From Planctomycetota bacterium (GTDB lineage: Bacteria > Planctomycetota > SZUA-567 > H5-PLA8), in assembly GCA_038227875.1 (NCBI GenBank), contig JBBRPR010000004.1, positions 96,001 to 160,000 of the forward strand: DNA of 64,000 nucleotides, in the 5' to 3' direction. This document shows positions 1 to 64,000 of the stretch, one piece after another (within the stretch, counting starts at the first letter, position 1; every line of letters begins with the position of its first letter). The notes under the pieces are model-generated. The model had not been told where the DNA came from. It worked only from the letters and a program-made list of their open reading frames with translations, and did no database searches. Made by a program: the position numbers and the translations under genes.

Positions 1-796
1 CGCTTTTCCCGCTCGTGGCGTCGAGGAGTTCGAAGCTGTCAACGTGGTGCGTGTAGCCGACGCTTTTTCCAGCCTGCGCGCCGAGCCAGATTGAAAGATA
101 CGCACGCTTGAACGGATCGTCAGGACGGTACCCGGTCTGGATCGCGTGGATGGCGTCGCTGCGCGTGGTCTTCGGCGCGTGGGTGTAGGTGACGGATTCC
201 TTGTTGGTGTTGACGCCGGGGAAGTGGAGCGTGTAGGTCGCGCCGTCTTTCAGCGGTGCGGGGAGCTTCAACGAAATCGTGTAAATGAACGGCGCGGGGT
301 GCGCGTTGTTGCCGTCGGGCTTGCCTTTGCGGTAGACGGTCGTCGGCGCGGTGGGCTGCGCGAAGGCCGTGTCGTCGGCCGATTGAATCGAATACGCGGC
401 GGGTGTGTCGACGGCGGATTCGTCGAGGATCTTGCCGGCCATCTTGCTTTCCACGAACAGATGGGCGCCGTCGGGCGAGACGGCGGCGACGCGCGTGCGC
501 TGGCCGTTGACGGAACGGAAGAGCGCCTTGTCGTGTTCCTCGACCAGCGCACCATTCTTCACGGTGTAGTGCACTTCCTTCACGTTCTCGTCGACGATCT
601 CGTCGCCGGGCTGGGACGTGTACGACGTGAGCTGATTGGGGACGTACGTGCCGGCTTGCAGGGTGATCGACAGTATGTCCGGCGCGACAGCGCAGACGTG
701 GTCGATGGCGGGGCCGTCGGCCGGATGATCCATCGCCAGCGCGAGGGGGCTCACAAAAAGTGCGAGGGTGAAAAGCGCGGTGCGGTGGGTCATCAT
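1..796 (-). CDS. Secreted protein, probable glycoside hydrolase family 9 N-terminal (Ig-like) region; runs off the window edge
   Basis: Hand translation from ATG at 796: MMTHRTALFTLALFVSPLALAMDHPADGPAIDHVCAVAPDILSITLQAG... has a signal peptide and, near the edge, SDAIHAIQTGYRPDDPFKRAYLSIWLG, resembling the CelD_N 'vnQ.GY.p...K.A' motif. No stop before position 1. Absent from the ORF track because it is truncated. Confidence 0.6.
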   Translation of the reverse strand, partial: MMTHRTALFTLALFVSPLALAMDHPADGPAIDHVCAVAPDILSITLQAGTYVPNQLTSYTSQPGDEIVDENVKEVHYTVKNGALVEEHDKALFRSVNGQRTRVAAVSPDGAHLFVESKMAGKILDESAVDTPAAYSIQSADDTAFAQPTAPTTVYRKGKPDGNNAHPAPFIYTISLKLPAPLKDGATYTLHFPGVNTNKESVTYTHAPKTTRSDAIHAIQTGYRPDDPFKRAYLSIWLGAQAGKSVGYTHHVDSFELLDATSGKS

Positions 797-871
797 GATT
801 TGCCTCGGATGATAAAGAAGCTTAGTGCCCCGGGGCACTAAGCTAAATTTACGATATCTACACTGTGGCGT

Positions 872-1933
872 TTACGCGAATTCTTCGCGGCGGATTTCGC
901 GGCCTTGTTCGGCGGAGCGATAGGCCATCTGCGTCAGCGCGTTGATGGCGAGCGCTTCGCGCGGGGTCGTACCACATCCCGGATCGTTGCCGCGGATGGC
1001 CTGATTGAGCGCGGTGTACGCGTGGTCGCTGCCAGCGGTGCCGTCACGCCACGTGGAGGTGTGGGCCATCTGGCGCCACGGTCCGCCTTTTTCGGCGAAG
1101 TACGTGAAGTAGTTTTCGTCGTCCATCAGGATGCCGCCCTTGGTGCCGAGAATGGTGATCCGGCGCACGGGTTTGTGGTTGGAGATGTTGGCGAAATCGA
1201 ACGTGTACGTCGTCTTCGCCGAGCGCGCGAAAATCGTGGCGTGTTCTTCGACGTCGTAAACGGTGCCGGCGGGGACATCGTGTGGGAAGCCCTGGAAGGT
1301 CGTCGCCGAGACCGTGGTGATCGGCGGCCATCCGGTGAGATTCAAGACCAGGTCCATGAAGTACTGGCCCATGTCCATGAGCATGCCGCCGCCGGCGAGC
1401 TTCTTGTTGGCGAACCAGCGCGCGTCTTTGATGATGTCGACGCCCGGGCGGCCGCGGCTGCGGTAGTGCGTGACATCCACGCGGTAGATGTCGCCGACGT
1501 CGCCGTCCTTAATGTACTGGCGCGCAAGCGCCGCTGAACCCCAGCGCATGCGCGAGCTGAAAAAGATCACGTGCTTGGCGGCCTTGTCGGCGGCGGTGAT
1601 GATCTGCTTGTTCTCTTCGACGTCGAGCGTGCTCGGCTTTTCGCAGGCGACGTGCTTGCCGGCCTGGAGCGCGGCGATGGTGATCGGCGCGTGGAAGGCG
1701 ACGGGCGTGGCGACGGTCACCAGCTCGATGTCGCTGCGCTTCAGCAGTTCGTGGTGGTCGGTGAGGACTTCGGTCTTGTCGAGATTGTATTCCTTCTTGC
1801 GCTTCTCGGCGCGTTCGCGGCTGATGTCGCAGAGCGCCACGACGTTCATACCGAGCGTCTGATACGTCTTCAAGTGTTCGCGGCTGATGTCGCCGCAGCC
1901 GATCAGTCCAACGTTGACGGGTTTATCGCTCAT
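872..1933 (-). CDS. Gfo/Idh/MocA family oxidoreductase
   Basis: VGLIGCGDI Rossmann motif, KHVACEKP and GGGMLMDMGQY. Start placed at MSDKP (1933). Confidence 0.9.
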   Translation of the reverse strand: MSDKPVNVGLIGCGDISREHLKTYQTLGMNVVALCDISRERAEKRKKEYNLDKTEVLTDHHELLKRSDIELVTVATPVAFHAPITIAALQAGKHVACEKPSTLDVEENKQIITAADKAAKHVIFFSSRMRWGSAALARQYIKDGDVGDIYRVDVTHYRSRGRPGVDIIKDARWFANKKLAGGGMLMDMGQYFMDLVLNLTGWPPITTVSATTFQGFPHDVPAGTVYDVEEHATIFARSAKTTYTFDFANISNHKPVRRITILGTKGGILMDDENYFTYFAEKGGPWRQMAHTSTWRDGTAGSDHAYTALNQAIRGNDPGCGTTPREALAINALTQMAYRSAEQGREIRREEFA

Positions 1934-1952
1934 GATTTTTTCAAGCTCCAGG

Positions 1953-2810
1953 TTAGCGGTTGAGGTTGGCAAAGGCGGCTTCGACGACTTCGCGGGCGGA
2001 CTTTAAAGGGGCGAGGAGGTCGCCCTCGCCGATCGATTCAAAAGCGATGCCGCCGGTGTAGCCGGCATCGCGGTAGGATTTCAGCAGGCGCGGAAGGTCG
2101 TCGCCGAAGCCGGCGAGTTTCCCGCCAACTGGCGCACCCTTGATCTTGAGGTGCGATTGCGTGGCCTTCGGCGCGAGCTTGGCGGCACTGACGTAGACTT
2201 TTTCTTTGATCTCGCGGGGCGCGTCGGCGTTCCAGAATTCGCTGGCGGCCCAGTTGCTCGGATCGGGACACGCGGTGAGGCGCTTGCTGCCGAGCGTGTT
2301 GATCAAGTTCAAAATGTCGTCGGCTTCGACGAAGATCGAGTTGTGATTCTCGATCGCCATGTTGACGCCGGCGCGTTCAGCGTACGGGATACATTCGATG
2401 ATGCCTTCGCGTGTCAGCTGCTCGAGCTTTTCGCGCGGGGCCTTGTCGTTGTAGTAGCCGGTGAGCATGCGGATGTTGGGCACGCCGAGAGAGCCTGCGA
2501 TGCCGAGCCATTCTTTAATGTAAGCGATGTTGGCCAGGCGCCACTCTTCGTTGGCGACGAAGGCGAAGTCGTTGTACGTGGAGAGCGAGAGCACCTTCAC
2601 GCCGACCTTGCTGGCGTGGCGCATGACTTTTTCGAGATGCGCGGGTTGGCTGGAGCCGAGATCGCCGGCGGGATTGCCCGCGGCGCCGGCCATGATTTCG
2701 ATGCCGGAAAATCCCATCGCGGCGGTGGCGTCGAGGCAATCGAAGATTGTGAAAGCCGTATCGTTTTTGAAGCGGTCGCGGAAGCTCCAGGAATGCATGG
2801 CGGCGAACAT
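1953..2810 (-). CDS. Sugar phosphate isomerase/epimerase (xylose-isomerase-like TIM barrel)
   Basis: GFSGIE, MAIENH, CPDPSNW, SHLK and GYTGGIAFE metal-binding motifs. Co-oriented with the Gfo/Idh/MocA gene. Confidence 0.85.
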   Translation of the reverse strand: MFAAMHSWSFRDRFKNDTAFTIFDCLDATAAMGFSGIEIMAGAAGNPAGDLGSSQPAHLEKVMRHASKVGVKVLSLSTYNDFAFVANEEWRLANIAYIKEWLGIAGSLGVPNIRMLTGYYNDKAPREKLEQLTREGIIECIPYAERAGVNMAIENHNSIFVEADDILNLINTLGSKRLTACPDPSNWAASEFWNADAPREIKEKVYVSAAKLAPKATQSHLKIKGAPVGGKLAGFGDDLPRLLKSYRDAGYTGGIAFESIGEGDLLAPLKSAREVVEAAFANLNR

Positions 2811-2947
2811 GGCGCGGGTGGCTCCTTGCGGGACTAGGTTTACCAGAATTTAACAGTCGTCAATCAAAGGACACATGAAAGATACTCCGTCCTACAGTGG
2901 GATTCTGCGGGAAAAACGTACCTTCTATTGATATAAGTTACCAAAAA

Positions 2948-3016
2948 GTCGCCTTAGCGCGCGTTGCGCGCTAAGGCGACAGGGGTTAGTTCGCTCGCAA
3001 ACAGCCGCGAGCGAAC
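2948..3016. repeat. Two adjacent hairpins (REP-like)
   Basis: GTCGCCTTAGCGCGC-gtt-GCGCGCTAAGGCGAC (perfect 15-bp stem, 2948-2980) and GTTCGCTCGC...GCGAGCGAAC (2989-3016). Confidence 0.6.
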
Positions 3017-3158
3017 CAACGGGGTCAGGGGCCAAGGGTCAGAATAGAGTGTGCGCAGGGAAGGGGTGGGCGGGGTTTTGCTTTTGGGTGGAGTTAAAAA
3101 GAAGTGAAGTTTGGCGAGAAGCTTCGCTCTCGCCTTGAGAATTTTGGGGAGGTACGTG

Positions 3159-4010
3159 GTGGGCTTCTATGCTTCTCCGTCGGAGCTGGATCGGAAGTGT
3201 TTCTCGCTCGATAGCACGGGGCGTTCGCGGATGGCGCAGGTGCCGGTGCGATTTCGGCGGGATCACGGGTGGCGGTCGTGGCAGTTCATGTACACGCTGC
3301 GCGGGGAAGGTGTGGTGGACATTGAAGGCTCGCCGTTTCACGCGCAGGAGCACACCGTCACGTTGATGCCGCCGGACAAGAGCCACGGGTATCAGCCGGC
3401 GAAAGGATGCAAGCTCTGGGAATACCAATGGATCGAATTCAGTGGCGCGATGTCGGCCGATTTGCTCAACATGTTCGGACTGCTCGGGCGCTCGCACATC
3501 CACGGTTGCCGCGAGGCGTGGCCGGCGGTGGAGGACGTCGTCACGCGGCTGGAGACCGGCGGCAACGCGGCGCTGCATGAAGCGATGGCGCTTTTTCTGC
3601 GCGTGCTGGCGATCGTGGAATGGCGCGTGCGCCCCGAACGGACCCGCACACCGCTGGTGCAGCAGGTCGACCTGGCGGCCAAACGCTTTATCGCCGATCA
3701 CCTCGAGGCGGAGATCGATCTCGACGCGGTCGCGCAGGCGGTGCGGACCAGCCCGCATCACCTCATCCGCGTCTTCAAGCGCAACAATAATCTGACGCCG
3801 ATGGCATATCTGCGACAACTGCGCGCGGAGCGGGCGAAAGTGCTACTATCGCGGGGCGACTTGAGCATCAAGCAGGTCGGGCAGCGCGTGGGGTATCCGG
3901 TGCTGCAGCATTTTTCGCGCATGTTCCGAGCGGAGACGGGTAAGTCGCCGCGCGCGTGGCGTGGCGCTGGCGCGCAGGGGTCAGGGGTGGGGGCAGGCAC
4001 GGTGGAGTAA
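3159..4010 (+). CDS. AraC family transcriptional regulator
   Basis: N-terminal cupin and a C-terminal double HTH (LSIKQVGQRVGY...HFSRMFRAETGKSPRAWR). Start placed at GTG 3159 after GGAGG; uncertain. Divergent from the sugar genes. Confidence 0.9.
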   Translation: MGFYASPSELDRKCFSLDSTGRSRMAQVPVRFRRDHGWRSWQFMYTLRGEGVVDIEGSPFHAQEHTVTLMPPDKSHGYQPAKGCKLWEYQWIEFSGAMSADLLNMFGLLGRSHIHGCREAWPAVEDVVTRLETGGNAALHEAMALFLRVLAIVEWRVRPERTRTPLVQQVDLAAKRFIADHLEAEIDLDAVAQAVRTSPHHLIRVFKRNNNLTPMAYLRQLRAERAKVLLSRGDLSIKQVGQRVGYPVLQHFSRMFRAETGKSPRAWRGAGAQGSGVGAGTVE

Positions 4011-4081
4011 GCGGATTTTTTGCGCGGGCGGGCTAGAAGGCAGAAGCAGTCGGCAGGATCGCAGGCGTTGGGAATCGATTC

Positions 4082-4555
4082 ATGGCGGAAGCTGAAAAGT
4101 CAGAGCGGCTACAGTTTTCATTGCTGACAATGTTTGTCGTCGCTCTTCTTGCCGGCGGCGTTCTGGGAATTTCAGTGGCCATATATAAAGTGATTCAGGA
4201 TGACGGCAACGCTGCACAAACACGTCATGCGACCGATAGCGCTTTTCGAGTTGTCGAGCGCTTCATGGAGGCGCATCCAGGCCAGTGGCCTCAATCCTGG
4301 CGCGAACTGGAAACCGTAAAGGATCCAAGCACCGGAAAACCAATGGATTTGTATACTATTCAAAGACGTGTCAAAATTGACTTCACGCTCGGACTTGAAG
4401 ATCTGGAAAAGCAGTCGGAAAGCACTTTCACTGCAATTCAAGCCATTGGTCCCACGTATTCTGATTCGGAGAGCGCCAACCAAGCCAACCAGATCATTGA
4501 GTTGGCGAAGAAGTACGTCAAACTTCAGGCTCATGCGCCAGTATCGCAAAAATAG
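4082..4555 (+). CDS. Hypothetical protein with N-terminal TM anchor
   Basis: LQFSLLTMFVVALLAGGVLG TM segment of a planctomycete-like style. Lower GC than its neighbours. Confidence 0.7.
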   Translation: MAEAEKSERLQFSLLTMFVVALLAGGVLGISVAIYKVIQDDGNAAQTRHATDSAFRVVERFMEAHPGQWPQSWRELETVKDPSTGKPMDLYTIQRRVKIDFTLGLEDLEKQSESTFTAIQAIGPTYSDSESANQANQIIELAKKYVKLQAHAPVSQK

Positions 4556-4688
4556 CGTTTGGACGCGCCGGGGTCGTTCCGAAGTCTGGTTTGGGACGCT
4601 AATTACCCGAAATGTGTGCAACGAATGCCGGGGTGCGGGGTCTAAAGTCGCAAATCGTCTGACGGGATTACTAAAAGGGAGCACCATC

Positions 4689-7600
4689 ATGTCAAATTCG
4701 CGAATACCTCTGGTTCTGTTCGTGGCGCTGCTGGCGGGGGCGGCGCGGGGGAACGAAGTCGGGTACGTGGAGGATTTTGCGCTTTCGGCCAACCGCGGGG
4801 ATACGCTCAAGCAGCTCATTCCCGGATCTGAAGATTACTACTATTACACCTGCCTGACGTACCAGCAGACCGGCGCGTTCGACAAGGTCGACGAGCTGCT
4901 CAAGCTGTGGATTGAACGCCACGGGCGCACGGCGCGCGTCGAAGAGATCGTCAACCGCAACGCGCTGCTGGCGTACGAAAAGGACCCGAAGAAGTCGCTC
5001 GACTTTCTGCGCTGGCGGCTGGGCTTGAACTTCGATCACCGCAAGGAAATCATCGACCAGAAGCCCAACCAACCCACGCGCCTGGATCCCGCCGTGATCG
5101 CGAGCGAGACGATGACCCGCGACGCGCTCAATCATTACGGCAACCTGCAGGGCATCGAAGATTCGGCGCTGGAACTGCTTTCGCAGCAGAAGCTGACCGG
5201 CGAACAGCGCCGCGAACTGCTCGGCCGATTGCATCGCCCGGACCTGACCAACATGGTCCAGCTGGTGATGGAAGATTTGCGCTACAAGTACAGCTCGGGT
5301 TTCGGTTCGATGGAAATCCACAGACAGATGACGCTCGCGCAATTGGACGAACTGGTGAAGGCCATGCCGGAGCTGGCCAACCAGGTGAATTTCATCGGCG
5401 CCTACCTGACCAAGCTGCAGCCGACGCCGGACGTCGACGCGCAGTTGAACGCGAAGGAGCGGCTGGCGTGGTTCGACCGCGTCTGGGCGTTTGTGGCGAA
5501 GTTGCAGCCGGCGCACAATTCTCTGAAGGCGCACGTCCTCTTCCACCGCCTGGAATTCGACCGCACGCAGGGCGTGTACGACAAGGACCGCTTCATGGAA
5601 TACCTGAAGCTTCCGCGCCCCACCGCTTACATGCGGCCGGAGTACCTGCAGCGCACGTACCAGATCAATGGCGGCCAGGCGCAGGCGAATTTGAATCAGG
5701 ATTTCTCGGCGTCGACGCTGATGGTCGTGGTCAACACCGACGACGAATTGGTCCGCGATTACCTGCTCCACTTCTTTCAGAAGGAAGAGGACTTCGCGCC
5801 GTACCTGGTCTACGTTCGCGACGATTATATCAAGGATATCTTCGCGGAAGCCAAGATCGTCAACGGCATCGGCGACATGGAGAAGTGGTATTCGCTGCTG
5901 AACAACCCCACGCGCTACCAGGCGCTGAAAGACCGCGTCGACATCGATTTCGCGCCGGAGAACAAGCACTTCTTCACGGCCAACGACGCGGTGAGCCTCG
6001 ACGCCGACGTCAAGAACGTGAAGACGCTGATCGTGAAAGTGTTTGAAATCAACGCGCTCAATTATTACCGCGAGAAGAACCGCGAAGTCGACACGTCCAT
6101 TAATCTCGACGGACTGGTCGCCAACGACGAGAAGACCTTTACCTACGACGAAGCGCCGCTCCATCGCGTGCGCCGCCATTTCGATTTTCCGACGCTGAAG
6201 AAGCCCGGCGTGTACGTCGTAGAATTCATCGGCAACGGCACCAGCAGCCGCGCGCTGATCCACAAGGGGAAGCTGCGATTCATCGAGCACACCGGCACGG
6301 CCGGGCACGTCTTCAGCGTGATGGATGAAGAGAACAAGCCGGTGAAGGACGCCAGCATCTGGATGGCCGGGCGGGATTACACGGCCGACAAGGACGGCGA
6401 GATCCACATTCCCTTCAGCACCGCGCCGGGACAGCAGACGATCGTGCTGCATCAGGGCGAGTTTGCGAGCTTCGACACGTTCGACCACAAGGGCGAAGTC
6501 TACACTCTGAACGCCGGGTTCCACGTCGACCGCGAAGCGCTGCTCAAGCGGCAGAAAGCCAGCGTGCTGGTGCGGCCGGAGCTGACGCTGACGGGCAATC
6601 TCGCCACGGTGGGATTGCTGGAAGAAGTGACGTTGCAGATCCAGACGACCGATCGCGATGGCGTGGGGACGACCAAGGAAATTCCCGACTTCAAGCTTTT
6701 TGACGACAAGGAATCGGTCTACGAATTCTCGACGCCCGACAACATCATCCAGATCGGCTTCACACTGCGGGCACGGGTGAAGAGCCTGACGCTGCAGAAG
6801 AAGATCGACCTGGCCACGTCGCGTACGTTCGGCCTCAACCGCATTGACCTGTCGGAGAAGATCGAAGCACTGCATCTCAATCGCACGGCTGACGGGTACT
6901 TCCTGCAGCTGCTGGGCAAGACCGGCGAGACCAAGGCCGACCGGCCCGTGTCGCTGAACTTCAAGCACGTCGATTTCCGCGAACCAGCGCACGCGGCGCT
7001 GCAGACCGATGCCGACGGCAAGATCGTGCTGGGCCAGCTGCCCGACATTATGCTCGTGAGCGCCACGCTGCAGGACGGGCAGGCGTACTCGTGGATCCTG
7101 CCGCGCGACAATCACAATTATCTTTCGACCGTGCACGGCAAGCCCGCGCAGGCGATCCATCTGCCGTACATGGGCAGCGAAAAAGCGCCGACGCGCGCGG
7201 AGTTCTCGCTGCTGGAGCTGCGCGGTTCGCAGGCCGACGGCACGGGTACGTTTGTGCGCGATTGCTTCGAGAATCTGGCGATCGCCGACGGCTTCGTGGA
7301 GATCAAGGGCCTGACGGCCGGCGACTACTCGCTGCTGCTGAAGAAAGCCAACGAGCTCGTGTTGATCCGCATCACTGATGGCGAAATCCGCGACGGCTAC
7401 GCGCTGGGCGACGTCCGCACGCTGGAAATCAACAACGCCGAACCGCTCCAGATCACCAGTGTCGACGCCAACGCCGACACGCTCAAGGTTCAGCTCAAGA
7501 ACGTGACGAAGTACACGCGCGTGCATGTCGTCGCCGACCGCTTTCTGCCGGCGTATTCGATCTTCACGCAGCTCTCGACGCCCGGCCTGCAGGAACCGGA

Positions 7601-10600
7601 GAGCGTGGTCTGGACGAAGATGATTTCGCATTACCTGACCGGCCGCAACATTGGCGATGAGTACCGTTACATTCTGGAACGGCGCTACGCGCCGAAGTTC
7701 GCCGGCAACATGCTGGCGCGGCCGAACCTGCTGCTCAATCCGTTCACGCTGCGCACGACCGACACGGCGCAGGACGATCTGAACGGCCAGGGCAATTTCG
7801 GTTCGCGTTCCGGCGGCGGACGGCGAGCGATGATCACGCGCCACGGTGGAACCCGCGCCGACGAGACCGATTCGGCGCCGTGGGCGAATCTGGATTTCCT
7901 GCCCGAGCCGTCGACGCTGCTGGCCAATCTGGTGCCGGACAAGGACGGCGTGGTGAACATTTCGCGCAAGGACCTCGGCGCGCACCAGAACGTCCGCATC
8001 GTGGCCGTCGACACGCAGAACACGGTCGTGCGCGACGTCGCGCTGCAGGAAGTTGCGCTGAAGCCCAAGGACCTGCGCCTGGCGACGGGCCTGGACCCGG
8101 CCAAGCACTTCACCGAGCAGAAGGAAATCACGCTGCTCAACGCGGGGCAGTCGCTGGTGATGGACGACATCACCACGTCGAGCCTGGAGTCGTTCGACAC
8201 GCTGCGCAAGGTCTATGGACTCTACACGACGCTCAGCCGTGACCCGCGCCTGAGCGAGTTCGCGTTCATTCTGGAATGGCCGAAGCTGAAAGACGACGAG
8301 AAGCGCGCGGCGTATTCCAAGTACGCGTGCCATGAATTGAATTTCTTCATCTACAAGAAAGATCCGGACTTCTTCAAGGCGGCGCTGCTGCCGTACCTGA
8401 AGAACAAGAAAGACAAGACGTTCATGGACCACTACCTGATCGGCGACGACATGACGGCATACACGCAGCCGTGGAATTACGATCGCTTGAACACGGTCGA
8501 ACAGATCCTGCTCGCGCACCGCGTTCAGGCGGAGCTGAATCCGGCCGTGCGCCACGCGAAGGAAATTTACGATCTGATGCCGCCGGACATCGAGCGCTTC
8601 AATTTCCTCTTCAAGACGGCGCTGCAGGGGAATGCGCTTGAGACGGCTGATGGCGTCGGCTTCCGCGAAGCGACGGGGAAGATTGTCGACAACAACCGCA
8701 AGTTGAACGACGCCCGCGATCAATTGAGGGCGAGTAATGAGGAGGGCAAGGCGGATGCTGCGCCCGCCGCCAACGGATTTGCGCTTGGTGGCGCTGCCGG
8801 ACAGCCCAGCAACGGGCCTGCGTCGCCACCGCCCCCGGCCGTTGCCGCCGCGAGACCCGCCGCACCCGCGAAAACCGAGCAGTTGGCCAAAAAGCTGGCT
8901 GACCAACGTTCCGACAAGAATAAGAGCGGCGAATTTAAAGAGCGTGAAAAGTTGAAGGACGCCGCCAAGAAGCCGATGGCGCAGGCGGCTCAAAGAGCTG
9001 CGGAGGCGGACGACGCCAAGGCGGACAAGCAGCAATTGGAGGGCTTGGCCGTCGATCTCGAAAGCCGCGACCAGGCGCAGCAACAGATGCTCTACCGGAA
9101 GCTCGACAAGACCGAGGAGCTTGCTGAGAACAATTACTTCAAGCTGCCGATCGAACAGCAGCTCGCGTCACTGGTGACGGTCAACGCGTTCTGGAAGGAC
9201 TTCGCGGCCAACGCCAACAAGGGACCGTTCCTTTCGGGGAACCTGGCCGAAGCGTCGCGCAACTTCACGGAAATCATGTTCGCGATGTCGGTGCTGGACC
9301 TGCCTTTCGAAGCCGGCAAGCACGCTTCGGAATTCGCGGCGCAGAAGATGACGCTCAACGCCAAGAGCCCGATCGTGGCGTACCACAAGGAGATCAAGGA
9401 AAGTCCCGCGGCGGAGAAGACGCCGGTGCTGGTCAGCCAGAATTTCTACCGCGCCGACGACCGCTTCCGCTTCGAGAACAACGAACGCTTCGACAAGTAC
9501 GTCACCGACGAATTCCTGGTGCATGTCGTCTACGGCTGCCAGGTGGTGCTGACCAATCCGACGTCCTCACCGCAGAAACTGGATCTGCTGCTGCAGATCC
9601 CGCGCGGAGCGATGCCGGCGACCAACGGTTTTTACACCAAGGGGCCGTTCGTGCAGTTGGCGCCGTATTCGACGACGACGTTCGATTACCACTTCTACTT
9701 CCCGCTGCCGGGCGAGTTCACGCACTATCCCGTCCACGTTTCACGCAACGGCAAGATGATCGCGTCGGCCGCGCCGGTGATTTTGAAGGCCGTCGCCAAG
9801 CTGACGAAGATCGACACCGAGTCGTGGGATTACATCTCGCAGAACGGCACGGACGAGCAGGTGATCACCTACCTGGATGCCAACAACATCCACCGCATCA
9901 ATCTCGATCGCATCGCCTGGCGCATGGGCAACGCGGCGATGTTCAAGAAGGTCACCGAGCTGCTGACCCGCCGCCACGATTACAACAATACGCTCTGGTC
10001 GTACGCGATCGTGCACAACGACGTCCCGGCGATCCGTGAATTCCTGGCGCACGCCGATGGCTTCGTGGCGCAGACGGGGCTGTGGCTGGAAAGTCCGCTG
10101 CTGGCGATCGATCCGGTGGCGCGCAATTTCTATCAGCACCTGGAGTACAGCCCGCTGGTCAACGCGCGCGCACACCGGCTGGGCAAAGAGAACAAGATCC
10201 TCAACGACCGATTCTACGAGCAGTACGAACGGATCCTGCATGTCCTGAAGTACAAGCCGGAACTCAGCGACGCCGACCGGCTCTCGGTCTCCTGCTACAT
10301 GCTGCTGCAGGACCGCGTCGCCGACGGACTGGCGATGTTCGCGAAGGTCAATCCGGAAAAGATCGCGACGAAGATCCAGTACGATTACGTAAAGGCGTTC
10401 GGCGACTTCTATTCCGACGAACACAAGACGGCGCGCGAAGTGGCGGCGACGTACAAGGACTATCCGATCGACCGCTGGAAGAACCGCTTCGCCGATATCG
10501 TCGCGCAGCTGGACGAAGCGGCGGGCAAGAACGCCGTGGCCATCGACAAGGAAGACCGGACGCAGGCGATGGGCCAGCTGGCGGCCGGCGAGCCGAGCTT

Positions 10601-11165
10601 TGAGTTCAAGATCGACGGCAAGAAGGTGCACGTGAACTTCCAGAACCTGCAGGGTGCCGAGGTCAATTTCTACCCGATGGACATCGAGCTGCTCTTCTCG
10701 AGCAACCCGTTTGTGCATGACGTCAACGATCAGTTCTCGTTCGTGAAGCCGGTGAAGACTACGACGCTGAAGTTCCCGGAGAAGACGAAGGAGTTCGAAT
10801 TCGACGTGCCGCCAGAGTTCCTCAATTCGAACGTGATGATCGAGCTGAATGCCGCCGGCACGCGGAAGTCGCAGGCGTATTACGCCAACGCGATGACCGT
10901 GCAGACGATTGAGAACTACGGGCAGGTCAAGGTCGTCAACCCAAAGACCGAGGCGCCGATGCCGAAGGTGTACGTGAAGGTTTACAGCAAGATGAAGGAC
11001 GGCGAGGTGCGCTTCTACAAGGACGGCTACACGGACCTGCGCGGCCGCTTCGATTACGCGTCGCTGAGTACCAACGAACTGGACAACGTAGCGCGGTTTG
11101 CGGTGCTGGTGATGAGCGACACCGACGGCGCGATCGTGCGCGAGGCGAATCCGCCGAAGCGGTAA
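4689..11165 (+). CDS. Giant (~2158 aa) secreted conserved hypothetical protein, alpha-2-macroglobulin-like beta-sandwich architecture
   Basis: Signal peptide MSNSRIPLVLFVALLAGAARG, strong GC3 codon bias throughout, and C-terminal KVYVKVY...FYKDGYTDLRGRFDYAS motif. Start moved to ATG 4689, which has an upstream AAGGGAG. Confidence 0.8.
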   Translation: MSNSRIPLVLFVALLAGAARGNEVGYVEDFALSANRGDTLKQLIPGSEDYYYYTCLTYQQTGAFDKVDELLKLWIERHGRTARVEEIVNRNALLAYEKDPKKSLDFLRWRLGLNFDHRKEIIDQKPNQPTRLDPAVIASETMTRDALNHYGNLQGIEDSALELLSQQKLTGEQRRELLGRLHRPDLTNMVQLVMEDLRYKYSSGFGSMEIHRQMTLAQLDELVKAMPELANQVNFIGAYLTKLQPTPDVDAQLNAKERLAWFDRVWAFVAKLQPAHNSLKAHVLFHRLEFDRTQGVYDKDRFMEYLKLPRPTAYMRPEYLQRTYQINGGQAQANLNQDFSASTLMVVVNTDDELVRDYLLHFFQKEEDFAPYLVYVRDDYIKDIFAEAKIVNGIGDMEKWYSLLNNPTRYQALKDRVDIDFAPENKHFFTANDAVSLDADVKNVKTLIVKVFEINALNYYREKNREVDTSINLDGLVANDEKTFTYDEAPLHRVRRHFDFPTLKKPGVYVVEFIGNGTSSRALIHKGKLRFIEHTGTAGHVFSVMDEENKPVKDASIWMAGRDYTADKDGEIHIPFSTAPGQQTIVLHQGEFASFDTFDHKGEVYTLNAGFHVDREALLKRQKASVLVRPELTLTGNLATVGLLEEVTLQIQTTDRDGVGTTKEIPDFKLFDDKESVYEFSTPDNIIQIGFTLRARVKSLTLQKKIDLATSRTFGLNRIDLSEKIEALHLNRTADGYFLQLLGKTGETKADRPVSLNFKHVDFREPAHAALQTDADGKIVLGQLPDIMLVSATLQDGQAYSWILPRDNHNYLSTVHGKPAQAIHLPYMGSEKAPTRAEFSLLELRGSQADGTGTFVRDCFENLAIADGFVEIKGLTAGDYSLLLKKANELVLIRITDGEIRDGYALGDVRTLEINNAEPLQITSVDANADTLKVQLKNVTKYTRVHVVADRFLPAYSIFTQLSTPGLQEPESVVWTKMISHYLTGRNIGDEYRYILERRYAPKFAGNMLARPNLLLNPFTLRTTDTAQDDLNGQGNFGSRSGGGRRAMITRHGGTRADETDSAPWANLDFLPEPSTLLANLVPDKDGVVNISRKDLGAHQNVRIVAVDTQNTVVRDVALQEVALKPKDLRLATGLDPAKHFTEQKEITLLNAGQSLVMDDITTSSLESFDTLRKVYGLYTTLSRDPRLSEFAFILEWPKLKDDEKRAAYSKYACHELNFFIYKKDPDFFKAALLPYLKNKKDKTFMDHYLIGDDMTAYTQPWNYDRLNTVEQILLAHRVQAELNPAVRHAKEIYDLMPPDIERFNFLFKTALQGNALETADGVGFREATGKIVDNNRKLNDARDQLRASNEEGKADAAPAANGFALGGAAGQPSNGPASPPPPAVAAARPAAPAKTEQLAKKLADQRSDKNKSGEFKEREKLKDAAKKPMAQAAQRAAEADDAKADKQQLEGLAVDLESRDQAQQQMLYRKLDKTEELAENNYFKLPIEQQLASLVTVNAFWKDFAANANKGPFLSGNLAEASRNFTEIMFAMSVLDLPFEAGKHASEFAAQKMTLNAKSPIVAYHKEIKESPAAEKTPVLVSQNFYRADDRFRFENNERFDKYVTDEFLVHVVYGCQVVLTNPTSSPQKLDLLLQIPRGAMPATNGFYTKGPFVQLAPYSTTTFDYHFYFPLPGEFTHYPVHVSRNGKMIASAAPVILKAVAKLTKIDTESWDYISQNGTDEQVITYLDANNIHRINLDRIAWRMGNAAMFKKVTELLTRRHDYNNTLWSYAIVHNDVPAIREFLAHADGFVAQTGLWLESPLLAIDPVARNFYQHLEYSPLVNARAHRLGKENKILNDRFYEQYERILHVLKYKPELSDADRLSVSCYMLLQDRVADGLAMFAKVNPEKIATKIQYDYVKAFGDFYSDEHKTAREVAATYKDYPIDRWKNRFADIVAQLDEAAGKNAVAIDKEDRTQAMGQLAAGEPSFEFKIDGKKVHVNFQNLQGAEVNFYPMDIELLFSSNPFVHDVNDQFSFVKPVKTTTLKFPEKTKEFEFDVPPEFLNSNVMIELNAAGTRKSQAYYANAMTVQTIENYGQVKVVNPKTEAPMPKVYVKVYSKMKDGEVRFYKDGYTDLRGRFDYASLSTNELDNVARFAVLVMSDTDGAIVREANPPKR

Positions 11166-11175
11166 GCGACACCTT

Positions 11176-11311
11176 GTGCCACGGATGCGCAGACGCTCGA
11201 GCGTAGCGAAAGCGTCTGTTCATCCGTGCGGGACGCTTTGAAATGGCGGTACGTAACGCACGGATGAACGGCTGCTTTCGCTGCGCTCAAGCATCCGCGC
11301 ATCCGTGGCAC
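11176..11311. repeat. Inverted pair of 55-nt REP-like units between convergent genes
   Basis: GTGCCACGGATGCGC-[hairpin]-GTTCATCCGTGCG at 11176-11230, with an inverted copy at 11257-11311. Confidence 0.8.
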
Positions 11312-11318
11312 CGGAAAA

Positions 11319-13091
11319 TCACGGGGCGCTGAGGGCGCCGATATCGAGCACGGATTTTTTGGCGCGGGCGCGGCTATTCATCGGGAAAACCTGCTCGCGG
11401 TCGATCACGGCTTTCTGCGACTTGCCCGCGCCGTCGACGAACGTCAGCGCATCGCCGGTCGCGCCGTTGCCCAGGCAGGGCGACGCGGCCTGCAGGTGGT
11501 AATCGTGCGCGGCGGCGTTGACGAAAAGCGGATCGGCGTTGAGCGTCTTGGCCAGTTCCGGCGCGGCGCCGCTGCGGATGCAATTGTTCGTGCCTTTGAT
11601 TTTGCCGCTCGCGACATTGAACAGCTTCGGTGAACCGATGAAGATGTTGTTGCTGGCGAAGAGCGCTTCGTCGGGCTTCTCGACCCACACGAATTGGATG
11701 CGCTCGGTCGCGGCGAAGAAGGTGTTGTTGAAGAGATAGAGGTCGCCTTTGCGCGAGCCTTTTTCAGCGCCGAAATCGAGGTACTTCGACGGATTTCCTT
11801 TGCGGTCGGCTTTGCTCTTCACCACGTTGCCAATCATCACGACATTGGAATTCGGCTTGGCGGTGTCTTCGCTTTCCTGAAAGCCGAGTTCTCCTTCTTC
11901 GGAATCGGCGATGAAGTTGTACCAGAGCTCCGTGTAGTGGCCGCGCGTTTTGAAATTCTGCCCGAAGAGCGAGCTGTGGATGTAGCACTCGCGGATGATC
12001 ATGGCGTTGGCGTTGAGATAGAAGTTGTGGCTGTAGCCGTCGAAGTCCTTCGTGCCGTTGAAGGCGATCTCGCAGCGTTCGATCACGCCGGTGTCGAGAT
12101 CGCCGCCCATGATGCCCATGTCGCAATACGTGACCTTGCAGTTGCGCAGGATGCCGAAGTGGCTGTTGATGAAGCGCACGCCCGTGCCGTTGTTGCCGTT
12201 GCGCGCGTTCTTGATCTCGAACGAATCGACGATGCAGTACGAGCCTTCGATCTGCACCGCCGCTCGCGGGGTCGGACCGGCGCCGCTGACGGACACGCCC
12301 GTGCAGTCGATCACCGGTCGTTCGCCCTTCGGGCCGACCATGCCGCGCAGCGTCACTGGCGCGTTGGGCTGGCCGGCGCACTTCATCTTGAACGCTTCCT
12401 TGTAGACGCCGGGATCGACGAGCACCGTGTCGCCGGCCTTTGCTTTGGCCAATCCAGCGGTGATGGTGGCCAGCGGCCGCGTCGGGCCCACGTTGATCAC
12501 CGGCCCGCTGATCTGCGTCTGGTTCGGAGGCGGCGTGTAGACTGTGCCGGTCGCGGAGGAGACGGGCTGAGGTTCGGGCGCCTTGGACTTGGCTGTCGTC
12601 GCCGGCGCCGGATCGGCGGGCTTCTGCGTTTTCTGAGTCTGCAGAATGCGCTGCGAGAGATTGAGAATCTTCTCTTTCAGCTCGTCGCTGGGACTGCTGA
12701 TTTTCGCGAGGATGTCGCAGGCCTTGTCGTGAAAGCCGAGCATGTTCGCGACTTCCGCCGCGACGACGAGACGTTCGCCCTTGTCGGAAGCGATCGACTT
12801 GGCGATGCCGGCGAGGTCTTCGGCGGAGATTTCCTTCCACTTCACCGGAAACGGATTGCCTTGCACGTCGACCGTGAGCAGCGCGTCGGTGCAGCTTAAA
12901 ATTTTGTACGTCTTACGTTCACCCAAAACGGTCAGCCACACCGGCGGCTGCTCGCCGGCTTGCAGGACGGTGTCGAGCTGCTCCGAGAGATACGACGCGG
13001 TTTCCAGGCGCGTGGATTCTTCGACCGCATGCGCCGTCAGCGGCGCGAGCAGAGTCAGGAAAAGAATCACGCAGCCGAAAAGTCGATGCAC
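11319..13091 (-). CDS. Secreted right-handed parallel beta-helix protein (pectate-lyase-like) with an N-terminal helical domain
   Basis: Signal peptide, Pro/Thr linker, AKAGDTVLVDPGVY, Asn-rich beta-helix repeats and C-terminal DPLFVN...DYHLQAASPC...DIGA. Confidence 0.8.
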   Translation of the reverse strand: MHRLFGCVILFLTLLAPLTAHAVEESTRLETASYLSEQLDTVLQAGEQPPVWLTVLGERKTYKILSCTDALLTVDVQGNPFPVKWKEISAEDLAGIAKSIASDKGERLVVAAEVANMLGFHDKACDILAKISSPSDELKEKILNLSQRILQTQKTQKPADPAPATTAKSKAPEPQPVSSATGTVYTPPPNQTQISGPVINVGPTRPLATITAGLAKAKAGDTVLVDPGVYKEAFKMKCAGQPNAPVTLRGMVGPKGERPVIDCTGVSVSGAGPTPRAAVQIEGSYCIVDSFEIKNARNGNNGTGVRFINSHFGILRNCKVTYCDMGIMGGDLDTGVIERCEIAFNGTKDFDGYSHNFYLNANAMIIRECYIHSSLFGQNFKTRGHYTELWYNFIADSEEGELGFQESEDTAKPNSNVVMIGNVVKSKADRKGNPSKYLDFGAEKGSRKGDLYLFNNTFFAATERIQFVWVEKPDEALFASNNIFIGSPKLFNVASGKIKGTNNCIRSGAAPELAKTLNADPLFVNAAAHDYHLQAASPCLGNGATGDALTFVDGAGKSQKAVIDREQVFPMNSRARAKKSVLDIGALSAP

Positions 13092-13485
13092 GGATTAGAT
13101 CCTGGGAAGTCGCGTCGTCGTTGCTTCCTTGAATACACCGTTGACGATACCGGGAGGGGCATCTGAGTGCCATTTTGTTGTATTATTTACAACTCGTTAA
13201 CTCTAACGAAATCAAGTCTATGCAACCGCAGCTCTAAAGGAACTATGTCAATAGCGCTCCAGCTCCTTAAAATAAATGATCTGGATGTTGCCTTGCCGTG
13301 CGCATCTCAAACAGTGCGGTGGGTTAAAATCGCGTTGACTGCGCCTCCACAGTCACGCGGTTCTTCTACATCAGCAGCGGATACTTTGAGAGTTTCCATG
13401 CGATGCTGCGTGACGATCCTGGTGATGTTTCGCCCTACGAGACGGAGAAGGCTGCGCGCAGAGTTCTGATCGCCCTTTTCTACAA

Positions 13486-13514
13486 TTGCATAAAGTATAA
13501 CATTGACTTAAGAT
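13486..13514 (+). promoter_or_regulatory. Candidate sigma70 promoter for the pseudopilin cassette
   Basis: TTGCAT-17 nt-TAAGAT within an AT-rich ~825-bp divergent intergenic region. Confidence 0.35.
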
Positions 13515-13916
13515 GGCTTTAATCCTGAATCAAAGGCCCGCCCGAATGCGCTCCCCCACGTGCAGCGCTATGCTTTTCTAATACAAAACCAAGTTGCACA
13601 TGGGCGCCATTAAGGTTTTACACACCATGTGGTTGTGGATTTTGTACAGGATGTGCAGTTGATCGGACGCAGATTGAGACATGAATCGCGGAAAAATATG
13701 TCGCGATTTACGAAATCTAAACTACAGTTATGTCGAATGTTTTAGTAACGGCTACATACGCGCGAACTTCCAAAAGGTGGCAGAGAAAAAGCGAGAAAAA
13801 TTCGCACAGTGCCCCGTGCAATTTTCGCGGCGCTGGAAGTTTTGAAATGTGGTCCACGCATTGCATTCTCGGGCGTCGAGTCATTCATTTGAACGTTGCA
13901 CGTGGGAGTCGCAAAA

Positions 13917-14726
13917 ATGAGATTCAATCGCTTCGCTCATTTGAATCGGTCGCGCGGCTTCACGCTGATCGAATTGATTCTTGTCATCTTCATCATGGCG
14001 CTTCTGACGGCCATGACCACGCCGATGCTCTTCCAGTTTGTGAAGACGACAAAAGTACAACAGACGGTGAAGGCAATCTCCACGTCGCTCTACCGCGCCC
14101 GCACGGAAGCGATGCGGACACGAAAAATGGTGGGCGTGTATTTCGGTGAAGATCCGACCAGCTGCAAAACCCCACCGCTGCCCGGCGTGCTGCCGAGCAA
14201 GGGTCGCATTGAAGTTTGGACCGTGCGGGATTCCTACGACAGTGGCGACTTTCAGAACGAAGGCGGCTGCATGGGCAGCACAACGCCCTACAATCTTCCG
14301 TTCGATGGAGCCAACTGGTATCCGTACCGCCACCCCGACCGCTGCCTGACGCCCGAACCCATCTCTTATCCCGATGGCGTGCGCATTCTCGCGGGCAAGT
14401 TCAGCAACAACGCGACCGCGCCCAAATACGTGTTCGGCTGGCCAAAAGACTACATGGCCACGGCCGAAGGCGAAATCAAACGCCACAACATCACGTTCGC
14501 CTCGACCGGCGCGATGGCGATGCCCATCGACGGTGTGAACAGTTGGTGGAATCTTTTGATTTTCGATGAACAGACCGGCGAATACACCCTGCTCTCCTGT
14601 GGCGAATGGCTCACTTCGGCCCGACCGCGGGTGCTGAACTTTCAGTTGAGCGGACTGTATGGCCCGTCGGGCACGTACTACCCGCTGACCAACAAGCTGG
14701 ACATTCCGAAGCTCGTCGAACAGTAA
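13917..14726 (+). CDS. Prepilin-type N-terminal cleavage/methylation protein (GspH/FimT-like)
   Basis: RSRG|FTLIELILVIFIMALL class III signal, followed by ARTEAMR. Confidence 0.85.
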   Translation: MRFNRFAHLNRSRGFTLIELILVIFIMALLTAMTTPMLFQFVKTTKVQQTVKAISTSLYRARTEAMRTRKMVGVYFGEDPTSCKTPPLPGVLPSKGRIEVWTVRDSYDSGDFQNEGGCMGSTTPYNLPFDGANWYPYRHPDRCLTPEPISYPDGVRILAGKFSNNATAPKYVFGWPKDYMATAEGEIKRHNITFASTGAMAMPIDGVNSWWNLLIFDEQTGEYTLLSCGEWLTSARPRVLNFQLSGLYGPSGTYYPLTNKLDIPKLVEQ

Positions 14727-14743
14727 ACGCAAAGAGGAACGCC

Positions 14744-15349
14744 GTGCGCACCACGCTTGAAACACCGATCCTTTCCATCCGCAGCAGAGCGCGCCGGCCG
14801 CGCGGTTTGACGTTGCTGGAAGTGATCATCGCGATGTTCATCTTCCTGATCGGCATCGTGGGCGTGCTGGCGGCGATGCCGACGGGCATCAATTCCGCGA
14901 CGTGGGTGATCTTTCAGGATTCGGCGATCCATCTGGCGCATTCGAAATTCGCGGAATTCCGGCGCGACCGCGTCGATCCGGCCGTGCAGCTGAATCCCAC
15001 TCCCGGCGGTTACCTGCCGACGACAACACCTTATATGGCGGGGAATCAGGAACCGTTCAACAGCGAGGGCGATCCGTGGCGCGATTTCGCGCACAACGCT
15101 GGTGATCCGTACCAGTACTTCGAAGACATCGACCGCTACGAATGGTGTGTCGATGCGACGCACGCCATCGACAACGGCATTGGCTCCACCGATGTTCCGC
15201 TTCCGGCGAATTTCTTTTTTCCCACGAACGTCGCCCCGGGCGGCGTCTCGCGGATTCAACTCTACCGCGTCGACATCACCATCCGCATGAAGAGCACCAC
15301 GCGGCAGATGCGCTTTACGCAATACCTGTACTCGTACGGCCAGCTGTAA
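14744..15349 (+). CDS. Prepilin-type protein (GspI/PilV-like)
   Basis: RPRG|LTLLEVIIAMFIFLIGIVGVL. GTG start after AGAGGA. Confidence 0.85.
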   Translation: MRTTLETPILSIRSRARRPRGLTLLEVIIAMFIFLIGIVGVLAAMPTGINSATWVIFQDSAIHLAHSKFAEFRRDRVDPAVQLNPTPGGYLPTTTPYMAGNQEPFNSEGDPWRDFAHNAGDPYQYFEDIDRYEWCVDATHAIDNGIGSTDVPLPANFFFPTNVAPGGVSRIQLYRVDITIRMKSTTRQMRFTQYLYSYGQL

Positions 15350-15368
15350 AAACGGGGATCGGAAGTTC

Positions 15369-16604
15369 ATGAAGGATACGCATCACAACCCGCTGAGACC
15401 GCGCGCCTTCACTCTGGTGGAGATGATGGTGGTGCTGACCGTCAGCCTGCTGCTGATGACGATGATCGTGCCGGTCTTCCGGCTCTCGACGAAAACCGTG
15501 CAGGTGGTCGAACGGAAGCTGGCTGTCTACGAATCGGCGCGCAACATCCTCGACCTGGTCGAATCGGAACTGCAGCTGGCCATCACCAATGAAAAGGGCG
15601 AACACTTCTCGATCAAGCACGTGTCGTGGATGGACACCGATCCGTTCACGCCGCCGTTTACCGGTCCAGTGATTTTGCCTGGAACGATGGACACCGGAAA
15701 CATCGCGTACAAGCACGACCGGCGCATCAGTGACGCGGTGAACTACCTGCGACTGGAAGGCCACGGCACCAATTCGAATTACGTGCCGTCCATGCGCCAG
15801 TTTCCCGGCGGCAAATTCTTTCCACTCAGCTATCCGATTCTTGAGGCCACGTTTCCTGAAGCGTGGAAATGCTCGATGCGTTCCACGCTGCTGTACCAGC
15901 ACGATTTCGAACTCGGCGAAGAAGCGGACTCCGACGCCGGCCAGAAACGCTGGAGCCGTTCCGAACAGCTCGGCGACGTGGGCCAGGTGGAACTCGCTTT
16001 TATTTTTGAAACGGTTGCCAATCAATGGGAAGGCATCCAGGCGGCCAAGACCATGTACGACCAGACCGCCAATTACCTGGGACCCGGGCGCGAGATCAAG
16101 GTACCGCATCTGGTTGGAGGATCGGGCGGACCCGGCCAATTGGAATTCCAGCGCCAGCGCCGCGGAGGCCAGGTCAAGATTATGGACCTTGCTGTTTCCT
16201 ACTGGGACGACACCCAGAAAAAATACATGGATTTGCCGGAAAATACGGTGATCTACTTCTTCCCCATGCCCAAGGCCGTGCGCACGACCATCACGGTCTG
16301 CGATGTCGACAAGCGCACCACGCTGACGCTCAGCCGCATCGTCCATCTGCCCTGCGGCTCCGGCGATGGCAACGCGCTGTTGAACCCAGGTGTCGTGGCA
16401 GACACGGCCTACTTCACTGACCTGAAGCAGCCCAACAACACGATGCACGCGGTCTACAACCGGACCAAGTACCTGCCGTCGCTGCCCAACGCGTTCAATG
16501 GCGACGGTTCGCGCGGTGACCTCACCACCACGTCCGATTTTTCGTCCGCGACCGAAAACAGCATCATCACGCAGGATGGCGTCAAACCGTATCAATGGCC
16601 GTAG
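15369..16604 (+). CDS. Prepilin-type protein (GspJ/PilW-like)
   Basis: RPRA|FTLVEMMVVLTVSLLL and C-terminal PKAVRTTITV...LSRIVHLP typical of J-like pseudopilins. Confidence 0.85.
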   Translation: MKDTHHNPLRPRAFTLVEMMVVLTVSLLLMTMIVPVFRLSTKTVQVVERKLAVYESARNILDLVESELQLAITNEKGEHFSIKHVSWMDTDPFTPPFTGPVILPGTMDTGNIAYKHDRRISDAVNYLRLEGHGTNSNYVPSMRQFPGGKFFPLSYPILEATFPEAWKCSMRSTLLYQHDFELGEEADSDAGQKRWSRSEQLGDVGQVELAFIFETVANQWEGIQAAKTMYDQTANYLGPGREIKVPHLVGGSGGPGQLEFQRQRRGGQVKIMDLAVSYWDDTQKKYMDLPENTVIYFFPMPKAVRTTITVCDVDKRTTLTLSRIVHLPCGSGDGNALLNPGVVADTAYFTDLKQPNNTMHAVYNRTKYLPSLPNAFNGDGSRGDLTTTSDFSSATENSIITQDGVKPYQWP

Positions 16605-16638
16605 AGCGTTTTGGGAATCGGATTTGGAACTGCAGCAC

Positions 16639-19600
16639 ATGAAGCAGCGCACCACACGAAACAATGCTACTGCAACGGGGCCTGGTGCCGTTTCCAGCCG
16701 GGGCTTTTTGTTGCTGGTCGTAATCGGCATCCTGGCCGTGCTGTTGACCGTCTGCATCGGTTTCCTGTCATACACACGCGGTGAGATCCTGGCCGTCTCC
16801 GCGCAGCGCAACAAGAGCGACGTGGTGGACGTGATGCACACGGCGCTGGACTACACGCTGGCCAATATCTGCACCGACCAGATGTCCGGCACCGGCAGCA
16901 TGGACGAGAAGGTACCCTGCGCGTATACGCTTACTCCCGGTGCGACCGGCCTTACCGGCTCGCCGTGGTGGTTCCGGACGCTTCAAAACGGAACGTGCGA
17001 CTTTCTGCCCCGGAACGACAGCATCGTGGGCGGCGGCTGGGGATTTTCATTGAAGCCGGCGACTCAGCCGGGCGTGGAGACCAATTGGATTTATCTTCCC
17101 GCCGACTACTTCCCGGGTGGCGCCATCCGCGGACGCGCGCAAGTCCAGGTGATGGACACCAATTGCTGCATCAATGTCAACGACTGGAACGAAGACGGCA
17201 TGCCCTCGCAGGCCCAGATGGCGCACATGATTGCGGACGGCTACGGACCTCTTTATCTCGAAAGTCTGCGCCGCGGGCGCGATGTCGCCAGCCCCAACGG
17301 CGTGCCCTATAATCCGTTGCGCTACCATGAAGCGTGGCGCGTCGCCAGCCACTCCGCGCGCTACATGGCCTGGCCGGATTGGGACTATCACAGCGACGGT
17401 GCTCCGATCAACAACACCGCAAGTTTCTGCTTTGCAACGAAGAACTCGTCGTGGCTGAGCATGTATGGGCCGCAGTACAGCTGCATCTCGTCGATCATTC
17501 AGTCCGATGGCATTCCGCTGGGACAGACTACAGCCGCCACGGTTTATCTTGGCTCCCAGCTGTACGCAACGGTGAACCCGTGTCCGGCACCTAAACAGTA
17601 CGACCGAACTCCGCCGACCAATCCGTCGGGCTTCACCTGGGGCAATCCGCAGAGCGCGGGGTTCCTGCCATGGGGCATGGCGGGATTTTTCACCACGGGC
17701 TACACGGACCCCGACACTGGCCGCAGCCCGGTCAACGTCAACACCTGTTACAATTCCGGTGAGATTCTCCCTTTCGACTACTGGAGCAATCCTCCCTGCT
17801 ACACGATGGAAGGCGTCTGGAACGTCGAATCGCTGCGGCGCATCATCAAGGTCGGCTGGTTCAACGATCCGTGGTCGACGTACTGCATGATCGGTGGAGT
17901 CAAAACGTTGCGTACTGCGGTGCCAGCGGCGAGTGGCGGGACGACGTGGTCGAATGCGCAGCGCGATTGGTGCGTGCTCGATCCCAGAGCGAAGATACTC
18001 GTCGAGACGCTGAAATTGCAGCTCGCCTACCAGTACCAGGAAACGCTCTGCCGTTACTTTACTGGAACGTACTCTCATGGCGGAGTGAACCAGAAGTTCA
18101 AGCCCTTCAGTGCCACTGCCATCAAGACCTACCCGTCGACGTACACACCGGCTACTACACCGCTGCCTGCGCCGACGCATCCGTGTCTGGTCACGAATTA
18201 CAGCGCGCCGCGGTTCCCGGTATCGCTCACGGATTTTCGCAATCATGTGCGAGACGACCTCGTCAATTGTCTGAGCAAGAATTTCACCAATCCCGCCTAC
18301 ACGACAGCGGTGGCCGGGCTGCCGCCGGGAACGCCGCTTCCGCCGCGCCCGGCGGGTCAGCTCGATGCCACGTACACGGATGGCACCGTGAACTTTGTCT
18401 TCGTGGGCCCGGGTTTCGTCCCGGAGATCGCTCCGGGAAAACTGGACGTGCGCACCGCTTGCGCGTGCTATGACAACATGGTCCCCGGCAAGCCGGTTGA
18501 CATTACTGTGTTCAACGGTTGCACAGCCTACGGCGCTGGCGATCCGATTTACGAACTCTACGCGCTACAGGTTGGTCGCCAGGAAGACATGGACGACGCC
18601 TATCAGATCGATGCCAGCATCATTCATGATTCCGCAATCAATGGCATCAACGGTACGGACGTCCGTCCTTCCCGCAAAAAGCTGGGAGCCACAAACAACG
18701 GCAATCCCACGTTCAATCTGGGTACCGTACCCAGTCCCGCGGTTTACCCCTTCTCGCTGGTGACGTGGCCGCTTCCCGCGCTGACCGCGGCCACGAAGAT
18801 CGGCAACATCTCGTCACGCTGGGTGGACAATCCTCAACTGAGCGCCACGTCGTACTACTCAAGCTTCAATGGACCCGATCCGGCGTGGGAAGCACATTTG
18901 TATGACCATCACACCCGCATGATGACGCTGCTGCCCAAGGGCAACGACATCTGCTCGCGAAACGCGTTCGATCCCGCGGACGGCCGGAAGTTCAATGGCA
19001 CGGTTGTCACCGGAAGTCCCGAAATTCCCACCGGACCGTGGTTGGATGACATGGTCCTGGGCTCAGGGGGCACGATCGTCAGTACCGGTTACAACCAGAT
19101 GAATCGTTCAGGATCCAATCAGCATGACGTTCCGTTCCGCCAGCTGTGTTTCACGCCCGATTCGTTCTCGACAGAATTGACGACGACGTCGACGACCTTT
19201 CTGATCATCGTCAACGCGCAGTTGGTCGATCAGGCCTCAGTCGTCGCCAATCCGGGCAATCCCGCTCTGCATTTGGATCAGTCGTGGAATCAGTGGGGCT
19301 GTGTCGTGCAGATCGCTCCCGATGTCAAGGTGGAGACGTCTGTGAGCGAACCGGCAACCAAGAACATGCTCAAGACCGTTCCTCCTGATCCGAACATGCA
19401 GACGCCCAATGGCCCCGCAGCGCCGGACGCTCAATTCTGGCAGTGGTACAAAAACGAAATGCCTCGCCGCGTCAAGACCTATCAGGGCACACTGCCGATG
19501 ACCAGCAATGGCTGGCTGGATGATTCCTACTTGGATGACGCCTGCCCCAGTCTGTACGCCCGCAATCGCGGTAACACGGGTGCCTACACCACGCCGTTTG

Positions 19601-19911
19601 GGCGCACGTCGAATCAGCCCCGCATGCCGTGGAAGGGAGTTGGCGGATACAACCCAGCGATGAGCGGCGGTGTGGCGGAATTGGAAAACTCGAACTCCAC
19701 CCACATCCGCGACTGGAAACGGGCCCTCAACCCCGGCGAGATCACCACCGGCTGCGATATCAACCAGGTGCCGCCGGCGGGCGTACCCAGCGGGCGCGGC
19801 GCGGACGTCATCTATACGCCAGCCAATCAGATCAAGAAGCGCATCATCATCCGCTCGATCTGGTGTCTGAATCAGGGCATTGAGCAACAACGGGCCACGC
19901 AGGGAGATTGA
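16639..19911 (+). CDS. Large GspK/PilX-like pseudopilin (~1090 aa), candidate tip adhesin
   Basis: SSRG|FLLLVVIGILAVLLTV lacks E5, as K-type pseudopilins do. It also has QVMDTNCCINVN, PVNVNT and TTTSTTFLIIVNAQ GspK-like elements. Confidence 0.75.
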   Translation: MKQRTTRNNATATGPGAVSSRGFLLLVVIGILAVLLTVCIGFLSYTRGEILAVSAQRNKSDVVDVMHTALDYTLANICTDQMSGTGSMDEKVPCAYTLTPGATGLTGSPWWFRTLQNGTCDFLPRNDSIVGGGWGFSLKPATQPGVETNWIYLPADYFPGGAIRGRAQVQVMDTNCCINVNDWNEDGMPSQAQMAHMIADGYGPLYLESLRRGRDVASPNGVPYNPLRYHEAWRVASHSARYMAWPDWDYHSDGAPINNTASFCFATKNSSWLSMYGPQYSCISSIIQSDGIPLGQTTAATVYLGSQLYATVNPCPAPKQYDRTPPTNPSGFTWGNPQSAGFLPWGMAGFFTTGYTDPDTGRSPVNVNTCYNSGEILPFDYWSNPPCYTMEGVWNVESLRRIIKVGWFNDPWSTYCMIGGVKTLRTAVPAASGGTTWSNAQRDWCVLDPRAKILVETLKLQLAYQYQETLCRYFTGTYSHGGVNQKFKPFSATAIKTYPSTYTPATTPLPAPTHPCLVTNYSAPRFPVSLTDFRNHVRDDLVNCLSKNFTNPAYTTAVAGLPPGTPLPPRPAGQLDATYTDGTVNFVFVGPGFVPEIAPGKLDVRTACACYDNMVPGKPVDITVFNGCTAYGAGDPIYELYALQVGRQEDMDDAYQIDASIIHDSAINGINGTDVRPSRKKLGATNNGNPTFNLGTVPSPAVYPFSLVTWPLPALTAATKIGNISSRWVDNPQLSATSYYSSFNGPDPAWEAHLYDHHTRMMTLLPKGNDICSRNAFDPADGRKFNGTVVTGSPEIPTGPWLDDMVLGSGGTIVSTGYNQMNRSGSNQHDVPFRQLCFTPDSFSTELTTTSTTFLIIVNAQLVDQASVVANPGNPALHLDQSWNQWGCVVQIAPDVKVETSVSEPATKNMLKTVPPDPNMQTPNGPAAPDAQFWQWYKNEMPRRVKTYQGTLPMTSNGWLDDSYLDDACPSLYARNRGNTGAYTTPFGRTSNQPRMPWKGVGGYNPAMSGGVAELENSNSTHIRDWKRALNPGEITTGCDINQVPPAGVPSGRGADVIYTPANQIKKRIIIRSIWCLNQGIEQQRATQGD

Positions 19912-19986
19912 ACGCCAGCATGCAGTTGATCGACGATGTAACGACGGGCCGCAGTGCGGAGGATGACGTTCGTGTTGGAGACCACA

Positions 19987-21591
19987 ATGTCGGGTGAAAA
20001 GGCGAACGTTCCGTCCGGCGACGCTGCCGAACCGGAAAAAACCGTTCGCAATCCTCAGCCTCCCCGCACGCCCACGCCGCCGAGCGTCCCGCTGGCCGCT
20101 CAGCCTCCGCGTCTTTCCACGGCCAAATATGTGCCCATCGGCAGCAGTAGTGGAATTGGACCGTCAGCTGCATCAGGAACCGGAACACGAGCAGGTACCG
20201 GACGGTTTATGCCGATCGGCGGCCGCCGCGCGACGGATCCCAAGCCTTCCAATCCGGCGCGTGGGACTTTCACTCCCGCATCGGGCGGAGCGCCCGGCGG
20301 CGTCCGCACGCCCAGTAAGTTTACGCCTGTCCCCCCCGCGTCCTCACTCAGTGGCGGCTCGGCGGCTGGATTGCGCCCCCAGTCGCGCCCAGGCCAGGCG
20401 GGCCAGATGAGCCAGCCGGCGCGCTCAGCCAACCAGCCCACCTCCAACAGCATCAATCCCTTCGGCAATCTGACCGTCAATGCGCCGGCAAAATCGGGGA
20501 TCAACAAAGCACCGGGAGCAACCGCCACGTCCGCCACGTCCGCCACGTCAGCGGGGTCGGGGCATTGGAGCTGTTCGAAGTGCGCCAAAGCGCTGGGACC
20601 GCGCAGTGTCAACCAGGGCACGGCGATTTTCCTTGAAGGCAATCTCATCTGCGTCGAATGCGTGAAAGGCAACCGCCGCAACCAGGCGCAGTTGCCCGTG
20701 GCCACGCTCGCGATTTTCGGCGTCGTAACCCTCGCGATCCTCGGCGTCGTCGGATTTTTTCTGCCCAGCCAGGCACTGCTGATCGGGCTGTTGCTCGGCG
20801 TGTCGCTGCTGCTCGTCGGTACCATTGGATTCACGCTGGATGGAAAATCGCGGCTGGGGACGGTGGCCGCCGGACTGCTGGTGATCGCGCTGACCTCCTA
20901 CGGCCTGATCGTCACCGGTGAACACAAGGAAGAGAAGGCGGCGTTCAGCGAGATCGCCACGCAGGCCGACGAAGTCAAAACGCTGCTGGCGAAGGATTGC
21001 CTGCTGGAAGCCGAAGCCCGCATCAACACCGTCGAAACGCAGATGGACAAAAAGTACGGCGGCCAGCCGCCTCCCAATGTCACCACTGCCATCGTCGCGC
21101 TGCGCAAGTCGACGCAGGAGTGGAAGGAAGCGCATTTCGGCAAGCTGCAAACCACCGAACAGAAATTGCTCTCGGAACTCTACCACCGCGTCGGCTCCCT
21201 GACGCCGTACACGCAAACGCCGCGCATTCAGCAGTACAAGATCGAAGAAGGCAAACACCTGCTGGTCACAGTCGCCACCGACGTTAAGCCGCCGGAGGTT
21301 CAGAACTCCTCCGACGACGGCACGACGATCAACAAAGAGACCGACGACCCGATCGGCGCGGAAGCCTCGCGCGTGGCGATGCTGGCGATCAAGCAGGACC
21401 GCGCACTGGAAACGATCACCGTCCGGATCGTCTCCGGCGGACCCAACAGCTCTGAATTGCTGACCCGCACCTACGACGCCACGCGCGTCGCCGAAATCCG
21501 CAACAACCTAAACGCCCCCGCGCGCGCCCGCACGCGGACCGCGGAATCCAGCACCGCGCCACGGTTTGAACGTCCGCCAGAACACCCGTGA
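19987..21591 (+). CDS. Hypothetical membrane protein: Pro/Gly-rich disordered N-terminus, Zn-finger, ~3 TM helices, extracytoplasmic C-terminus
   Basis: CSKC...CVEC and hydrophobic helices after LPVATLAIFG. Confidence 0.7.
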   Translation: MSGEKANVPSGDAAEPEKTVRNPQPPRTPTPPSVPLAAQPPRLSTAKYVPIGSSSGIGPSAASGTGTRAGTGRFMPIGGRRATDPKPSNPARGTFTPASGGAPGGVRTPSKFTPVPPASSLSGGSAAGLRPQSRPGQAGQMSQPARSANQPTSNSINPFGNLTVNAPAKSGINKAPGATATSATSATSAGSGHWSCSKCAKALGPRSVNQGTAIFLEGNLICVECVKGNRRNQAQLPVATLAIFGVVTLAILGVVGFFLPSQALLIGLLLGVSLLLVGTIGFTLDGKSRLGTVAAGLLVIALTSYGLIVTGEHKEEKAAFSEIATQADEVKTLLAKDCLLEAEARINTVETQMDKKYGGQPPPNVTTAIVALRKSTQEWKEAHFGKLQTTEQKLLSELYHRVGSLTPYTQTPRIQQYKIEEGKHLLVTVATDVKPPEVQNSSDDGTTINKETDDPIGAEASRVAMLAIKQDRALETITVRIVSGGPNSSELLTRTYDATRVAEIRNNLNAPARARTRTAESSTAPRFERPPEHP

Positions 21592-21617
21592 AGAATTCAA
21601 AACGCATGTGGCCGATG

Positions 21618-21674
21618 GTGCCACGGATGCGCGAAATTCCTTCGTGAAGCGAAGGAGTTTCGTTCATCCCTGCG
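21618..21674 (+). repeat. Third copy of the REP-like unit
   Basis: GTGCCACGGATGCGC-gaaattccttcgtgaagcgaaggagtttc-GTTCATCCCTGCG, just after a stop codon. Confidence 0.75.
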
Positions 21675-21870
21675 TGATGCATTACCGATCTGGGGCGTGA
21701 TCTTGGGCTTCGCGACTTTGCGTGGAGAGAAAGAAGGGTCGGCCTCCACCGCAACGTGCAGCACGAAATGATCACATTTCGCAATACTGACGAGCAGACG
21801 TCACCCCACTCCTGCAGATAGAGTGCTCCGGTCAGCTTCCACTCACTCTTTTTGATAGGAACGCTTATCC

Positions 21871-22797
21871 ATGCTCACCCAACAGCAGGTCGATCAGTTT
21901 CACCGCGAAGGATTTCTGATTCTGCGTGGCATGTTCGCCGGCAAAGAGCTCGAATTGCTCCGCGCTGCCGCCACGCGCGTGCAGGAGGAAGGCGTCGCGA
22001 ATCTGGGCGCCGATCACCTCTACACCAACATACCCGGCAAGGGCAAAGTCTACTTCCGCAGCGAACGAATGTGGGAACGCGACCCGATCTTCCAGGCCGT
22101 CACCGTCAAGCCGGAACTGCTGGAATGCATCGGCCAATGCGTCGGCCATCCGTTCCTGCCGATCAACGATTCCTTTGTCTGCAAACTTCCTGAAGGCAAC
22201 GTGCCGATCACGTGGCATCAGGATCCGCCGTATGGTTCGACCAAACAAGAATACGCGTCGACCTTCGAAGTGCCGAATTTCGACGTCGACATTTACCTCG
22301 ACGACTCCACGATCGAAAATGGCTGCGTCTGGGGAATTCCCGGCCATCACCTCGTCGGCCATATCGACCTCAAACGTTTTACCGAAGACGAACTCTTCTC
22401 GAAATTTGGCGCGGTGCCGATGCTGATGGCGCCCGGCGATGTGCTCTTCCACAGCTTGTCGGCGCCGCACGGTTCGCGTGGCAATCTCACCAAGACGATG
22501 CGCCGCATTTTCTACGTCCATTACATGGCGCGCGAAGTCCTGGAATACTGCTACCCCGGCTGGGGCAAGAAGAGCGGCTTTACTGAATCCGGAATGGCGT
22601 TCGCCGGAAACATGCTCAACGTTCGCAAGTCCTTCGGCTTTGAGGGCATCGAGAACAGCAAGGTGATCTTCACGCCGGAAGGCTACGCCTTCACTGGGCA
22701 GCCAGGAACTCCGCCGCGCCACTGGGGCGCGTTGCTGGCGGCGATGAGCGACGAGGAGAAAGCGCGCAAGCGGATGCTGGAGTCGGTGCTGGCCTAG
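21871..22797 (+). CDS. Phytanoyl-CoA dioxygenase (PhyH) family 2OG-Fe(II) oxygenase
   Basis: MLTQQQVDQFHREGFL start, WHQD (HxD) and PGDVLFH...PHGSRGN..R. Confidence 0.9.
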   Translation: MLTQQQVDQFHREGFLILRGMFAGKELELLRAAATRVQEEGVANLGADHLYTNIPGKGKVYFRSERMWERDPIFQAVTVKPELLECIGQCVGHPFLPINDSFVCKLPEGNVPITWHQDPPYGSTKQEYASTFEVPNFDVDIYLDDSTIENGCVWGIPGHHLVGHIDLKRFTEDELFSKFGAVPMLMAPGDVLFHSLSAPHGSRGNLTKTMRRIFYVHYMAREVLEYCYPGWGKKSGFTESGMAFAGNMLNVRKSFGFEGIENSKVIFTPEGYAFTGQPGTPPRHWGALLAAMSDEEKARKRMLESVLA

Positions 22798-22832
22798 AAT
22801 TTCATCAGCAACAGCATCAATGTTGAAAACGT

Positions 22833-22864
22833 AACGACTCGGGCCACGTGGCCCGAGTCGTTTT
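22833..22864 (+). terminator. Probable intrinsic terminator (30-bp perfect palindrome)
   Basis: AACGACTCGGGCCACGTGGCCCGAGTCGTT (22833-22862), ending in a short T-run, 35 nt after the PhyH stop. Confidence 0.6.
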
Positions 22865-22972
22865 CATGTCAGAATTCGAATGACAAGCGTCAGCGCTGAT
22901 GTATTAATAATGTTAGCATTTTAAAAGTACGTTAGTCATTTTAAAAATGACCATCAATACGGAGATTAACTC

Positions 22973-23989
22973 ATGAAAGTCGGAATCATCGGTGCTGGGG
23001 GCATCGCCCACACGCACGCAAAGGCCATCAAAGCCGCCGGACACGAACTGGTTGCGGTGACCGATGTTGACGCCGCGCGCGCCAACGCCTTCGCCACGAC
23101 GCATACGACGCTCGCGTTGGGTTCCGTCGGGCAACTGCTGGAGCAGGACCTGCAGCTCGTAACCATCGCCGCACCCAACCGTTTTCATTTCGAGCTCTCA
23201 GCTCAAGCCTTGAAAGCCAAACGCGCGGTGCTCTGCGAAAAGCCGCTCACGGCCAACGCTGAACAATCGCAGAAGCTGATTGAACTCGCCCGCCACGAGC
23301 GCCAGCCGCTCTTCGTGGGCTTCATGAAACGCGCTCATCCGGTGATGCAGAAGTTTCACGCGTACGCGCAGCAGATCGGGCCGCTGACCAGCGGGCTGGT
23401 CCGCGTGCACATGCATTGCGACGTGAAAGTCTGGGAGAACATCGCGTCCGCGATGAAAAATCCCAAAGACCCGCGGCACGAAGCGGGCTGCGGCATGCTC
23501 GCCATGGTCGACAGCCACATGCTCGATTTGCTGCTCTGGGCCGCCGGCCCGGTCAAGCGGGTCGTCGGCGCGCGCTTGCAATACCGCGCCGGTTGCGCGC
23601 CGATGGACTGCGCCGCGCACGCGTTGCTGGAGATGGAAAACGGCGCGTCGATCCTGCTCGACAGTTCCTTCTCGCCCCTGACCGGCGTCGGCCGTCGCGA
23701 AAACGGGCGCGACGAGTTGATCGAACTGCGCGGGGACGCGGGACTCGCGCGCATCTTCACACCCGTCGCCGACCGCCCGGAAACCGACGCGCCCGTCGCC
23801 GAACACTGGGACGAAGCGAGCAAAGGCTGGGAAGGTTCGACGATCAATGGCGTCAACTACTACACGCGGGAATTCGAATATATTGCGCTGGCGCTGCGCG
23901 GCGAAACGGTGCCCCTCGCGACCGGCGAGGATGGCGCGCGCGTCGACGCGTTGATCGACGACATCGTCCGCGCTTCCAGCGAGTGCTGA
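22973..23989 (+). CDS. Gfo/Idh/MocA family oxidoreductase
   Basis: MKVGIIGAGGI, VLCEKP and SHMLDLL. Confidence 0.9.
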   Translation: MKVGIIGAGGIAHTHAKAIKAAGHELVAVTDVDAARANAFATTHTTLALGSVGQLLEQDLQLVTIAAPNRFHFELSAQALKAKRAVLCEKPLTANAEQSQKLIELARHERQPLFVGFMKRAHPVMQKFHAYAQQIGPLTSGLVRVHMHCDVKVWENIASAMKNPKDPRHEAGCGMLAMVDSHMLDLLLWAAGPVKRVVGARLQYRAGCAPMDCAAHALLEMENGASILLDSSFSPLTGVGRRENGRDELIELRGDAGLARIFTPVADRPETDAPVAEHWDEASKGWEGSTINGVNYYTREFEYIALALRGETVPLATGEDGARVDALIDDIVRASSEC

Positions 23990-24114
23990 TCGCAGGCGGA
24001 AAGACCCCAAAATGCAGCGTTTTAGCCATGGGACAAAATTGTCCCAGGGTTAGAATTCAACCCAGAATCGATCGTCGCCTTTCAACGGAACGATCTCTCG
24101 GATGTAAAACCATC

Positions 24115-25620
24115 GTGACGCTGCTGCCGCTGAATCCGCACCCGACCTGCGCCCTCCGCGCCCTTGTTGCGTGTGCGGCGTTGTCACTTGCGGGTTGTGG
24201 GCAGACGCAGAAGCCGGCCGCGACACTCACGCTCGTTGCTCCACAGCCTGAACCAATCGTCAAAACCAGCGCCGTCGAATCCGCGCCTCCGGTAAAAGCA
24301 GAGCCTCAGCCGGACGTCGCGATTACACCGAAGAAGGCACCGAGCGATCCGAAGGACTTCGAACCGGCGGTGCAACAGGTTCGCGCCTTGGAACAGAGCG
24401 CCGATTTTTCGCGCGCGCTGGAGCTCGTCAAAAGCATTCAGGTGAACTTCAACGACCATCCGGAGTTTGCCGAAACCGTGTACGACCTCTCGACGCGCGT
24501 GGCCGTCGAAAAAAATCAGGCCGACGCGCTGGGCTTCGCCGCCAGCAGCCTGGCCGACCCCGGCTGCGCGGAACTCGCCTCGCAGGCGTTTCAGGAAGCC
24601 GGCGATGCCGGCCGGCTGGTGCTGCGCAATTCGTACGCGGGCAGCAGTGATGAAATGAAACTTCTCATCTTGAAAAAACTTCAGGCCATGGGCGACGAGC
24701 ACGTTCCGGAATTGGTGGCCGAACGCCTCGCCCACGACATCTCGCCTGAATTGGAACACACGTTCGTTGAGATGCTGCAGCTGTCGCTCAGCCGATTGTA
24801 TCGGCCGAGCCTTCCGGCGCTCTTCGCGGTAGCGAAGACCAATCCGGGCAAGCACGTGGAACTGATCGGATTCCTCTATGCCGCCGCGCGCCGGGCCAAC
24901 GCCGATCAGCCGCCGGATTTTGAAAAGCTCTTTCAGGACGCCGGCGCGTATGAGTTTTTCAGGGCGCAGAATCTGCTCGGCACGGTTTCGAAGGACGGAC
25001 TGGCGGTCTGTTTCAATTTCGACGAGGGCTCCGGCACCAGCGCCACGAATTCCGGCACCCGCGGCGGGAAGGCCGACGTGAAAGCCACGTGGATTCCCGG
25101 CAGGAAAGACGGCGCGTTAAAGTTCAACGGCAACGACGAAATGGTCACCTACAACGACCCGCTGCTGAACGTCGGCCGCGACGACGCCGACTTCACGCTC
25201 GCCTTCTGGTTCTACCTCGAAAAAAGCGCGACCGGCGGCTGGCGGAACATCACGCACCGAGGCACGTCCGATGATCAGCGCACGTTCGCGCTGTGGATGA
25301 AGCCGGATTCCGATTCCATCCACTGCCGCATTTCCACGCTCGGTAACGGCAACGACGGCGTCGAAGCGACCAACGCCAAAATCGCGCTGAATGCGTGGAC
25401 GCACGTCGCCTACGTCAAGCGCGGCAAAATGCTGAAGATTTTTATCAACGGACAACCGGATTCCGAAGCGCAGCTGGGGGGCCGCGTCATGTCCAATTGC
25501 GGTCCGGTCTACATCGGCAAGGACCCGTGGTACGCCGGCCCCGCCTGCGCCATCGACGAATACCGCATCTATCTACGCGCACTCACCGATGGGGAAGTGC
25601 GGCTGCTGTCCAATCCGTAA
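24115..25620 (+). CDS. Lipoprotein with helical middle region and C-terminal LamG/concanavalin-like domain
   Basis: Lipobox LSLAGC and C-terminal FNFDEGSG...FTLAFW...WTHVAYV...IDEYRIYLRALT. The track ORF start (23416) overlaps the upstream gene and was trimmed. Confidence 0.8.
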   Translation: MTLLPLNPHPTCALRALVACAALSLAGCGQTQKPAATLTLVAPQPEPIVKTSAVESAPPVKAEPQPDVAITPKKAPSDPKDFEPAVQQVRALEQSADFSRALELVKSIQVNFNDHPEFAETVYDLSTRVAVEKNQADALGFAASSLADPGCAELASQAFQEAGDAGRLVLRNSYAGSSDEMKLLILKKLQAMGDEHVPELVAERLAHDISPELEHTFVEMLQLSLSRLYRPSLPALFAVAKTNPGKHVELIGFLYAAARRANADQPPDFEKLFQDAGAYEFFRAQNLLGTVSKDGLAVCFNFDEGSGTSATNSGTRGGKADVKATWIPGRKDGALKFNGNDEMVTYNDPLLNVGRDDADFTLAFWFYLEKSATGGWRNITHRGTSDDQRTFALWMKPDSDSIHCRISTLGNGNDGVEATNAKIALNAWTHVAYVKRGKMLKIFINGQPDSEAQLGGRVMSNCGPVYIGKDPWYAGPACAIDEYRIYLRALTDGEVRLLSNP

Positions 25621-25640
25621 CAGTCGTCGTTCGACATTCC

Positions 25641-26765
25641 TCACAACGATCCGCGCTTCGCCTGCTCGCGTTCGATCGCTTCGAATAGCGCGCGGAAATT
25701 GCCTTCGCCGAAGCCGACGGAATTACCACGGCGCTGGATGATTTCGTGGAACAACGTCGGGCGGCCGAAGACCGGATGCGTGAACAACTGCAGCAGATAC
25801 CCATCCGGCCGGTCGCGGTCGACGAGAATCTTCAGGTCCTTCAGGCTCTGCAGTTCTTCGCGAATGTCGCCGACGCGCTTGATGAACTCCGCGTCGTAGT
25901 ACGTGTCCGGCACGTCCATGAAACTCACGCCCTGGGCGCGCATTTCGCGGACGGTGGAAATGATGTTGGGAGTCAGCAGCGCGATGTGCTGGACGCCGGG
26001 GCCTTTGAATTCGTCGAGGAACTCCTGGATTTGCGAGTTCTTGCTCGAGGGTTCGTTGATCGGAAGCTTGATGTAGCCGTCGTCGTCGCCGACGACTTTG
26101 CTCATCAGCGCGCTGCGGCCGGTGTTGATGTCGAAGTGCGCCGTCTGATCGAAACCGAAGACGCGCGCGTAAAACGCGACCCATTCGTCCATGTTCTCGA
26201 CGTTGGCGACGATGTGGTCGATCATCGCGAGCTGAATCTCGCCGTCTTCGATGCCGCCGCCGCAGTCCACGTACCCCGGCGCAAACGCGCCGTGGCGTTT
26301 GCGCTGAATAAAGGTGTGAATCGTGTCGCCGTACGCCGCAATCGAACCGCCGATGAAAATGTCGTGCTCGTCCAGTTTCCGCACAATCTTCGCGCCCTGA
26401 GCTTCCGCGTGCTTCAAGGCCACTGCCGTATCGCGGACGCGGAAGGCGACGTCGCGCACGCCCGGTCCGTGCTTGGCGACGAAGTCGCGAATGAAATCCG
26501 CGTCGCTGCCCTGTCCGGCGGCTTGCGCGAAGAGAAAGTTGATGCGCCCCTGGCCGACAACAATCGCGCGCCGGCCGTTCAGGCCCGTCGACGGATCGCC
26601 ATGCGCGCGGCGGTACATGCCGTAACCGTTGATGTAATAGTTCGCCCATTTGTCGACGTCGTCGACGAAGAATTCGATGTGATCGATCGACTTCACGCCC
26701 AGCGGATTGTGGTGCTTGGGATGTTGGATGACGGGGGTACCCGCTGCTTCTGAATGCGTGTCCAT
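25641..26765 (-). CDS. hppD: 4-hydroxyphenylpyruvate dioxygenase
   Basis: IDHIEF, HGPGVRDVAF, IDHIVAN, SQIQEFL...GPGVQHIAL, LLQLFT...FHEIIQR and GFGEGNFRALFEAIEREQAKRG. Confidence 0.95.
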   Translation of the reverse strand: MDTHSEAAGTPVIQHPKHHNPLGVKSIDHIEFFVDDVDKWANYYINGYGMYRRAHGDPSTGLNGRRAIVVGQGRINFLFAQAAGQGSDADFIRDFVAKHGPGVRDVAFRVRDTAVALKHAEAQGAKIVRKLDEHDIFIGGSIAAYGDTIHTFIQRKRHGAFAPGYVDCGGGIEDGEIQLAMIDHIVANVENMDEWVAFYARVFGFDQTAHFDINTGRSALMSKVVGDDDGYIKLPINEPSSKNSQIQEFLDEFKGPGVQHIALLTPNIISTVREMRAQGVSFMDVPDTYYDAEFIKRVGDIREELQSLKDLKILVDRDRPDGYLLQLFTHPVFGRPTLFHEIIQRRGNSVGFGEGNFRALFEAIEREQAKRGSL

Positions 26766-26767
26766 GT

Positions 26768-27328
26768 TTAGCTCCTGCCGCTGGTCTTCGTGAGCGAGCG
26801 TGTGCCTTCCGTTTTTCCAGACGCGACGGCGACTTCCGCCGGTGGATTGCCAAAGGGAACATCGAGGGTGTGCTTGCTGGTCGCGAGCACCAGCGTGGTG
26901 TGAATCTTGGAGACGCCCGGCAGCGTGCTGAGCCGATCGACGAGCACCGACCGCAGCGCGCCAACATCGCGCGCGAGCAGTTTGAGCAGAAAATCGAATT
27001 CGCCGGCGACGTGGTGGCACTCCAGCACGTCGGAGAGTTCCGAGACCGCCTTTTCGAAACGCAGCAGTGCCTTCTGATCGTGATCGTGAAGATTGACGGA
27101 GACAAAGACGACGACCTGATGCCCCAGCGCGCGCGGATCGATGCGTGCCGTGTACCCTTCGATCACGCCGCTGCGTTCCAGCCGCCGCACGCGCTCAAGG
27201 GTGCTCGACGGCGAAAGTCCGCAGCTTTCCGCGAGTTCCACGTTGGCCATCCGCCCATCGTTCTGCAGCGCCCTGAGGATCGCGAGATCAATGGCGTCGA
27301 GCACGGGTAATTCTGCATCCAGCGGCAT
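26768..27328 (-). CDS. Lrp/AsnC family transcriptional regulator
   Basis: LDAIDLAILRALQNDGR...LSPSSTLERVRRLERSGVI and ECHHVAGEFDFLLK. Sits 2 bp upstream of hppD. Confidence 0.95.
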   Translation of the reverse strand: MPLDAELPVLDAIDLAILRALQNDGRMANVELAESCGLSPSSTLERVRRLERSGVIEGYTARIDPRALGHQVVVFVSVNLHDHDQKALLRFEKAVSELSDVLECHHVAGEFDFLLKLLARDVGALRSVLVDRLSTLPGVSKIHTTLVLATSKHTLDVPFGNPPAEVAVASGKTEGTRSLTKTSGRS

Positions 27329-27422
27329 TTTCAGAACCTCGTCCTGAAAATTGTGTATAACACAGAATATTATGCGTTCAATAGTCGGAATGCAGAATAT
27401 TGCATGGCGGCGGCTTTTTATC

Positions 27423-27449
27423 TCGCGCAAAGACGCAAAGACGCAAAGA
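27423..27449 (+). repeat. Short tandem repeat (CGCAAAGA)x3
   Basis: tcgCGCAAAGACGCAAAGACGCAAAGA in intergenic DNA. Confidence 0.6.
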
Positions 27450-27484
27450 ACGGCGCGGGAAAGGTGGGTCGAAGTGGTGCGGAC

Positions 27485-28198
27485 TCAATAGTCCAGCAAC
27501 ATTGGCAAGTGATGTTCCACTGAAAGTTTGGATAACTCATAGAACACTGCGAAGGCGAAGCGTGCACCACTCTCCAGCGGACTGCCATGGTCAGGGCAAC
27601 TTCGTCGCCAGTTAGAAATCGAAGTTGAATCCACGTTCCATGTCCGGGAATTGAGTACCTGAAGTTCTTTGTGTAGCGCCACGCTGGAGCCTAAGAAGAT
27701 TTCCTTTCCACTCAGACAGGGCGCCGCGAACGTAAAATCGAAATTGGCGGGTAGCCACCATTCGGCACCCGATAAAAGTTGCTTGTACTTTGTTCCCGAA
27801 TTTGCACTCGCCCTTTGTAAATAAATTGGATCTTCATGCCAATCTTTTACGAACCCTTTAGGACATGGTTTCTCGGTTTGTTCGGAATACGCCGTCCAAA
27901 GCAGCAGGTGGCCGTAACAATCCCACGCCGGTTTATCAGTAAAGTAAGGACGTTCGCCTTGTTCGCTCCAGTCAACATCAGACACTCCGTGCGGTTTTAA
28001 CGCCGCCGCCAAGTCGTTGCGCCATTGCTCCGCAGCGCTCCTGATAACCGCCGGATCTGTAATGGCGTCCGCAGGCTCATTCGCGCGTACAACCGTGACC
28101 TGAGGAATAGCTCCAGCCTTCGCCGCCTGCTGTACAACATTGAGCCAATCGTGAAGGTAATACCGAGTCAGAGTGCCGACATACACATCAAGCCCCAT
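27485..28198 (-). CDS. Hypothetical protein, atypical low-GC codon usage
   Basis: MGLDVYVGTLTRYY...LPMLLDY, with a GGAGG RBS before ATG 28198. Confidence 0.75.
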   Translation of the reverse strand: MGLDVYVGTLTRYYLHDWLNVVQQAAKAGAIPQVTVVRANEPADAITDPAVIRSAAEQWRNDLAAALKPHGVSDVDWSEQGERPYFTDKPAWDCYGHLLLWTAYSEQTEKPCPKGFVKDWHEDPIYLQRASANSGTKYKQLLSGAEWWLPANFDFTFAAPCLSGKEIFLGSSVALHKELQVLNSRTWNVDSTSISNWRRSCPDHGSPLESGARFAFAVFYELSKLSVEHHLPMLLDY

Positions 28199-28315
28199 GT
28201 CGCCTCCCATATTAGAAGTGAATTGGAGACTGCACGCTAAAGAGCCACCAAAAATCCGCAGAGACGGATTCGGTCACCTTTACAAGGTAAAAGATTCATC
28301 AATCATAGTTCATCG

Positions 28316-29374
28316 TTATTTTTTAAGCAGCAGCTCGCGCACCGCCGCTACCAGCGCGTCGGGGCTCACCGGCTTGACGAGGTATTTGAGCTTCGGGTGC
28401 GTCTGGACGACGAACTCGTTTTCCAACTGGTCGTAGGCGGAGCAGACGATGACGGGGATGTTGATCTGCTTGTCGACCATCCGCGACAGCACTTCCAGGC
28501 CGTGCAGGCCGGGCATCTTCATGTCGAGGACCACCAGGTCGATGCCGCCTTCCTGCAGGCGGTTCCACGCTTCCTGGCCGTCGCCGAGTTCGATCACGAT
28601 GTAACCGGACGCTTCAAGCCGCAGACGGAACACGAGACGAATACGCTTGTCGTCGTCGGCCACGAGCACCGTCGGTCGCACCGCGGCGTTGGCGGCCGTG
28701 CCGGGCGCGGCGGGGGTCGCCGTCGGCGGCGTGACGCCCGGCGGAATGATCGAGGGAGAAACCTTGCCAAACGCCAGATCGTGGCGGATCAGACTTTTCT
28801 GACCGGCCGGCTGCATCGGTTCGGACGGCACAGTCGGCAGGCTCGGGTTGCTTCCCGTGCGCATCGCGGCGGGAGCGGCCGGGACCGTGGGAGGAATAAT
28901 GGGGCGGGGCACGCTGGCCACCGTGCCCCGCGGCATCGCCGGCGCGGGAATTGGAGCGGGATGGATCGCCGTGGCGCGCGTCGGAGGATTCGTGCGCGGA
29001 ATGAAACTGACGTCCGGTGGCGGCGGCGCCTGAGCGGCGGCGTCCGCAGCAGATTCGAAACCCATCGCAAATGGCGAGCGTAGCCGACGGGTGCTCTGCA
29101 CCGATGCATCCATGTTGGCCGGTACCGGCTGCACCCCGCCCGAGGCCAGCAGATCGGTCAGAAACGTGCCGACTTGCTGATCGGCGTAACCGGTGGCGCG
29201 AAGATCTTTTTCGACCAGGTCGATGATGCTCTTGCGTTCTTCGTCGTCACGGATGATGGCGGCGAAGACGGCGCGCATTTGAAACATGGGCATGCGTCGA
29301 GCTTCAAATTCGCTGACGATAATCAGCGCCTTTGTCTCGAGACTCAATGCTTTGAGTGGTGCCCCGTCGCTCAC
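28316..29374 (-). CDS. Response regulator: N-terminal helical domain, long Pro/Ala linker, C-terminal REC
   Basis: VLVADDD...LVVLDMKMPGLHG...VIVCSA...LVKP. Confidence 0.85.
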   Translation of the reverse strand: MSDGAPLKALSLETKALIIVSEFEARRMPMFQMRAVFAAIIRDDEERKSIIDLVEKDLRATGYADQQVGTFLTDLLASGGVQPVPANMDASVQSTRRLRSPFAMGFESAADAAAQAPPPPDVSFIPRTNPPTRATAIHPAPIPAPAMPRGTVASVPRPIIPPTVPAAPAAMRTGSNPSLPTVPSEPMQPAGQKSLIRHDLAFGKVSPSIIPPGVTPPTATPAAPGTAANAAVRPTVLVADDDKRIRLVFRLRLEASGYIVIELGDGQEAWNRLQEGGIDLVVLDMKMPGLHGLEVLSRMVDKQINIPVIVCSAYDQLENEFVVQTHPKLKYLVKPVSPDALVAAVRELLLKK

Positions 29375-29581
29375 GTGCAGGTCGTCCCCACTAGTCCGCC
29401 AATACTCCCGGCTCAGTATAGAGCAATTTACGCACCGATACCAATACCGTCAATCGGATTCACACTTGGAGGTACTTATGTGTCTACTAGTAGAGACCTA
29501 ACAGCAAGGCGTGTCCAGCAGGGATGTCCGGCCTGAAAGAGTACCGCTAGTAGCCAGCCTGCTTTTCGATATACTTCAGAC

Positions 29582-31111
29582 ATGAAAGTTCTGCTGGTCG
29601 ACGACGAACGCAGCATCCGCCTGACCCTCGGCGATGCCCTGGAAGATCAGGGCCACTCCGTCACGCGCTGTGAGAACCTGGCGCTGGGCAAGCAGGCGCT
29701 GAAAGACAGCGCTTATGATTGCGTCGTCACCGATCTGCAACTTCCTGACGGCTCCGGACTGGATCTGCTCTCCGCGGCGCGCGAACAGAAATCCGACGCG
29801 TCGCTGCTGGTGATCACGGCGCATCAGTCGATCGAGACGGCAATCGAGGCGACGAAATTCGGCGCCGACTATCTGATCAAACCGTTCCTGAACGAAGAAG
29901 TCATCGCGCGCCTGCAGAAAATTGACGAACTGCGGCTGCTGCGCGCGGAATTGAAAGAGCTGCGCACGCAGGCCACCGGCCGCGAACGCATCGACAAGAT
30001 CGTCGGCAAAACCAAGACGATGCAGGACCTCTACAAGACCATCGAAGCCATTGGACCGTCCGACGCGTCGGTGCTGATCACGGGCGAATCCGGGACCGGG
30101 AAGGAACTGGCCGCCGAGGCGATTCACCGCTGCTCGCAGCGCTGCGACAAGCGCATGATTAAACTCTCCTGCGCCGCGCTGCCCGACAACCTGCTCGAAG
30201 ATGAACTTTTCGGCCACGAAAAAGGCGCCTTCACCGACGCGCGCGAACGGAAAGCCGGCCGCTTCGAACTGGCCGACGGTGGCTCGATCTTCCTCGACGA
30301 CATCGACGACATGAGCGTGCAGACGCAGGTGAAGCTGCTGCGCGTGCTCCAGGAACGCGAGTTCGAACGCATCGGCGGGACGAAGACGATCAAGATCAAC
30401 GTTCGCGTGATCGCCGCGACGAAAGTCGATCTGTCGCTGCTCGTCCGCCAGGGCCGGTTCCGCGACGACTTGTATTTCCGCCTGCGGGTGATCGAACTGC
30501 GCCTGCCGCCACTGCGCGAACGCGCCGCGGATCTGCCGCTGCTGATTCAGCACTTCATCGAACGCCACGGCCGCGGCCGGCCGTACTTTGCCGGCGCCGA
30601 AGCGCTGCAGGCGATGTCGGAGTATTCGTGGCCGGGCAACATCCGCGAGCTGGAAAACGCGGTGATGCGCGCGATCGCAATGTCCGGTGCGTCGGAGCAC
30701 CTGGACGAACGTTACCTCCTGCAGAAACCCGCCGGGATGAGCCAGAATGCCGGCGAAATGAGCATCCCGTCGCTGGGCGGAACGCTGCTGTCGCCGCATT
30801 CCAACACGACGGCCGCACCGTCGGCATCGACGTCCGGCCGGGGCAACGCGGTCGCGACGCCGCCACCGGTCCAGGCGCCTGCAACCACAGCTCCAAGTTC
30901 CGCGTTGGCGCCGGCAGTGAATCCGGCCGACGCGATGACCGAACAGAATTTCCGCGCGCTGCGCGAGATTGTGGCGGAGACGGAACGCGCGTATATTCTG
31001 CGCGCGCTGCAATTGAGCGGCGGGAGCAAGACGCGCGCCGCCGAACTGCTCGACATTTCGCGCAAGAATCTCTGGGAAAAAATGCGCGACCTGGGCATCA
31101 ACAACACGTGA
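29582..31111 (+). CDS. Sigma-54-dependent response regulator (NtrC/AtoC family)
   Basis: REC domain, GESGTGKE Walker A, ELFGHEKGAFTDA, WPGNIRELEN and a C-terminal Fis HTH. Confidence 0.95.
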   Translation: MKVLLVDDERSIRLTLGDALEDQGHSVTRCENLALGKQALKDSAYDCVVTDLQLPDGSGLDLLSAAREQKSDASLLVITAHQSIETAIEATKFGADYLIKPFLNEEVIARLQKIDELRLLRAELKELRTQATGRERIDKIVGKTKTMQDLYKTIEAIGPSDASVLITGESGTGKELAAEAIHRCSQRCDKRMIKLSCAALPDNLLEDELFGHEKGAFTDARERKAGRFELADGGSIFLDDIDDMSVQTQVKLLRVLQEREFERIGGTKTIKINVRVIAATKVDLSLLVRQGRFRDDLYFRLRVIELRLPPLRERAADLPLLIQHFIERHGRGRPYFAGAEALQAMSEYSWPGNIRELENAVMRAIAMSGASEHLDERYLLQKPAGMSQNAGEMSIPSLGGTLLSPHSNTTAAPSASTSGRGNAVATPPPVQAPATTAPSSALAPAVNPADAMTEQNFRALREIVAETERAYILRALQLSGGSKTRAAELLDISRKNLWEKMRDLGINNT

Positions 31112-31125
31112 GACACGAAGCCGTC

Positions 31126-31647
31126 ATGGAAGCACCTCCCGTCACTCCGCCGAAAAAGCACAAGTACGTCCTGCCGTTCATCATTCTCGTGATTCTCTGC
31201 GGGATGGCGTCGCCGCTGGTGCTCTCGGCGTGGAAGCACCGCGAACTGACCTCCAACGAAACCGCCACGCTCGCGCTGATCCGCGAATACACCAAGGCGC
31301 AGGACGAGCGCTTCAAATCGCGCGGCGCCTATGCGACGAACCTCGATGAACTGGCACTCTCCGCGAAGTTGCCGCCGCTGGATAATCCCAAATCGACGCC
31401 GCTGAACGGTTACCGCTTCCGGATCCTCACCGATAGCATTGAAGGCTCGTGGCTGGATGCCGACGGCAAGCTGACGAAAAGTTTCGGCCTGCTCGCCGTT
31501 CCTTCTGATTACATGGTGACGGGTCGCGACACATTTCTGGTGCACGGCCAGGAAATTTTCGTCGTCGACTTCGAAGTCCGCACCGCGCAGCTCACGCGGG
31601 AATTGCGCGCGTTCGGTTTGCCGCCGAGTGCGCAGAAGGTGGAATAA
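31126..31647 (+). CDS. DUF2950-like pilin-related membrane-anchored protein
   Basis: TM, then SNETATLALIREYTKAQ...GAYA...PLNGYRFRIL...FGLLAVPSDYMVTGRDTF. Confidence 0.6.
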   Translation: MEAPPVTPPKKHKYVLPFIILVILCGMASPLVLSAWKHRELTSNETATLALIREYTKAQDERFKSRGAYATNLDELALSAKLPPLDNPKSTPLNGYRFRILTDSIEGSWLDADGKLTKSFGLLAVPSDYMVTGRDTFLVHGQEIFVVDFEVRTAQLTRELRAFGLPPSAQKVE

Positions 31648-31656
31648 TTCGCCCGT

Positions 31657-32595
31657 CTATATCCCAAGCATATCGTTGACGCCGTCGATGCACTCTTTTG
31701 CGCTCTGCGGATCAGCGGGCGATGCCCAATCGAAGCCCGACCCCGGCGTCCCGTCGTAACTCAGGTACCGCGTGATCCAGCGCCAGACGAGCAGATGATT
31801 GCCAGCCGCTGCGCAGGCGCGATCGACCGTTGTGAGTTTCGCACCGCGCTGCTCTTCCCAGCCTTCGCGGAAAAGCGCCCAGCTGCCGTCATCCTTTTTC
31901 GGGAGAAGGAGTGAAGAGCCCAACTGCATTGAAGCGCAACCGATGCGGCAGGATTCCACATCAAAAAAACCCATGAAGCGCCCGGCCTGAACATGAAAAT
32001 TGCCCACATCCTGGTGGTAGAGCACCGGCGGTTCGGCCAGCATCGCGCCGAGGCAATTCTCAATAAAGTCGAGGTTCTCATTCCAATAGGAGTGCTGGAA
32101 ACCGGGATCCAAGGCATGCACCGACCTGCCCAGACGAAGAATTTTTCGCGCGTAGTCTTCAAACGTTCGCTCCTCGTAGAAGCGCGTTTGAAATTCATTT
32201 TGAGCGTTGACGCTCAATGGAACCATTGTCAACGCAGCGATGGCTTTGCCGGATTCACGGCAGGCGGATCGCCAGGCTTCCTCTCCGTCGACGTCTTTCG
32301 CACGATGCAGCCACGTACCGGGAATGTGGGTCATAAGCACCATGTCCTGATCGCAATCCCCCTGTAATTTTGCGACCAGGTTCGTGTCATGCCAGTGTCG
32401 CATGCCGAAACATTCGCGTTCTTTTCGACCCACATCGCAGCAGTGTTTAAAAATGACGTTCGTATCGCCCCGCCGCGCGTAGACCACGTGATTGGTCGAA
32501 CCCTGTCCGAGTTGCGGCACGTCGCGGGAATACTCCGGATGCGCCGCAATGAACGCATCGACTTTGGAGAGCGTGTGCTCCATGGAGCAATTCAT
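31657..32595 (-). CDS. Aminoglycoside-phosphotransferase/kinase-like protein
   Basis: LGQGSTNHVV Gly-rich loop, IFK, LYHQDVGNF (HxDxxN) and FFDVE. Start uncertain (32583-32613). Confidence 0.7.
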   Translation of the reverse strand: MNCSMEHTLSKVDAFIAAHPEYSRDVPQLGQGSTNHVVYARRGDTNVIFKHCCDVGRKERECFGMRHWHDTNLVAKLQGDCDQDMVLMTHIPGTWLHRAKDVDGEEAWRSACRESGKAIAALTMVPLSVNAQNEFQTRFYEERTFEDYARKILRLGRSVHALDPGFQHSYWNENLDFIENCLGAMLAEPPVLYHQDVGNFHVQAGRFMGFFDVESCRIGCASMQLGSSLLLPKKDDGSWALFREGWEEQRGAKLTTVDRACAAAGNHLLVWRWITRYLSYDGTPGSGFDWASPADPQSAKECIDGVNDMLGI

Positions 32596-32625
32596 GGCGA
32601 TAGTCCGGAACACTGCCTGTAGATA

Positions 32626-33633
32626 TTAATTCGAGGTGCGACACACCACGCGGCGGCGTCCCACCACATGAACCGTCCCGCGCTGATTCTGGCGCGTCGA
32701 ATACACGCGCGTTTTCGCGCCGGTCATCAGCAGGATTTCCTGGGCCGCCTGGTAGGCCAGGTCGGCGCGGTTGCAATCTTCGCTCAGATGCATCTGCACT
32801 AAAACTTCCGGGCCGCCGTTGGGGCCGGTTTCGACGATTTTTCGGAAGACGTCCGCGGCCTGGCCGTTTGAGAGATGACCCTCGCCGCCCATGACGCGTT
32901 GAATCAAGCGTGGATGGCGGCCGCTGGTGCGTTCCAGGTGTTCGTCGTGATTGAATTCCAGCGCGAGCAAGTCGACGTCGTGAACAGCCTGCATGACTTC
33001 ATCGGCGCAGCGGCCGATGTCGACCAGGTAGCCCAGGCGCACCCATTCTTCCAGATTGGATTCTGCATAGGTCGAAGGTTCTTCCGCGAGCGTGACGGGC
33101 ACGGTCTCGGCTCCAGACGCGTGGGCGCCGATCTCCGGGCCACGTGCTTCGATGCGGAAACCGAACGTCGGCGGCGCGTCGTGGGGCACGGGAATGGGGT
33201 GAAAACGGAGCACGTCCAACGGGCCGGGTGCGGCCAGATCTTCGCCGGGTCCAAAGCGCGTGAACTGCGCGCGCCGTCCGCCGGACGCCTGCAACTGAAA
33301 GCTCGTGCCGTTGTAGGTCAGCACCAGGTCCTTCGCCGCGAGTCGCTTGAAGTAACGCCCGCCGGCGAGATGCGCCGCGTGGCGTTCGTGGCAGATAAAG
33401 GGGACCTCGTGCTCGAGGCAGTACGTCAGGCACTTTTTGGAAAGATGGTCGGCGTGCGTGTGGGTGAGAATGATGCCGTGCAGAGTGCGCCAGGAAGCGC
33501 CGGTGCCGTGGAGGCGTTCAGCGAGGTCATCGGGTTGAAAACCGGCGTCGATGAGGACGTGAAGCTGCGGTGTCATCAACAGCACCGCGTTGCCCTGAGA
33601 TCCGGAGCCCAGCACACAGAATTTTACGCTCAT
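32626..33633 (-). CDS. MBL-fold metallo-hydrolase (YycJ/WalJ-like)
   Basis: VLGSGSQGNA, LIDAG, THTHADH, VPHDA, LEFNHD, GHLSN and HLSEDCN. Confidence 0.9.
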   Translation of the reverse strand: MSVKFCVLGSGSQGNAVLLMTPQLHVLIDAGFQPDDLAERLHGTGASWRTLHGIILTHTHADHLSKKCLTYCLEHEVPFICHERHAAHLAGGRYFKRLAAKDLVLTYNGTSFQLQASGGRRAQFTRFGPGEDLAAPGPLDVLRFHPIPVPHDAPPTFGFRIEARGPEIGAHASGAETVPVTLAEEPSTYAESNLEEWVRLGYLVDIGRCADEVMQAVHDVDLLALEFNHDEHLERTSGRHPRLIQRVMGGEGHLSNGQAADVFRKIVETGPNGGPEVLVQMHLSEDCNRADLAYQAAQEILLMTGAKTRVYSTRQNQRGTVHVVGRRRVVCRTSN

Positions 33634-33743
33634 GGCCCGTAAGAGTAACAAAGCCCGAGCGGATGAGAAGAATTTTTTCAGAGAGAAATTAGGGTAGAAG
33701 GCTGTTTTGACGAGGCGTGGGAGGTGTTGCAAGACGTCGCGAA

Positions 33744-33900
33744 ACCTAACCCCCGGCCCCCTTCCCTGGGAGGGAAGGGGGAGACGGGAGAGCCTATCGC
33801 CTACGGCCTTCTGCCTTCTATCCCACCACTGCGCAGCAACCGCTCGCCGCTCCAGTACGCGTTCCCATCTCTGACCCCTGGCCCCTGACCCCTGGCCCCT
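33744..33900. repeat. Intergenic repeat cluster: hairpin element plus heptamer tandem repeats
   Basis: CCTAACCCCCGGCCCCCTTCCC-tggga-GGGAAGGGGG, and (CTGACCC/CTGGCCC)x4 at 33872-33899. The complementary heptamer GGGGTCA also occurs near 3021 and 3977. Confidence 0.6.
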
Positions 33901-33915
33901 CGCGCGTCAGCGCGC

Positions 33916-35979
33916 TTACGCTTCCGCGGTCTCAGGCTCTTCCTCTTCATCAGCGGGCGGCGGGGTGAGCGCGACTTCGACGGCTTTGACCAAGTCCTCG
34001 CTGCTGAATGGTTTCAGCAGCACGGTGGCCGGGCCGGGGCAGCCGTCGATCAGCGTTTCAACGCTCGGGCCGCGCACGAAACCGCTGGCGAATAGCACGG
34101 GAAGGTCCGGGCGTAACACTTGCATGCGCAGGTACGTTTCGAGGCCGCCCATCAGCGGCATGTACGCGTCGAGGATCACGAGATTAATCGTGGCCGGCGA
34201 TTCCTGGAAGCGTTCGAAGGCTTCCTGACCGTTGGAGGCCAGGACGACTTCGTACCCTTGCTGGCGCAGCGACCAGCCCATGAAAGTGCGGAAGTTTTCC
34301 TCGTCGTCGGCGATCAGCACGCGGCGCACGCCGGCTTTCGCGGCGGGCATCTGCATCGGGTCGTTGGGCAGCGGCACGTGTTCGCGCGGACGCGGGCCTT
34401 CGCCGGCGGCGCGGGTGAGTCCCTGAAAGGAACTGTCGCCGCTGGCGCTGGCGACCCCGTTGCTCATGCCTGATCCGCCGTTGGCGCCGGCGTCGAGGGC
34501 GGGAAGATCCAGTTCGATCAGCGTGCCCTTGCCGCTGGTGATGACTTCCAATTGCGCGCGGTGGTAGCGGGCGATGGCGCGGGCCAGCGCGATGCCCGGG
34601 GCTTCGGTGCCGTGGCCGGACATCAGCGGGCGCGAGCCCGGCGCGCTGGGCGTCGCGGAACGCGAGCCGGTGTCTTCGATCGAAAAGGCCGCCTGAATCA
34701 GCGAGGGATGCAGTTGCCGCGGGCGGAAGGTTTTCAGCGTGAGCGTGCCGTTGACCAGGCGTGTCTGCAGGTGTTTGCCCAGCACCAGGATCATCGTGCG
34801 CAGCAGCCGGGCGTCGACGCGCACGCGGGGCAGGTCCAGGCCCAAGTCCACTTTGACGGCAAATCCGTCGGGCACGATATGCCGCAGCAAGTGTCCGGCG
34901 TCGGCGATGGCCGCGTTGAGATCGGTCTCCGGCAGCGCGCCTTCGATGCGGCCCAGCAAATCGGCGGAGCGGCGGAGCAAGCCGACCGCATCCTGTCCGG
35001 CGTCAACGATGGCACCGATATTGGGAGCGGGCAACTGGCCCGGCGGCAGCGCCATGCGCATCGCCGATGCCTGCGCGATAATCACGCTCAGGTAATTGTT
35101 CAGTTCGTGATGAATCGACGACGTCAGCATCGCCAGCACGGTCTGATCTTCAGCGACGTCCTTGCGTTCGGTTTCCAGGCGCGCGCTGGTGAGGTCGACG
35201 GCCTGCACGAGAATGCCGGAGATGTTGTTCTCGTCGCGCAAGGGCTTGAACGAAACGCCCAGCCAGTTCTGGCGGTGGGCGGCGAGCTCCGCCAGGCGCC
35301 CTTCTTCGGCAACGGCGGCCATCGCGCCGGAGATGTTGCTCCCCGCGGCGACGGCAAATTCGGAGTACCACGCCGGCGGCAGGACCACGGTTTCGCCGGC
35401 CCAGGCGCGGTCGAGCGCGCCTTTCATCGTGGGGCTTAAGATCAGATTCTTCACCCAGCTCAGCGGCCGCGACGGCGCGCTGTCGGGCTGCCGCGGGTAG
35501 CGCGTGACGCTGTTGTGCGACGAGACGAAAAACAGCGCGTGCGGCAGTCCTTGCGCGTTTTCCAGAGCGGCGCTGCGGTGGACGTGGAGTTCGCGGAAGA
35601 CGCTCTCGCGGTCGCCACATTCGTGAGCGACAACAAGGTACGCGGAGTCGACTTTACCGACGTGGGTTTCGAGGTCCGCGTCGCTCCAGGGAATCAGCGA
35701 GATGGTCAGGTCGACATTGATGGCGGCATTGTCGTGGCCGAGGAACTGGGCTTCGAGGCGCAGGCAGCCTTCCGGCCGCAGCGCCCGGATCAACGGACTG
35801 AGCCGCTCCAGGCTGGCGGCGGAGAGAAAGTCGGAGGTGTTCTTGCCGACAAGCTGGACGCGCGGGACGCCGAGCATCAGCGCGGCGGCGTCGTTGGCTT
35901 CCAGAATAACGCCCGACGCATCCTCAACGAACAGAGGATCCGCGAAGTGGGAGAAAAGATGCCGGTACCGTTCGGGCAC
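33916..35979 (-). CDS. PAS-containing hybrid sensor kinase/response regulator, degenerate ATPase domain
   Basis: N-terminal PAS, H-box IHHELNNYLSVI and C-terminal REC (IADDE, ILDAYMP, FASG, LKPF). Confidence 0.85.
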   Translation of the reverse strand: MPERYRHLFSHFADPLFVEDASGVILEANDAAALMLGVPRVQLVGKNTSDFLSAASLERLSPLIRALRPEGCLRLEAQFLGHDNAAINVDLTISLIPWSDADLETHVGKVDSAYLVVAHECGDRESVFRELHVHRSAALENAQGLPHALFFVSSHNSVTRYPRQPDSAPSRPLSWVKNLILSPTMKGALDRAWAGETVVLPPAWYSEFAVAAGSNISGAMAAVAEEGRLAELAAHRQNWLGVSFKPLRDENNISGILVQAVDLTSARLETERKDVAEDQTVLAMLTSSIHHELNNYLSVIIAQASAMRMALPPGQLPAPNIGAIVDAGQDAVGLLRRSADLLGRIEGALPETDLNAAIADAGHLLRHIVPDGFAVKVDLGLDLPRVRVDARLLRTMILVLGKHLQTRLVNGTLTLKTFRPRQLHPSLIQAAFSIEDTGSRSATPSAPGSRPLMSGHGTEAPGIALARAIARYHRAQLEVITSGKGTLIELDLPALDAGANGGSGMSNGVASASGDSSFQGLTRAAGEGPRPREHVPLPNDPMQMPAAKAGVRRVLIADDEENFRTFMGWSLRQQGYEVVLASNGQEAFERFQESPATINLVILDAYMPLMGGLETYLRMQVLRPDLPVLFASGFVRGPSVETLIDGCPGPATVLLKPFSSEDLVKAVEVALTPPPADEEEEPETAEA

Positions 35980-36084
35980 AAATTGGGCCCTTTGATCTGA
36001 CGACGATTAGCAATCTTTCGAGCGACTCACCCGCAGTTCGTCCGGAGTGTTGATCTTTAACCAGGTATTAAATTTAATACCAGG

Positions 36085-37926
36085 TTACTCGTCTCCTCCA
36101 TGACCTCCGTCGTACAACGGCGTTTCCTTGATGTCGCGAGGCACGAGCACCTTGGCATTGATTTGGGTCTGGAGCGTCGAGCCGATGTATTGCGAGTAGG
36201 ACTGAGCGATCTGGCTGCGCTTTTCTTCGCGGTCCCAGGCCGTGTCCTTTTCAAACGTGACCGCGGTGGGCAGCTGCAGTTCCACCGGGAAGCCGACGTA
36301 GAAAATTTTGTGCGGCGGCGGATTCTGATTCTCCGGCGTCGGTGTTTCCAGCGGGCCACTCGCGACGGGGAGCACTTCGCCGATGCCCCGGGGTGAGGAG
36401 AAATACATCTTCGCGATCGGCGACTTGTACTGGCCGGCGATGTCGGATTTGATCTCGAGCATCTCGTCGATCTTCGGCAGTTCCTTGCCCTGATCCCAGT
36501 CGTCGTGCGCCTTCTGTGCGTCCTTGTTGGCCATATCGGCGGCATCGAGAATCTTCAGGCGTTCGATGATCGCCGGCTTGGCGTCTTCCAGCGCTTTGAG
36601 CTTGGCGTCGGTGTAGGCGGTCTTGCGCGCCATCACGAAGCCCTTTTCAGGCTTGCCCGGTTCGATCATGTTGGGCTGAGTCCAACCTTCGAACTGCTTC
36701 TTGAACCAATCCTTGTACTTTTCGTTGTCGCCGCGGCCGCCCATTTCCGGGACGTGCGCCCAGAAGAAAATGTCCTTCACCCACTCGGCGTCGGTGGCTT
36801 TGATTTCCTTCTTGCCCTTCTTATAGACATCCTGGGCCTGTTCGGGAGTGGTCCAGTAGGTCAGGTAGGTCAGGTTCTTTTTGGCGACCCATTCGTCGAC
36901 CTTGAACGGCTTGCGCTGCGCTTCCGGCTGCTTGGCCTGTTCGTCCTTCCACGCGGTTTCGGCCTTCTCGAGATCGTTCTTGATCGTGCCCAGTTCGCTG
37001 GTGGCCTGGTTCTTCTTCTCGTCGCGCCACTTGGTTTCGACATCGGCCTTGACCGTGTCATACGGCTTGAACTTCGGCGGATCGCCCGGCTTGGCCGGCG
37101 GGCCGTCCTGGTAAATGATGGGCTTCTGGCGTTCGTAGAACGCTTTCAGGTCGTCTTCGGTCGGCTTCAATCCAGCGAGGTACTTCTCGGTGTCGAAGCC
37201 GATCAGTTCCGCCGCCATCGTCGGCTGTGTGAAGAGCACGCTCTCCAGATCCTTGAGTTCTTCGGCCTTCACGTCCTTGTTGTTATTGTAGAAGCTCTTG
37301 ATCTTCTCTTCCGTTGGCTGGGGGACTTTGGTCAGGTAATCGGTGCTCTTGAATTCCGAGTAGCGGATGCGCACGACCTGCTTTTCGCGGCAGTAGTCGG
37401 CGAAGAGTTCGCCGTCGCCGACGTGGAAGTCCATCGCAAACTGCTGGAACTTGCCGCGCAGCGCGACTTCGTGGGTCGTCTCTTCGAAATCGATGCCCGT
37501 CATCTGCATCGCGTTGAGCAGCTTGCCGTAGATTTCTTCGTCGGCCTTCGGCGGCGCCTTGCCTTCACGCATCTGGATCTGGTTCTTCACGGCGTTGCGC
37601 AGGATCTGGCGCATCTCTTCGGTGCCCGTTTCGAAACCGGCGTGGCGGGCGAGGCTGACTTCCAGCATGTGTTCGCCGACGTCGCTGGAGTTCACCGGAC
37701 CGCCGCGGCGCAGATACTTGCTGAGCTTCAAGCGGTAATTGTAAGTCTCACTAGGGCTGAGCGAATATTCGGTCTTGCCCATCGAATAACGCACGGTCGG
37801 CCCGGATCCGCCAAAGAGCGTACCGCCTCTTCCGCCAAACCCGAACGCCGCCATACTGACAATCACGACTGGGAGCAACACCCAATACACGAACATCTTG
37901 TGCTGTCGAAACCATTCTAGCTGCAT
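36085..37926 (-). CDS. Membrane-anchored periplasmic chaperone-like protein (PpiD/SurA N-terminal-like)
   Basis: MQLEWFRQHKMFVYWVLL..TM start and PTEEKIKSFY/PTEDDLKAFYE...KPYDTVKADV PpiD-like segments. Confidence 0.55.
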   Translation of the reverse strand: MQLEWFRQHKMFVYWVLLPVVIVSMAAFGFGGRGGTLFGGSGPTVRYSMGKTEYSLSPSETYNYRLKLSKYLRRGGPVNSSDVGEHMLEVSLARHAGFETGTEEMRQILRNAVKNQIQMREGKAPPKADEEIYGKLLNAMQMTGIDFEETTHEVALRGKFQQFAMDFHVGDGELFADYCREKQVVRIRYSEFKSTDYLTKVPQPTEEKIKSFYNNNKDVKAEELKDLESVLFTQPTMAAELIGFDTEKYLAGLKPTEDDLKAFYERQKPIIYQDGPPAKPGDPPKFKPYDTVKADVETKWRDEKKNQATSELGTIKNDLEKAETAWKDEQAKQPEAQRKPFKVDEWVAKKNLTYLTYWTTPEQAQDVYKKGKKEIKATDAEWVKDIFFWAHVPEMGGRGDNEKYKDWFKKQFEGWTQPNMIEPGKPEKGFVMARKTAYTDAKLKALEDAKPAIIERLKILDAADMANKDAQKAHDDWDQGKELPKIDEMLEIKSDIAGQYKSPIAKMYFSSPRGIGEVLPVASGPLETPTPENQNPPPHKIFYVGFPVELQLPTAVTFEKDTAWDREEKRSQIAQSYSQYIGSTLQTQINAKVLVPRDIKETPLYDGGHGGDE

Positions 37927-38010
37927 GCTGACCCCTAATGAAAATTGCCTCTAAAGACGCGTGGACGCTACCTTAATGGAGGGGCGGGGAATTTGCCAAT
38001 GAGATAACGG

Positions 38011-38160
38011 ACTAAACGGAGTCATTGGTCATTGGGCATCGGTCATTTTTCATTTGTCATCTACGGGAGCGATAGTCAGGCATGTACGACTACCAATACG
38101 CTCCTCGGAAATGAAAAATGACAAATGACCGATGCCCAATGACCAATGACTCCGTTCAGT
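38011..38160. repeat. 50-bp inverted repeats built of GTCATT(G/T) heptamers around a 50-bp spacer (MITE-like)
   Basis: 38011-38060 versus the reverse complement of 38111-38160: 47/50 identical. Confidence 0.8.
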
Positions 38161-38164
38161 TCCC

Positions 38165-39748
38165 TCACTCCAGCCGCTTCTTCACCACCTCCACCGCGTC
38201 TTCGACCTTGATGCGGTCCTGCTTCATGCTGTCGCGTTCGCGGATGGTGACGGTGCCGTCGGTGGCGGTCTGGCCGTCGACGGTGATGCAGTAGGGCGTA
38301 CCGCATTCGTCCTGGCGGCGGTAGCGGCGGCCGATGGCGTCCTTCTCGTCGTACACAGCCTTGATCTGCTGCTTGAAGAACTTCTCGACGACCAGGCGCG
38401 CGGCTTCGGGCATGCCGTCCTTTTTCACCAGCGGGAAGACGGCGACTTTCGTCGGCGCCAGGCGCGGGTGCAGACGCAGCACCGTGCGGCCTTCCGTGGT
38501 TCCCGGCGGCGGCGGCTCTTCGACGTAGGCATCGAGCAAGAACGCCAGCGTCGCGCGATCGGCGCCGGCGGCCGGTTCGATCACGTACGGGTGGTAGTGC
38601 GCGTTCTTCTGCGAATCAAAGAAGGTCAGCTTCTTGCCGCTGGCTTTTTCGTGCGCTTTCAGATCGTAATCGGAGCGGTGGGCGATGCCTTCCAGCTCAC
38701 CCCAGCCCCACGGGTATTCGTATTCCACGTCGGCGCAGGCCTTGGCATAGTGCGCCAGCTCGGAACCTTCGTGGTCGCGCAGGCGGAGTTTCTCCTTGCG
38801 CAGTCCCAGCGACTGGTACCAGTTCATCCGTTGTTCGCACCAGTATTTGTACCAGTACATGTCGTCCTTGCCTTCGTCGGCGTACTGCGGCGGCGGCACG
38901 AAGAACTCCATTTCCATCTGCTCGAATTCGCAGCTGCGGAAGGTGAAATGTTCGACCGTGATTTCGTTGCGGAAGCTCTTGCCCTGCTGCGCGATGCCGA
39001 AGGGCGGCTTCAACCGCATGCTGTTCTGCACGTTCAGGAAGTTCACGAACATCGCCTGCGCGGTTTCCGGTCGCAGGTAGACGGCCGATTCGCCGATCGC
39101 ATCGGCCAGCGCGGCGCGCAGTTCATCGCCGCTCAGCGACTTGTTTTCCAGCCGCGCGGCGATGGTCTCGATCGGATCGATGCTGCCCAGTGAGGTCCGG
39201 AACATCAGGTTGAACTTGCGGATATCCGACATGTTCGGACTGCCGCAATTCGGACAGACGATGCCCAGCTTGCCCACCGGTCCCTTGCGCGTTTCCTTCT
39301 TGCCGCTCTGGTGATCGACGATGACTTTGAATTCGACTTCCGTGCCTTCGGCGACCTGCGGCCACTTGTCGGCGCGGCCGCGTTCCTTGCAGTCTTTGCA
39401 GTCGACCATCGGATCGCTGAAGCCGGCGAGATGTCCCGACGCGCGCCACACATTGGGGTGCATGATGATGCTGGCGTCGATGCCGACGACGTCTTCGCGG
39501 CCGTGGACCATCGTGCGCCACCACTCCGCCTTGACGTTGCGTTTCAGTTCCGCGCCGAGCGGACCGTAGTCGTAGCAGCTCTTCAAGCCGCCGTAGATTT
39601 CCGAAGACTGAAAGACGAAGCCGCGCTGTTTGCACAGCGAGACAATCTTCTCCATGATCTCCGGCTCGGCGCTGGCCTTGGGTTTGTCTTTTTTGGGTTT
39701 GTTGCTGTTCTCGGGCCTGGGACTATCGCTTTTGGGACTGTCGCTCAT
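38165..39748 (-). CDS. glyQS: Glycine--tRNA ligase (alpha2 type)
   Basis: SSEIYGG, YDYGPLG, YLRPETAQ, GKSFRNEI, EFEQMEMEFF, ELEGIAHR and IGRRYRRQDE. Confidence 0.97.
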   Translation of the reverse strand: MSDSPKSDSPRPENSNKPKKDKPKASAEPEIMEKIVSLCKQRGFVFQSSEIYGGLKSCYDYGPLGAELKRNVKAEWWRTMVHGREDVVGIDASIIMHPNVWRASGHLAGFSDPMVDCKDCKERGRADKWPQVAEGTEVEFKVIVDHQSGKKETRKGPVGKLGIVCPNCGSPNMSDIRKFNLMFRTSLGSIDPIETIAARLENKSLSGDELRAALADAIGESAVYLRPETAQAMFVNFLNVQNSMRLKPPFGIAQQGKSFRNEITVEHFTFRSCEFEQMEMEFFVPPPQYADEGKDDMYWYKYWCEQRMNWYQSLGLRKEKLRLRDHEGSELAHYAKACADVEYEYPWGWGELEGIAHRSDYDLKAHEKASGKKLTFFDSQKNAHYHPYVIEPAAGADRATLAFLLDAYVEEPPPPGTTEGRTVLRLHPRLAPTKVAVFPLVKKDGMPEAARLVVEKFFKQQIKAVYDEKDAIGRRYRRQDECGTPYCITVDGQTATDGTVTIRERDSMKQDRIKVEDAVEVVKKRLE

Positions 39749-40083
39749 GGTAACGTTATTCTCCGTTTCACCGGGCGCTGGACGGCGCGCGGGACCGCAA
39801 AAGCTACCAGCTTATGCAGTATCAGCAATAAAAGGTATGAGGAGTTGGCCGAAGCGGCCGCGCGGTCTCCGGCCGATCAGCCGGGCCGCGCTAAATACCC
39901 AACAGCCCGCTGAAAAAGCCTCGTTCCGCCAAGTTTCTCCGTGAAACGCCTGGCAGTAAAGGCGTTTCTCGGCGCAGTCCAAGGGGTTCACAGCGGGCTG
40001 TTAAGCCGGCAAAGGAAGGAAGTGGCGTCGCGTTCATGGTCTGATCAACATATTCCATGGAGGATGAAAAAGCAATTCATCAG

Positions 40084-40184
40084 AACCCGTGTGCCAATTG
40101 GCACACGGGTTGTCGTGTCATTTTGACCTTAGGAGCAATTGCTCCTAAGGTCAGAACAACCCTGGTACAAATTTGGACCAGGGT
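40084..40184. repeat. Three tandem palindromes with AATT-containing centres
   Basis: 40084-40111 (28 bp, perfect), 40124-40153 (30 bp, perfect) and 40159-40184 (26 bp, one mismatch). Confidence 0.8.
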
Positions 40185-40315
40185 CGGAAACGTGTTGTAG
40201 GGGAACCTCCAGGACACGTGGCTTGGGGCGAGTTCCTTGCGAATAATCTTTGCGATTTCCGAACCTGGCGCGTGCTCCGTCTGTCTAGACTTCAGTAGAA
40301 CGTGGAGGCGAGCGG

Positions 40316-41260
40316 GTGACCCAGAGGGACATCGACCTGGCAAAGGCGGGCGACTTGCCGGCGTTTGAGCGGTTGGTCGAACACTTTCAGCCGATGGTCG
40401 AAAGCGTGGCGCTTGGCTTTCTGGCGCGGCACGAAGATGTGCAGGACTGCGTGCAGGAAACGTTTCTGCGCGCATACACGGCGCTGCCGGCGCTGCGTTC
40501 CTCCGTCGCGTTTCCAGTGTGGCTGATGTCCATCGCGCGAACCACGGCGCTCAACCAGCGTGACAAACGCTCGCGGCGCCGCGAAGTGACCTTGGACGTT
40601 CCGGAAGCCGATCGCGCCGGGCCAGAACCCTCTTCAGCAAACGAACCGCTGGAGGTCGCCCTGCGCGAACTGGAGCCGCGCAAACGCCAGTTGTTACTGC
40701 TCCATTATTTTGACGAATTGCCGGTCGCGCGCATCGCCGAACTGTTGTCCAGTCCGGAGGGCTCGGTTAAACGCCTGCTCCACGAAGCCCGGGCGCAGTT
40801 GCGCGAACTGCTCCAGCCCGCCGATGTGAAAGTCCGTCTGGCCGAACACGCCCCCGAATTGCGGAGACAGATTATGGACGAAGCACCGATCGTGAAATTC
40901 ACCAACATATTGCTGTTGACCGCGTTCAAGGAAAATGCCATACGCATCGTGATCGATCCGAGCGAATCCAATCCGCGCGTGAGTCTTGATGTGCTGGGTC
41001 AGATCCAGGATATTCCGCCCGCAACACCGCGTGTCCTGCAAGGCGCCTGCGATCGGCTCTGGCTGTTAAGCGGCGGAAAGAGCGTGTCAATTTACGCCAA
41101 CGGCGTATCCCGTGCCGTCCAGGCGCGGCGCGAGCCCGATGGGCGGATGACAGTGGAGATCGGCGAGCCTGACCCCTCAGGCCGGCGTGAACTGCCCGAG
41201 CACCCGCGGCCCCTGGGCTCCGGTGGCGCTGGGGAGATTGCTGGGGCGGCCGAGGGCTGA
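40316..41260 (+). CDS. ECF sigma-70 factor with C-terminal PilB/GspE N2-like domain
   Basis: Sigma2 (AFERLV...DCVQETFLRAY...FPVWLMSIAR) and sigma4 (IAELLSSPEGSVKRLLHEAR), then DEAPIVKFTNILLLTAFKENAIRIVIDP. Confidence 0.85.
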   Translation: MTQRDIDLAKAGDLPAFERLVEHFQPMVESVALGFLARHEDVQDCVQETFLRAYTALPALRSSVAFPVWLMSIARTTALNQRDKRSRRREVTLDVPEADRAGPEPSSANEPLEVALRELEPRKRQLLLLHYFDELPVARIAELLSSPEGSVKRLLHEARAQLRELLQPADVKVRLAEHAPELRRQIMDEAPIVKFTNILLLTAFKENAIRIVIDPSESNPRVSLDVLGQIQDIPPATPRVLQGACDRLWLLSGGKSVSIYANGVSRAVQARREPDGRMTVEIGEPDPSGRRELPEHPRPLGSGGAGEIAGAAEG

Positions 41261-42376
41261 TTCGCGGGCGAGAATCGCAAACGCGATGCTCTCCTTGGCC
41301 TTCAGCGGCAATCCATACTTGTCGGACGTTTCGATCTTCAGGTTCGGGAGTTCGCGGCGCAGCAGGTCCATCAAGACGGGGTTGAGCGCGCCGCCGCCCG
41401 AGACGATCAGTTCGTCCACTTTGCCGCGGGGAATCACGAAATGCTTGAGGCTGTCGGCGATGGTCAGCGCGGTGAATTCCGTCGCGGTGGTGATGATGTC
41501 CCGGGGCATCGCGCCGATCTTGTTGCCGTAGTCGAACATCTTCATCGCATAGTCGATGCCGAATTCCTCGCGCCCGGTGCTCTTGGGCGGCTTACATTTC
41601 AAATAGTTGTGCATCATCATTTCGGCCAGCAGCGGGCGGTGGATCGTGCCTGACGCGGCGATGTCGCCGTCGCGGTCGTAGGAGTCGTTGCCTTTGGTCA
41701 TGTACTGGACCATGGCGTCGATGATCATGTTGCCCGGCCCGCTGTCGTAAGCGAGCGTGTCTTCGGGCTTTCCGGCCGCGGGGAGATAGGTCAGGTTGGA
41801 GATGCCGCCGATGTTCAGCGCGACGCGGTTGATCGTGTCGTGGGAGAACATCAGGTAGTCGACGAACGGCACCAGCGGCGCGCCTTGCCCGCCGGCCGCG
41901 ACATCGCGCGCGCGGAAATTGGAGATCACGCTGATGCCTGTGCGTTCGGCGATCACCGCTGCTTCGCCCAGTTGCAGCGTCGCGCCGAGCTGGTAGATGC
42001 TGCCGCCGGTGCGCGGCGGAATATGGGAGATCGTCTGCCCGTGGCTGCCGATCAGGTCCACATCGGCCGCGGCGACGCCGGCGGAATCAAGCAGTTGCTT
42101 GGTCGATGCGGCGAAGACTTCAGCCAGGAGATAACTGAGCTCGCAGATTTCCGCTGACGTGCCGCCCTTTGGATCGGAGGCGCGCAGAACTCTTTCGCGC
42201 ACGAATTCCGGATACGGTTCGGTGTGTTCGGCGATCAGGTTGACTTTCAACCCGCCGCGCCCCGCGCCGGAGATTTCACACAGCGCCGCATCGACGCCAT
42301 CGGCACTGGTGCCGGACATCAAACCGACGACGCGATGCGTCGTGCGTTCCTGAAATTTCTGCAGCGGCAGATGCAT
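41177..42376 (-). CDS. anmK: Anhydro-N-acetylmuramic acid kinase
   Basis: GLMSGTSADGVDAA, GSHGQT, DVAAGGQGAPLVP, NIGGISN, DSGPGN, KSTGREEF, SGGG and KESIAFA. Confidence 0.95.
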   Translation of the reverse strand: MHLPLQKFQERTTHRVVGLMSGTSADGVDAALCEISGAGRGGLKVNLIAEHTEPYPEFVRERVLRASDPKGGTSAEICELSYLLAEVFAASTKQLLDSAGVAAADVDLIGSHGQTISHIPPRTGGSIYQLGATLQLGEAAVIAERTGISVISNFRARDVAAGGQGAPLVPFVDYLMFSHDTINRVALNIGGISNLTYLPAAGKPEDTLAYDSGPGNMIIDAMVQYMTKGNDSYDRDGDIAASGTIHRPLLAEMMMHNYLKCKPPKSTGREEFGIDYAMKMFDYGNKIGAMPRDIITTATEFTALTIADSLKHFVIPRGKVDELIVSGGGALNPVLMDLLRRELPNLKIETSDKYGLPLKAKESIAFAILARESALGRPSNLPSATGAQGPRVLGQFTPA

Positions 42377-42458
42377 GGTGGATTCTCCGGGCGGCGAGTC
42401 TAGCAGTATGTGCGTTTTGCGGCAATAGAGTGGCTTCGTGGCTCTTGGGAGAGCCGCC

Positions 42459-43769
42459 CTACACCTTCACGTATCGTTTGCCGGGCAACTGTTTGCAGAG
42501 CCGCCGGACTTCCAGCACCAGCAGCGTTGCCAGCACTTCCTGCGGTTTGAGTTTGCTCGCGACGATCAGCTCGTCGACGGCGCGCGCGGTGCTCTGGTCG
42601 AGCAGATCGAAGATCAGGCGTTCGCGCGGGTTGAGTTTCTGGGCGCGGAGATCGGACGTGGTGGGGCGGGTGGGATCCAGTGGCGGCGGCGCGTTTTCGC
42701 GCGATTTTTTCCCGGTCGGCGCTTCGGGTGTGGATGGGATCTCGACCGCGGCGGCCGAATCGTCGAGCAGCGGCATGGCGATCGCGGAAGTTTTACCGGC
42801 GCGCGCCGGCGTGAGGCGCAGGCGCGGATCGGGCGGGTTGATCTTCACCAACGGTTCGGCGACTTCGCGAATTTCCTCGAGGATATCGTCGACATCTTCG
42901 ACCAGTTTCGCGCCGGCCTTGATCAGGCGATGCGGGCCGCGCGCGTTGGGGCTCTCCACGCTGCCGGGGACGGCGAAGACTTCGCGGTCCATGTCGACGG
43001 CGTAGCGCGCGGTGATCAGCGAGCCGGAAGTTTCTGAGCCTTCGACGACGACGGTGCCCAGCGTCATCCCCGCGATGATTCGGTTGCGGCCGGGAAAATG
43101 CTGCGCGGCCGGAGGCGTGTCGAGCGGGAGTTCGCTTAAAATCGCGCCGCGCCGCACGCCCTGCGCGGTGATGCGTTCGTACAGACCCTTGTTCTCCGGC
43201 GGATAAACCGTGCCGATGCCATTGCCGAGCACCGCGATGGTGCGGCCCCGGTCGACGGAAAGCGCGCCGGCATGCGCGGCCGTATCGATGCCGCGCGCCA
43301 GTCCGCTGACGACCGTGAATCCCGCCGCCGCCAGACCTGCTGCGAGCTTTTCCGCCTGCGCCCGGCCGTAGTGCGAACAGTGGCGCGAGCCGACGATGGC
43401 GATGGAGAGCATGTCTTCCGGCAGCATTTCGCCGTCGACATAGAGCACGATCGGTGGATCGTATGTTGAAAGCAGCGGCCGCGGATAAAGGGGCGAATCG
43501 AGCGTGAGGATCTGCACGCCGCGCTGCGCGGCCCGCGCGATTTCCTGCTCGGCCCACGGATCGCGTCGCGCGTCGGCGATGCCATCGACGGTGCGGGCTG
43601 TGACATCCGGAATTTCGCGCAGCCGCTCGGCCGGCGCCGCGAGCGCCGCTTCCGCCGAGCCGAAAACGCGGACCAGTTTGCGGTACGTGACCGGTCCCAC
43701 GAAGCGTGCATGGGCCAGGCGCAGCGTCGCGGCGATGGCGGCGGGTTCAGGTGCGGCGGTTTCGGGCAT
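42459..43769 (-). CDS. dprA: DNA-processing protein DprA
   Basis: IAIVGSR, VVSGLARGIDTAAH, FPGRNRIIAG, SGSLITA and REVFAVPG, plus a C-terminal winged helix. Confidence 0.95.
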   Translation of the reverse strand: MPETAAPEPAAIAATLRLAHARFVGPVTYRKLVRVFGSAEAALAAPAERLREIPDVTARTVDGIADARRDPWAEQEIARAAQRGVQILTLDSPLYPRPLLSTYDPPIVLYVDGEMLPEDMLSIAIVGSRHCSHYGRAQAEKLAAGLAAAGFTVVSGLARGIDTAAHAGALSVDRGRTIAVLGNGIGTVYPPENKGLYERITAQGVRRGAILSELPLDTPPAAQHFPGRNRIIAGMTLGTVVVEGSETSGSLITARYAVDMDREVFAVPGSVESPNARGPHRLIKAGAKLVEDVDDILEEIREVAEPLVKINPPDPRLRLTPARAGKTSAIAMPLLDDSAAAVEIPSTPEAPTGKKSRENAPPPLDPTRPTTSDLRAQKLNPRERLIFDLLDQSTARAVDELIVASKLKPQEVLATLLVLEVRRLCKQLPGKRYVKV

Positions 43770-43925
43770 GAGACCAAATTATCCCGGCAACGCCGCGCGG
43801 CGAATGAAAAACGGAGCGGCCCGTGAGTACAGACCAGGCGCCTCACACCAAGGTTGCTTTATCCCGCCACGTCCGGCTTTGAAGGCGGGAGACGCACCGA
43901 ATTTTAAAATTTATGTATTAATGAT

Positions 43926-43954
43926 TTGACAATGCCTATTTCACGGTCTATTAT
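43926..43954 (+). promoter_or_regulatory. Near-consensus sigma70 promoter with no obvious downstream gene
   Basis: TTGACA (43926-43931), 17 nt, TATTAT (43949-43954), with an AT-rich upstream element. Confidence 0.55.
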
Positions 43955-44289
43955 TAAAGCGCGCAGTATTCCGCTCTCTGACAACAGCATAGAGTTTCAA
44001 GAGCTGGGATATTCTGGCAGTCGGTTCCACATGAAATCGAGCTCCGTGGAACTCAACTGCCGGCGTCCCAAGGGCTTGCGTACGTCGCCAGGAAAGTACC
44101 ACAGTAGTGTTGTACTGGAAAACACCAAACACCTAGAAATGCGTAACATTATGTAACATTTTGTAACATTTGCCTATGAAAGAGTTGTGGTACTCACCCC
44201 GTGCAATTCAGGTCAAATGTTACACGACCCGAACTTCGCAGGACATTGTTCAGCAACGTTTGGGTAGCAAACTTGTCGAACTGCGCCAA

Positions 44290-46170
44290 CTACTGATGCG
44301 CGACTTTGTCCAACTCCGCCGCCAGATCCGCGCGCAGCTGGTACCAGACATTGACGTCGGAGCTCCACGCCGGACCGGCTTTTCCCTTCGGCGCGGCGGT
44401 GTTGGCGCGACCGGTCTGTTCAGCTTTCTGGGATTCGTCCCCGGCATTCACGGTGAGGCCGGAATTTCCCAGCGCTTCGGTCAGCGCGACGGGAATCACC
44501 TTCTTGACCAGCGCATCGGCGATGGCTTCCTTGCCCTGCTGCTTGAGCAGCCAGCCATATTCGTAATCCTGCAGTCCGCGGCGGTACGCTTTCATGCGCA
44601 GGCTGGCGAGCGGGCCGTCGATGGCGGGAAGACCGACGTCCGGCAGGCGCGCGCCGGGATAAAAGAGCACTCCATTGCCCCAGCGCGTGTCGTCGGGCTT
44701 GTAGCACGGACGCGTCAGTGGCGTCTTCGCGTCGCAGAAATCCATCGCCCACCAGAACGAACCGTTGACCTTGTAGCGCCAGCAGATCGTTCCCCATGTC
44801 CGCAGTTCGACGCCCGATGCGTTGACGCCGTGGACGCCGATGCAGGGGTGTCCGGAGTGATAAAACCAAACCGTCTCGCCCTCTTTTTCGCGCGGGACGA
44901 GAAATCCGGGATTGCAGGCGCTGCCATTGGGGCACCACCAGCGGTTGATGCCGCGCGGATCGGTGGCGGGGCTGGCGGCGAGCGTCGCGGGATCGGTGTG
45001 CGAGGTCCAGATCAAATTGATCTTGCCTTTGCCTGCGCCCGCATCGAGCGCGTCCTGGAGCTTCCTGGTATTCGTGCGCGATTGCGCGTCGCTGCCGGCT
45101 TCGTCAATGATGTAGGCGAGGATGCGCTTGTGGTCCCATTTCTTCGCAACGAGATGGTCCCAGAACGCTTTGGCGCCGTCGGTATACGTCTTCAATTTTG
45201 CATCGTCGAAGTCGGGGACCTTTCCGTCGTAAGCCTGAGCGAACGGCGCGCCCCAGAAATTCACGCCGGTGTTGGCACCGGGTCCGGTGTAACCCTGTTC
45301 CTTGGAGAACAGCGAGCCGTCGAGAATCTGACCGTAGGTCTTGTCGTAGAAGTCGAGTTGCTCCAGATTCGGCCCGCGGCCCATTCGATCGAAAATGACG
45401 AAGCGGTGCTGGTGCGCCATCTGGTGGTAGCGCTTCGCCACGGCCCACCATTTATCCGGATCCTTCTTGAACGACACGCCGTGGAAGTCGTAGCAGTTGC
45501 CGTAGAATTCGCCGTAGCCGTCGACGTGAGTTTCATCCGGCAGCGTAAACGCGTGCACGTTCAGTTCGAGCGTCGCGGAATATTTCACGTCTTTGTTGAC
45601 GGTGATCTTGATCGGCGCTTCGTAATTTCCTGGCTTTGCGTCTTTGGGGACGTAGAGGTCGAGCCACACGCCCTGGTTCGGCCCATTGGCGATCTTGATG
45701 TCGAAGGGCGCGCCGACGGGTTTGTGCGCGGGATCATACGGATCGTTGAACGGCGCGAGGACGTCGGGGTACCACTTCTTGTCCGGCAGCATCGTGCTCG
45801 CCGGACCCCACGACCAATCGCCGTGCGCGACGAACTGGTAGAGTTCCTGGCTGAGCTGAATATTCTGCGCGGCGGAGATGACGCCGGGGCCTTTCAGGTC
45901 GCCGATCTCCACGTTGACGGCGCTGACGTCGGCCTTGGCGCTGAGCATGATTTGCGCCGCGACGGTTTCGTTGCGGCCAGCGTGCAGCTTCAGGCACCTG
46001 GTTTTCGCGTCCCAGAAATGGGGCGACTCCGGAACTGCGCCGTCCTTGGTGATCTTCTCGCAGTCGCCGAGCCCCGCGACGGAAAACGGCGCGTCGGCAT
46101 CGGCGCCGTGCGCGCCCAGCGCCGCGAGAACAACGCTCAAGATTGCGTGGATTATGGAGGTGGATTTCAT
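44290..46170 (-). CDS. Secreted DUF4091/GH123-like glycoside hydrolase domain protein
   Basis: Signal peptide, GRNETVAAQ, YPDVLAP, VWLDLYVP...PGNY, IDEA and GNGVLFYPG...SLRMKAYRRGLQDYEY. Confidence 0.75.
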   Translation of the reverse strand: MKSTSIIHAILSVVLAALGAHGADADAPFSVAGLGDCEKITKDGAVPESPHFWDAKTRCLKLHAGRNETVAAQIMLSAKADVSAVNVEIGDLKGPGVISAAQNIQLSQELYQFVAHGDWSWGPASTMLPDKKWYPDVLAPFNDPYDPAHKPVGAPFDIKIANGPNQGVWLDLYVPKDAKPGNYEAPIKITVNKDVKYSATLELNVHAFTLPDETHVDGYGEFYGNCYDFHGVSFKKDPDKWWAVAKRYHQMAHQHRFVIFDRMGRGPNLEQLDFYDKTYGQILDGSLFSKEQGYTGPGANTGVNFWGAPFAQAYDGKVPDFDDAKLKTYTDGAKAFWDHLVAKKWDHKRILAYIIDEAGSDAQSRTNTRKLQDALDAGAGKGKINLIWTSHTDPATLAASPATDPRGINRWWCPNGSACNPGFLVPREKEGETVWFYHSGHPCIGVHGVNASGVELRTWGTICWRYKVNGSFWWAMDFCDAKTPLTRPCYKPDDTRWGNGVLFYPGARLPDVGLPAIDGPLASLRMKAYRRGLQDYEYGWLLKQQGKEAIADALVKKVIPVALTEALGNSGLTVNAGDESQKAEQTGRANTAAPKGKAGPAWSSDVNVWYQLRADLAAELDKVAHQ

Positions 46171-46214
46171 AGGAGCTCCTGAATCAGCGAAATTCATTTT
46201 AGCGGGTCGACGCG

Positions 46215-48941
46215 TCAGGGTTGCACGGAAATCACGTAGTCCTGTGAGTTTTGTACGGTGGAACTCGTCCGCTCTCCGTCCGCGCCAATGATGCTGACTT
46301 TGGCTTTGGACTGAACGGTGAACGTGAACGTCCCCGCCGCGGTCGCCTTGCCGCCCACGTAGAGGCCACTGATCCGCGCGCCTTTGGGCAGCGAAGTCGC
46401 CGTGGAGTGGACGCCGCGCGTCGGAAAATCCGCGGGGAACGTCAGCTTCGTTTTGAAGCGCTGGTTGAGTTTCACCGTGCCGAGATCGATCGCGCCGGCC
46501 GGAACGCTCGCGGCGGCCGTCGCCGTTGGAGTGAGCGCAGGCGAGGCTGCGATGGAGACGACTCCGGAAGTCGTGATCGACGCGCGGGTCGCTGCGTTTT
46601 GATCGGACGCGTAGGTGTAGCCGCTCAACGAGACCCCGGTGACGGTGAAGGTGAATGTGCCGGCGGCAGTGGACTTGGCGGAGGTAAATTTAATCGTGCC
46701 GGCCGTCGTGGTTTTGGTCGAAACCGTTGCGGTCGTCAGGCCGCTCCACGTACCTGTGACATTAGCTCCGCTGATTAGCGTGCCACTGCCATCCACAATC
46801 GTGATCGTGGCGCTGGCCGATTTGGAACGCGTACCGGCGAGTTTCATGGCGATGTTGGAAACGTGGAGCGATTTTCCGGGAGACGTAGCCGGGTTAATGA
46901 CGAGGCTCAACGTTGCCGAGCCCGTGCCGCCGGCGTTGGTGGCACTGAGCGACACGCTCGACGTTCCCGCCGTGGTTGGCGTGCCGGAGATCACGCCGCT
47001 GGCCGTGTTTACCGAGAGACCGGTGGGCAGGCCGGTGGCGTTGAAGCTGGTGGGCGAGTTGCTTGCTGAAATCACATAGGTAAACGCGCTGCCCACGGTG
47101 CCGCTGGCGGAGGTCGCGCTGGAAATCGCGGGCGCCTGCGGTGGCGCGGCGTTGATGGTGAGCGCCAGTGTCGCCGAACCGGTGCCGCCATGTCCATCCG
47201 TGACGGTGACGCTGGCCGTAAAATTTCCAGCAGCCGCGTACGCATGCGTCGCGGATGCGCCGGAGGCAGTCGCGCCGTCGCCGAAATTCCAGACGTAGGT
47301 GAGCGTGTCGCTATTGGCGTCGCTGGCGGCAGTGGTGAAATTGACCGACTGTCCCAGCATGGCCGGGTTGGGAGAGGCAAACGGCGCAGAAGTGATCACC
47401 GGTGGCACGTTGGCTGCGCTGATCGTCAGCGTCAGCGTGGCGGTTCCGGTTCCACCGGAATTCTTCGCGCTGATCGTGACGGTGGATGTTCCGGCGGAGG
47501 TCGGCGTGCCGGAGATGACGCCGGTGCCGGTGTTCACAGAAAGTCCCGCAGGCAGGCCGGTGGCGTTGAAGCTGGTGGGCGAGTTGCTGGCGGTGATCGT
47601 GTAGCTGAACGCCGATCCGGTGGTGCCGCCGGCGCTCGTGGGGCTGGTGATCACCGGCGCGGGAACGACGGCGCTTTGGAATTCGTACGGCCCGATGTCG
47701 AAGCCGATGCCGGACGGACGCGGGTTGTTGTCGGCGTCTTTCGTCACGCCGGAGACTGTCACGCCGGCGTCGATGCAGGGACTGGTGTTCTTGAGGTGGA
47801 AGTCCGTGGCGCTCACAAATTGCGGATCGAACGACTTGGCCTGCGCGGCGGCCGTGGAGCTCAACGCGCCGTTGCTGCTGCAGCTGAAGATCACATTGGA
47901 CGGGTCAAACGTCAGGCCTGACGTATCAGAGTCGGCAGAGATGGCGTAGTGCTCTTTGTAGAAGATGGTGTTCTTGATCGTCACGCTGGATCCGCTGCAG
48001 AGAATAATTCCTGCGTACGAAGTGTTTCCGGAGACCAGACAATTGGAGACAATCGAATTCGCGCCGCCGACGTTGATTCCGCCGCCGCCGGCGGTCTCTT
48101 CGGTATTGTTATAGGAGAGGCAATTGTAGAGGCGGACCTGGCCGTAGACGGGCGGGTTGCCGGTGTGGCCCCAGGCCTTCATGCCGACGCCCCAGTTCGG
48201 ACCGCCGTTGCGGTCGTTGTCGTGAGCGATGCAGCCGTCCATGTAGACGGGCGCGTCAAGATCGAATCCGTCGGAGAGATTGTCGTAGGCCTGACAATGC
48301 AGCAGCGTGATGTTGGCTTTGGTGCCTTGATGACCGATGCCGATGCCGTCGGTGCCGCCCAGGCAATTGTTCGCGTAGAATTTGCAATTTACGAGCGTGA
48401 TATTGGTGAGCACGTCGGTCGTGGAGTTGCATCCGAAGTCCGCGCCGCCGGCGTCGTTAAAATAAAAGTTGCTGTTCTCGATATCGATGTCGTCGATGGC
48501 TGCATCGAAATTCACCGTCAGGCCGTTCGATCCGGAGACCGTCGACGTGTTCGACGATCCCGCGTGAAAATTGCAATTGTAGACTTTGATGTGCGCCGTG
48601 CGCATGTTCAGGCCTTCGAGGAAATTCGTGCACTCAAAACCATTAACCACGATGTAACTGGCCGCGATGCGCAGCGCCTTACCCGCGCCGCCGGCGTTAA
48701 TCGTGACGGCTCCGTTGGCCATCAGCGTGATGTACGCGCTGCTGGTGCCAGGCTTGTTGATCTGCACGTTTTCGTTGTAGGTGCCAGCGTTGACGTGGAC
48801 AGTATCGCCGGGATTGGCGGCGGCCATCGCATTGGTGATGGAGCTTCCCGGGCTGACGTAAAAATCAGCGGCGATGAGCGGCGTGCTCAGAACGCAGAGT
48901 GCCGTCGCGCAGAACACGGAGAGAGCGGTGCGGTTTGCCAT
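46215..48941 (-). CDS. Secreted modular protein: beta-helix, He_PIG Ig, PKD, He_PIG Ig, C-terminal Ig-like domains
   Basis: Signal peptide, ANPGDTVHVNAGTY, DIGPYE, two ATGLP.GLSVNT..GVISGTPT repeats and PKD YVWNFGDG. Confidence 0.85.
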   Translation of the reverse strand: MANRTALSVFCATALCVLSTPLIAADFYVSPGSSITNAMAAANPGDTVHVNAGTYNENVQINKPGTSSAYITLMANGAVTINAGGAGKALRIAASYIVVNGFECTNFLEGLNMRTAHIKVYNCNFHAGSSNTSTVSGSNGLTVNFDAAIDDIDIENSNFYFNDAGGADFGCNSTTDVLTNITLVNCKFYANNCLGGTDGIGIGHQGTKANITLLHCQAYDNLSDGFDLDAPVYMDGCIAHDNDRNGGPNWGVGMKAWGHTGNPPVYGQVRLYNCLSYNNTEETAGGGGINVGGANSIVSNCLVSGNTSYAGIILCSGSSVTIKNTIFYKEHYAISADSDTSGLTFDPSNVIFSCSSNGALSSTAAAQAKSFDPQFVSATDFHLKNTSPCIDAGVTVSGVTKDADNNPRPSGIGFDIGPYEFQSAVVPAPVITSPTSAGGTTGSAFSYTITASNSPTSFNATGLPAGLSVNTGTGVISGTPTSAGTSTVTISAKNSGGTGTATLTLTISAANVPPVITSAPFASPNPAMLGQSVNFTTAASDANSDTLTYVWNFGDGATASGASATHAYAAAGNFTASVTVTDGHGGTGSATLALTINAAPPQAPAISSATSASGTVGSAFTYVISASNSPTSFNATGLPTGLSVNTASGVISGTPTTAGTSSVSLSATNAGGTGSATLSLVINPATSPGKSLHVSNIAMKLAGTRSKSASATITIVDGSGTLISGANVTGTWSGLTTATVSTKTTTAGTIKFTSAKSTAAGTFTFTVTGVSLSGYTYASDQNAATRASITTSGVVSIAASPALTPTATAAASVPAGAIDLGTVKLNQRFKTKLTFPADFPTRGVHSTATSLPKGARISGLYVGGKATAAGTFTFTVQSKAKVSIIGADGERTSSTVQNSQDYVISVQP

Positions 48942-48977
48942 GGTCCATTTTCCTCGAGAACGCCCGCGAAGGCAATT

Positions 48978-49009
48978 ATGGATAGTCCATCAATGGACTA
49001 ACCATAATA
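48978..49009 (-). promoter_or_regulatory. Tandem operator palindromes overlapping the -10 of the beta-helix gene
   Basis: ATGGATAGTCCAT (48978-48990) and ATGGACTAACCAT (48993-49005); minus-strand TATTAT at 49004-49009. Confidence 0.55.
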
Positions 49010-49093
49010 CACTGTTTTTGCACGGGTGAAGAGGTTTCTGAACTAAATCTCGTGCACGTGTGCAGTTGAAATTGGGTTGAACGGGCGTGGATT

Positions 49094-50146
49094 TCAGACA
49101 GGGTCTATCGCGGCGATGACTTCGGACGACAGCACTTTGTGAATCGGCGTGGCATTCGGTTTTTCCAGCCGTTGCAAAACCAGATCGGCCGCCGCTTCAG
49201 CCACTTTCCGCCAGGGCGCGACGCAGAACGCGACCAAACCCTTGACCGTATTTTCGCGCGGTTGGTCTGCGAAGCAAATGGTCTCAAAGGTACGCCCACG
49301 TTTCGGCGTCATTCCGCGCGATGCTTCCAATGCGCCAAGCGCTTGTTTTTCGGAAAAACAGAGCAGGGCCGTGGGCGGTGACGACAGTTCGAACAACCGC
49401 TGCGTTACAAGCTTACTGCTGATTGGTTCGGCCCAGCTCAGGCACTGATAGTCCGGATTGACTTCCAGTTTCAGTTTGCGCAGCGCCGCGAGATAACCGT
49501 CGCGGCGGAGTTTCGAATTCGGCCATTCGTCCTGTTCGGTCTTTCTAAAACAGCCGAGATACCCGATGCGCCGGTGCCCTTTTTCATAGAGGAATTCGAC
49601 CGCTTTCTGCGCGCCGGCGACGTTGTCGATCTCCACGCCGTCGACGCCGTCGACGAACGAACCGAAATCGACGGTCACTCTGGGAGAATGCATCGCCGTA
49701 CCGTTGAGCGCCTCCGCACCAACCGGCCCGACCACCACAATCGCGCGCGGTTGCGTCATGTCGTCCTGGATCGAACTGGTGAAGATCAGCCCGATGCCCT
49801 TGGCAGCGAGGCGGGATTCGAGCACCGACAGAACCAACGCGTAGCCGGGAAAAATCGAGAGCGGGTCATTGAGATAAAACAAAAATTTGACCAGCCCGCG
49901 CGACTTCACCTTCTCCGTGACAAAGGTGCCGCCCGGCGGACGCTTTTCGATCAGCCCTTCGGCTTCGAGTTCCGAAAGCGCCTTGGAGATGGTGACGCGG
50001 CTGAGCTTGAATTCCTCCGAGAGCACCCGCTCCGTCGCCAGTTGCGACCCCGCCGGCCAACGGACCTGCTTCAACAGAATATCTTTGATCACCGCCTTGA
50101 ACTGCTTGTAGACAGGATCGCGCACGATCTTTGAGGAGGAATCCAT
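49094..50146 (-). CDS. GntR-HTH plus LacI/periplasmic-binding-fold regulator (AraR-like)
   Basis: PVYKQFK...WPAGSQLATERVLSEEFKLSRVTISKALSELEAEGLI, then DNVAGAQKAVEFLYEKGHRRIGYL and PPTALLC. Confidence 0.9.
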   Translation of the reverse strand: MDSSSKIVRDPVYKQFKAVIKDILLKQVRWPAGSQLATERVLSEEFKLSRVTISKALSELEAEGLIEKRPPGGTFVTEKVKSRGLVKFLFYLNDPLSIFPGYALVLSVLESRLAAKGIGLIFTSSIQDDMTQPRAIVVVGPVGAEALNGTAMHSPRVTVDFGSFVDGVDGVEIDNVAGAQKAVEFLYEKGHRRIGYLGCFRKTEQDEWPNSKLRRDGYLAALRKLKLEVNPDYQCLSWAEPISSKLVTQRLFELSSPPTALLCFSEKQALGALEASRGMTPKRGRTFETICFADQPRENTVKGLVAFCVAPWRKVAEAAADLVLQRLEKPNATPIHKVLSSEVIAAIDPV

Positions 50147-50154
50147 GAGCGCGA

Positions 50155-50183
50155 AGTATAGCGTGGGTAAATGGACTGTCCAT
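50155..50183 (-). promoter_or_regulatory. GntR promoter with autoregulatory palindrome
   Basis: ATGGACTGTCCAT at 50171-50183 over the -35 region; minus-strand TATACT at 50155-50160, 8 nt before the ATG. Confidence 0.55.
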
Positions 50184-50196
50184 ATTGGTGTAACAA

Positions 50197-51837
50197 TCAG
50201 CCAATCTGTTTTGGCAGTGCATCGAAGGCATGCTGGAGCGATTTCGCCTGACCGGGATTGACCATGGCGACGTAGGCAATCATGCCTTGGAGCCATGCTT
50301 CGAAGTGCGGCAGCTTTGCACGGTTCTGCGCGGCGAGTCCCTCTTTGCCGGCGCGATGAAGAATCGCGCGGAGTCGGCGGGCGAGTTTGCGCGGAACACC
50401 GGGGCGCCGGTTGACAACGATGCCCGTCACCATTTGCGCGGTGTTGGCGCGTTGAATGCGCGTCTTCTTTTCGTTGACGTCGAAGCCTTCGTGTTCGGCG
50501 ATGTGACGGATGCGTGCCAGGAGATAGCCGCTCTTTGCAGCCGCGTCGTGGCTGGCGGAAAATGTGAGATCATCGGCGTAGCGCGTGTAGGTCCAGCCGA
50601 GCTTTGTGGCGATGCCTTTCAAGCGGCGGTCCATCCGGCGCGACGCCAGATTGCTCAGCGCGGGGCTGGTACAGGCGCCCTGCGGCAGCACGCGCGGGCC
50701 GGTGGCGACGTGGTAGACGGTGCCGGCGTACGTCACGGATTTTCGAGGAGACTCCGTGCACAGCAGCGCGAAAATCGTGGCCACGGCCGGGGAGTATCCA
50801 AGCTTCTTGAAGATTCCGCGCACACGGCGGAACGAAACGGTAGGGAAGAAATCCTTCAGGTCCACGTTCACCACCACATTTTGGCCGACGTGCGGCGTCG
50901 CGTTGGTCAAGGTGTTGTGTCCGGGGGTAAATCCGTGTGCGCATTCGGGAATTTCAATGCGCTTGAGAATCTGATTGTAAATCCACTGCTGGCAGCGGGC
51001 GAGATCGCGGTGCGGTGCCGACAATTCGCGCGTCCCACCGCTCTTCTTGGGCACGGTGAAGGTGACGTAATGCGTGCGCGTTGCCGTCTCGGCATGAAAC
51101 GCCAGCCAGCGCAGCCGCTTGATGGACAACTCCAGTGCCTGCGCCACGTCCGCCGGAGTAGCCAGCAGCGGCAGATGAGCGGCGGTGAGCGCTTCGACGT
51201 TCGCGCGGCGATCGGCCAGGCCCTTCGACACGCCGCGTCCCAGGTAGATGATGTCGGTGGCCTTGCGCTGCGCCACGCCTTCGGCGTGTTTCAGTTTGCG
51301 AGCGGCAGCCTCCGCTTTTTTGCGCGCTCTCAGTTCCGCGCGCTCCTGCTCGTTTTGTTTCACAGCCTGCCGCGCCTGGGCTTCGGCATGGGCCAGGTCC
51401 GGCTTCAGGCGCGCCATTTCGTCGCCGATTTTGTGCGCTTCGAGAAGCTGTTCGGGCGTGATCAGTCCGGCGCCGACCATGCCGCGGTCGATGATCTCCG
51501 TACGCGGATCACTGGCCGGCGGAATGAGATCGCGGCGGCCGAACCACGGACTGGAGAAGCGCGAGGTGAGCGCCTTCGCGCGTTTGTTTAATTCATCGCG
51601 GCTCAGCGGCGCGAATTGAGCGAGGTTGAGATTGAGCGTGACCGGTTTGGGCTGCGGCCGGGGTGGCTGACCCGACGCGGGCGCCGCCGGTGCAGTCCGC
51701 GGGGAATTCTGTGGAGCGGGATTCGCGCGCGTTAAACTCGATGCGGTCTGCGGAGCAGGCGCCGCCGGTCCGGCGGGGCGTTCCGGCGCTTTAGCCGGGC
51801 CGAAAAGAAATTCGCGCAACCAATCCGCCAAACCCAT
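50197..51837 (-). CDS. Retron-type reverse transcriptase (Mx162/Mx65-like, long N-terminal extension)
   Basis: PKKSGGTRELSAP, region X NATPH (NAxxH), DLKDFFP, LPQGACTSPALSN, YTRYADDLTFS and region Y QMVTGIVVN. No maturase or endonuclease domain. Confidence 0.93.
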   Translation of the reverse strand: MGLADWLREFLFGPAKAPERPAGPAAPAPQTASSLTRANPAPQNSPRTAPAAPASGQPPRPQPKPVTLNLNLAQFAPLSRDELNKRAKALTSRFSSPWFGRRDLIPPASDPRTEIIDRGMVGAGLITPEQLLEAHKIGDEMARLKPDLAHAEAQARQAVKQNEQERAELRARKKAEAAARKLKHAEGVAQRKATDIIYLGRGVSKGLADRRANVEALTAAHLPLLATPADVAQALELSIKRLRWLAFHAETATRTHYVTFTVPKKSGGTRELSAPHRDLARCQQWIYNQILKRIEIPECAHGFTPGHNTLTNATPHVGQNVVVNVDLKDFFPTVSFRRVRGIFKKLGYSPAVATIFALLCTESPRKSVTYAGTVYHVATGPRVLPQGACTSPALSNLASRRMDRRLKGIATKLGWTYTRYADDLTFSASHDAAAKSGYLLARIRHIAEHEGFDVNEKKTRIQRANTAQMVTGIVVNRRPGVPRKLARRLRAILHRAGKEGLAAQNRAKLPHFEAWLQGMIAYVAMVNPGQAKSLQHAFDALPKQIG

Positions 51838-51871
51838 GAACCGTTCCTATAAATGGAGCGTGCAAAAAAAC

Positions 51872-52099
51872 CGGGCGGGAGCGGCGGCCTTCTGACTTCT
51901 TCCCTATGACCAAGGTCGTTCACCCAAGAGCCAGCGACCAGTGTCGCCGGGTAAACTCTCGGGTTGTTCATGGTCCCGGCGACACTGGTCGCTGGCTCAC
52001 CACGCACAACGGCCTTGGGGACGCATGTACAGGCCAAATGCAACCACGGCGGAACACCGTAGTAGAACTTGTCTCAGTCGGCACGCGCGCTCCCACCCG
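51872..52099 (-). ncRNA. Retron msr-msd non-coding RNA
   Basis: 12-nt terminal arms (52088-52099 and 51872-51883, one G-U pair), msr hairpin 52044-52062, perfect 24-bp msd stem (51928-51951 and 51975-51998), outer stem (51910-51920 and 52008-52018). Lies directly upstream of the RT. Confidence 0.85.
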
Positions 52100-52116
52100 A
52101 AGCAGCATTGAACTTC

Positions 52117-53817
52117 TTATTCACCTTTAAAGAGATATCCAAAGTCGTACCAACGGTCTGATTTCTCCGCAACTCCACTCTTGCCGCTGCGCCAGACCAA
52201 CGCGCGCAACGCCAGCAAATGACGGCATGGCCCCCTGCGGATGCCACCGCGCTGATGATGGATGCACAGGCATTTTCCCCGGCGGATGCGGCCGTCGGGG
52301 TCGATTAGCAATTCGATGGGCGTGCTTTCGGAATTGCCGATGTAAAGCTTGCCGCCGTTGGGCGCGTCCTGTGTGGACTCCAGTTTGACGCGGCCCCTGG
52401 CGATGATTTGACGCGAGGCGATCAGCTCGGGATTCTCCGGGCCCATCTGATCTTCGCCCAGCGCCATGGGCATGATCTGACGCCAGCGGTAGCGCGCGGC
52501 ATGCAGGTCGTAGATCAATTGCCCGGAGTGCGCGAGTTGATTTAACGCCGCAGCCGTTTCGGCAGGACTGGCCGGCACGGTGGCATTGATTTCCGCGAAC
52601 GTCGACGCCTTGGATTCACGAACGCAACGCGAGACGTCGTAGATCATCTGCCGCGGCACTTCCGCCGTCGGCGCGAGCAGATCCAGCGCGCTGCTGCTGG
52701 TCCAATCGTTGGCCGTCCAGCCGGAGAGGCCCAGTGTCAGGCGCATTTCGCCCATGTTGGCGACCCAGAAATGCGGCATTCCGGTGCCCAGCAGATAGAC
52801 ATCCAGGCTCTCGATCAGTGGCAGCAAGCGGGCGAGCACCAGCAGGCGGCGCGTGCCCCAGACGCGGATGGGTTCTCCGCCGGGTCCGTTGTAAACCACG
52901 CCGTGTGCGACAACCGGTTGCTCCCAGGGCTCCAGCACCAGGCGCGGCGCCTGCCCGGGAATCAGTTCAAAGCGCAGTGCCCGCGGGCTTGACCGTGCCT
53001 TGTGGCGCTTGAGCCAGGCGCAAATGGAATATAACACTTCGCGCGTGAGCGTGACTTTACGCATGGGCAAACCCATCGCGCTTTGAATCTGCATGAAGCC
53101 GCGCAGCCACGAAGGCGGCAGGTCGATTTTCTCTTCGCGGTAATCGGCATTGCCCGCGGTGGCGACGCTGAATCCGGCGGGATCGATGCGGAAGCGCGTT
53201 TCCCTGTAGGAGCGCAGGCCCTGGAAATGATTGTAGAGATCCCAGGAGTAATCGACGTTGGTGGTACCGAACTTTTCGCCCTCGGACTTTCCAAAGGCGT
53301 CGCGCTGCACGGTCAGGCAGCCGTAGCTGGATTCGTCGGCCGAGAAACATTCGAAGAACACCACGTCCGGCGCCACGGTGATCACCGGATCGCAGGGCAT
53401 CAACAGCCGCCACATTTCCTGATCGTTTTTGAGCAGGTAGTTGGAATACTTCAGGCGGGCGTCCCAGTAAAGCCGGCGCTGCCGTTCGAATTGCCGTTCG
53501 AAGTCAGCGGGGACGGGCTGGTCCCGTTGCTTCAGGATGTCCACTTTCGCGCGCTCGTATTCTTCGCGCTGAAGATTTGCCATCCGCTCCTGTTCGCGCT
53601 TTTTCCATTCGTCATACGCGCTCTTGTCGCGCGGCTTGAAGCGCAGGTCGTTGATCACTACGTCGTGAAGCGCGGAGACGGCTTCGCGGAACCGCAGGGG
53701 CTTCAGCAATTGCGCGTCGAAAGCAACAGGATCGCGGGCGAGATTGGGCGAGAGGCTGAGCACCTTGCCCTCGCCGCGCAGCGCGCTGCGTCCGAGGTAG
53801 GCGAATTTGACGTTCAT
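52117..53817 (-). CDS. Retron-associated winged-helix plus SWIM zinc-finger protein
   Basis: C-terminal CLC-x(12)-CRH SWIM motif and wHTH-like AAALNQLAHSGQLIYDL..ARYRWR. N-terminal DPVITV...FFECFSADESSYG. Confidence 0.85.
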   Translation of the reverse strand: MNVKFAYLGRSALRGEGKVLSLSPNLARDPVAFDAQLLKPLRFREAVSALHDVVINDLRFKPRDKSAYDEWKKREQERMANLQREEYERAKVDILKQRDQPVPADFERQFERQRRLYWDARLKYSNYLLKNDQEMWRLLMPCDPVITVAPDVVFFECFSADESSYGCLTVQRDAFGKSEGEKFGTTNVDYSWDLYNHFQGLRSYRETRFRIDPAGFSVATAGNADYREEKIDLPPSWLRGFMQIQSAMGLPMRKVTLTREVLYSICAWLKRHKARSSPRALRFELIPGQAPRLVLEPWEQPVVAHGVVYNGPGGEPIRVWGTRRLLVLARLLPLIESLDVYLLGTGMPHFWVANMGEMRLTLGLSGWTANDWTSSSALDLLAPTAEVPRQMIYDVSRCVRESKASTFAEINATVPASPAETAAALNQLAHSGQLIYDLHAARYRWRQIMPMALGEDQMGPENPELIASRQIIARGRVKLESTQDAPNGGKLYIGNSESTPIELLIDPDGRIRRGKCLCIHHQRGGIRRGPCRHLLALRALVWRSGKSGVAEKSDRWYDFGYLFKGE

Positions 53818-55601
53818 TTCTTCGCCTCCAGGGTTGCAGCTTCGAGTTGCAATTCCGGAACGAAGCGCTGGATGCTGCCGGCAATTTCCGGCCGTGCACC
53901 TGCTGCCGCAACCAACGCCGCCAGCCCCGCACGCGCTTCAGACGGACGCACAGAACGCACCGCCACGGCCAACACCGGAAGCAGGTCGACGGCGCGCTGC
54001 GGATTTTCCAGGATCGCCGCGCCGATCTGGCGCACGGCCTTGCCCTTCTGCCGTCCGCCGCGGTGCACACCCAGGAGCACCGCACACCAGACCGGAATCA
54101 GCACGTCGGCGCTGGTGCCCGGCAATTTCGAGCGGACTTCGAGCAGATCGACGAGTTTCAGGCGCACGTCGTCGTAGGGTGTTTCCACCATGCGCGCCCA
54201 GAGGCCCGCGTCGTCGAAAGCGGCGGCCGAATTCGGTGTTCCGGAGACGATCCACTGCCACGCCGCGCCGCGAATTTCGGGTTGCAGGCTGTCGAAGAAA
54301 CGGGAGATCAAATCGCGCACATAGACGTCGCGCCCGCCGAGAATTCCCAGCGCCCACTGGCCCAGCTCCGCGCCGATGGCGCCGCAGCGTGCGGCGGCAA
54401 CCGCGGCGATGGCTTCGCGGTCTTCCGGCGATTCGATGCGTTTGGCTTTCAGCAGCGTAAATCCCAATCGCGCGACGGGCGCGGCGCGTTCGCAGGTCAT
54501 TTCGATCGCCTGCGCCAGTTCCAGCCGCTCGGGCTGGACGAACTTTACAAAGCAGTCGGCGATGATCTGGAGCGCGCTGAGATTGCGCGTCTTCAACAGC
54601 CGCAGCCAGCCGCTCACGGGAAGTTTTTCGAGCCCCGCCGCCGTTTTCAGCAATTCCGCGCCGAAATGCTGGACCTCTTCGTCCTCGTGATCGAGCAGCT
54701 TCAACAAGTCCTCAGGCGAGGCGCCGTGCAGTGCGTCCTGATGCGTGGCGCGCAGCAGTTGGATACTCCAGACGCGCACCAGCCGCGCCTTTGCGTCGGT
54801 GACGAGATTCAGCAGCAGCGGCGCGCACTCGGTTTTGGACCACAGCTTGGGAAACGCGGGCGCGGCGGTGAGATCCGAAAGCCCGCGGTTCTCTTTCAAT
54901 TTGATCTGCGCGGCGCCGAAGAGCAACGCGTCATGGCGCATGAAACAGGCGTGCAGCAGCGACCATGAATCCAGGACGTTGGGCCCGCTCGCGAGGGACT
55001 CGTCGGTGTAGAGCGCCAGCGCGCGTGCAATCAGCGCCGGGTATTCGTTGGGTCGCTGGAAACCCGCGCGCCGGAAATACCGCCACGCGCGGCGACGGAG
55101 GTAATATCGGGTGCTGTAGGAGAACAGCATAAAGCCGTGGCGATTTCTCACCTTGCCGGGCACCGAGACAATGGCGCCGGTCTTGGGATTGCGCGCGGTT
55201 GTGGGCCGGTAGGCATTGCGGGGTGCATAGAGATGTTCGATCGGCACCGCGCGGCGCTCTTCGCGATTCCAGGCGTGGCGCGTGCGGAGGGACCGGCGGA
55301 CCAGCCCGTCGAATCCGGCGAGGAACACCGCCATCAATTCATCGTCTTTGCGCGCTTCGGCGTGCTTGAACAAGCGTTTGACCAGTGGCTGATGGCCGTT
55401 GCGGTCGAACGGCATCGCCGCGTAAGCCAGCATCTGCTGCCGCGCCCACGGTCGCGGGTCCTTCTTCCAGCGTTCGGCCAGACCGGCGAGTTTTTTGGAA
55501 TCGTTTACGTTCCGCAATTCGTCGACAAAGCGCGAATCTTCGGCGTTGAAATACTCATCCATCAGCAACGATGAGCCGGAATTCGCCGACGGAAGCGCCA
55601 T
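53814..55601 (-). CDS. Retron-associated HEAT/ARM-like helical repeat protein
   Basis: LLKLLDHEDEEVQHFG, FFDSLQPEIRGAAW and MVETPYDDVRLKL repeats. ATGA overlap with the SWIM gene. Confidence 0.8.
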   Translation of the reverse strand: MALPSANSGSSLLMDEYFNAEDSRFVDELRNVNDSKKLAGLAERWKKDPRPWARQQMLAYAAMPFDRNGHQPLVKRLFKHAEARKDDELMAVFLAGFDGLVRRSLRTRHAWNREERRAVPIEHLYAPRNAYRPTTARNPKTGAIVSVPGKVRNRHGFMLFSYSTRYYLRRRAWRYFRRAGFQRPNEYPALIARALALYTDESLASGPNVLDSWSLLHACFMRHDALLFGAAQIKLKENRGLSDLTAAPAFPKLWSKTECAPLLLNLVTDAKARLVRVWSIQLLRATHQDALHGASPEDLLKLLDHEDEEVQHFGAELLKTAAGLEKLPVSGWLRLLKTRNLSALQIIADCFVKFVQPERLELAQAIEMTCERAAPVARLGFTLLKAKRIESPEDREAIAAVAAARCGAIGAELGQWALGILGGRDVYVRDLISRFFDSLQPEIRGAAWQWIVSGTPNSAAAFDDAGLWARMVETPYDDVRLKLVDLLEVRSKLPGTSADVLIPVWCAVLLGVHRGGRQKGKAVRQIGAAILENPQRAVDLLPVLAVAVRSVRPSEARAGLAALVAAAGARPEIAGSIQRFVPELQLEAATLEAKK

Positions 55602-55754
55602 AAACTTTGCTCGCGAGAATAATTTTTTCGGATACGTGAATCACTCTTACTGGCTGGACCGTGCCTCGTCAATAATGGAATCGCGCCAATCGGCGTTGCG
55701 CTTTCCGCATTCCGGCGATTCGAATTTCTGCGCTGCTGCATTATCATCCCAACC

Positions 55755-57419
55755 ATGCCCCTTCACCGCTCGTGGCCTGCCTGGATTATGGCGGGGATTT
55801 TGTTTGCTTATGTTGTGTATCCCGTCGGCGCGATGCTCGGGCAAAGTCTCACGTTGCCGGTCAGTGAATACCGCGCCGACGAGATGGGTTGGAATCCAGA
55901 CCGGCAACCCTACGGCGCGCCGCTGCGGCGGCTGGCGGCGGAAAACAATGCGCTGGAGGCGCTCCGGCGTACGGCGGTGCTTGCGCTGGCGACTGTGCTG
56001 CTCGGCAGCGCGTGGGGCGGGGGACTGGCGCTGCTGTGGTGGCGGCGCGAATTTCCCGGCCGGCGTATTTTCGCGGCGCTGGGGTTTGCGCCGATTCTGC
56101 TCCCGCCGCTGGTGGGCACGATTGCGTTCTTCCGGCTGATTGGCGAAGGAGGCGCGCTCTGGCGACTGCTCGGCAGTGACGGGCGGCCGTTGTTGAGCGG
56201 CTTCGGGCAGGTGCTGATCGTTCATACGTATTCGTTCGGGATTTATGCGTACGCGTACGTCTCGGCGGCGCTGGAAGATCTCGACGTTTCTCAGGAAGAA
56301 GCGGCGCGGAGTCTCGGCGCGTCGGGGTTGCGTGTTTTTCTCACGTCCGTCTGGCCGACGATCCGCGCGCCGCTCCTGGCCAGCGCGTTCATCACGTTCA
56401 TGGCGGCGGCGGCGAGTTTCACTGCGCCGTATTTGCTCGACAACAGTCAGCGCTACCTCACCGTTGAGATTCTGAACAACGAAGGCGATCCGGGCATGCA
56501 ACGCGCGCTCAGCGTGGTGCTCGCCGCGCTGGCGTTGCTGGCGCTGCCGGCGTTTCTCTACATCAATGCGCGTGGAAAATTTGGCGACGATGTGGCGCTG
56601 AGCGTCAAGGGCGCGGCGCGGCGAGAGCTTCCGCCTGTGCATGGCGCCCGGGCGGCGCTGCACGTCGCGGTCTCGTGCGTCGCAGCGGTGATTCTCCTCG
56701 CTCCGCCGGTCACGGTGGTGATCAGCGCATTTGGCGCGCCGACGACGCCGCAGAATTCGTACACGTCGCTGCTGGGCGCGGTGGCGAGTTTGAACTTTGA
56801 CGACTGGAGTTCCATGGGGCGCAGTGCGCTCTATGCGCTCGCGGCGGCCGCGCTGGATATTGCCGTCGCGCTGGGTATCGCCTTGGCTTTACGCCGCAGC
56901 CGCGTGCTGCCGGCGACGCTGGTGGAATTTGCGGTGATGCTGGCCCTGGCGCTGCCGGGCAGCGCACTGGCGATCGCACTGCTCTCGGTTTTCAACGGAC
57001 GTTCGCTGCTGGCGTTTGGTGTGCCGCTGGGCGGCACGGGTGCGATCTTGATTCTCGCGTACTTCATCCGCGATCTGCCGCTGGCCGTGCGGCCCGTGCG
57101 CGCGGCGCTGAGTGCACTCGGCGCGAATCTGGAACATGCAGCGGCGGGCCTGGGCGCGGCGCCGATCAGCGTGCTCTGGCGCGTGACGCTGCCGCTGATG
57201 CTGCCGTCGGTGATTGCGGCGGCGCTGATTTGTTTTATTACCGGGCTGGGCGAATATGTGGCGTCAAAGTTACTGTATGGTCCGCTGACACAACCGGTCA
57301 GCCAGCGCATCGAAGAACTGTCCCGCAGCAGTCCGGCGTCCGGCTATGCTTTGGCGCTGTGGCTGATGCTCGGCAGCGCTGCGGTGATTGGGATTTCGCG
57401 GGTGGTTCGGAGGAGATGA
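55755..57419 (+). CDS. Iron(III)/thiamine-type ABC transporter permease (FbpB-like, duplicated TM domain)
   Basis: Two EAA loops (EEAARSLGAS and EHAAAGLGAA) and many TM segments. Confidence 0.9.
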   Translation: MPLHRSWPAWIMAGILFAYVVYPVGAMLGQSLTLPVSEYRADEMGWNPDRQPYGAPLRRLAAENNALEALRRTAVLALATVLLGSAWGGGLALLWWRREFPGRRIFAALGFAPILLPPLVGTIAFFRLIGEGGALWRLLGSDGRPLLSGFGQVLIVHTYSFGIYAYAYVSAALEDLDVSQEEAARSLGASGLRVFLTSVWPTIRAPLLASAFITFMAAAASFTAPYLLDNSQRYLTVEILNNEGDPGMQRALSVVLAALALLALPAFLYINARGKFGDDVALSVKGAARRELPPVHGARAALHVAVSCVAAVILLAPPVTVVISAFGAPTTPQNSYTSLLGAVASLNFDDWSSMGRSALYALAAAALDIAVALGIALALRRSRVLPATLVEFAVMLALALPGSALAIALLSVFNGRSLLAFGVPLGGTGAILILAYFIRDLPLAVRPVRAALSALGANLEHAAAGLGAAPISVLWRVTLPLMLPSVIAAALICFITGLGEYVASKLLYGPLTQPVSQRIEELSRSSPASGYALALWLMLGSAAVIGISRVVRRR

Positions 57420-59872
57420 AGATGAAAGCCGTTCACCCCAGTCTCATCCTGGCGCTCTGTGCGATCGCGTTTGTGTCAGGAAGCGTTCGCGCGGTTGAGT
57501 CCGCACTCGAACCGCCCTTCGAACGCGGCGCCGATTTTATCCAGAACGAATTGCATCTCGCCCGCACCGGTCTGCGCGCGATGGCCGTCGCGGCTCATCC
57601 CGATGATGAAGACGGCGGGACGCTCAGCTACCTGCGCCGCACGCTCGGCGTGGAGACGCATATCGTTTTCAGCACGCGCGGCGAAGGCGGGCAGAATGAG
57701 ATCGGACCGCAGCTCGGCGCGGAACTGGCGGTGCTGCGCACGCAGGAAATCGAGGCGGCCTGCAAGATCCTCGGCGCGAAGCCGTGGTTTCTCAACCTGC
57801 CGGATTTCGGGTTCTCGAAATCCGCCGACGCGACGTTCGAAAAATGGGGCCACGACGAAGCGCTCCGCCGCCTGGTCCGCATCGTCCGAATCGTGCGCCC
57901 GCACATTCTCTTCACCAACCACGACGCCAACGGCAACGATCACGGCCATCACGTCGCGACCGGCAAGCTGGTGGAGGAAGCTTTCGACGCGGCGGCCGAC
58001 GCGGAGAAATTCAAAGACGACATGGAGAAAGACGGCACGAAGCCGTGGAGCATCTCAAAGCTGTACGTCCGGCATTTCGCGCCGCCGGGCACGACGCTGA
58101 CGTTCGAGATCTCGGAACCGAATCGCATCACGGGGCTCAGCGCCGGGGATATTGCGGCATACGCGCTGACGAAACATGCAAGCCAGGGGATGCAGTTCAC
58201 GCGAAAGATTGGCGAGAAGGAGATGCGGTATTTCACGCTTGTGAAAACGCGGTTTGAAAAGAAAGATGACGTATCGTTGTTGAGCGGCTTTAAAGTTGAA
58301 CCTGAAACACCTGTTGAAACGCATTCGATGGATCATCAAAAATTAGACACGGTTTTCCTCTTCCCAAGTTCCATTGAAATCGCAAAGACATACGCAGGCT
58401 CGAACGACGATCGCAAACCACACGTCGCGGCTGCCTGGGTCGAGTGCAGCGGATTGAAATTCCAGTGCACGGTCGACGATACCGTGCTTTCGCCCGACGA
58501 GCCTGTAAAAATAACCTGCCGGATCGCGAATTCGGGTCAGGAGACGTTACACCTTCAAACCTGGAAACTGATCGGCGAATCGGCAGGTTGGAGCGTCAGC
58601 GATGGCAAACTCGATCGCGATCTGAAGGCGGGTGAGAATTTTGAATTCGAGGTCAGCAGTGCTGCCAACCCGAACGCCTTTCCAACGTTTCCCAAAGTGG
58701 ATTATATTTTCAGTCGCATCGAATCGCGTTCGCCGCTGCAGATGAAGTGTGTCGTGAACGACATTCCTATCATTGCGTCTATCCCCATAGACCTCACAAC
58801 CCCACTCACGACATCCATCCGCCCCGATCCGATCCTGCTCTTCGACGACCCCGACCATGCCGACGACGTTTCGCTGCTCGGCAAGTTCACGCTGGCGATC
58901 ACCAACAACCGGCGCGTCACCGGGGCCGATCCGCTGATGTACTATGCCGGGATCAAGCCGGTCGCCAACGCGCCGGTCGACAACCCCGCAGCGTTTCCGT
59001 TCCGCGACAAGGGCGAAACGCTCTCGCAGCAATTCAAATTCATGGCCAGCAACGAAAAGCTGAACGCCGGCGACGTCGCCGTGCCGCTGAACATCTGGAC
59101 GGAGAAAATCAACTTCGGCGGCCCGGTCGCGCATTTGCGGCGCGTGCCACTTAAGCTGCCCAGTCCGCTGAGCGTCGCGTTGGTGAAGACAACGGGCGAC
59201 GACGTCTGGAACGCGCTGAAAACGCTCGAGGCCGCAGGCTTGGGCTTGAGCGTCACGCAGCTTTCCGACGAAGACCTGCGCACGCTCGACTTCAATCGCT
59301 TCCACACGATCATCCTCGACATCCGCGCCACGCAGTACCGCCCCGTCCTGCGCAGCGTCAAAGAACGGCTGACGCAGTTCATGAAAGACGGCGGCAACGT
59401 TGTCTGTCTCTATCAGAAGGACTTCGACTGGAACGTTGCCGACAAGGAGCATCCCGTCCGCGGCACCGGATTCTTCAAGGGGCAGGGCGGCGGCGGGGAA
59501 CTCGCGCCGTTTCCATTGGAGCTTTCCTTTAAGCGCGTGACGCATCCGGACGCCGAAGTGCGGCTCCTGAAGGCCGATCACCCGCTGCTGCAGCAACCGT
59601 GCAAAATCTGGGCGAAGGATTTTCAAGGCTGGGTGCAGGAACGCGCCGTCTACATGCCCGTCTCGTGGGCGCCGCAGTACACCGCGCTGCTGTCGAGCAA
59701 CGACCCCGGCGAAAAGCCGCTCGACGGGGGGCTGCTGGTCGCCGAGGTCGAGCAGGGCAGCTTCATTTACACCAGTTATGTCTGGCACCGCCAGTTGCGC
59801 GGCGGCGTGCCGGGGGCGTACCGCTTTCTGGCGAATCTGATCAGCTATCCGCGAGTAAAGAAGGGCAACTGA
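57416..59872 (+). CDS. Secreted PIG-L/LmbE family deacetylase with Ig-like and C-terminal GATase-like domains
   Basis: AAHPDDED, TRGEGGQN, RTQE, DFGFSKS, HGHH, GWVQERA and RQLRGGVPGAYRFLANL. ATGA overlap with the permease. Confidence 0.9.
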   Translation: MKMKAVHPSLILALCAIAFVSGSVRAVESALEPPFERGADFIQNELHLARTGLRAMAVAAHPDDEDGGTLSYLRRTLGVETHIVFSTRGEGGQNEIGPQLGAELAVLRTQEIEAACKILGAKPWFLNLPDFGFSKSADATFEKWGHDEALRRLVRIVRIVRPHILFTNHDANGNDHGHHVATGKLVEEAFDAAADAEKFKDDMEKDGTKPWSISKLYVRHFAPPGTTLTFEISEPNRITGLSAGDIAAYALTKHASQGMQFTRKIGEKEMRYFTLVKTRFEKKDDVSLLSGFKVEPETPVETHSMDHQKLDTVFLFPSSIEIAKTYAGSNDDRKPHVAAAWVECSGLKFQCTVDDTVLSPDEPVKITCRIANSGQETLHLQTWKLIGESAGWSVSDGKLDRDLKAGENFEFEVSSAANPNAFPTFPKVDYIFSRIESRSPLQMKCVVNDIPIIASIPIDLTTPLTTSIRPDPILLFDDPDHADDVSLLGKFTLAITNNRRVTGADPLMYYAGIKPVANAPVDNPAAFPFRDKGETLSQQFKFMASNEKLNAGDVAVPLNIWTEKINFGGPVAHLRRVPLKLPSPLSVALVKTTGDDVWNALKTLEAAGLGLSVTQLSDEDLRTLDFNRFHTIILDIRATQYRPVLRSVKERLTQFMKDGGNVVCLYQKDFDWNVADKEHPVRGTGFFKGQGGGGELAPFPLELSFKRVTHPDAEVRLLKADHPLLQQPCKIWAKDFQGWVQERAVYMPVSWAPQYTALLSSNDPGEKPLDGGLLVAEVEQGSFIYTSYVWHRQLRGGVPGAYRFLANLISYPRVKKGN

Positions 59873-60085
59873 AGCGGCGAAATTCAATTCGCCACGGTAC
59901 CTCCCTTCGAGACTCGAGTCCCTAAGGGACATCAACGTGATATCACCCAGTCCAATTTCGCTATGCACTTCGTTTGTTTTTCGTTTTTCAAATTTCCCCG
60001 CCGCCAACCCGACAGACACCCAACGACATAGGGTACATTGAATACAGAGGCGGACTTCCCGCCCCGGCCTGCGGAGGATTGTACC

Positions 60086-60451
60086 GTGCCGAAACTCTTA
60101 ATTGTCGAAGACAACCCCGACCTCCGCACCCTCTATCAGGAGGAGTTCACCGATGACGGCTACGACGTCGCGGTAGCGGAGAACGGTCAGGCGGCGCTGA
60201 TGCTCGTAGAATCCTGCCAACCCGACCTGATCGTGATGGACATCTCCATGCCCGCCATGGACGGCGTCCAGACGATGCACGAAATCCTCCACAAACACCG
60301 CGTCATCCCGATCATTATCAACACCGCATTCCCGCAATACCGCGACGACTACTCGACCTGGCCCGCCAACGCGTACGTGTTGAAGTCCGGCGATTTGACG
60401 GAGCTCAAGACGCGGGTCAAGGAGCAGTTGACGCTCTTTAATCTGGCGTAG
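60086..60451 (+). CDS. Single-domain response regulator
   Basis: LLIVED, IVMDISMP, INTA and YVLKS. GTG start after GGAGG. Confidence 0.9.
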   Translation: MPKLLIVEDNPDLRTLYQEEFTDDGYDVAVAENGQAALMLVESCQPDLIVMDISMPAMDGVQTMHEILHKHRVIPIIINTAFPQYRDDYSTWPANAYVLKSGDLTELKTRVKEQLTLFNLA

Positions 60452-60541
60452 AGAGAACGTGGCTGTCTCGCGAGCCGAGAAACGTCCGTGCGTCCGTGCG
60501 TGGCAGTGCACAGGCTGCCAACTGAAGTTGCCTAGTGCCTT

Positions 60542-61309
60542 CTATTTTTTTCCAAACACTCCCGCGTTCGATCCAAACTGCAGTACCTTATTCAGCACCA
60601 GTTTCGGATCGGGTCGGTCAGAGACGATTTCGGAATAGTGGACCCATTGCACGACGCCTTTGGAATCGATCAGCACGTTCGCGGGAATTGAGAGCGCCTT
60701 GCCCACCTTCCCGAACGTCGCGTGCTGCAGATTCAATTTGCGAATCACGGAGCCGTCGGGATCGCAAGCAAGAAAAACAGGCAGCGCGGGATAGTTTTTG
60801 CGACCTTCCTGAATTGTCTTCAGCGGTTCGATGCACACCGCCACGATCTCGCCGCCTTTGGCTTTAATCGTCTCATGAACTTCGCCGAGCCGCCGCAATT
60901 CATCGTCGCACGACATGCACCAGAAGCCGCGGAAGAAAATGAAGAGGACCGGGCCTTTGCCCACAAACTGGTCCGACGAGAGAGCCTTGCCGTCTTCGCC
61001 CGTGACTTCGAATTCCGGAATCGTTTTTCCCACGTGCGGCCGGTCCGGATGAACCGGCAGCTTGATCATGATGTAGTACATCAGCGTGAAGAGCGAGAAC
61101 GACGCGCACGTGGCCGAGAATAGCCACATATTCAAACGGGGACTGCCCGAAGGCAGTGCAAACGCCGCGCACGCCATCAACAGCGAGCCGTACAACAGCA
61201 CGCGCGTCGGCCAGAGCGTCCGCCGGTACTTCGGGCTTTTCACCACCGGCACATAAGAGACCCAGCCGATGAAGGAGACCACGAAAGAAGCGATGGCGAG
61301 GATCGGCAT
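60542..61309 (-). CDS. Membrane-anchored peroxiredoxin-like (AhpC/TSA, redoxin) protein
   Basis: Three N-terminal TMs and FFRGFWCMSC. Confidence 0.8.
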   Translation of the reverse strand: MPILAIASFVVSFIGWVSYVPVVKSPKYRRTLWPTRVLLYGSLLMACAAFALPSGSPRLNMWLFSATCASFSLFTLMYYIMIKLPVHPDRPHVGKTIPEFEVTGEDGKALSSDQFVGKGPVLFIFFRGFWCMSCDDELRRLGEVHETIKAKGGEIVAVCIEPLKTIQEGRKNYPALPVFLACDPDGSVIRKLNLQHATFGKVGKALSIPANVLIDSKGVVQWVHYSEIVSDRPDPKLVLNKVLQFGSNAGVFGKK

Positions 61310-61522
61310 GGTGCTCCAAATAAGAAAAGGCGCGCGGTTAGACGGTAAACGGCTCTTTTCGATTTTCCATCCGTCATTTTCCATTTTCCACCGCCAGATT
61401 CCCACGCTTGCGAATTGAAAAATGGGAACATGAGAAATGGAAAATGTTCTCTCCCCGTGACTGGCACGCACTGCCTTCCCTTGCTATATCTAAGCGGGCT
61501 CAAAAAATACGGAGGTGTTGAA

Positions 61523-62512
61523 ATGACGGCGAAGAAACCTGTTCATGTTACGGTGACCGGCGCGGCGGGCCAGATTGGCTACGCGTTGTTGTTCCGCATT
61601 GCTTCGGGACAGTTGCTGGGAGCCGACCAGCCGGTCGTGCTGCGGCTGCTGGATCTGGAGCCGGCGATGAAGGCGCTCAACGGCGTCTGCATGGAACTCG
61701 ACGACTGCGCGTTTCCGCTGCTGGCGGGAATTGAACCGACGTCCGATATGAACAAGGCTTTCGACGGCACGTCGTACGCGCTGCTGGTCGGTGCGATGCC
61801 TCGCAAACAGGGCATGGAACGCCGCGACCTGCTCACGGCCAACGGTGGTATCTTCAAGCCGCAGGGCAAGGCCATCGCCGCGAAGGCGGCCAGCGACGTG
61901 CGCATCCTTGTTGTCGGCAACCCGTGCAACACCAACTGCCTGATCGCGCGCAGCAACGCGAAGGAAATTCCGGCCGAACGCTGGTTTGCCATGACGCGCT
62001 TGGACCAGAACCGCGCCAAGACGCAACTGGCGAAGAAGGCCGGCGTTGCCGTCGCCGACGTCAAGAACGTGACGATCTGGGGCAACCATTCGGCCACGCA
62101 GTTCCCCGATGCGAAGAACGCGACGATCGGCGGCAAGCCGGCGTACGACGTGATCTCCGATCACGCCTGGCTGCAGGGCGATTTCGTCACGACCGTGCAG
62201 AAGCGCGGCGCGGCGGTGATTGAAGCCCGAGGCTCGTCGTCGGCCGCTTCGGCCGCCAACGCGATCGTCGATTCGGTAGTAAGCATCCGCACCGCAACCG
62301 CGGCGAACGATTGCGCGGCGCTGGCGGTGGTGAGCAAGGGCGAGTACGGCATTCCCGCCGGCCTGCAGTTCGGCTTCCCGATCAAGACGGATGGCACGAC
62401 GTGGAGCGTCATTCCGAATTTGCCCGTCGACGATTTTGCGAAGAGCAAGATCAAGATCACGACCGACGAGCTGATCGCGGAACGCGAGGACTGCAAAGAT
62501 CTGCTCGGCTAA
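61523..62512 (+). CDS. mdh: Malate dehydrogenase
   Basis: [55 protein letters not shown] and SSAASAANA. Confidence 0.97.
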
Positions 62513-62539
62513 ATTCAGAACGACGACTGAAGAATGAGG

Positions 62540-62575
62540 AATCAGGCGCCCGTCATTGGGCGCCTGATTTTTTTT
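62540..62575 (+). terminator. Intrinsic terminator of mdh
   Basis: AATCAGGCGCCC-gtcatt-GGGCGCCTGATT followed by a T-run. Overlaps the convergent AraC stop. Confidence 0.85.
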
Positions 62576-63437
62576 GATTCCGCCAGGCCAATGGCGTGAC
62601 GTTGAATTCCCCGCGGAAGGCGCGGCCGAAGGCGGTGCCGTCGCGGTAGCCGACCATCTGCGCGATGGCGTTGGCGGAGAGATTGGTCTGCTGCAGCAAC
62701 GTTTGCGCGCGGAGCATCCGTGATTGCAGCAGAAAGTGGCCGGGCGTCTGCTTTCGGAGATCGAAGTATACGTCGCTGAAACGCGAACGGCTGAAACCCG
62801 CGGCCTTCGCCATATCGGCGACGCCAAGGCCCGCGGCGAGATCGTTGCGGACGAGCGATTCGGCGCGCTCGATGCGTTCCTGATGGGAGAGCATGTTGGG
62901 CTGCGCGCCGCGTTCCCACTCGAAACTGACCCAATCGAGCAGCAGGCCTTCCAGCACGTACTGCGCGCGCAGCACGCGCGCGGGCTGGCCCGTGCGCCAT
63001 CCCTTCACGATGGCGGGAAGGACTTCGGCCACGCGCGCCCAGAACAGCTTCGGCAGCACGATGGGCAGATCGACGCCCCAAATGTCGCGCGGAGAAGGCT
63101 GCGCGAATTTGCGCGTCGATTCCCAGTGCGGATCGTTGCAGATCGGCCACGGATGGCGTCCGCGCAGATTATTCCAGATGACTTCGAAGTGCGCCCAGAT
63201 CGGCAGATTGCCTTTGCGGCAATCGATGTCGCTCATCACGCACGGCGGCAAAAGATAGCAGCCGCCGCGCGGCACGAGAAATCGTTCGCCCTCGACGGAA
63301 AGTTCCTCTTCGCCTTTCAACGAACAGGTCAGCACGTAGTTGGTGAGCCGGCGTTGCGGGACCGACCACGGACGCAGCCGGGCCGCATCACCCGCTGCGA
63401 CGATATGGACGTTGTACGGCCCGGTGAGAATTTCCAT
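62553..63437 (-). CDS. AraC family transcriptional regulator
   Basis: VADMAKAAGFSRSRF...IAQMVGY...FGRAFRGEFNVTPLAWR. Confidence 0.9.
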   Translation of the reverse strand: MEILTGPYNVHIVAAGDAARLRPWSVPQRRLTNYVLTCSLKGEEELSVEGERFLVPRGGCYLLPPCVMSDIDCRKGNLPIWAHFEVIWNNLRGRHPWPICNDPHWESTRKFAQPSPRDIWGVDLPIVLPKLFWARVAEVLPAIVKGWRTGQPARVLRAQYVLEGLLLDWVSFEWERGAQPNMLSHQERIERAESLVRNDLAAGLGVADMAKAAGFSRSRFSDVYFDLRKQTPGHFLLQSRMLRAQTLLQQTNLSANAIAQMVGYRDGTAFGRAFRGEFNVTPLAWRNQKKSGAQ

Positions 63438-63606
63438 GCTCTCCAGAATGCGACAAAAAGACAGTAATTCAAGCAGGAAGAAAGGCCTGTTTTGCTAAAA
63501 ACAGGACAAATTATCGATCATATTGGAAAAGTTGCTGATGTACCGCAGACCCGATCAGGTGTAGATTTTTCAGTGCTGTCTATCCGCCCCCGAAAGGATC
63601 TCCGCC

Positions 63607-64000
63607 ATGCGCCTGATTGCCTGGATCGCTCTGCTGAGTGCGCCGCTGCTGTGCTTCATCGGGGCTGCGCAGGACACCGCGCCGTCGCCCGCCCATCCCA
63701 TGGGCTTTCGCGGCGATGGCAGCGGAAAATACCCCAACGCCAATCCGACCCTGGATTGGGGTCGCATCGCCAAAAGCGTCGTGGAACTTTCCGCTCAGGC
63801 GCGCAAGCCCAAGGACGACGACATTCCCGCTAAGGACACTGCCCTTAGTGACGGGACCATTCGCTCGTGGCTGATCCTCGGTCCGATCCCGATCACCAAG
63901 GAGATGAAGGCCGAAGACATTCTGTCGAAAGTCGAATCGCTGCAGCCCGACGACAAAGAGAAGTCAGGCGACCTGGCCTGGCAGTCCGTCAAACTGGAGA
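63607..64000 (+). CDS. Secreted protein, probable PQQ-like beta-propeller family; truncated by the window end
   Basis: Hand translation MRLIAWIALLSAPLLCFIGAAQD...MGFRGDGSGKYPNANPTLDW...WLILGP. FRGDGSG.yP...P...W is typical of planctomycete PQQ-repeat proteins. Confidence 0.6.
   Translation, partial: MRLIAWIALLSAPLLCFIGAAQDTAPSPAHPMGFRGDGSGKYPNANPTLDWGRIAKSVVELSAQARKPKDDDIPAKDTALSDGTIRSWLILGPIPITKEMKAEDILSKVESLQPDDKEKSGDLAWQSVKLE

Follow-up and report, generated by a model that had tools for sequence, protein, structure and literature searches.

The locus at positions 50,197 to 55,601 of the window (the whole 64,000-nucleotide stretch of Planctomycetota DNA analysed here) raises the question of whether its reverse transcriptase (RT) gene belongs to a complete retron, and of what the two proteins encoded beside it might do. 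Type XIII, which includes the first retrons ever discovered (Mx162 and Mx65), has no demonstrated function, effector chemistry or structure in the literature searched. Our answer to the first part is that the locus is almost certainly an intact type XIII retron of the HEAT-only (WGR-less) form, located on a Planctomycetota chromosome. As a catalogue entry it is ordinary, being a further example of a type classified in 2020, with a dedicated PADLOC model for the WGR-less form. It is also a clean, compact example of three genes plus an RNA, suited to cloning.

Gene content and assignment to type XIII

The three open reading frames of the locus are co-oriented and intact, and the order of its parts is HEAT-SWIM-ncRNA-RT (Table 1). 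The first two genes share the four bases ATGA (53817-53814), as read directly from the sequence. All three PADLOC type XIII models were matched at E < 1e-150: HEAT-ARM_XIII by the HEAT/ARM partner (PDLC02922, E 1.2e-192, profile positions 3-560 of 564), SWIM_XIII by the SWIM partner (PDLC02972, E 1.7e-184) and RT_XIII by the RT (PDLC02956, E 2.2e-158, 526 bits). The preliminary description had read the locus as a complete, multi-component retron, type XIII-like, in a probable planctomycete, with three minus-strand genes, the first two coupled by an ATGA overlap, and had called the architecture catalogued and its mechanism not established. These points are borne out: the host is a member of Planctomycetota, the type is classified in the part of Mestre et al. 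2020 that was available (PMC7736814), and the literature searched holds no functional test of it.

Table 1. Positions in the window of the genes and RNA elements of the locus.
Feature	Position	Strand	Basis
HEAT/ARM-repeat partner, 595 aa, without WGR domain	53814..55601	-	PADLOC HEAT-ARM_XIII, AF2 model
ATGA stop/start overlap of HEAT and SWIM genes	53814-53817	-	bases read directly, ORF coordinates
SWIM partner, 566 aa	52117..53817	-	PADLOC SWIM_XIII, alignment, AF2 model
Retron ncRNA (msr-msd), ~240 nt	51864..52103	-	nhmmer envelope, fold, 36-locus alignment
a1 arm of a1/a2 duplex	52080..52098	-	MFE pairing with 51872-51888; inverted repeat I4
Putative priming (branching) guanosine	52073	-	first unpaired G past a1/a2 and CUGA/UCAG stem
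msr hairpin ACGGUG-UUC-CGCCGU, 9 bp	52043..52063	-	alignment columns 45-53/57-65
msd long hairpin, 24-bp perfect stem, 23-nt apical part	51928..51998	-	inverted repeat I1
a2 arm, then T-run	51872..51888	-	MFE fold, inverted repeats, duplex test
Retron reverse transcriptase, 546 aa, N-terminal extension ~210 aa	50197..51837	-	PADLOC RT_XIII, Pfam RVT_1, motifs

Could the RT instead be of a non-retron kind (group II intron, DGR or Abi/UG type), or the locus a decayed remnant? For such a reading nothing was found beyond weak, sub-threshold matches of the RT to the TIGR04416 (group II maturase), Drt2 and Drt3a models, and the group II model reached 68 bits where its cut-off is 300. The RT_XIII model was 186 bits ahead of the next-best PADLOC model, RT_other (340 bits). 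Pfam RVT_1 covers residues 262-463 (E 3.6e-19), and SGGTR (at 266), NATPH (312-316), PQG (385), YADD (420-423) and VTG (470-472) were all located, among them the YADD, NAxxH and VTG motifs that had been reported as intact. NAxxH and VTG are marks of retron RTs. Among RTs of known structure, the closest are without exception those of retrons (Ec86, 1.6e-40; Ec67, 9.3e-32). With three intact reading frames and a conserved ncRNA standing against decay as well, both forms of this alternative are effectively refuted.

The same partners accompany the RT elsewhere. A set of 86 related loci was compared, each judged only where enough flanking sequence was available. Of the 52 loci in which 1900 nt or more of upstream sequence could be read, 49 carry a HEAT gene ahead of the SWIM gene and on its strand; of the 49 with 1500 nt or more of downstream sequence, 44 have an RT gene there. 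The ncRNA was matched downstream of the SWIM gene in 41/58 loci with 700 nt or more on that side. Some of the remaining loci have it upstream of that gene. A 2026 metagenome survey, in the portion available (PMC13712802), gives type XIII as the third most abundant retron group with 143 candidates, and it reports 26 type XIII candidates in Planctomycetota.

With the known members of type XIII (RT clade 10; Retron-Mxa1/Mx162, Mxa2/Mx65, Sau1/Sa163 and Nex2/Ne144; PMC7736814) the locus shares its RT family, both partners (SWIM/DEDE/winged-helix and HEAT/ARM) and an RT-adjoining ncRNA with a long msd hairpin. It differs in its host, which is not a member of Myxococcota or Bacillota, in its HEAT/ARM protein, which lacks a WGR-like domain, and in its part order, HEAT-SWIM-ncRNA-RT. 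Among characterised retrons, complexes of RT, msDNA and effector have been solved for Ec86 (type II-A), Ec78/Ec83 (type I-A), Eco8 and Ec67. The locus resembles these in its homologous RT core and in being built of three kinds of part, RT, ncRNA and partner. Its partners are unrelated to theirs; NDT, ATPase, HNH, Toprim and OLD domains are all missing here.

The neighbouring genes encode GlyRS, a sigma factor, AnmK, DprA, a glycosidase and an ABC permease. The surroundings are thus housekeeping genes and not a defence island. A promoter and terminator scan of 49800-56000 gave counts within shuffle expectation (2 vs 1.4 and 8 vs 7.7). In assembled contigs of a public RNA-library run from another study, pieces of the locus were found at 51994-52138 and 52391-52541 with 0 differences and at 54484-54697 with 4 differences, most of the locus being uncovered there; since DNA carry-over is possible, these pieces are a hint at most. 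Two further public runs held small matching shares, derived from relatives.

An ncRNA of retron layout under structural selection

The gap between the SWIM and RT genes (51838-52116, 279 nt) folds at -143.8 kcal/mol with z = -7.46, and 0/200 shuffles folded as well, in keeping with its earlier characterization as highly structured. Homologous ncRNAs from 36 loci were collected and compared using nhmmer, MAFFT and RNAalifold, and compensatory changes were found at 28 of the 44 consensus pairs. A search of 49000-57000 with all Rfam families returned no matching retron family. The msd hairpin drew two mir-21 matches (E 0.31 and 0.59), which were at chance level, below the gathering score, and were rejected.

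The a1/a2 duplex was missed by RNAalifold because MAFFT cannot hold its variable arms in register. The pairing was therefore tested sequence by sequence and not from the alignment. Here the duplex has 19 pairs at -40.2 kcal/mol, and none of 200 shuffles did as well. In 35 of the 36 loci it beats 200/200 shuffles, with a median of 19.5 pairs. The adjoining G (row position 31 of the alignment) is invariant in 36/36 sequences and the UGA/UCA closing pairs beside it are invariant or nearly so; we infer that it is the putative priming guanosine. The msr hairpin is kept in all 36 loci save for two single broken cells, with changes on both sides at pairs 45/65, 47/63 and 48/62. The two arms of the msd stem (51928-51951 and 51975-51998) are 100% complementary, and across the 36 loci 17 of its 18 consensus pairs covary while the sequence is hypervariable. 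The a1/a2 duplex, the conserved adjoining G and the msd stem-loop that characterize a retron ncRNA are all present, and this layout is under structural selection.

Predicted folds of the two partner proteins

The HEAT/ARM partner belongs to no Pfam family, and its profile gave no matches among PDB sequences. Its AF2 model (pLDDT 87.9) consists almost wholly of helices, apart from a small beta insert at 104-146, and fold searches with it returned only generic helical repeats (PP2A-A, importins, designed repeats) with Z <= 10.7. The protein is therefore predicted to be a plain alpha-solenoid scaffold. The preliminary description had seen no WGR gene and had suggested a compact variant on that ground. 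The first part stands, as Pfam detected no WGR domain in any of the three proteins; the WGR_XIII match on the HEAT partner covers the HEAT part only (profile positions 243-497 of 973), and the genome has four WGR matches, all on other contigs. A new variant it is not, because the end-to-end match to PDLC02922 places it in a catalogued sub-form. Mestre et al. 2020, in the part available, list several HEAT/ARM-only clusters, with WGR present in cluster 216_1 and optional in 216_2, 259, 1688 and 3262 (PMC7736814). Since WGR is optional by that table, membership in type XIII is unaffected.

Neither partner shows a toxin, nuclease or other enzyme fold in Pfam or in fold searches of the predicted models, which agrees with the earlier statement that the effector has no recognisable nuclease or toxin domain. 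That statement was accompanied by the proposal that the SWIM partner may have an undescribed catalytic effector in its acidic N-terminal region. The region is not undescribed: the available part of Mestre et al. 2020 gives for the SWIM protein the motif Dx7[D]x4Ex30-32Dx37E ('DEDE'), a DprA-type winged helix and a CxCx12CxH finger (PMC7736814). All three were found here, the motif as D143-x7-D151-x4-E156-x32-D189-x38-E228 and the SWIM finger at the C-terminus, so that the protein fits their cluster 114_1. In an alignment of 47 sequences the finger ligands C516, C518, C531 and H533 are invariant, as are E156 and D161, and D143, E162, D189 and E228 are nearly invariant.

The AF2 model of the SWIM partner (pLDDT 80.4) is divided into a predicted PCNA-type clamp protomer (~30-368), a winged helix (386-450), a small beta domain and the SWIM zinc finger. 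In VIA-align the model superposed on PCNA (3aix_A) with Z 19.2 and an rmsd of 2.9 A over 233/245 residues, and about 30 clamp entries scored above Z 11. The best 50 Foldseek matches listed are all PCNA-type clamps (E ~2e-9, probability 1.00). The protomer fold, two domains that repeat one beta-alpha-beta-beta-beta topology, is thus, in the model, shared with PCNA (Z 19.2), 9-1-1 subunits (Z 17.1) and beta clamps (Z ~14; PDB 3aix, 8p9o, 7sgz, 1vpk for the three groups together). Identity to sliding clamps is 8-14%, and a PDB search at the sequence level matched no solved clamp. In contrast to these clamps the SWIM partner carries a helical insertion of ~85 residues (~56-140) within clamp domain 1, in addition to the C-terminal winged helix and SWIM finger. 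The winged helix had fold matches up to Z 9.8, including DprA (3maj, Z 8.4). The SWIM profile had just two marginal hits among PDB sequences, both to winged helices, eS25 (0.0045) and TFE (0.0088). A three-copy complex prediction of the clamp domain (36-366) scored 0.00 in both runs, a value that speaks neither for nor against a ring. The literature searched contains no mention of a clamp fold for the type XIII SWIM partner.

The model bears directly on the suggestion, made from the motif by Mestre et al. 2020, of a DDE/DEDE transposase-like nuclease (PMC7736814). On that reading the SWIM protein would be a transposase-derived toxic effector, as the presence of the DEDE motif, the near or complete invariance of D143, E156, D189 and E228 and the occurrence of SWIM fingers in MuDR-type transposases (a reference given by Mestre et al., PMC7736814) would lead one to expect. 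The DEDE residues 143-228, however, fall inside the domain whose clamp fold is predicted with good confidence. RNase H-like and transposase chains are absent among the best 50 matches listed by Foldseek or VIA-align, an absence that is not exclusion. We know of no clamp-fold protein with catalytic activity, which together with the predicted fold makes a catalytic effector less likely, and a nuclease of this kind is improbable. We favour a reading in which the DEDE region is predicted to form a complete PCNA-type clamp protomer, followed by the winged helix and SWIM finger. The acidic residues D143, E156, D161, E162, D189 and E228 are then the best candidate for a functional site, in metal or partner binding. 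The combination of predicted clamp, winged helix and finger favours a role in recognizing msDNA over one as a nuclease.

Possible role of the retron and a sister locus with PARP and Macro genes

Under the mechanism we propose, the RT would start synthesis from the 2'-OH group of the invariant G (52073) and reverse-transcribe the msd, giving a branched msDNA of ~120-130 nt with the 24-bp stem. That the locus makes msDNA is probable. The SWIM protein, with its predicted clamp, winged helix and zinc finger, would bind the msDNA, probably by its shape, given that the stem varies freely in sequence; for binding through the clamp and winged-helix part the chances are about even. The alpha-solenoid HEAT protein may bridge the SWIM protein to the RT. 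By analogy with other retron types, the complex of RT, msDNA and partners would be held inactive, and a phage factor that changed either the msDNA or the complex itself would release it to stop growth or replication. An anti-phage role is slightly favoured over its absence, and the proposed chain as a whole, defence included, is held with the same narrow preference. The defence function is carried over from other retron types; to our knowledge every retron characterised to date serves in defence. No demonstration or functional test of type XIII anti-phage activity was found in the literature searched, and a PDB sequence search found no solved structure of type XIII partners.

A second type XIII retron is present on another contig of the genome (C83), in an operon that holds a PARP gene, a Macro-domain gene, HEAT/ARM, SWIM, ncRNA and RT. 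The arrangement of PARP and Macro genes beside a type XIII retron recurs in two other genomes, and the literature searched makes no mention of such a linkage. The sister-locus PARP (501 aa) contains WGR, PARP_reg and PARP catalytic domains, which it shares with the DNA-dependent PARPs (human PARP1/2/3, PARP4). It aligns with PARP4 (1.6e-50) and PARP2 (2.3e-26) and retains HGS, YF and E at the catalytic positions. Unlike the human proteins it is bacterial and part of a retron operon, outside the 50197-55601 locus. In a tree of SWIM proteins (10 rows) the compact clade and the PARP-linked clade split at 100/100; forks within the compact clade are unsupported, so no claim about horizontal or vertical inheritance is made from it. 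The apparently intact PARP and the Macro-domain protein of the sister form make NAD+/ADP-ribosylation one possible output. The SWIM clamp fold and this sister form are two leads which make the function of type XIII more testable. A speculative and rather unlikely extension is that type XIII is a bacterial counterpart of clamp/PARP DNA-damage signalling with msDNA as the ligand. The SWIM protein would be an msDNA-loaded clamp, HEAT/ARM an adaptor and WGR the reader of the msDNA end, WGR being fused to HEAT classically and to the PARP, accompanied by a Macro-domain eraser, in the sister locus. The acidic patch would provide the output in the WGR-less form.

A genuine type XIII retron could also have been domesticated, its msDNA and clamp-like protein serving host DNA metabolism or regulation and not anti-phage defence. 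The available part of Mestre et al. 2020 reports a moderate correlation of type XIII with host 16S (0.78) and suggests vertical inheritance and possibly a non-defence role (PMC7736814). The partners are strongly conserved (the 120 listed SWIM homologues are 61-100% identical and of nearly constant length), the neighbours are housekeeping genes, and no toxin-like domain was found. The clamp, the winged helix and the PARP and Macro proteins of the sister locus also belong to the vocabulary of DNA-damage signalling. Against this, the distribution is patchy: SWIM_XIII was found in 3 of 41 relatives (own genome included), and in 27 of 401 sampled genomes representing 22 of 288 genera of the phylum, a pattern more in line with accessory genes than with a core role. 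The host genome and one other (G008) each hold two diverged copies, the msd stem is hypervariable, a trait more typical of conflict systems, and the precedent of the characterised retrons is one of defence. A host role is therefore the less likely of the two, and an anti-phage role is the reading that we retain.

Family assignment and layout of the locus

The locus belongs to an already classified system, the type XIII retron, as the preliminary description had correctly called it. PADLOC type XIII models cover almost the full length of each of the three proteins: HEAT-ARM_XIII (PDLC02922) matches the HEAT/ARM protein at 1.2e-192 (profile positions 3-560 of 564), SWIM_XIII (PDLC02972) matches the SWIM protein at 1.7e-184, and RT_XIII (PDLC02956) matches the RT at 2.2e-158 with 526 bits, where the next RT model reaches 340 bits. 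The closest solved RTs are all retron RTs (Ec86 at 1.6e-40), and a sequence search of solved structures with the HEAT/ARM and SWIM partners found no solved relatives. Pfam recognised only RVT_1 on the RT and no family in either partner, and in NCBIfam the retron and group II matches were all sub-threshold.

In the type XIII description of Mestre et al. 2020 (PMC7736814), a clade 10 RT is combined with a 'primary' protein and HEAT/ARM accessory proteins. Three features mark the primary protein there: the motif Dx7[D]x4Ex30-32Dx37E, a winged helix of DprA type and a SWIM finger of the form CxCx12CxH. The SWIM protein carries D143-x7-D151-x4-E156-x32-D189-x38-E228 and the zinc ligands C516-x-C518-x12-C531-x-H533; E156, D161 and all four zinc ligands stay unchanged throughout an alignment of 47 sequences with identity down to 27%. 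The suggestion of a new compact variant, made for lack of a WGR domain, does not hold: the WGR-less form is a catalogued sub-form, since in the same description a WGR-like domain occurs in only one of the HEAT/ARM accessory clusters. This compact architecture was also found in Verrucomicrobiota MAGs.

The three minus-strand genes, the ATGA overlap, the structured 279-nt gap and the RT motifs were all borne out. The HEAT/ARM and SWIM ORFs share the four bases ATGA (53817-53814, read from the sequence), and the RT carries SGGTR (266), NATPH (312-316), PQG (385), YADD (420-423) and VTG (470-472). N-terminally the RT is extended by ~210 residues (51200-51837), of which the first ~75 are low-complexity and rich in Pro and Ala; the RT_XIII profile match starts only at residue 139, and alignment with relatives sets in at about residue 30-42. 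Downstream, a minus-strand ORF (49094-50296) encodes a regulator with a GntR-type HTH and a periplasmic-binding fold. With its first ATG as the start it overlaps the RT 3' end by 100 nt, and within this long ORF the GntR match does not start before residue 74. An in-frame Met further on, which we place at ~50146 by counting from the translation, would presumably remove the overlap.

In a survey of 86 related loci, 49 of the 52 with enough upstream sequence have a co-oriented HEAT gene upstream, and an RT lies downstream in 44 of the 49 with enough downstream sequence. An ncRNA match was found downstream in 41/58 loci with enough sequence, and upstream of the SWIM gene in several others. The partners thus co-occur in related loci, and the occurrence of homologous RTs apart from them, which the preliminary description had named as evidence against its reading, is not what was found. 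The parts of the retron are inherited as a linked set.

Coordinates of the retron ORFs (window numbering) and of multi-cassette ncRNAs in related type XIII loci (L numbers, each in its own numbering)
Feature	Coordinates	Strand	Length	Source
HEAT/ARM-repeat ORF	53814-55601	-	595 aa	ORF listing
SWIM ORF	52117-53817	-	566 aa	ORF listing
RT ORF	50197-51837	-	546 aa	ORF listing
Multi-cassette ncRNA, L073	1611-2091
Multi-cassette ncRNA, L065	1930-2904
Multi-cassette ncRNA, L058	345-812 + 2607-2695
Multi-cassette ncRNA, L085 (look-alike L086)	2461-3162
Multi-cassette ncRNA, L075	5563-5976 + 8765-8959

Structural selection on the retron ncRNA

The ncRNA is under structural selection. The gap between the SWIM and RT genes (51838-52116, 279 nt) folds at -143.8 kcal/mol (z = -7.46), with 0/200 shuffles as stable. 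Within it, the segments 51928-51951 and 51975-51998 form a perfect inverted repeat of 24 bp. No Rfam family matched the gap RNA. RNAalifold identified 44 consensus pairs in an alignment of 36 loci (6 from named genomes, 30 from metagenomes), and 28 of them show compensatory double changes. Covariation affects 17 of the 18 base pairs in the msd hairpin core, and the sequence there is essentially free; a 9-bp msr hairpin around GUUCCGCC is retained across the alignment, and a short CUGA/UCAG stem closes the structure. The a1/a2 arms are too variable for a MAFFT register and were therefore tested sequence by sequence. Their duplex (median 19.5 pairs, -37.7 kcal/mol) beats all 200 shuffles in 35 of the 36 loci, and in the remaining locus 2/200 shuffles do as well. 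Directly after the closing stem stands an invariant G (52073), by analogy with other retrons the putative priming guanosine; the msDNA would be ~120-130 nt long.

Some related loci have the ncRNA cassette in two or three versions, mostly arranged in tandem. The conserved scaffold is common to them, the a1/a2 arms are particular to each, and the msd hairpin sequence is completely different between cassettes. More distant relatives (L020, L059, L062, L067, L068, L069, L080, L084, L087 and others) have the ncRNA match just upstream of the SWIM gene and not in the SWIM-RT gap; the RNA gene thus has no fixed place in the operon.

Short-read assembly graphs seem to be interrupted at the long perfect hairpin. 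In a public run flagged as the likely source sample, two contigs of the locus (50197-52000 and 51972-55601) meet within the msd palindrome (51972-52000), one ending and the other starting there, and the contig of a relative in a peat run jumps the msd hairpin, from 51924 to 52002. In a metatranscriptome library from an unrelated study three contigs match 51994-52138, 52391-52541 and 54484-54697, two at 0 differences and one at 4, with DNA carry-over possible. One of them extends over a1 and msr as far as the base of the msd hairpin, and the same caveat applies.

Predicted folds of the partners and a possible mechanism

The SWIM protein model, built from the 47-row alignment, has a pLDDT of 80.4 and a pTM of 0.75. 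Its residues ~30-368 are predicted to resemble PCNA (3aix_A: Z 19.2, rmsd 2.9 A, 233/245 residues), and the same region matches 9-1-1 subunits at Z ~17 and bacterial beta clamps at Z ~14. Foldseek returned PCNA-type clamps throughout the 50 matches listed (E ~2e-9). The first predicted clamp domain contains a helical insertion of ~85 residues. Residues 386-450 form a predicted winged helix (Z up to 9.8, matches including DprA and Z-alpha domains), followed in the model by a small beta domain and then the SWIM finger. No paper linking retrons with PCNA or sliding clamps was among the matches listed in the literature search, where those for PCNA were judged by title; the single retron review listed for sliding clamps cites a group II intron paper. 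In PCNA, the interdomain connector loop is a partner-docking site. At its position the model places a helix of strongly conserved sequence (residues 234-248, window ~53074-53118) with P234, invariant W237 and G240 (consensus PxSWxRGFLQVQSA), a candidate interface.

The acidic DEDE residues of the SWIM protein fall within strands and turns in the first domain of the predicted clamp. A transposase-derived nuclease does not fit this predicted placement, although a metal site grafted onto the clamp domain would still be compatible with it. The HEAT/ARM protein is modelled as a solenoid that is all-alpha apart from a small beta insert (pLDDT 87.9), and its fold matches are generic helical repeats (Z <= 10.7). 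Fold comparison of the predicted models detected no enzyme fold in either partner.

A mechanism can be proposed in which the RT makes branched msDNA and the clamp/winged-helix/SWIM protein recognises this DNA by its shape, because the msd stem is hypervariable yet always paired. The solenoid HEAT/ARM protein would bridge to the RT; in the co-evolution results of Mestre et al. 2020 (PMC7736814) the RT co-evolved more with the HEAT/ARM protein than with the SWIM protein. The complex would then act as a tripwire, with phage disturbance triggering growth arrest as in other retrons.

Distribution, a sister retron and a PARP link

The 'probable planctomycete' host of the preliminary description stands, because the named best matches of the neighbouring glycyl-tRNA synthetase (74-86% identity) are all labelled Planctomycetota. 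SWIM_XIII is patchy: it occurs in 3/41 relatives (this genome counted) and, across the phylum sample, in 27/401 genomes and 22/288 genera. Internal branching of the compact clade is unsupported in a small tree, and no claim of horizontal transfer follows. The genes flanking the retron are housekeeping and not defence genes. The same genome contains a second, diverged type XIII retron outside the window, on contig C83 (L012 4007-13202, minus strand), with SWIM 35% and RT 50% identical to those of the window.

These observations bear on the main rival to the tripwire, a non-defence, domesticated role of the type XIII retron. The housekeeping context, the partners without a toxin domain and the correlation with host 16S in the results of Mestre et al. 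2020 (PMC7736814) all speak for such a role, but the patchy distribution of SWIM_XIII, the duplicated, diverged retron copies and the hypervariable msd stem argue against it.

The C83 operon runs ADP-ribosylglycohydrolase, PARP, Macro, an 846-aa HEAT/ARM protein, SWIM, gap and RT. At its first four junctions the genes stand 13-30 nt apart, and HEAT and SWIM share an 11-nt overlap. The PARP, with WGR, PARP_reg and PARP catalytic domains, matches human PARP4 at 1.6e-50, and its HGS, YF and E positions are conserved. The PARP-Macro-HEAT-SWIM-RT order is also present in contigs of two other genomes, G008:C105 (L013) and G162:C161 (L102), which makes three genomes from two families. In G162:C161, from the different family, identity is 63% for PARP, 62% for Macro, 60% for SWIM and 59% for RT; of the three loci, only C83 has the adjacent ADP-ribosylglycohydrolase. 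Recurrence of the PARP-Macro operon with a type XIII retron suggests that the classical type XIII WGR element and PARP can be interchangeable msDNA readers, with ADP-ribosylation as one output. No paper linking retrons with PARP/Macro was found in the literature searched. The link is a lead and not a finding on the window's locus. That locus is of moderate interest, for the biology of type XIII and for the clamp-fold and PARP/Macro leads rather than in itself. Few genomes of the phylum sample carry a PARP (3/401 genomes, four places): two of the places are the retron-linked ones, and the other two hold unrelated PARP-like genes, on short contigs.

Follow-up and report, generated by a model that had tools for sequence, protein, structure and literature searches.

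A very probable msr-msd template RNA gene of a type XIII retron in a Planctomycetota bacterium, with a conserved scaffold around a sequence-variable paired stem

The window considered here is the whole 64,000-nucleotide stretch of DNA that was analysed, from a Planctomycetota bacterium (assembly GCA_038227875.1, contig JBBRPR010000004.1, positions 96,001 to 160,000), and all coordinates are numbered from its first letter. On its minus strand, in the order HEAT/ARM gene, SWIM gene, msr/msd and reverse transcriptase (RT) gene, the following features are found:

53814-55601, minus strand: HEAT/ARM-repeat accessory gene, 595 aa (PADLOC HEAT-ARM_XIII PDLC02922, E 1.2e-192)
52117-53817, minus strand: SWIM zinc-finger gene, 566 aa, predicted effector or partner (PADLOC SWIM_XIII PDLC02972, E 1.7e-184)
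51872-52099, minus strand: msr-msd ncRNA gene, a1 to a2, 228 nt (fold z -8.72; 104 homologues; covariation)
50197-51837, minus strand: retron reverse transcriptase gene, 546 aa (PADLOC RT_XIII PDLC02956, E 2.2e-158)

The 3' end of the HEAT/ARM gene and the start of the SWIM gene share 4 nt, and the RNA element lies within the 279-nt intergenic gap between the stop of the 566-aa ORF and the ATG of the 546-aa ORF, 18 nt past the former and 35 nt ahead of the latter. The HEAT/ARM product has no Pfam or NCBIfam match, while the SWIM_XIII profile match spans the whole 566-aa protein, the translation of which contains a C-terminal CxCx12CxH. In the RT, Pfam RVT_1 matches residues 262-463 (E 3.6e-19), leaving an N-terminal extension of ~260 aa. 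Sixty-four PADLOC retron RT models match this protein, with RT_XIII at the top (526 bits) and RT_other as runner-up (340 bits); against the NCBIfam retron models the RT scores under their cut-offs (e.g., 201.7 versus 235 for St85). The motifs NAXXH (region X), VTG (region Y) and YADD are given as those of retron RTs in the accessible text of PMC7736814 and PMC6868368, and all three occur in the translation (the first as NATPH), which carries the signatures of a retron RT. Residues 1-260 begin with a stretch rich in Pro and Ala, after which comes a charged and probably helical segment. The extreme N-terminus is kept in homologues: DWLREFLF, from this N-terminus, was one of the six patterns of a peptide scan, and loci L001 and L003, two of the three loci that it recovered, match from residue 1.

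According to Table 1 of PMC7736814, retron type XIII is the combination of an RT of clade 10 with SWIM and HEAT/ARM proteins, and the accessible text of that paper describes a winged-helix protein that has a SWIM finger CxCx12CxH at its C-terminus (cluster 114) and a preceding HEAT/ARM gene (cluster 216 and others). All three components are present in the window, with the RT clade assigned by best profile score, the SWIM protein by profile and finger motif, and the HEAT/ARM protein by profile.

Two further observations concern the surroundings. A 338-aa ORF (55647-56663) shares the minus strand with the HEAT/ARM gene, 45 nt upstream of it, and is without a Pfam, PADLOC or NCBIfam match. On another contig of the same genome (C83; L021:1495-4379) there is a second type XIII retron, in which a SWIM-like gene is followed by a 224-nt gap and an RT of 462 aa; the ncRNA sequence is unrelated to that in the window, and within the gap positions 2913-2926 and 3117-3130 form an inverted repeat resembling a1/a2, while a hairpin there has arms of 37 nt (2946-2982 / 3022-3058).

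The minus-strand RNA of positions 51860-52110 folds at -138.5 kcal/mol, compared with -94.81 +/- 5.01 in 200 dinucleotide shuffles (z -8.72; 0/200 as good). The parts of the structure are as follows:

52074-52099, minus strand: a1, 5' arm of the closing stem (pairs with 51872-51895 in the fold)
52073, minus strand: predicted branching (priming) G (directly after the last a1/a2 pair; invariant AG)
52043-52063, minus strand: conserved msr hairpin, 9 bp, UUC loop (98.9% of cells paired, 100 sequences)
52008-52018, minus strand: 5' arm of the outer msd stem, opposite 51910-51920 (over 10 pairs, 98.3% of cells are paired)
51928-51998, minus strand: long msd hairpin, in which 51998-51975 and 51951-51928 form a perfect stem of 24 bp closed by a 23-nt loop, 51974-51952 (RNA and DNA folds)
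51910-51920, minus strand: outer msd stem, 3' arm (cDNA fold, pair conservation, covariation)
51872-51895, minus strand: a2, 3' arm of the closing stem (fold, pair conservation, covariation)

In the closing helix, CGGGUGGGAGCG (52099-52088) pairs with CGCUCCCGCCCG (51883-51872), and in the minimum free energy (MFE) structure the a1/a2 helix extends inward through GCG/CGC, GCC/GGC and CUGA/UCAG, after which G52073 is the first unpaired base. The msr hairpin gains an extra A52063-U52043 pair beyond 52062-52044 in the fold. When the plus strand (51896-52030) is folded with DNA parameters, the result, at -42.7 kcal/mol, is an outer stem of 11 positions (52018-52008 with 51920-51910) in which G52012 and T51916 form a wobble, then an internal loop and the 24-bp stem capped by the 23-nt loop; 200 shuffles give -20.55 +/- 2.66 (z -8.33; 0 as good). 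The msr-msd structure is far beyond chance. The original prediction, made from the sequence before any database was consulted, had proposed an msr-msd fold at 51872-52099; every pairing that it listed is found where it was placed, and the DNA fold reproduces the outer stem, internal loop, long stem and loop that it had drawn for the msd. Of the two small msr hairpins that it described, the one at 52062-52044 is present and conserved, but the other, GCAU (52041-52038) with AUGC (52026-52023), exists in the sequence and is unused in the MFE structure. Among the 104 homologues described below, the outer G-C pair of the latter hairpin is kept in 103/104, while its other pairs are Watson-Crick in 42, 27 and 35/104; it is thus unconserved.

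Searches for expression signals and for known RNAs around the element gave little. No sigma-70-like promoter was found in a sigma-70 promoter scan, and the only call of a terminator scan lies on the plus strand inside the hairpin loop and is no better than calls in shuffles. A run of seven U (51870-51864, minus strand) directly follows a2, 27 nt before the RT start codon, and was left uncalled by that scan; together with the a1/a2 helix it could form a partial terminator that sets the ratio of ncRNA to RT mRNA. Such a U-run was not seen as a feature of the family, where at least 5 U in 8 follow a2 in 3/98 sequences, a count that depends on unreliable RNAduplex placement. The a1/a2 lengths from RNAduplex are over-extended (28 pairs for the window versus 22 by eye), with 64/98 anchored at the priming G, and were not relied on. 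At E <= 1, Rfam returns two mir-21 matches (E 0.31 and 0.59) with scores of 21.6 and 20.6 bits versus a threshold of 52, which are chance hairpins. A 151-nt contig from a public RNA library covers 51994-52138 with 0 differences and so runs out of the last part of the SWIM gene into the msr; it may represent DNA carry-over, and is weak evidence for a whole-operon transcript because DNA can occur in such libraries. The public runs were compared as contigs, a form that carries no information on the ends or levels of RNA or msDNA. These contigs break at 51972-52000, which is the position of the palindrome, and no meaning is attached to the breaks. In public runs other than the probable source, the element has word shares of only 0.06-0.14, and therefore no habitat is inferred.

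Homologues were collected by protein and by RNA sequence. The protein-based scan yielded three loci, belonging to Pirellulaceae, Anatilimnocola and a MAG of Planctomycetota, and RT_XIII-like genes are present in 118/401 Planctomycetota genomes at E <= 1e-40, a count that includes the second copy in the genome of the window and a threshold that may admit other retron RT types. All 12 upstream regions compared (the window and 11 loci with an RT at least 51% identical, two of these loci being mutually identical) contain a perfect hairpin of 14-26 bp in the same place. The hairpin sequences are unrelated among the 12 regions, the flanks are strongly conserved, and the spacing of two conserved blocks is 82-85 nt in 11/11 aligned sequences. 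Scanning the genome collection with a degenerate pattern of these two blocks gave at least 122 stretches; among the 122 matches listed, 92 fit the ncRNA profile built on the first alignment, and the remaining 30 are chance matches in unrelated phyla. The profile-fitting matches, the window and the three earlier loci together provide 104 distinct ncRNAs. Taxa are available for 80 among the matches listed and are mostly Planctomycetota, with some Verrucomicrobiota, Kuenenia and Sumerlaeia MAGs. The search pattern fixes 20 bases of the outer stem, which are therefore invariant by construction, with no effect on the free positions or on the other helices. Where at least 1500 nt were available on both sides, 49/51 ncRNA copies are within 900 nt of a same-strand gene resembling RT or SWIM, arranged as SWIM-ncRNA-RT (25), ncRNA-RT (9) or ncRNA-SWIM (15). 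The Planctomycetota ncRNA profile also matches 2/29 Myxococcota RT_XIII loci (L190:3182-3375, E 7.8e-13; L191:3214-3421, E 1.5e-13), and because of these two loci the ncRNA subfamily can be said to extend beyond the PVC group. An automatic hairpin scan of the 29 Myxococcota loci found perfect stems of 8-18 bp in 18 and none in 11, and its flank-duplex figures are uninformative.

Conservation in these homologues follows the fold. The AG containing G52073, a motif that lies outside the search pattern, is invariant in 104/104, in agreement with the original prediction of this G as the candidate branching nucleotide at the first position after a1/a2; the branch itself is predicted. The four inner a1/a2 pairs are Watson-Crick in 93-103/104, with exchanges of whole pairs (C-G 53 / U-A 50; G-C 80 / A-U 23), and the inner a1/a2 helix is 98.3% paired and covarying. 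RNAalifold predicts 52 pairs from 11 sequences, 33 of them with compensatory changes. Covariation was then measured on 100 sequences, aligned with MAFFT from sequence only, for a fixed set of 68 pairs; one further sequence had been left out for an over-long segment and three for lack of anchors. Paired cells amount to 81.1% versus 64.4% in shuffles, and 1407 cells are changed on both sides versus 595 in shuffles, although the homologues are related, which makes independent events fewer than such cell counts suggest. For covariation the score is 0.457 versus 0.175 shuffled (reached in 0/500), and shifting the structure by 1-3 columns gives at most 0.171. Covariation is seen in the a1/a2 stem, in one msr hairpin and in both msd stems; in the long stem, 24/24 pairs have changes on both sides. 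A lack of covariation had been named beforehand as grounds for giving up the proposed fold, and the covariation found is strong.

The mismatches tolerated in each helix differ between the two parts of the element. In minus sense, the msr hairpin contains 232 G.U versus 2 A.C cells (G.U in 67, 97, 35, 2 and 31/104 at five of its pairs), the inner a1/a2 pairs contain 5 G.U and 0 A.C, and the outer a1/a2 pairs have many G.U as well. The outer msd stem, by comparison, has 0 G.U over its 11 positions and 72 A.C/C.A cells, of which 57/104 fall at 52012/51916 (C.A in the RNA of the window, and G.T in the cDNA) and 8, 2, 4 and 1 elsewhere. The long stem is free of mismatches in 50/101 sequences. Its 58 mismatches in total, which lie at scattered positions although a few sequences share a stem, include 21 A.C/C.A versus 5 G.U (binomial p 0.0025) and, in RNA sense, 31 pyrimidine-pyrimidine versus 1 purine-purine (p 1.5e-8). 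An A.C in RNA is a G.T in the complementary DNA, and a pyrimidine-pyrimidine becomes a purine-purine; G.T, G.A and G.G are the least destabilising mismatches in DNA nearest-neighbour studies. The msd stems therefore admit only combinations that the complementary DNA can pair or stack well. These counts support the view that the uncopied parts (a1/a2 and msr) behave as RNA helices and the msd as plus-strand DNA helices, a contrast that a retron predicts because a2 and the msr are not copied. The original prediction had taken the single T-G pair in the DNA, A-C in the RNA, as a sign of selection on the DNA product, and the same pattern now extends over the whole family.

The same counts weigh on the reading of the element as a structured RNA leader or attenuator that controls expression of the RT gene with no cDNA involved. 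A pure RNA should accept G.U throughout, but the msd has 0 G.U and 72 A.C where the msr has 232 G.U and 2 A.C. The position directly upstream of the RT start and the terminator-like closing stem followed by seven U would suit a leader; however, the adjoining RT is of retron type with NAXXH and VTG, an invariant G stands exactly at the end of a1, and the simple terminator scan passed over the site, so that a leader alone is very improbable. A DNA-level or antisense element, either the end of a mobile element for a transposase-derived DEDE/SWIM protein or an RNA hairpin made from the plus strand, would account for the plus-sense wobbles of the msd stems, and the accessible text of PMC7736814 allows that SWIM proteins may derive from transposases. 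The a1/a2 and msr wobbles, however, are in minus sense, which means that two opposite molecules would be needed; no second inverted end was seen, the element is single-copy in the 9.3-Mb assembly, and an RT or SWIM gene adjoins it in fixed orientation in 49/51 cases, all of which make this origin highly unlikely. The long GC-rich intergenic palindrome might also be a REP-like repeat, which the original prediction had itself named as the finding that would undo it, or a plain intrinsic terminator of the SWIM gene, but this has next to no probability, given that the 251-nt element searched against the whole assembly (9.3 Mb, 88% complete) returns itself (E 1e-127) and its own hairpin on the opposite strand, the other 11 matches having E >= 0.31 over 15-32 nt, a single-copy status that removes the REP reading, and that features unrelated to such roles are conserved in the 104 homologues.

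Very probably, the element encodes the msr-msd template RNA of a type XIII retron that is intact (HEAT/ARM - SWIM - msr/msd - RT). For such a retron, priming, the ends of the msDNA, protein binding and any anti-phage role can be inferred from established retron biochemistry (accessible text of PMC7736814 and PMC6868368). A transcript, possibly of the whole operon, would fold so that a1 (52099-52074) pairs with a2 (51895-51872), and the RT would recognise the conserved msr hairpin (52063-52043). It would then prime on the 2'-OH of G52073 and copy from G51896 toward the 5' end of the RNA, in which case the msDNA would begin 5'-CTTC. Copying would stop between 52018 and ~52030, and RNase H would remove the template. 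The expected product is a branched RNA-DNA in which the msr RNA is joined to a DNA hairpin with a G.T-containing outer stem, the internal loop, the 24-bp stem and the 23-nt loop:

51896-52018, plus strand: predicted msDNA (cDNA), minimum extent, with the 3' end probably at 52018 to ~52030

The 5' end is placed at 51896 because this is the complement of the base just 5' of a2, and the cDNA-sense wobbles of the outer stem imply a cDNA that extends at least as far as 52018, in that stem's far arm. The msDNA is thus probably a hairpin of about 123-135 nt, from 51896 to ~52018-52030 on the plus strand. The original prediction had very roughly 110-130 nt at ~51897-52020; the 5' end is now predicted at 51896, with the cDNA extending to at least 52018. 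The conserved base and loop of the DNA hairpin are likely contact points for the SWIM and HEAT/ARM proteins, whereas the mid-stem is without sequence constraint. A literature search found no demonstration of an anti-phage function for type XIII, and the accessible text of PMC7736814 reports for this type a partly vertical inheritance, a correlation with host 16S and possible non-defence roles.

The long stem is variable in sequence. Across 101 homologues it has 15-30 Watson-Crick pairs (most commonly 25-26), and sequences that are identical in all 124 scaffold columns can differ at ~40% of arm positions (for example locus pairs L053/L052 and L135/L043). In a second contig of the probable source sample, the scaffold is kept but the stem is a different one ('skips 73, 72 letters between'). 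Diversifying selection was considered for the stem but finds no support: the arms of the two closest pairs have identities of 0.86 and 0.64, against 0.69 and 0.61 for four-fold sites in the RT gene. The stem has diverged no more than these sites, and neutral drift under a pairing constraint therefore suffices. Rice and Lampson (1995) reportedly described a variable domain in the stems of myxobacterial msDNA.

Some of the homologous loci hold two or three msr-msd genes (L057:2167-2754, L111:2124-2944, L117:2129-2558, L089:2160-2650, L109:241-746 and L130:224-713). The copies may stand in tandem, as in L057 (SWIM, two ncRNAs, RT) and L111 (three ncRNAs, then SWIM), or one may lie upstream of the SWIM gene and another between SWIM and RT (L098, L120 and L108). 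The tandem copies in L089 and L109 are ~97% alike in scaffold columns and 53-58% alike in stem-arm positions. A literature search for natural tandem msr-msd arrays found engineered arrays only, and natural ones may still be described. A speculative and rather doubtful reading is that a PVC-wide subfamily has an msDNA with an unchanging scaffold (a base stem containing the G.T wobble, internal loop and conserved tip) around a paired stem of ~25 bp that is free in sequence, that this stem carries the specificity, and that loci with several msr-msd genes are natural multi-template retrons with a repertoire of msDNAs per RT. If this is true, the single-copy element of the window is the simplest form of a naturally cargo-tolerant chassis for ssDNA.

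Apart from that reading, the analysis explains an unannotated intergenic fold as the template RNA of a known type of retron, and provides an alignment of ~100 ncRNA sequences for type XIII of Planctomycetota and neighbouring phyla, for which Rfam is without a matching model. The difference between G.U-tolerant and A.C-tolerant helices is a computational marker of the reverse-transcribed part and sets a minimum extent for the msDNA. A stem that changes freely yet stays paired suggests tolerance to inserted cargo, a property relevant to ssDNA production by retrons and to editing. Several relatives occur in isolates (Anatilimnocola, Novipirellula, Rhodopirellula, Bremerella, Singulisphaera and Tundrisphaera), in which the msDNA prediction may be directly testable.

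Mx162, the first retron ever found, and Sa163 come from myxobacteria, whereas the window comes from a member of the Planctomycetota. Both are experimentally known members of type XIII, as are Mx65 and Ne144 (Retron-Mxa1 is Mx162, Mxa2 is Mx65, Sau1 is Sa163 and Nex2 is Ne144; PMC7736814, accessible text). The RT, SWIM and HEAT/ARM profiles place the window in the same type as Mx162 and Sa163, and an N-terminal extension of the RT is common to the window and to the type XIII myxobacterial RTs described in the accessible text of PMC6868368. According to the same text, Mx162 is processed from a 241-nt precursor into a 71-nt msr and a 162-nt msDNA with an 8-base overlap. The core in the window is 228 nt against this precursor of 241 nt, and a long a1/a2 stem and a long-hairpin msDNA, predicted in the case of the window, are common to both; the msDNAs of Mx162 and Sa163 (162 and 163 nt) are longer than the length of about 123-135 nt predicted here from sequence. 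The priming G stands in an AG context in the window (GAGA) as in Mx162 (CAGC), and the contexts given in the accessible text of PMC6868368 are CAGC for Mx162 and Sa163, GAGC for Mx65 and CAGA for Ec67. The msDNA of Mx162 is experimentally proven, whereas that of the window is predicted, and only 2/29 of the Myxococcota type XIII loci show ncRNA sequence similarity to the family of the window (E ~1e-13). Retron-Eco1 (Ec86), the best-studied retron, has a short RT without an N-terminal extension and an 86-nt msDNA, and is of type II-A with another effector and another ncRNA. The a1/a2 stem, priming G, msd hairpin and RT motifs NAXXH/YADD/VTG are nevertheless shared with it (PMC7736814, accessible text). 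The architecture of the window (long a1/a2, one msr hairpin and long msd hairpin) agrees with the available text descriptions of type XIII, and since the founders of this type already make long hairpins, a long-hairpin msDNA is the expected product and no new feature.

Planctomycetota have been surveyed for this type before. The SPIRE survey (PMC13712802) reports, in its accessible text, 143 type XIII candidates, 26 of them in Planctomycetota; it classifies RTs and accessory genes, and that text contains no ncRNA model for the Planctomycetota type XIII clade. The main text of a retron census preprint (10.1101/2024.01.25.577267) does not mention type XIII, clade 10, Mxa1, Myxococcus or Planctomycetota, although its supplements may list tested type XIII members. 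The original prediction had proposed a candidate new retron; a retron msr-msd gene in an RT_XIII/SWIM_XIII context is indeed present, but the kind is a known one, type XIII. The evidence supports that prediction as correct overall, for a system of a known type that had already been counted in Planctomycetota (PMC13712802, accessible text).
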